Below are positions 1 through 11,037 of a stretch of DNA of 11,037 nucleotides, in pieces. Origin of the DNA: a virus (taxonomy: Duplodnaviria; Heunggongvirae; Uroviricota; Caudoviricetes); IMG/VR virus record IMGVR_UViG_2778261674_000010. One strand, written 5' to 3'. How positions within the stretch are numbered: the first letter of the stretch is position 1; every line of letters starts with the position of its first letter. The notes below the pieces were generated by a model, which was given only the letters and a program-made list of their open reading frames with translations, was not told the DNA's origin and did no database searches. The translations under genes were made by a program, and so were the position numbers.

Positions 1-124
1 ATATCGAGTTCGCACATCTTGTTGTCTGATTATTGATTTTTCGCGAAACCATTTGATCATATGACAAGATGTGTATCTACCTTAACTTAATGATTTTGAT
101 AAAAATCATTAGGGGATTCATCAG
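1..124 (-). mobile_element. IS10 (IS4 family) outside-end segment; element body lies left of the window
   Basis: Reverse complement of 1-124 reads CTGATGAATCCCCTAATGATTTT...CATATGATCAAATGGTTTCGCGAAAAATCAATAATCAGACAACAAGATGTGCGAACTCGATAT, which I recognise as the IS10/Tn10 outside end, including the transposase start ATGTGCGAACTCGATAT (ATG at 17..15, minus strand). Terminus GGGGATTCATCAG at 112-124. Flanking 9 bp TGCTTTGCC (125-133) fits the IS10 target consensus NGCTNAGCN. A few mismatches to the sequence I remember; recognition from memory only. Confidence 0.75.
10..78 (+). ncRNA. IS10 RNA-OUT antisense RNA (predicted by position within the IS10 end)
   Basis: Established IS10 layout: pOUT initiates about 115 bp from the outside end and yields a roughly 69-nt RNA antisense to the transposase 5' end. 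Mapped onto window coordinates this is about 10-78 (+). The expected stem is present: CACATCTTGTTGTC near 14-27 pairs with GACAAGATGTG at 64-74. Boundaries are not experimentally defined here. Confidence 0.4.
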
Positions 125-866
125 TGCTTTGCCACCCATTGAACAACAATTTTATGAGACATCCAGCAAAGGCAAAATTCCTCTGTTGCAACGGTTATTA
201 AGCTTGCATCAGCCATCCTCTTGCGTGGTGTTTTGCAATACCAAAAAAGATTGCCAGGCTGTCTGCGACGCGCTGAATGAAGTAGGGCAAAGTGCATTGT
301 CGTTACACGGCGATCTGGAGCAACGCGATCGCGATCAGACTCTGGTACGTTTTGCTAACGGTAGCGCCCGTGTACTGGTTGCTACTGATGTTGCTGCGCG
401 TGGTCTGGATATTAAATCGCTTGAGCTGGTGGTGAACTTTGAGCTGGCGTGGGACCCTGAAGTTCATGTACATCGCATCGGTCGTACAGCTCGTGCAGGA
501 AATAGCGGTCTGGCGATCAGTTTCTGTGCTCCGGAAGAAGCACAGCGGGCCAATATCATTTCTGACATGTTGCAGATAAAACTTAACTGGCAAACGCCGC
601 CAGCTAATAGTTCCATTGTGCCGCTGGAAGCAGAAATGGCAACGTTGTGTATCGATGGCGGGAAAAAAGCCAAAATGCGCCCGGGTGATGTATTAGGTGC
701 ACTGACAGGAGATATCGGGCTTGATGGCGCAGATATTGGCAAAATCGCCGTGCATCCGGCGCATGTCTATGTCGCGGTGCGTCAGGCTGTTGCTCATAAA
801 GCATGGAAACAGTTACAGGGCGGGAAGATTAAAGGAAAAACGTGCCGGGTGCGGTTATTAAAATAA
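125..866 (+). pseudogene. dbpA: dbpA 3' fragment (ATP-dependent RNA helicase DbpA, C-terminal helicase and RNA-binding domains), interrupted by IS10
   Basis: Frame reading from 126 encodes ALPPIEQQFYETSSKGKIPLLQRLL...ARGLD...HRIGRTARAGNSG...KTCRVRLLK, with stop at 864-866 (DEAD-box motifs V and VI plus the DbpA C-terminal domain). Upstream of 125 the same frame runs into the IS10 end and hits stops. The ATG at 69 in the ORF track lies inside IS10 and is not a real start. Confidence 0.85.
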
Positions 867-914
867 TGAAATGTTGAATTGCCGGGTGCAAGAGTAAACA
901 TCTTATGCGGGATT

Positions 915-984
915 GCCGGATGCGACGCTGGCCGCGTCTTATCCGGCCTCCATAAGAGTAGCCCGATACGCTTGCGCATCGGGC
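915..984. repeat. REP-type extragenic palindromes between convergent dbpA and ttcA
   Basis: GCCGGATGCGACGCTGGCCGCGTCTTATCCGGC (915-948) is a classic REP unit (GCCGGAT/ATCCGGC arms with inner GACGC/GCGTC). A second hairpin GCCCGAT...ATCGGGC sits at 961-984. Related TGCCGGGTGC copies occur at 843-852 and 880-889. Likely serves as a bidirectional terminator or stabiliser. Confidence 0.6.
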
Positions 985-994
985 GCTATCCTGG

Positions 995-1930
995 TTATTT
1001 CACTTCAACCACATTCAGCCGTAACTCATCCAACTGATTTTCATCTTCTTCTGGCTGCCAGCCCGCCGGTTGTAGTGGGATCTCTTCGCGATCAAACGCC
1101 AGATCACCCCCGTTAACCACTTCAGAACCGTGGGTAATGCCTTTGAAATCGAACAGGTTGGTATCGCACAGATGCGACGGCACCACATTCTGCATCGCGC
1201 TGAACATCGTCTCGATACGCCCTGGATAACGTTTATCCCAGTCACGCAACATGTCAGCAATCACCTGACGTTGCAGGTTAGGCTGTGAACCGCACAGGTT
1301 GCACGGAATAATCGGGAACGCTTTTGCATCGGCAAATCGCTGAATATCTTTCTCGCGGCAGTAGGCCAGCGGACGAATAACGATATGTTTGCCATCATCG
1401 CTCATCAGTTTCGGAGGCATACCTTTCATCTTGCCGCCGTAGAACATATTTAAGAACAACGTTTGCAGGATATCGTCACGATGGTGACCCAACGCGATCT
1501 TCGTCGCCCCCAGTTCCGTTGCGGTACGATAAAGGATACCGCGACGAAGGCGAGAACACAGTGAGCAAGTGGTTTTGCCCTCTGGAATCTTCTCTTTCAC
1601 GATACCGTAAGTATTCTCTTCAACAATCTTGTACTCAACGCCCAGCTTTTCAAGATACTCGGGCAGAACGTGTTCCGGGAAGCCCGGTTGCTTTTGATCG
1701 AGGTTAACAGCCACCAGCGAAAAATTGATTGGCGCGCTTTGCTGCAAATTGCGCAGAATCTCCAGCATGGTATAGCTGTCTTTACCCCCGGAGAGGCAAA
1801 CCATGATGCGATCGCCTTCTTCAATCATATTGAAGTCAGCAATGGCTTCGCCCACGTTACGACGCAGACGTTTTTGTAATTTGTTCAGGTTGTATTGTTC
1901 TTTCTTTGTAATTTGTTGATTATCTTGCAT
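995..1930 (-). CDS. ttcA: tRNA 2-thiocytidine biosynthesis protein TtcA (PP-loop ATPase)
   Basis: 311-aa ORF beginning [18 protein letters not shown], with PP-loop motif CLSGGKDS and CxxC pairs (CSLC, CNLC). ATG at 1930..1928. Convergent with dbpA. Confidence 0.93.
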
Positions 1931-1981
1931 TATTTCAGTTCTCTGGTACTAAATGGGGCAAATTGGGGGCAAACTTTGCAA
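1931..1981. other. Host-prophage junction (attL region) between the ttcA start and the intR stop; core position not resolved
   Basis: 51-bp gap between ttcA ATG (1930) and intR stop (1982-1984). Contains the direct repeat GGGGCAAA at 1955-1962 and 1966-1973 with 11-bp phasing. Rac is known to be integrated at the 5' end of ttcA, so the crossover core may lie inside the ttcA 5' coding region rather than in this gap. Confidence 0.4.
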
Positions 1982-3217
1982 CTACGATAACCGCGCATTC
2001 AACATGGCTATCTGTTCGTCGTTCATGTCATCAATCCACATACCGTAAATTTCATACACCATCTGCGCAGTTTCATGCCCCATTTGGCTGGCTATAAATG
2101 CCGGGTTCGCTCCTGCCGTCAACAGCCAGCAGGCAAAAGTATGCCGCGTATGGTACGGATTACGGCGGCGAATACCAGCACGTTTTACTGCTGCATTCCA
2201 CCTTGCCCCCAAACTGCTTACCGAGTAATAAGGTTTTTGTTTTCCGTTACACACCCTGGGCATGAAAACAAAATGCAGTTTTTGCTTTTCGGTTCTGCCG
2301 TACTCCCGATGATAAAAGGTGATTTCGCTTTTGCGATGATGCCCGGTCAGTTTGTATTGCTCCTTCAGTGCTTCAAGAGCAGGCTGCAGTAGTGTTACTG
2401 TTCGGATCCCGGCATTTGTTTTTGGGGGACCGAACATATCAAGTATCGTCAGGTTTCTTCTGACATTCACTATTCCCTTTTCGAGATCCACATCCTCCCA
2501 CGCCAGAGCTGCCAGTTCCCCGTGACGAAGTCCTGAGTAAACGGCAAATTTCCACAAGTTCTGGCTCTGTCCTTTTTCACTTTCCATTAATGCATTGAAT
2601 TCTGTTTTAGATAACGGATCAGGCTTTATTCTGTTTCGCTGTAATTTTTTTACTCCTTCAAATGGTTTGGTTGATATAAATCCCGACTGATACGCAAAAC
2701 GCAACAGCGAACAGAGCAGGGCGATATAGTTATCAACTGTGCGCACGGTTCTTCCTTTTTTGTTGGATCTTGGATTATCCAGGTAAAGCGTTTCTCCATG
2801 CAGCAGTTCATTCCGGTAGTTTAAGATATCGCTATAACGAATATGTGATATCGGGGTACTTTCACAAATTATTATTCTGAGTGTTTTTAATTGTGATTTC
2901 GTTTTCTTCATTGTGTTTGTTGTTAACTCTGTCTCTTTAATTTTTGTCCAGATATCACAAAGCTCTCCGAACGTTTTTATGACTCTCGTTGTCACCATTT
3001 TTGCCCCAGTGCTGGACTGGGGAAAACGTCTTAAATACTCAAATTCACCGGAGTTTATTTCATGAACTATCAGCGCTCTTAAATTTCCGGCCTTTTTAAT
3101 ATTACTGTTTGTAATCTCCCAGCCTTTTAATGTTTCCCGACATCGTTTTCCTCGAAACATGAACCAGATGCGAATGTATCTACCTCTAATCTCGACACCT
3201 GTTGGTAATTTAGACAT
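1982..3217 (-). CDS. intR: Rac prophage tyrosine integrase
   Basis: 411-aa ORF beginning MSKLPTGVEIRGRYIRIWF. C-terminal catalytic region carries tyrosine-recombinase signatures (LRHGELAAL, HTRHTFA, a C-terminal Tyr in VYEIYG). ATG at 3217..3215, immediately downstream of the xisR stop (3219-3221). Confidence 0.93.
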   Translation of the reverse strand: MSKLPTGVEIRGRYIRIWFMFRGKRCRETLKGWEITNSNIKKAGNLRALIVHEINSGEFEYLRRFPQSSTGAKMVTTRVIKTFGELCDIWTKIKETELTTNTMKKTKSQLKTLRIIICESTPISHIRYSDILNYRNELLHGETLYLDNPRSNKKGRTVRTVDNYIALLCSLLRFAYQSGFISTKPFEGVKKLQRNRIKPDPLSKTEFNALMESEKGQSQNLWKFAVYSGLRHGELAALAWEDVDLEKGIVNVRRNLTILDMFGPPKTNAGIRTVTLLQPALEALKEQYKLTGHHRKSEITFYHREYGRTEKQKLHFVFMPRVCNGKQKPYYSVSSLGARWNAAVKRAGIRRRNPYHTRHTFACWLLTAGANPAFIASQMGHETAQMVYEIYGMWIDDMNDEQIAMLNARLS

Positions 3218-3218
3218 A

Positions 3219-3434
3219 TCATGAGTCTTTGATAAACTGATTTATCTTTGGATAGTTGTACCAGATAATCCCTCGTTTGCTGTCTGGCTTACCTAAAGGA
3301 GATACTCGTTTGAAGTGGAAGCCCTCCACCCAACAGTTCTGGCGGTATGCTTCAATTTGTCTGGCCCCCAGACCAGTGCGAAGCATCAGGCCGTATTCAA
3401 CCATCCACTCTTCATTAAAGATTACTTGTGCCAT
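3219..3434 (-). CDS. xisR: Excisionase-like protein (Rac XisR/YdaQ)
   Basis: 71 aa from the ATG at 3434..3432: [79 protein letters not shown] lies 5 nt upstream. The ORF-track start at 3458 is a TTG with no SD. The stop is 1 nt from the intR start, suggesting translational coupling. Confidence 0.85.
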
Positions 3435-3485
3435 CGCATCACCTCTGGCAGGCGCCAATGTTAGACTGAAATTGACGCCCGATGT

Positions 3486-3501
3486 TGATTATTAATAATC
3501 A
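3486..3501. promoter_or_regulatory. 16-bp perfect AT-rich palindrome TGATTATTAATAATCA upstream of xisR-intR
   Basis: Exact dyad symmetry seen directly in the sequence, 52-67 bp upstream of the xisR start in the ydaC-xisR gap. Function is inferred only (candidate binding site for a regulator of xis-int or a nucleoid protein). Confidence 0.3.
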
Positions 3502-3512
3502 GCTATGAAGTT

Positions 3513-3722
3513 TTAATTTGAATACAATGCAATTCTCGAGGACTGAAGTTTCTCGCAATTAAAATTTATCAGTTTTACTTTCTGCTCTCTGGAAACGCCT
3601 GCTTCTTTTTTACCTGAGAGCATTTTTTCGCATTCTGATTTCGTTAGTTTAGATTTTGAATATCTTGTCCAGTTAGTAGGAGTGCCACCTTCCTTTTCAA
3701 TAGTGGCGGTAATTTTATACAT
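3513..3722 (-). CDS. ydaC: Rac prophage small protein YdaC (function unknown)
   Basis: 69 aa from the ATG at 3722..3720: MYKITATIEKEGGTPTNWTRYSKSKLTKSECEKMLSGKKEAGVSREQKVKLINFNCEKLQSSRIALYSN. A strong SD GGAGGTG sits inside the last codons of ralR. Overlaps ralR by 8 nt. Confidence 0.8.
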   Translation of the reverse strand: MYKITATIEKEGGTPTNWTRYSKSKLTKSECEKMLSGKKEAGVSREQKVKLINFNCEKLQSSRIALYSN

Positions 3723-3909
3723 GAACACCTCCATTATTATTTCCAGTGGTTCGTTTATTCCATCTTTCGAGTGCTTCTTTTTCACTTCCACCATAACCGG
3801 TTCGGGATTCGCATCCGTTACACTTCGCTCGGTAATATCCTGAAATGGCTTTCACCGTTACTGATGGACAACCACAAAATGGACATGGTTTAACATTGTC
3901 ATATCTCAT
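3715..3909 (-). CDS. ralR: RalR (Lar family restriction-alleviation protein; DNase toxin of the RalR/RalA type I toxin-antitoxin pair)
   Basis: 64 aa from the ATG at 3909..3907: MRYDNVKPCPFCGCPSVTVKAISGYYRAKCNGCESRTGYGGSEKEALERWNKRTTGNNNGGVHV. Zinc-ribbon-like CPFCGC...CNGC cysteines. Weak SD; alternative in-frame ATGs at 3921 and 3948 are possible. Confidence 0.82.
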   Translation of the reverse strand: MRYDNVKPCPFCGCPSVTVKAISGYYRAKCNGCESRTGYGGSEKEALERWNKRTTGNNNGGVHV

Positions 3910-3938
3910 AATTTTTCTCATAAAAAATATTTCAAGTT

Positions 3939-3957
3939 GGCGGTGCATTACACCGCC
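3939..3957. other. GC-rich hairpin in the recT-ralR intergenic region
   Basis: GGCGGTG-CATTA-CACCGCC: 7-bp perfect stem with a 5-nt loop. On the minus-strand transcript it is followed about 12 nt later by a U-rich run (AUAUUUUUUAU), so it is not a canonical intrinsic terminator. It could be a processing or stability element, or part of an antisense RNA. Confidence 0.3.
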
Positions 3958-3965
3958 AGGCTGAA

Positions 3966-4775
3966 TTATTCCTCTGAATTATCGATTACACTGTATTCCC
4001 CGGTTAATACAGAGGAATCTGCAGGATCGATTGTCAGTGGTTCCTTTTCATCCATTGATACTGCACGCTGGATCTCAATTGATACGGGCAGATATTTGAA
4101 CAGGCGACGAATAGCCGTTTTCTTTGCCATTTCTTCCCAGTGAGTTACCCACGGCCCGTTATTACCAGCTTTACTCAGGCTGCGCACCAGCTCAATCTGT
4201 TTGCGCGTCATAACTTCAAACTGAGTACCTCCGTCTTTCAGTCTTGCGACAGCATAGACGTGGGTAACCGGGGCATCTTCGTTTTCTCCCGGGCGGTGTA
4301 TTAACTTTTCATCAAGGCCAAATTCGAAGCTAAACTCGTCACCTTCACGGACAACACGGGCTGACAGGCTGGCGATTTGACCAGAACGGCGAGCCAGATC
4401 AATCATGCCGCGATAGCCAATGATTAGCTGAACGTTCTTTTTACCGCTCTTTTCGTTTTTATTACCAAAAGGCAGTAAATATGCATGACCGAGGGCGCTA
4501 CCTGGCTCAAGTCCGAGCTGTGAACACTGTACGATCGCACTGACAAAACTCATAGTGTCACAGTTTCCTAACGCCGGAACTTTACGAATTTCTGTGGTGG
4601 CGATACGGATCATACGTTCAGCCGTCATATGGCGTGGAAGAGCTGCTGCCAGTTGCTCTTTCATTGATGGCTGGTTAATAAAACTAATCACGTCGCTATT
4701 TTTAACTGCTGCTGGTGCACGGTTTCCCTGAGTTTTTTGCAGATCGGCTTTTGCGATTGGTGGTTGCTTAGTCAT
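3966..4775 (-). CDS. recT: RecT single-strand annealing recombinase
   Basis: 269 aa from the ATG at 4775..4773: [50 protein letters not shown]..., the RecT/Redbeta family protein of Rac. Start overlaps the recE stop by 8 nt (ATGACTAA). The ORF-track start at 4832 is an upstream extension. Confidence 0.93.
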
Positions 4776-7368
4776 TTGCATATTCCTTAGCCCAGCGGGG
4801 CAGTGATAATGTCTTAATAGCTGGCCATTCATCGGTATTCAGGCAGTCAGACAGGGTTCGCAGATTGCGGTGATATTCCTGTTGACCTGCCAGTTTTGCT
4901 TCTTCGCCCATCATGAAAATTTCAACCGGATAACGTCCGCATTCAATAGTTGTGCTGGCAACCAGAAAAACGAAAGTTGGCTGCACTCCAAACTGTGCTT
5001 CATAACCGTCACTGTAGAACGCATCCTGAACGTGATAGCGGTAGTCGTAATAAGCGGTTTTGAATCGTTGAATATCCGCCGTAGTTTTCACGTCCATGAT
5101 CCAGTGAAATTCAGGGATAATTTTGTCCGGACGGCACCGACACAAAATTCCTGTTTCAGGATCTTCCCAGTAAATTGATGATTCAGCGTGTCCGGCGCTT
5201 TCAACAAGCCATTGCCCCAGCGGCAAAGCCATAACGCTTTGATACATGAGTTCAATTTTCCGGCCTTCTTCCGCAGTGATAACCGTTTTTCCTGTGCTTG
5301 CGCATTCCATCAGAAACGCTTTCTCTTCTTCTTTTCCGGCGTTTGTACGGCGGTTAAATTCAGGTGCTACGATAAAGCGGTTACTGAATTCTTCCGGTTC
5401 AAGTACCCGGCAGTGGAAAGCAGTTCCTAAATCGAGCGTTTTTGTCTTTGTGGTGTCCACGGGGGCATTTTTACGCCACAAATATAGTGCCGGAGTATCA
5501 GCAATGTCATCGAGCTGAGACTTACTGATACCGGGACCCGCGTGGTAATTCTCATTCGAAATTCCGTAATAAATACCTGGCTCTATGTCTTCTACGATTA
5601 CGGGATCTGCGACTTCGCCAGTTTCATCACTGCAATCGCGATGCGGATCGCTGCCAGCATTCTCATTGTGCGGATGTTCAGCGCCTTCCATTTCCTCCGG
5701 ATCATTTTCCTTAGCTTCAACCTGACTCTCTTCATCGAATGTTTCCTGGTATGTTGCGTCGCCCATCACCGCACCACAGTCAGGGCAGTTATCCCCGCCA
5801 GTCTGGCCGCAGGCATTGCAGGCTATTTCCGGTTCCTGTTGCACTACTGGCTCAGGTTGATTCATATCTGGGCTGGTTTTTTCCGTTTCTGGCTGGTTCT
5901 GGTACACACAATCGCGAGTCTGGATCCCCTTTACCCATTTCGGATCGTTCGGGTCGCTAATTCCGTCAACAAATTCACCACGTGATGCAGCAAGCAATTT
6001 ATCGGCATCGACAGGATTTTTTGATGGAATGTTTTTCCGGGCTTCATGGAGTTCTGCCCGCAGTTCCTGATATTTCGCATCAACAGAATTTACCTGTGAC
6101 TGAGCATCCAGCGGCTGCGTGTCCTGATGATGTTCAGTTGCGTCCGGTTCCATTGTTTCAGCCTCTCCCTGTTCAACTGCCGTTGTTCCAGATGGTTGCG
6201 GTTTTTCTTCATCATCCTGTTTTCCTTCTTCTGTTACTCGCTGCGGCATCGGGGCAGAGGAGCGACCGCAGGCAATATCCACGATTTCCGGATCAGGGTT
6301 GGCATGATCGGTTTCAGTCAGTACTTTGTTCAGATATTCAGTGACGTGCGCGGGGATGACCTCGATCCCAATTGGTGCTTCTTTTACGGACGCAACCACG
6401 ATGGCGCGGGAATAATCCAGCCCGCCAGGCATGGTGATGAATTTGTCGCGGAAAACAGAAAAGGGCGGTTTATTTTCAGCGATAATTTCCTCAATGCGTT
6501 TAGCGTGTGCCGGATGAAGGTTATAGATGTCCAGATCCATTGAACGGGCCAGTACGCCAGTGGCTACGTCGCGCGCCAGTGACGTCAGATCGTGTACGAA
6601 ACCTTCGCCGCGATCGGTGAGGTTTCCGCCGCCAGCATTAGCACCGGAAGCCGTGCAAGTGATGTGTGAAACACGATTACCCTTCATCCACTCTTTTGTC
6701 AGCAGTCCTCGATCGGTGTAGTCAGCGTTCAGGTATGCTTCGAAAAAAGCAGTTATCAGTCCCAGGTTTGAATTACCAGGATTAGGGAAAACTTTGTCAG
6801 TGTCACGAACCAGTTTGTGGAGTTCGCGAATTTCCAGCGGGTCGAGCAGGCTGGTTTTGTGGGAAACAGCCAGGGCAGTAACAGCCGGTAGTTCTTCAGC
6901 CCGAGCAATGTGTAATGCCTGGAGTCCGTCGCGTGAAACGTGCGTTACCGGTTTTTCGCTGCCGTGTTGAGCAAGCCAACGAATGGGCAGTTCCTGGCCA
7001 GAAATTGGGAGTAGCATATTCTCCTCAATCTCAGTCATGTCTTCGCCGTTGACGTTGGTATTGCCTTGATAGTGAGCGTTGTCTGGTGCTGCTCCCGGTT
7101 TTAGTTCCCATGTCATGGAGTCTTTGCTGAGTTGATAGCGTTCACTCCAGGTAAAATCGATCTCACCTTCAGCGGGCAGGTCATTAACGACAGGAAAATT
7201 CGTGGCAACAGCTTTAAAATAGCTGCTCAGTTTTTTACCTGACTTAACGATCAGGTAGTCCAGAGTGGCACAGGTCGATTCAAAATCGTTGCTTGCCCAC
7301 AGGACGACGTCAGGTTCACCGGATGATTTTTTCGCTTTCCGTAACAGGAAGAGTGGTTTTGTGCTCAT
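4768..7368 (-). CDS. recE: RecE (exonuclease VIII), full length 866 aa
   Basis: ORF beginning [24 protein letters not shown] and ending ...[12 protein letters not shown]-terminal PD-(D/E)XK nuclease region [18 protein letters not shown] (D748, D759, K761 by my count). SD AGGT about 9 nt upstream of the ATG at 7368. Confidence 0.93.
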
Positions 7369-7441
7369 TGTTTTTTAACCTCAACTCAGATTAAAATTCG
7401 TTTTGTTCAGTGAATGATCTTGCCGGATACACACTGTTCAT

Positions 7442-7462
7442 AGCCTGCGCCATACGCAGGCT
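7442..7462. other. GC-rich hairpin AGCCTGCG-CCATA-CGCAGGCT in the racC-recE gap
   Basis: 8-bp perfect stem with a 5-nt loop, 8 nt beyond the racC stop. A T-rich run (ATTTCTTTCAGATTT, 7463-7477) follows on the plus strand only, so it looks like a plus-oriented intrinsic terminator rather than one that stops minus-strand readthrough from racC into recE. Confidence 0.3.
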
Positions 7463-7469
7463 ATTTCTT

Positions 7470-7745
7470 TCAGATTTCACCTTTTAATTTCATTGCAATT
7501 AGAGTTGCCAGAAATTCGGCTTTTTTTTCTGCGGGCAGATTCTTTCCGATATGCACCAGGCACATTTTTTTGACACCTTCATCAAGTGTTTTTACGTTGC
7601 CTGATGGACCATCGATATCAACCACAGTGAATGGGGTTTCTTTATTTTCTGTTTTAATTACGTAGCCAATGCGCTTTCCTTCCAGATTCACCTCGTGAAC
7701 AATGTCATCGGTAGTTACAACAGTGGCTTCATAATTGGTAATCAT
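7470..7745 (-). CDS. racC: Rac prophage protein RacC
   Basis: 91 aa from the ATG at 7745..7743: MITNYEATVVTTDDIVHEVNLEGKRIGYVIKTENKETPF...KLKGEI. SD AAGGAG about 7 nt upstream. The ORF-track start at 7793 is an upstream extension. Confidence 0.85.
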   Translation of the reverse strand: MITNYEATVVTTDDIVHEVNLEGKRIGYVIKTENKETPFTVVDIDGPSGNVKTLDEGVKKMCLVHIGKNLPAEKKAEFLATLIAMKLKGEI

Positions 7746-7819
7746 GTTTTTCTCCTTAATTAAGGTTGAGCGAATACCTGCCATTTCTGGCATAAATTCA
7801 GTTTCGAATAGTCAATTAA

Positions 7820-7990
7820 TTAAAGTTCATGTGCCATCTGGTCTTTTTCGGCACAAGCTTCACTGCAATATTTTCTCGGTTCGTCTTTTGATAAAATCCC
7901 GTGCATGAAGTGAAGCATTCTTTCAATAGCTTTGCTTTCTTCAACGTCTTTTTTGCAAAGGTGGTAAGCACATTTTATTTTCTTAGTCAT
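7820..7990 (-). CDS. ydaE: Small zinc-binding protein YdaE
   Basis: Hand translation of the minus strand from the ATG at 7990..7988 gives 56 aa: [56 protein letters not shown], stop at 7822..7820, with a C-x4-C...C-x3-C pattern. The ATG overlaps the kilR stop (ATGA). Too short for the ORF track. Confidence 0.8.
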   Translation of the reverse strand: MTKKIKCAYHLCKKDVEESKAIERMLHFMHGILSKDEPRKYCSEACAEKDQMAHEL

Positions 7991-8211
7991 CACCATGACT
8001 CCGCCTTTACAGGTAAACCATCACGACCGAGGAAGACTTTAATCATGCGGTCAGTAATGAATGTTTTTGTGGTCAGGTTACGAATATATAGTTTTCGCTT
8101 TTTAATATTGTTTGCCGAGGCAATATATGTCCGGCCTTCATGAAGAACATAATCGCCAGGAGTCACACACTGACGTGGTATTTCATCAGTTCCGAAGTGA
8201 TGTGCAATCAT
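7990..8211 (-). CDS. kilR: KilR (Rac Kil protein, cell-division/FtsZ inhibitor)
   Basis: 73 aa from the ATG at 8211..8209: [79 protein letters not shown] about 7 nt upstream. The ATG at 8223 in the ORF track has no SD. Confidence 0.85.
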
Positions 8212-8652
8212 AATTATCTCCATTTTTACAAATGAACTTTGTTGATGCGGTGTCTGGTGCCTCCAGGTGACTGCAACCAGTTAACAATTACAGTCGGCTT
8301 TCCCACCCAAACCAATAAGGACTAACATGACTTTTAACTGTGCCACGTGCGCTTAGCCGCATTCACCGCATCACAAAATTCACTTTAAAAAGGGCGGACA
8401 TCAGCCGAACTTCAAGAAAAAAACTGATGCCGCCAGGACTACACACAGCAATGTCGTTATTTACAACCGGAGGCGCACTCCCTCCATTTAAATTTAACAG
8501 ACAAGACCGACTCTTTATGGATATCGGAAATGCGCCTTCGTGTTGTGCCCGGTTTTATTTCACCACCTCCGGGCTTCGGTGGTCTCGGCTATACCCCTAC
8601 AGCGAGAGCTTGTGTTAACATTTCAATACCCTTACAGTTGAGAGTTATTGAT

Positions 8653-9141
8653 ATGTTGGATGTATTTACTCCATTGTTGAAACTTTTTGCTAACGAGCCA
8701 CTCGAAAGACTTATGTATACGATTATCATTTTTGGTCTCACTCTCTGGCTGATACCGAAAGAGTTTACTGTCGCATTCAATGCTTATACTGAAATACCTT
8801 GGCTCTTTCAGATTATCGTTTTTGCCTTTTCTTTCGTGGTCGCCATTTCCTTCTCAAGATTGCGAGCACATATTCAAAAGCATTATTCATTACTACCAGA
8901 GCAACGAGTATTGCTTCGTTTATCTGAGAAAGAAATCGCTGTATTTAAAGATTTCCTTAAAACAGGAAATCTTATTATCACTTCTCCTTGCCGTAACCCG
9001 GTTATGAAAAAATTAGAACGGAAGGGCATCATTCAACATCAGAGTGATAGCGCAAACTGTTCTTATTATCTCGTCACCGAAAAATACTCCCATTTTATGA
9101 AGTTATTCTGGAACAGCAGGAGTAGACGTTTTAATCGTTAG
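8653..9141 (+). CDS. sieB: Superinfection exclusion protein SieB
   Basis: 162 aa from the ATG at 8653: MLDVFTPLLKLFANEPLERLMYTIIIFGLTLWLIPKEF..., with two hydrophobic segments (membrane protein). The 203-aa ORF-track version begins 41 codons upstream without support. The stop TAG (9139-9141) overlaps the convergent ydaF stop. Confidence 0.85.
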   Translation: MLDVFTPLLKLFANEPLERLMYTIIIFGLTLWLIPKEFTVAFNAYTEIPWLFQIIVFAFSFVVAISFSRLRAHIQKHYSLLPEQRVLLRLSEKEIAVFKDFLKTGNLIITSPCRNPVMKKLERKGIIQHQSDSANCSYYLVTEKYSHFMKLFWNSRSRRFNR

Positions 9142-9293
9142 CTTACTGTGTGCTTCTCCAACCATCGGCGCGCACCAGTTTCGGTTTTAAATGTTTTGCT
9201 TTTGGTATACGTCATGGCAGTGAACGTTCCATCCTGGTTGGGGAACACGCCGCACACCAGGGATTCGTTGTTGCCGAGATCGATTTTTTGCAT
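9138..9293 (-). CDS. ydaF: Small protein YdaF (function unknown)
   Basis: Hand translation from the ATG at 9293..9291 gives 51 aa: MQKIDLGNNESLVCGVFPNQDGTFTAMTYTKSKTFKTETGARRWLEKHTVS, stop TAA at 9140..9138. Starts 10 nt downstream of the ydaG stop (operon arrangement). Confidence 0.7.
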   Translation of the reverse strand: MQKIDLGNNESLVCGVFPNQDGTFTAMTYTKSKTFKTETGARRWLEKHTVS

Positions 9294-9303
9294 TTTGCGA
9301 ATC

Positions 9304-9438
9304 TCACATCTTGTTGCTACGTATAGCGACTTCTGCCTGCCAGAGATCCCAGTCGTTGCTGCGTAAAGCCTGCACAGCCTGGTTGTAAGTGATACCGCAA
9401 CAATCCATCAAATACTGAACTACTTCGTAATGCACCAT
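9304..9438 (-). CDS. ydaG: Small protein YdaG (function unknown)
   Basis: Hand translation from the ATG at 9438..9436 gives 44 aa: MVHYEVVQYLMDCCGITYNQAVQALRSNDWDLWQAEVAIRSNKM. Strong SD AGGGGAGAG 5-6 nt upstream. Confidence 0.7.
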   Translation of the reverse strand: MVHYEVVQYLMDCCGITYNQAVQALRSNDWDLWQAEVAIRSNKM

Positions 9439-9602
9439 CTTATCTCTCCCCTTAACGCCGGGTGGCGGAACTAACTGCTGCACTGCAAAATTTGAATCCC
9501 GCCGTCATGTTCTTACGCCTCGGGCTGGCTACTTAACCCCTGACCACTGCCTGGTAACTCGAAGTATTGCCCTGCATTCTGTGGGGCGGGGTGGGTGGCA
9601 GG

Positions 9603-9655
9603 CATATAATGTACTTTGTGTTCATTGTTGTAAAGTACATTTAGTACATTTTATG
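9603..9655. promoter_or_regulatory. Putative OL-like operator/promoter cluster downstream of racR and upstream of ydaG-ydaF
   Basis: ATGTACT at 9609-9615 and its reverse complement AGTACAT at 9634-9640 and 9643-9649. The first two form a 9-bp inverted repeat (ATGTACTTT / AAAGTACAT) with a 14-bp spacer; the last two are tandem at 9-bp spacing. Candidate minus-strand promoter: -35 TTTACA (9634..9629), 17-bp spacer, -10 CATTAT (9611..9606). A plus-strand TATAAT sits at 9605-9610. The same 7-mer recurs in the racR-ydaS region. Confidence 0.45.
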
Positions 9656-9724
9656 TGTAAAAAAATGAGATGGGATAAAGTGAAGCACAAACCCGGAGGA
9701 AGGCGCTACCGGATTTATGCTGGT

Positions 9725-10144
9725 TTAAGAGGCTTTTTGTTTTTTCTTTCGTGCTAACTCTTCGTAAATTGCATTGTACTTCTGTTTTTTCTCTTCAAGA
9801 GTTTTTAAAAGTTCATCTGTCTCACTGTCAGGGAGCTCGTCCAGAAGGTCAATGATGATTTTTTGTCTTGGATTTAACTCCTGATAGAAACGTACCTGTC
9901 CACTTTCTTCTGTATCCTCTCCCAAAAGATAGGTTGGTGTTGTTCCTATTAGTGTTGCTAATTCCCTTAATTTCTCCCGGCGAGGAATTGTTTCGCCATT
10001 AAACCATTTGCTAACCGCTTTTGGTGTTAATTTCATTCGACGGGCAATTTCTGCCTGCCTTCCATGTTGTTCATAACCAGCGTTTTCACAGGCTAGCGCA
10101 AGCCTACTGGCGAACTCTTTACGCGCTTTATCTTCATGAACCAT
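9725..10144 (-). CDS. racR: RacR, cI-like prophage repressor (XRE-family helix-turn-helix)
   Basis: 139 aa from the ATG at 10144..10142: MVHEDKARKEFASRLALACENAGYEQHGRQAEIARRMKLTPKAVSKWFNGETIPRREKLRELATLIGTTPTYLLGE..., with an N-terminal HTH. No SD upstream; a candidate -10 TATCAT ends 7 nt before the ATG, which suggests a leaderless mRNA. Start codon is uncertain: I recall a longer annotated product, but the upstream in-frame codons contain no ATG, GTG or TTG. Confidence 0.85.
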   Translation of the reverse strand: MVHEDKARKEFASRLALACENAGYEQHGRQAEIARRMKLTPKAVSKWFNGETIPRREKLRELATLIGTTPTYLLGEDTEESGQVRFYQELNPRQKIIIDLLDELPDSETDELLKTLEEKKQKYNAIYEELARKKKQKAS

Positions 10145-10223
10145 AAGTTCAATGATATTCGCTCTTGAATGTACTGTCAGTTCTGTTATAGCATGTACTC
10201 AAAGTTCACATTGTGAGGGTGAT
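10145..10223. promoter_or_regulatory. Divergent racR/ydaS promoter-operator region (OR-like immunity switch)
   Basis: Candidate ydaS promoter (+): -35 TTGAAT 10165-10170, 16-bp spacer, TGtTATAGC extended -10 at 10184-10192. Candidate racR promoter (-): -35 CTGACA (10180..10175), 17-bp spacer, -10 TATCAT (10157..10152). Direct repeats of ATGTACT at 10169-10175 and 10193-10199 overlap these elements; AAGTTCA repeats at 10145-10151 and 10202-10208. Confidence 0.5.
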
Positions 10224-10478
10224 ATGAACCAGAAAACACTTGAAGATGTAATCAAAACTGTTCGCGTTGCTGTTGTGGCCGACGTTTGTGGTGTCAGCCA
10301 AAGAGCAATCTATAAATGGATGGATAACGGAAAATTGCCTCGCACAGAATATACCGGCGAAACAAATTACGCTGAAAAAATCGCTCTTGCATCAAACGGA
10401 TTATTTTCTGCCGATGCAATTTTAACTATTGGCAGGAATAAAACTACTACGAAAAAGCTGATGGGAGTTGATTCATGA
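10224..10478 (+). CDS. ydaS: YdaS, Cro-like HTH protein (reported toxic when derepressed)
   Basis: 84 aa from the ATG at 10224: MNQKTLEDVIKTVRVAVVADVCGVSQRAIYKWMDNGKLP..., with HTH (VSQRAIYKWMDNGK). SD GAGGG 5 nt upstream. The ORF-track ATG at 10152 lies within the promoter and has no SD. Stop overlaps the ydaT start (ATGA). Confidence 0.8.
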   Translation: MNQKTLEDVIKTVRVAVVADVCGVSQRAIYKWMDNGKLPRTEYTGETNYAEKIALASNGLFSADAILTIGRNKTTTKKLMGVDS

Positions 10479-10900
10479 AAATCAAGCATGAACACATCCG
10501 CATGGCGATGAATGCCTGGGCGCATCCGGACGGCGAAAAAGTACCGGCTGCGAAAATTACCAAAGCGTATTTCGAGCTGGGAATGACGTTCCCGGAACTG
10601 TATGACGACAGCCATCCGGAAGCCCTGGCTCGCAATACTCAGAAAATTTTCCGCTGGGTGGAGAAAGACACCCCTGATGCGGTTAAAAAAATTCAGGCGT
10701 TGTTACCAGCTATCGAAAAAGCAATGCCACCTCTGCTGGTGGCCCGAATGCGCAGTCATAGCTCAGCCTATTTTCGGGAACTAGTGGAGACGCGGGAACG
10801 ACTGGTGAGAGACGCTGATGATTTTGTCGCAGTGGCGATCGCTGGTTTCAACCAGATGAATCGTGGTGGCCCTGCAGGAAATATTGTGGCTGTGCATTGA
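10475..10900 (+). CDS. ydaT: YdaT (reported CII-like/toxic protein of the Rac immunity region)
   Basis: 141-aa ORF beginning MKIKHEHIRMAMNAWAHPDGEKVPAAKITKAYFELGMTFPELYDD. SD GGGAG 7 nt upstream. Translationally coupled to ydaS. Confidence 0.85.
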   Translation: MKIKHEHIRMAMNAWAHPDGEKVPAAKITKAYFELGMTFPELYDDSHPEALARNTQKIFRWVEKDTPDAVKKIQALLPAIEKAMPPLLVARMRSHSSAYFRELVETRERLVRDADDFVAVAIAGFNQMNRGGPAGNIVAVH

Positions 10901-10971
10901 CTCGCAATATTCATACCGGATCGCTTCCGGCAATTTGTGAGTAAAAAGATTCGGTATCAAAAGAGGTGAGT

Positions 10972-11037
10972 ATGGCTAACGCCTGGCTCAGATTATGGCA
11001 TGACATGCCAAATGACCCTAAGTGGCGAACAATTGCC
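10972..11037 (+). CDS. ydaU: 5' end of the next rightward gene (probably ydaU); truncated by the window end
   Basis: ATG at 10972 preceded by AAGAGGTGAG; encodes MANAWLRLWHDMPNDPKWRTIA up to the window end. Symbol assigned from gene order and partial recall only. Confidence 0.5.
   Translation, partial: MANAWLRLWHDMPNDPKWRTIA

Follow-up and report, generated by a model that had tools for sequence, protein, structure and literature searches.

The C-terminal domain of CI, the repressor of phage HK022, mediates dimerisation and cooperativity. The sequence records of phages HK022 (X16093) and HK75 annotate, to the left in the immunity region, pL -10, oL1, pL -35 and oL2, and to the right oR3, pR -35, oR2, pR -10 and oR1. 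A passage in PMC8053113, which cites Carlson and Little 1993, describes cooperative binding of HK022 CI to adjacent OL/OR operators and looping between OL and OR. For a Rac-like prophage, PL and OL have been shown experimentally in CP-933P, where repression was demonstrated with reporters (PMC8630535). Short repressors of the Gifsy type are known to be inactivated by antirepressors (PMC3121763). In the Rac prophage of E. coli K-12, the repressor RacR recognises TTAGGC-N3-GCCTAA (PMC9638921). It has been reported that on lowering of RacR ydaF, ydaG, ydaE and racC go up about 40-fold, and kilR, ydaC and ralA more than 70-fold (PMC6765115). Loss of RacR raises the transcripts of ydaG, ydaF, kilR, recET and intR (PMC6765115; bioRxiv 10.64898/2026.09.06.749655), and CRISPRi against racR derepresses ydaG, kilR, recET, xisR and intR (bioRxiv 10.64898/2026.09.06.749655). 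Leftward transcription in K-12 Rac is limited by Rho (PMC4150792). The RacR regulon including ydaFG is stated as not yet characterised in detail, and these papers on RacR describe the racR-ydaS operators only, a PL/OL of K-12 Rac not being described there (PMC9638921, PMC11014345).

The present study concerns a stretch of 11,037 nucleotides of viral DNA (IMG/VR record IMGVR_UViG_2778261674_000010), referred to here, at its full length, as the window. A first-pass annotation had noticed a repeated 7-mer, ATGTACT/AGTACAT, clustered at 9603-9655 downstream of a gene that it called racR, and had proposed a lambda-like layout with OL-type sites on one side of the repressor gene and OR-type sites on the other. 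Our comparison with HK022 and with related prophages indicates, with a probability of roughly 0.9, that 9603-9655 would comprise OL1, OL2 and PL of a lambdoid Rac-like prophage carrying an immunity cassette of the HK022 operator family.

Results

The 7-mer counts were found to be as annotated. Three copies lie in 9603-9655 and two in the gap between the repressor and cro-like genes (9609 plus, 9634 minus, 9643 minus, 10169 plus and 10193 plus), which makes five on both strands of the 11,037-base window as against 0.98 expected. The 7-mer is confined to these two clusters, with zero further copies in the whole 11 kb. Enrichment within the window was checked by the 7-mer count together with dinucleotide-preserving shuffles, and none of 200 shuffles reached five copies. 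The inverted pair is also real; its arms (9608-9617 and 9632-9641) are 10 nt long, not 9 bp as first given, and are 100% complementary. The tandem copy at 9-bp spacing exists (AGTACATTT at 9634 and at 9643) but it is not a separate site. Because the GTAC core is self-complementary, the two copies are simply both halves of one operator, OL2.

When phage genomes were searched with a sensitive method, 9601-10209 could be aligned with the immunity regions of HK022, HK75 and O276. The alignment to the annotated HK022 operators is gapless, and thus the true recognition unit is not the 7-mer, as had been supposed, but a 15-bp dyad, TGWAC-N5-GTWCA, whose 5-bp half-sites are conserved. The 7-mer amounts to a half-site in its TGTAC variant, extended by one base at either end. 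When up to one mismatch is allowed, seven dyads are counted in the window against 1.13 expected, a number reached in 0 of 200 shuffles, and the three perfect copies of the dyad in the window are all inside the immunity region. The right side carries three dyads (OR1-3) and not two; OR3 at 10137-10151 is without the 7-mer, and it was overlooked in the first-pass annotation because its half-site is TGAAC. The operators and promoters of the immunity region are given below.

9606..9634, minus strand: PL candidate from the promoter scan, -35 TTTACA (9634..9629), 17-bp spacer, -10 CATTAT (9611..9606)
9610..9624, no strand: OL1, 15-bp dyad TGTACTTTGTGTTCA, 0 mismatches to TGWAC-N5-GTWCA, aligns with the annotated HK022 oL1
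9634..9648, no strand: OL2, 15-bp dyad AGTACATTTAGTACA, 1 mismatch to the consensus, aligns with the annotated HK022/HK75 oL2
10137..10151, no strand: OR3, perfect palindrome TGAACCATAAGTTCA over the repressor start codon, 0 mismatches, identical to HK022 oR3/oR1
10152..10180, minus strand: candidate repressor-maintenance promoter from the promoter scan, CTGACA, 17-bp spacer, TATCAT, 10/12 matches
10164..10192, plus strand: PR candidate from alignment to HK022 pR, -35 TTGAAT (10164-10169), -10 TATAGC (10187-10192)
10170..10184, no strand: OR2, TGTACTGTCAGTTCT, 1 mismatch, aligns with HK022 oR2
10194..10208, no strand: OR1, TGTACTCAAAGTTCA, 0 mismatches, aligns with HK022 oR1

On the left side, 9601-9665 aligns with HK022 without gaps at 81.5% identity, and the 12 mismatches all lie outside the 20 half-site bases of OL. 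OL1 reads TGTACTTTGTGTTCA in the window and TGTACTTAAAGTTCA in HK022, and OL2 reads AGTACATTTAGTACA and AGTACCAATAGTACA, respectively. The minus-strand promoter that had been proposed to overlap the cluster was found as a sigma-70-like TTTACA-17-CATTAT, overlapped by both OL dyads. Its hexamers are moderate (9/12 matches) but they stand at the positions annotated as pL in the HK022 record X16093, the -35 being identical and the -10 differing by one base. OL1 spans the PL spacer and overlaps the -10 hexamer by 2 bp; OL2, 24 bp away from centre to centre, abuts the -35. PL points away from the repressor gene, which separates it from OR. Its start is predicted near 9599, where the conserved part of the leader described below begins. 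OL1 and OL2 share one consensus, TGWAC-N5-GTWCA, with OR1-3.

On the right side, the centre of OR2 is 24 bp from that of OR1 and 33 bp from that of OR3. Thus, the dyad itself, the -35 TTTACA and the 24-bp (O1-O2) and 33-bp (OR2-OR3) spacings are common to the window and HK022, HK75 and O276, and OR3 lies over the repressor start codon in HK022 as well. The hexamers of HK022 pR are TTGACT and CATAAT. The PR candidate is absent from the consensus promoter scan because its -10 ends in C; this hexamer, TATAGC, follows a TG and does not end in the usually invariant T. Among relatives the OR region has few polymorphisms, and these cluster at 10190-10193, in or adjoining the PR -10, and one of them, C to T at 10192, would improve this hexamer. 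It was also observed that near-identical 11-mers hold both start codons, ATGAACCATAA at 10136-10146 for the repressor and ATGAACCAGAA at 10224-10234 for the cro-like gene. The former is the left half of OR3, and the latter may be a relic half-site. The distance between OL and OR is 584 bp. From the position of the maintenance promoter in the window, the repressor mRNA would be leaderless or near-leaderless; leaderless transcripts have been reported for K-12 racR and paaR2 (PMC9638921, PMC8630535).

The genes between OL and OR and to the right of OR are as follows.

9725..10144, minus strand: prophage repressor of 139 aa, with an HK022-CI-like HTH, a linker and a helical C-terminal domain (identity to HK022 CI, Pfam and model)
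10224..10478, plus strand: Cro-like gene, 84 aa, 60% identity to HK022 Cro over 73 residues, E = 1e-33
10475..10900, plus strand: YdaT-family (CII-analogue) gene, Pfam PF06254 and annotation

The repressor shows 47% identity to HK022 CI over its first 99 residues (E = 6e-32), and the recognition-helix stretch is almost unchanged, TPKAVSKWFNGETIPRR as compared to TPKAISKWFNGESIPRK in HK022 CI. Among repressor homologues that keep the half-sites the recognition-helix region is invariant. Pfam finds HTH_3 only, and no Peptidase_S24 domain was found by Pfam in the 139-aa protein, whereas HK022 CI matches PF00717. In the AlphaFold model (pLDDT 82.5) a five-helix HTH domain (1-74) is followed by a disordered linker (77-86) and two C-terminal helices (92-138), and a fold search with this model returned only generic XRE, SinR-like neighbours. 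An identical protein, annotated 'CI repressor', is present in phage Tritos, which carries the whole cassette with 97% DNA identity.

The helical C-terminal domain (9725-9870, residues about 90-139) also occurs in heteroimmune repressors. That of locus L123 (6597-6953), whose operators are TACC-N4-GGTA, is 39.5% identical over residues 28-139, and that of locus L191 (1372-1521) is 72% identical over residues 90-139 only. Such a distribution suggests that DNA-binding and tail domains are shuffled between repressors. Separately, the window was scanned for YdaT/CII-type boxes with the consensus TTGATT-N6-AATCAA from PMC9986795. There are two matches against 0.07 expected, and 0 of 200 shuffles reach two. 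The perfect box, at 10468-10485, covers both the cro-like stop and the ydaT start and is thereby placed like lambda PRE. The box with one mismatch, at 3485-3502, precedes the xis-like ORF and intR by a short distance and is placed like lambda PI.

It could be argued that the sites serve mainly the Cro-like protein or some other factor and not the repressor. Cro-type proteins of lambda, HK022 and CP-933P do bind the operators of the repressor (PMC8630535), and the Cro-like protein is 60% identical to HK022 Cro, as listed above. However, binding of Cro is compatible with binding of the repressor, and it is the recognition-helix region of the repressor that does not vary where half-sites are kept; with regard to another factor, the YdaT/CII-type box is a different motif and is located elsewhere. 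A role mainly for a protein other than the repressor is, in our opinion, improbable.

The OL block was compared in 81 loci that encode a 99-100% identical repressor (80 IMG/VR contigs and one Shigella genome); a search of a genome contig collection for related loci returned one locus. There are 30 haplotypes of the OL block among the 81 loci, and the variation avoids the half-sites.

Half-site columns (20): 4 polymorphic, all singletons or doubletons, mean minor-allele count 0.25
Spacer columns (10): 8 polymorphic, mean minor-allele count 10.1
Flanking columns (36): 13 polymorphic, mean minor-allele count 3.75

Polymorphic columns are thus 4/20 in half-sites versus 8/10 in spacers (Fisher p = 0.004) and common polymorphisms 0/20 versus 6/10 (p = 3.5e-4), these p-values being descriptive only because the sequences are related. 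In OL2 the spacer (9639-9643) is polymorphic while the half-sites are conserved. The -35 hexamer of PL is essentially invariant among the relatives, and the -10 is either CATTAT or, as in HK022, CATCAT. The OR region (10125-10224) compared with OL (9600-9665) in 81-82 loci falls into 15 haplotypes, and 52 loci have the same sequence as the window. The unusual polymorphism of the OL spacers and flanks may reflect recombination at a module junction.

The same comparison bears on the possibility that the inverted repeat 9608-9617/9632-9641 is an RNA hairpin, a terminator or stabiliser at the 3' end of the repressor transcript. It is a perfect 10-nt repeat on the transcribed strand, 84-117 nt downstream of the repressor stop. 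But the repeat is AT-rich with a 14-nt loop and has no U-tract, and a terminator scan was negative. In most relatives position 9639 is T, which turns the middle copy of the 7-mer into AGTACTT, while its partner 9610 stays T, and the pairing is broken without compensation. The perfect 10-nt repeat and the middle 7-mer are therefore peculiar to the window haplotype, which counts against a hairpin. Conservation follows the dyad half-sites and not the arms, and the same dyads recur at OR. A hairpin is thus very improbable as the explanation of the cluster.

Further evidence that the dyads are operators came from more distant loci. A protein search gave diverged homologues of the repressor: an 89% variant, two from Salmonella (65% and 62%) and S24-type proteins from Raoultella and metagenomes. 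All of these (62-89% identity as well as S24-type) have retained three OR dyads with the 24/33-bp spacing, OR3 again lying on the start codon. In the five loci where the DNA reaches across the immunity region (L089, L090, L092, L093 and L096) two OL dyads are found 24 bp apart with TTTACA between them. It should be noted here that some of these loci have cargo genes between the repressor gene and OL (L089 3053-3720, L090 3088-3755, L096 3308-4750), where lambda has rexAB. Salmonella has a HigB/HigA pair there and Raoultella a gene for a 480-aa AAA ATPase, and the OL pair is kept regardless.

The dyad has a frequency of 0.121 per kb in 1.06 Mb of related phage DNA, where each pair of dyads spaced by 24 bp is in a locus confirmed to encode this repressor, except L128, where the OL pair is about 150 bp from the locus end and the repressor gene would fall past the end of the sequence. 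Phages Evi and pPE4 have the same leftward leader, other repressors and no TGWAC-N5-GTWCA dyads. The L123 immunity type has TACC-N4-GGTA dyads on both sides, and both K-12 Rac and the L123 type have dyads of their own at the equivalent position, directly upstream of the common leader. The dyads are thus co-inherited with the repressor as one cassette, being present in diverged loci and absent in heteroimmune ones. As far as comparison of loci goes, this three-way covariation of repressor and site is the strongest experiment-free argument for OL function.

The relation to K-12 Rac was examined by megablast of 9100-10500 against complete E. coli genomes (5,426). Full-length matches with 98-99.9% identity were found in 645/5,426 genomes. 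The K-12 strains EMG2 and J53 match 9100-9598 only, so that the homology breaks at 9598/9599, immediately beside the motif cluster; the breakpoints of the immunity-cassette mosaic are 9598/9599 and about 10498. The best match, 99.9% identical by sequence and annotated in RefSeq, is strain 504838. Its gene order is recE, racC, ydaE, kilR, sieB, ydaF and a gene for a 44-aa phage protein (ydaG), as in K-12. These are followed by genes for a 139-aa 'helix-turn-helix domain-containing protein', an 84-aa HTH regulator and a YdaT-family protein, where K-12 has the 158-aa RacR and YdaS at the equivalent place. The prophage of strain 504838 is truncated on its right side. Similarity between the 139-aa protein and K-12 RacR is limited to an HTH stretch of 33 residues (E = 1e-4), and the gene taken for racR in the first-pass annotation therefore encodes a different, heteroimmune repressor.

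RacR-type operators (TAGGC-N3-GCCTA/TTAGGC-N3-GCCTAA) are absent from the immunity region of the window. A scan with the RacR motif gave one match with two mismatches, inside the repressor gene, which is below chance expectation. In K-12 EMG2 (locus L002) two RacR dyads, TAGGTAATGCCTA at 3013-3025 and TAGGCTATGCCTA at 3038-3050, were found downstream of racR. They flank and overlap a minus-strand promoter, TTGACA-17-TATAGT, with 11/12 matches (3009-3050). There are four further RacR dyads in the K-12 racR-ydaS gap, six in total against 1.4 expected, and 0 of 200 shuffles reach six. On this basis 3009-3050 of L002 is a candidate for the PL/OL of K-12 Rac, and the reported derepression of leftward genes in K-12 is what a repressor-controlled PL predicts.

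These comparisons leave practically no room for the idea that the cluster consists of K-12-type RacR sites forming a RacR OL. The gene order is as in K-12 Rac and ydaG, ydaF, sieB, kilR and recE are about 99% identical to K-12, which would speak for it, but the K-12 homology stops at 9598, the repressor is a different protein, TTAGGC-N3-GCCTAA is lacking from the immunity region and K-12 has RacR dyads of its own at the equivalent spot. A chance repeat without function has next to no probability either, for although short repeats are frequent in AT-rich DNA such as this, 0 of 200 shuffles reach the 7-mer or dyad counts, and the footprint and the homology to annotated operators stand against it.

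The leftward operon that begins at the PL candidate contains the following features.

9443..9598, minus strand: unannotated leader of about 150 nt, from the end of K-12 homology at 9598 and an nhmmer profile match at 9597..9443
9304..9438, minus strand: ydaG, first leftward gene, 44-aa 'phage protein' in the RefSeq annotation of strain 504838
9138..9293, minus strand: ydaF, 51-aa DUF1391 protein, from annotation and Pfam PF07151 (1.9e-28)

The leader is common to K-12 Rac, phages Tritos and Evi, Actinobacillus phage pPE4 and more than 120 IMG/VR contigs; of the 3,823 E. coli genomes matched by the 9100-10500 query, most are accounted for by its leader part. It is thus found with at least three heteroimmune Rac-like cassettes and in thousands of E. 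coli prophages. Its 5' end, at about PL +1, is rich in C and poor in G, and it contains a conserved ATG (9507..9505) with a Shine-Dalgarno-like GAGG 9 nt upstream. The uORF opened by this ATG runs for 18-20 aa or 4-7 aa, or is fused to the DUF1391 gene; in the 18-20-aa form its TAA stop overlaps the Shine-Dalgarno of the next gene. The idea of a conserved peptide was rejected because length and frame vary. An Rfam scan of the whole window gave no match in 9440-9700. A put-like RNA was considered as well, but the leader is unlike the HK75 putL/putR folds and its folding energy is no better than that of shuffles (z = 0.17). The consensus structure that RNAalifold derived from 103 unique leader variants was weak, and only one pair in it was clearly compensatory. 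The leader could not be aligned with HK022 left of the -10, and its profile has no match in HK022 or HK75. The leader occurs once per locus, a second copy being absent from all 206 loci searched, and therefore there is no nutR- or putR-like twin.

In a simple scan no intrinsic terminator was detected on the minus strand from PL to kilR. Several RNA matches were observed elsewhere in the window by Rfam. A DicF-like match (8392-8447, minus, 39.1 bits, below the gathering score of 48) and a sub-threshold STnc100-like match (8204-8390, minus) lie on the leftward strand between sieB and kilR, which resembles the dicF-dicB arrangement of Qin and Tritos. The RalA antitoxin sRNA (3538-3716, plus) is above the gathering score. 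A full IS10 RNA-OUT (10-79, plus), also above the gathering score, is at the left edge of the window, and thus a copy of IS10 abuts the prophage.

Discussion

The present study deals with a prophage in which a Rac-type backbone is joined to an immunity cassette of another kind. The lambda-like layout proposed in the first-pass annotation holds as far as OL on one side, OR on the other and PL toward ydaG-ydaF are concerned, on the strength of HK022 homology, the footprint and the relatives; the identification of the repressor as RacR does not. The reading of OL/PL as operators of the HK022 family, combined with a Rac-like backbone and a non-cleavable repressor and acting by standard lambdoid repression, is supported in substance. 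From sequence comparison we infer repressor binding, the transcript start and the extent of the PL transcript.

It could be envisaged that dimers of the 139-aa repressor recognise the 15-bp dyads TGWAC-N5-GTWCA, as would probably the Cro-like protein. Two dimers placed 24 bp apart at OL1 and OL2 would cover the -10/spacer and the -35 edge of PL. Occlusion of PL would shut off leftward early transcription, which would run from the leader to ydaG and ydaF and on toward kilR, recET and xis-int. At OR1-OR3 the repressor would shut off PR and regulate its own promoter. The preserved 24-bp spacing is what would suggest cooperativity and OL-OR looping over the 584 bp; since the repressor and HK022 CI have different C-terminal domains, cooperativity and looping are not transferable from HK022.

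With HK022 the locus shares a homologous repressor DNA-binding domain and Cro in addition to the operators. The differences are equally clear. HK022 CI has an S24 autocleavage/oligomerisation domain, and the repressor of the window has instead a helical tail of about 50 aa. OL3 and the far-right operator of HK022 were not found, as no dyad with up to two mismatches is present in 9649-9725 or 10209-11037. PL is followed by putL and nun in HK022 and by the Rac-type leader and ydaG-ydaF in the window, and the lambda-type cII is replaced in the window by a YdaT-type gene. CP-933P is similar in being a Rac-like cryptic prophage with a short repressor without a peptidase motif, a leaderless repressor mRNA, and OL operators and PL933P beyond the repressor operon (PMC8630535). 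On the other hand, the PaaR2/YdaS/YdaT system of CP-933P has repeats of operator consensus GTTTAGTAA and three OL sites (OL1-3), with a toxin-antitoxin pair between the repressor gene and OL. Gifsy-type prophages are alike in that they are lambdoid, carry recET and have repressors of about 136-139 aa that lack a cleavage motif (PMC3121763). K-12 Rac has in common with the window the backbone, gene order, leftward operon and leader from PL +1, and also the logic of OR dyads plus two dyads round a leftward promoter downstream of the repressor gene. It differs in the repressor, which is unrelated beyond the HTH, and in the operator, TAGGC-N3-GCCTA; the two cassettes are heteroimmune.

A more speculative proposal is that the leader is a cis-acting RNA control element and that, jointly, the HK022-type domain with a non-cleavable tail gives cross-immunity of the HK022 family. 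We consider this combination rather unlikely. If it were true, the leader, as a Rho attenuator or a uORF-coupled switch, would decide the readthrough from PL into kilR, recET and xis-int, and would replace N/nut or put in Rac-like phages; the cryptic prophage would be cross-immune to phages of the HK022 family without being SOS-inducible.

Exact coordinates are now given for OL1, OL2, PL and OR1-3. The locus is a trap for annotation, as the flanking genes look like Rac and the immunity cassette differs. Because the cassette is different, results obtained with K-12 RacR, such as the operator sequence and C-protein cross-talk, are not transferable to the approximately 12% of complete E. coli genomes that carry it. 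For K-12 itself, the PL/OL candidate of Rac would explain the switch-on of ydaG, kilR, recET and xis-int upon RacR depletion.

Follow-up and report, generated by a model that had tools for sequence, protein, structure and literature searches.

Which repressor controls the short divergent region between the genes at the racR and ydaS positions of a Rac-like prophage, through which DNA sites would it act, and where does its own transcript begin? Here we address these questions in a window of 11,037 nucleotides, by which we mean the whole stretch of DNA that was analysed. A first-pass annotation of this DNA had described a compact racR/ydaS switch whose architecture was thought to be undefined; our analysis supports a divergent repressor/cro-type switch in the gap, with other genes and a familiar design. 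Taking the right and left operator sites, the repressor, its promoters and a leaderless repressor mRNA together as one explanation, we consider it likely that positions 10137-10223 are the right operator (OR) of a lambdoid immunity switch belonging to the HK022/933W operator family.

The locus and its prophage setting

The gap runs from 10145 to 10223, between a repressor ATG at 10144 on the minus strand and a rightward ATG at 10224, and the same 79 bp appear in the PGAP annotation of an identical locus. Annotation of the identical locus also places the switch in a Rac-like prophage at ttcA, with a left arm of intR-recET-kilR-sieB-ydaF-ydaG. When aligned with K-12 Rac, the window is near-identical up to position 9598; homology ends at 9598/9599, shortly downstream of the -10 element of the leftward early promoter, PL. 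The DNA from about 9599 to 10455 is a predicted HK022-type immunity cassette, lying between Rac flanks.

In the closest complete genome the prophage is defective. Of the 1063 complete E. coli genomes with a match to the 161-bp OR stretch (10100-10260), 999 share it at 99% identity or more, E. coli 042 and O157:H7 isolates being examples of 100% identity, and carriers of the allele, which include strain 042 as well as O157:H7 and O111:H8 strains, make up ~19%, roughly one in five, of complete E. coli genomes. A scan of 9400-10600 found no terminators, and an Rfam search returned no RNA family match in the 10145-10223 region.

Gene identities at the racR and ydaS positions

The gene at the racR position (9725-10144, minus strand) encodes a 139-aa immunity repressor with a Pfam HTH_3 domain, whose match to K-12 RacR is limited to a 33-residue helix-turn-helix stretch in which 12 residues agree. 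The protein is 100% identical to the 'CI repressor' of phage Tritos, and its N-terminal domain shares 47.5% identity with that of HK022 CI and 50.7% with that of 933W-type CI. Its recognition helix, TPKAVSKWFNGE, is near-identical to that of HK022 CI, TPKAISKWFNGE, and by alignment it has both K42 and K46, the residues through which the 933W repressor makes base contacts (PMC3317979). All aligned relatives of the repressor begin MV(H/Q).

At the ydaS position, a cro-type gene (10224-10478, plus strand; 84 aa; Shine-Dalgarno GAGGG at 10215-10219; start as in the PGAP annotation of the identical locus) encodes a protein 60% identical to HK022 Cro (E 1e-33), whose match to K-12 YdaS (E 0.075 over 18 aa) is not significant. 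The adjoining ydaT-type gene, the CII equivalent (10475-10900, plus strand; 141 aa; Pfam YdaT_toxin; PHROG 163, CII-like activator), has a product near-identical to PDB 3c4r that matches CP-933P YdaT (PDB 8bt1) at E 1.8e-80; K-12 YdaT is a clear but distant homologue, at 33%. Pairing with the anti-Shine-Dalgarno sequence reaches -6.1 kcal/mol for the cro-type gene and -6.8 kcal/mol for ydaT.

The names racR and ydaS therefore do not suit these two genes and, because the genes are not those of K-12, the essentiality of RacR through ydaS/ydaT toxicity, which the first-pass annotation had carried over, belongs to a set of K-12 facts that cannot simply be transferred. A search for the K-12 RacR motif gave one two-mismatch match in the window against 2.56 expected, outside the gap, and the operator motif of the window, TGWAC-N5-GTWCA, was not found in K-12 Rac. 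What the two prophages share is the ttcA site, the left arm, and the three-operator and leaderless logic (PMC5700373, PMC5700377, PMC9638921); they differ in having unrelated repressors, YdaS-position proteins and operators, the K-12 operator being WTAGGC-n3-GCCTAW (PMC9638921), and in the size of the gap, which is 123 bp in K-12 versus 79 bp here, and K-12 racR also has a Shine-Dalgarno sequence. This corrects an annotation habit: a Rac-like prophage may have genes other than those for RacR and YdaS in the racR/ydaS position, and K-12 results on RacR essentiality, operators and cross-talk should not be applied to the carriers of this allele.

Predicted operator sites in two clusters

Both copies of ATGTACT that had been reported for the gap are present, at 10169-10175 and 10193-10199. 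The window holds five copies in all against 0.98 expected, a count that none of 200 shuffles reached, and the three further copies, at 9609 (plus strand) and at 9634 and 9643 (minus strand), form a second cluster on the far side of the repressor gene, past its 3' end. The predicted operator unit is a 15-bp pseudo-palindrome, TGWAC-N5-GTWCA, and ATGTACT is its left half together with one flanking base; as half of a known kind of repressor site, the repeated motif is a real but ordinary find. At one mismatch or fewer the pseudo-palindrome matches seven times in the window against 1.13 expected, and five of these matches lie in the two clusters flanking the repressor gene. The earlier motif set was thus correct for the two copies in the gap and incomplete beyond them, missing a site over the repressor ATG and the two-site cluster on the far side of the gene.

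OR1 (10194-10208, TGTACTCAAAGTTCA; zero mismatches; second-best PWM match) lies over the predicted start of the rightward promoter, PR, and holds the second ATGTACT, while OR2 (10170-10184, TGTACTGTCAGTTCT; one mismatch) lies inside the PR spacer and holds the first. OR3 (10137-10151, TGAACCATAAGTTCA), the best PWM match in the window at 21.3 bits, has its centre at 10144, the A of the repressor start codon, so that its inner half-site encodes codons 2-3 (Val-His), and it is identical to HK022 OR3. Of the two left operators, the one that we name OL1 (9610-9624, TGTACTTTGTGTTCA; zero mismatches; fifth-best PWM match) falls within the PL spacer and extends into the -10, and OL2 (9634-9648, AGTACATTTAGTACA), at a start-to-start distance of 24 bp from OL1, borders directly on the PL -35. 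The half-sites of OL2 are two of the five ATGTACT copies, on the minus strand.

These sites, their enrichment, the conserved positions and the protein homologies were all computed here. The OR and OL regions align with their HK022 counterparts base for base; the HK022 operator sequences were assigned from sequence in the present analysis, and binding of HK022 CI to both regions has been published (Carlson & Little 1993, cited in PMC8053113). Operator positions, half-sites and a repressor -10 of the form TAnnnT, 7 nt from the ATG, are shared by HK022, a 933W-type phage and Salmonella and Raoultella relatives. In seven loci (Tritos, HK022, 933W-type, Salmonella L007, JGI L010, L012 and L013) OR3 sits at offset 0 relative to the repressor ATG, and the three site centres fall at offsets 0/33/57 in Tritos, HK022, the Salmonella prophage L007, a JGI contig and two S24-type loci; a second Salmonella locus, L008, reads -3/30/54, the start coordinate used for it being 3 nt off. 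The OL pair is spaced by 24 bp in all relatives that have OL, with the same relative position of OL1 and OL2 in the Tritos, HK022, Salmonella and JGI loci, and Tritos differs from the window at OR1 in the central spacer alone.

Conservation is concentrated in the half-sites, which differ from diverged relatives at 0-3 of 30 positions, versus 18-22 of 42 positions for the inter-operator DNA (Fisher p 0.0002-0.002). A PWM built from the relatives' sites alone ranks the five OR/OL sites as the top five in 11 kb, a test that is partly circular because the sites in the relatives were chosen with the same pattern. As a check on the method, the same scan recovers a further HK022 site ~300 bp to the right of OR, in agreement with the literature, whereas no PWM match above 3 bits was found to the right of 10208 in the window.

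For the chemistry of such operators, as for cooperative binding and leaderless starts, we lean on published relatives, and the biochemical dissection of the 933W operators, which are of the same family, is one such guide: they are 15-bp dyads in which G2, A4 and C5 are essential, position 3 is preferably T, and position 6 is T or C (PMC3317979). The TGTACT and TGAACC of the window fit these rules. The resemblance to 933W includes rotational symmetry over 15 bp with the half-site nG(A/T)AC(T/C) (PMC3317979, PMC4848623), three OR sites with OR3 on the cI ATG, and the N-terminal domain with its two conserved lysines. The differences are a repressor of S24 type that is reportedly non-cooperative (PMC3317979, PMC4848623), an OR2-OR3 distance 1 bp shorter, half-sites that favour CG(T/A)AC, and a different Cro and CII.

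The first-pass annotation had treated the direct repeat itself as the unit, and it is conceivable that the two copies of ATGTACT, 24 bp apart, serve as operator units of a K-12-type RacR in an undescribed architecture. Direct-repeat recognition is known for some phage repressors, such as P2 C, and the two copies do exist and belong to an enriched motif; in CP-933P, moreover, direct and inverted repeats are mixed (PMC8630535). However, the window repressor is not a RacR homologue, relatives read TGAAC in place of TGTAC, and the leading A becomes T in L010, whereas the other half-site, GTTC(A/T) at a distance of 5 bp, is conserved. Furthermore, OR3 is the best-conserved site and contains no ATGTACT, the two minus-strand OL copies are the two halves of a single dyad, and 933W biochemistry also gives a 15-bp dyad (PMC3317979). 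We therefore hold the direct-repeat reading to be very improbable: the place of the repeated motif within operators stands, and the conserved unit is the 15-bp dyad. Longer direct repeats that would extend ATGTACT (repeat families D2 and D4) gave two-copy matches of just 71-81%, and the dyad was preferred. Symmetry around GTAC alone, judged by eye, covers 10 of 14 positions at OR2 and nothing past GTAC at OR1.

A still more sceptical reading is that the motif clusters are a chance or compositional by-product of AT-rich promoter DNA, a decayed switch with no operator function. The defective state of the prophage in the closest complete genome would be in keeping with this, as would the imperfect PR -10 (TATAGC, which lacks the conserved final T) and the best PWM score of shuffled windows, which at its 95th percentile is 15.3 and leaves just two sites individually significant. 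Yet there are five sites in two clusters with conserved spacing, a count reached in 0 of 200 shuffles; the geometry is identical in the complete 46-kb Tritos genome, where the repressor is identical as well; the OR stretch is held nearly unchanged across the 999 genomes noted above; and the selective conservation of half-sites already contradicts decay. We regard a chance origin as hardly credible.

Returning to the reading of the five sites as OR and OL operators, the 139-aa repressor would bind the TGWAC-N5-GTWCA pseudo-palindromes as a dimer. OR1 and OR2 cover the PR start and spacer, and their occupation would turn off the cro-type and ydaT genes; occupation of OR3, on the +1/ATG of the repressor gene, would give negative autoregulation; and the OL sites, which cover PL, would allow kilR/recET to be silenced. 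The cro-type protein is expected at the same sites as the repressor. Repressor binding in this allele, like the transcription start and the effect of OR2 on the repressor promoter (activation or repression), is something that we infer from sequence. The operator map supplies exact targets for studies of kilR/recET silencing or of immunity to HK022-like phages.

Predicted promoters and start of the repressor transcript

The back-to-back sigma70-like promoters proposed for the gap fared unequally. The PRM-like repressor promoter (10152-10180, minus strand), with a -35 of CTGACA (10180-10175), a 17-nt spacer and a -10 of TATCAT (10157-10152), scores 10 of 12 in our scan. The PR-like rightward promoter (10165-10192, plus strand), with a -35 of TTGAAT (10165-10170), a 16-nt spacer and an extended -10 of TGtTATAGC (10184-10192), fails the generic scan owing to the missing T at hexamer position 6 of TATAGC; its basis is positional homology, to TTGACT-16-CATAAT in HK022 and to CATAAT or TATAAT in other relatives, and its start is predicted at ~10197-10201, within OR1. 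The PL-like leftward early promoter (9606-9634, minus strand; -35 TTTACA at 9634-9629, 17-nt spacer, -10 CATTAT at 9611-9606) scores 9 of 12, lies in a region that aligns with HK022 OL/PL, and would transcribe ydaG/ydaF/kilR/recET leftwards. Promoter-like matches in 9400-10600 numbered two against 1.9 expected, which is not above chance.

As the first-pass annotation had noticed, seven nucleotides (TGAACTT) separate TATCAT from the repressor ATG, and a Shine-Dalgarno sequence is lacking, the 22 nt upstream of the ATG pairing with the anti-Shine-Dalgarno at -2.2 kcal/mol. Given this distance, PRM (CTGACA-17-TATCAT) is predicted to initiate at the A of the ATG or 1 nt before it, which would produce a leaderless maintenance mRNA; the spacing would also accommodate initiation at the preceding T, which would leave a 1-nt leader. 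A TAnnnT hexamer ending exactly 7 nt before the ATG is found in six diverged relatives (TATAGT, TAGTAT, TATAAT, TATGAT, TACAAT), and the PMC8053113 supplement labels the HK022 'PM-10' at the same place as TATCAT. With this hexamer kept in relatives and no Shine-Dalgarno sequence, a leaderless repressor mRNA, as first proposed, is the best reading of the sequence and of the published relatives. TACATT, 23 nt upstream of the ATG, was considered as the PRM -10 and set aside, as it is not conserved where relatives read TGAAC. Our literature search found no paper linking 'leaderless' to HK022 cI and none on phage Tritos.

In lambda, too, PR and PRM diverge, three OR sites are present and OL is found on the far side of the repressor gene; transcription of cI from PRM begins at the AUG itself, and a second promoter, dependent on CII, yields an mRNA with a leader. 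The window shares the divergent PR/PRM, the three OR sites, the position of OL and the predicted start at the AUG, together with a probable second promoter of this kind. The operators of lambda are 17 bp in length, however, and its proteins are not closely related to those of the window; furthermore, lambda OR3 and OR2 are centred at ~-19 and -42 of PRM, as opposed to ~+1 and -33 here. An operator centred at ~-33 that contains the -35 normally blocks RNA polymerase rather than activating it, so autoregulation may differ from that of lambda. The central bases of OR2 also serve as the PRM -35, and the OR2 spacer, T(G/A/T)TCA, is conserved, unlike those of OR1 and OR3.

It is possible that the operators are real and that the repressor mRNA is nonetheless not leaderless in vivo, arising instead from an upstream promoter, either a YdaT-dependent, PRE-like one at ~10468-10500 or one within OR, with TATCAT unused. 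An exact copy of the YdaT operator OM, TTGATTCATGAAAATCAA, lies at 10468-10485, at the junction of the cro end and the ydaT start, and is the sole zero-mismatch match in the window. Both the OM consensus, TTGATTN6AATCAA, and its location match CP-933P, in which PRE drives the repressor operon when YdaT is made (PMC9986795). The OM copy probably marks a PRE-like leftward promoter, a likely establishment promoter from which a second, leadered repressor transcript would arise. K-12 racR, for its part, has three start sites (PMC9638921), and the overlap of OR2 with the PRM -35 could weaken PRM. Such a source of the mRNA is harder to reconcile with the TAnnnT element, which keeps the same 7-nt distance in the six relatives while its inner bases vary, or with the lack of a Shine-Dalgarno sequence for a leadered mRNA to use. 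YdaT is repressed in the lysogen, which consequently needs a maintenance promoter, and leaderless and leadered transcripts can coexist, as in lambda. Moreover, CP-933P and K-12 Rac, which have the same layout with other immunity types, are leaderless by experiment (PMC8630535, PMC9638921). A repressor mRNA that is not leaderless in vivo thus appears unlikely, and we retain PRM as the predicted source of the leaderless one.

Precedents for the architecture

The locus is otherwise a textbook lambdoid switch, and the suggestion that its architecture was undefined does not survive comparison with 933W (PMC3317979) and HK022 (cited in PMC8053113), in which that architecture has already been defined experimentally, or with K-12 RacR and paaR2. 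A 2022 study of K-12 RacR (PMC9638921) located three dyad operators, the third of which covers the start codon of the repressor gene, and showed that the major racR transcript has no leader; in 2021, 5' RACE together with N-terminal sequencing had shown the paaR2 mRNA of CP-933P to lack a leader as well (PMC8630535). The PaaR2/YdaS/YdaT region of CP-933P (O157:H7) also resembles the window in its 97-bp intergenic region, back-to-back PR/PRM, and OL with PL downstream (PMC8630535), in a YdaT close to that of the window and in the OM site at the same place (PMC9986795); it differs in its GTTTAGTAA-type palindromic operators and in its repressor, which heads a toxin-antitoxin operon.

HK022 is alike in its alignable OR and OL, its 15-bp dyads at 0/33/57, its OL pair 24 bp apart and its PRM -10 at 7 nt from the ATG. 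The window departs from it in assigning the CII function to a YdaT-type protein, in an OL-to-OR distance of ~0.53 kb compared with ~0.8 kb in HK022, in lacking the further site to the right of OR, and in the repressor itself, since HK022 CI has 235 aa and a self-cleaving S24 C-terminal domain whereas the 139-aa window repressor ends in a DicA-like two-helix tail.

The repressor tail and a possible domain chimera

The repressor consists of an HTH_3 DNA-binding domain of HK022/933W CI type (residues ~1-76), a linker, and the two-helix DicA-like C-terminal domain. No Pfam match to Peptidase_S24 was found in it, the chain stopping at residue 139 with the DicA-like tail, while close relatives of the N-terminal domain carry PF00717 and S24-bearing repressors are 62-72% identical to the window repressor. 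DicA aligns at 29% identity (E 5e-15), C-terminal domain included. A single-sequence AlphaFold2 model of the repressor has a mean pLDDT of 53, and secondary structure alone was taken from it.

In length (~135-150 aa), in having no S24 domain and in a C-terminal domain alignable with DicA, the protein resembles the DicA/Gifsy class; its DNA-binding domain and operators are, by contrast, of HK022/933W type and not DicA type. A consensus search of the window for LexA boxes (up to three mismatches) found none, and no antirepressor gene turned up there; genes of that kind are usually located away from the immunity region. For short non-cleavable repressors such as DicA of Qin and GfoR/GtgR of Gifsy, inactivation by antirepressors, and not by RecA-stimulated cleavage, has been proposed (PMC3121763).

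Because a DicA-like tail replaces the S24 domain that mediates cooperativity in HK022 CI, cooperative binding and looping are not assured here. We tentatively suggest, as a minority possibility, that the repressor is a natural domain chimera in which an HK022-type DNA-binding domain was set on a DicA-type tail with the operator geometry (24 bp and 33 bp) unchanged. Were this so, and were the tail to give the same pairwise cooperativity, the DNA-binding domains, and not the oligomerisation domain, would determine how the operators are spaced. Under the same condition, a repressor insensitive to RecA, perhaps controlled by an antirepressor, would be present in ~19% of complete E. coli genomes and could confer immunity to phages of the HK022 immunity type. 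Both halves of the protein occur in other combinations: HK022-like phages have the DNA-binding domain fused to S24 peptidase tails, and in the O157:H7 Z903 cassette, at the same prophage position, the DicA-type tail goes with an unrelated DNA-binding domain and different operators.

Identity of the immunity genes

The 79-bp gap at 10145-10223 agrees with the ORF bounds (repressor gene at 9725-10144 on the minus strand, rightward gene from 10224 on the plus strand) and with the PGAP annotation of an identical locus, but the first-pass annotation's naming of the flanking pair as racR/ydaS does not hold. The repressor aligns with K-12 RacR over the helix-turn-helix only (12/33 residues), and the rightward protein gives nothing significant against K-12 YdaS; judged by sequence, the immunity genes of the window are not the K-12 ones. 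The rightward protein is 60% identical to HK022 Cro (E 1e-33). The repressor is 100% identical to the ‘CI repressor’ of phage Tritos (46 kb), and its N-terminal domain shares 47.5% identity with HK022 CI, 50.7% with 933W-type CI and 62-72% with Klebsiella/Raoultella S24-peptidase repressors; in the alignment its recognition helix (TPKAVSKWFNGE) nearly matches the HK022 one (TPKAISKWFNGE). Pfam places HTH_3 in the repressor and finds no S24 domain there. With its tail included, the protein is 29% identical to DicA of prophage Qin (E 5e-15), and a low-confidence AlphaFold model (pLDDT 53) comprises five helices, a linker and two C-terminal helices. The third gene product is near-identical to PDB 3c4r and matches CP-933P YdaT (8bt1) with an E-value of 1.8e-80.

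Predicted operators in the gap and beyond the repressor gene

In window orientation, HK022 OR and the gap correspond base for base, and HK022 OL aligns with 9600-9660. The repeat consists of a 15-bp pseudo-palindrome, TGWAC-N5-GTWCA, which at up to one mismatch matches seven times in the window (1.13 expected); five of these are the predicted operators OR3 (10137-10151, TGAACCATAAGTTCA), OR2 (10170-10184, TGTACTGTCAGTTCT) and OR1 (10194-10208, TGTACTCAAAGTTCA) and an OL pair (9610-9624, TGTACTTTGTGTTCA; 9634-9648, AGTACATTTAGTACA). Scored with a weight matrix that draws solely on sites from HK022, a Salmonella prophage, a Raoultella locus and a further S24-type locus, exactly these come out as the window's top five, a ranking that is partly circular because the source sites were picked with the same pattern.

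The first-pass annotation had proposed ATGTACT as the repeated motif. Both gap copies are present (10169-10175, 10193-10199), but the set was incomplete: the 11,037-bp window holds five copies against 0.98 expected (0/200 shuffles reached five), the remaining three grouped at 9609-9649, just past the 3’ end of the repressor gene. ATGTACT is not the motif itself but covers positions 1-6 of the 15-bp dyad operator together with one flanking A, and the minus-strand copies at 9634 and 9643 are both halves of one dyad.

Operators of the 933W repressor are likewise 15 bp and rotationally symmetric, with an essential G at position 2, A at 4 and C at 5, a T at position 3 bound better than the consensus A, T or C at position 6, and contacts made by recognition-helix K42 and K46 (PMC3317979). 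The window half-sites TGTACT/TGAACC together with K42/K46 match these rules exactly. By its sequence, the element is a homologue of the right operators of HK022 and 933W and would work like them. In HK022, CI binding to neighbouring operators of OR and of OL is cooperative, with looping between both (PMC8053113), and in 933W PRM is already partly repressed via OR3 at the repressor concentration that fills OR2 (PMC4848623). Members of the repressor family begin M-V-(H/Q), coded by the OR3 inner half-site ATG GTT CAx (window 10137-10144); operator and repressor N-terminus constrain one another.

Predicted promoters and transcripts

The predicted repressor promoter PRM (CTGACA-17-TATCAT, 10180..10152, minus strand) matches at 10/12 positions in a sigma-70 scan, and its -10 (10157..10152) adjoins OR3. 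The centre of OR2 lies at about -33 of PRM, the conserved OR2 central bases being the PRM -35. As first described, TATCAT ends 7 nt before the repressor ATG (intervening TGAACTT) and the ATG lacks a Shine-Dalgarno sequence, the 22 nt upstream pairing with the anti-SD at only -2.2 kcal/mol, compared with -6.1 for the rightward gene and -6.8 for ydaT. Relatives carry TATAGT, TAGTAT, TATAAT, TATGAT or TACAAT at the PRM -10 position, all TAnnnT and all ending 7 nt before the ATG, and a ‘PM-10’ is labelled at the corresponding spot in HK022 (supplement of PMC8053113); transcription is accordingly expected to begin at the A of the ATG (10144) or at the preceding T. The CP-933P paaR2 mRNA is leaderless by 5’ RACE, N-terminal sequencing and mass spectrometry (PMC8630535), and a leaderless transcript is the strongest primer-extension product of K-12 racR (PMC9638921). 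Together, the TAnnnT position, the HK022 label and these two precedents uphold the leaderless repressor mRNA proposed earlier as a well-supported prediction for the window allele.

The rightward promoter PR is predicted at 10165-10192 (TTGAAT-16-TGtTATAGC) by positional homology to HK022 TTGACT-16-CATAAT; OR2 fills its spacer and OR1 covers its predicted start. In the leftward promoter PL, predicted at 9634..9606 (TTTACA-17-CATTAT), the OL sites lie over the spacer and adjoin the -35. The Tritos record (L003, 2667-2993) starts Cro at an upstream in-frame ATG, window 10152, to give 108 aa. This ATG corresponds, as reverse complement, to the PRM -10. The SD, like the homology to HK022 Cro, favours a start at 10224 (84 aa) instead.

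TTGATTN6AATCAA occurs without mismatch at 10468-10485, at the junction where the cro end meets the ydaT start, next to the gene for the 3c4r-like YdaT. CP-933P YdaT footprints its operator OM at this same junction, beside a PRE-like promoter (PMC9986795). The match suggests a YdaT-activated, PRE-like leftward promoter near 10468-10485, which makes it likely that establishment involves a second repressor transcript, this one with a leader.

Conservation among relatives

We compared loci whose repressors are 89%, 65% and 62% identical to that of the window, plus S24-type relatives. Site centres fall at 0/33/57 from the repressor ATG in Tritos, HK022, a Salmonella prophage (L007), a JGI contig and two S24-type loci; a second Salmonella prophage (L008) gives -3/30/54 because the start coordinate used there is 3 nt off. 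The OL pair is 24 bp apart wherever OL is present, and 933W-type OR shares the layout apart from a 1-bp deletion. Compared with the window, half-sites are changed at 0-3 of 30 positions, whereas inter-operator DNA differs at 18-22 of 42 (Fisher p 0.0002-0.002). Half-site changes are mostly TGTAC to TGAAC, so the 7-mer is not the conserved element; in the 89%-identical relative its leading A is T, yet all 45 operator bases are unaltered. The same scan finds the HK022 site ~300 bp right of OR as the literature describes, which validates the motif. Searches found neither the K-12 RacR motif in the window nor the HK022-type motif in K-12 Rac. Both Salmonella prophages have gained a HigB-toxin/HTH pair between repressor gene and OL, an insertion that is reminiscent of paaA2-parE2 in CP-933P and puts OL ~1.3 kb from OR.

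The window switch has every sequence-level defining feature of the HK022/933W family except the S24 C-terminal domain; with K-12 RacR/YdaS it shares prophage position and logic, but not sequence membership. Nor is the architecture undescribed, as had been supposed, the same logic having been mapped for K-12 in 2022 (PMC9638921). The switch is an uncharacterised member of a known operator family, its chimeric repressor being the one mildly unusual aspect. Such a chimera implies that induction takes a route other than RecA-stimulated cleavage, in line with the proposal for short repressors of DicA/Gifsy type (PMC3121763), and it serves as a natural test of a dependence of operator spacing on the oligomerisation domain.

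Prophage context

At ttcA, the window represents a Rac-like prophage; intR, xisR, ralR/RalA, recT, recE, racC, kilR, sieB and ydaF lie on its left side. Sharp mosaic joints are seen at 9598/9599 and about 10455/10456. At the first, which coincides with the predicted PL start, near-identity to K-12 Rac breaks off. Other E. coli genomes have no more than 9550-9593 and 10456-10500 in common with the window here, and these stretches enclose a different cassette of equal length (~954 bp); we therefore regard ~9599-10455 as an exchangeable immunity cassette. The allele occurs in 1047/5426 complete E. coli genomes; of 1063 genomes matching the 161-bp OR query (10100-10260), 999 do so at 99% identity or more.

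In the left arm, the RalA antitoxin sRNA (Rfam RF02694, 225 bits; 3538-3716) adjoins the ralR toxin gene. The window opens within an IS10 end (Rfam RNA-OUT at 10-79), whose terminus ...CATTAGGGGATTCATCAG finishes at 123; IS10 interrupts dbpA, the C-terminal part of which runs to 866, and the junction was found in 0/5,426 complete E. coli genomes searched. The ORF at the ydaG position (9304-9483) encodes 59 aa from a GTG, against 44 aa in PGAP, and has a marginal Pfam UBA_4 match (23.0 bits; cut-off 21.8). One of the alternative cassettes, in O157:H7 Z903 (L015, 544-1063), represents a third immunity type at the same prophage position: the C-terminal domain of its 139-aa repressor is very like the window's DicA-like tail and the N-terminal domain is unrelated, and its operator repeats are of another type, for example ACCTGTGGGTAT twice in the gap, TACCCATGGGTA past the repressor 3’ end and CCATAGGTAA spanning the repressor ATG.
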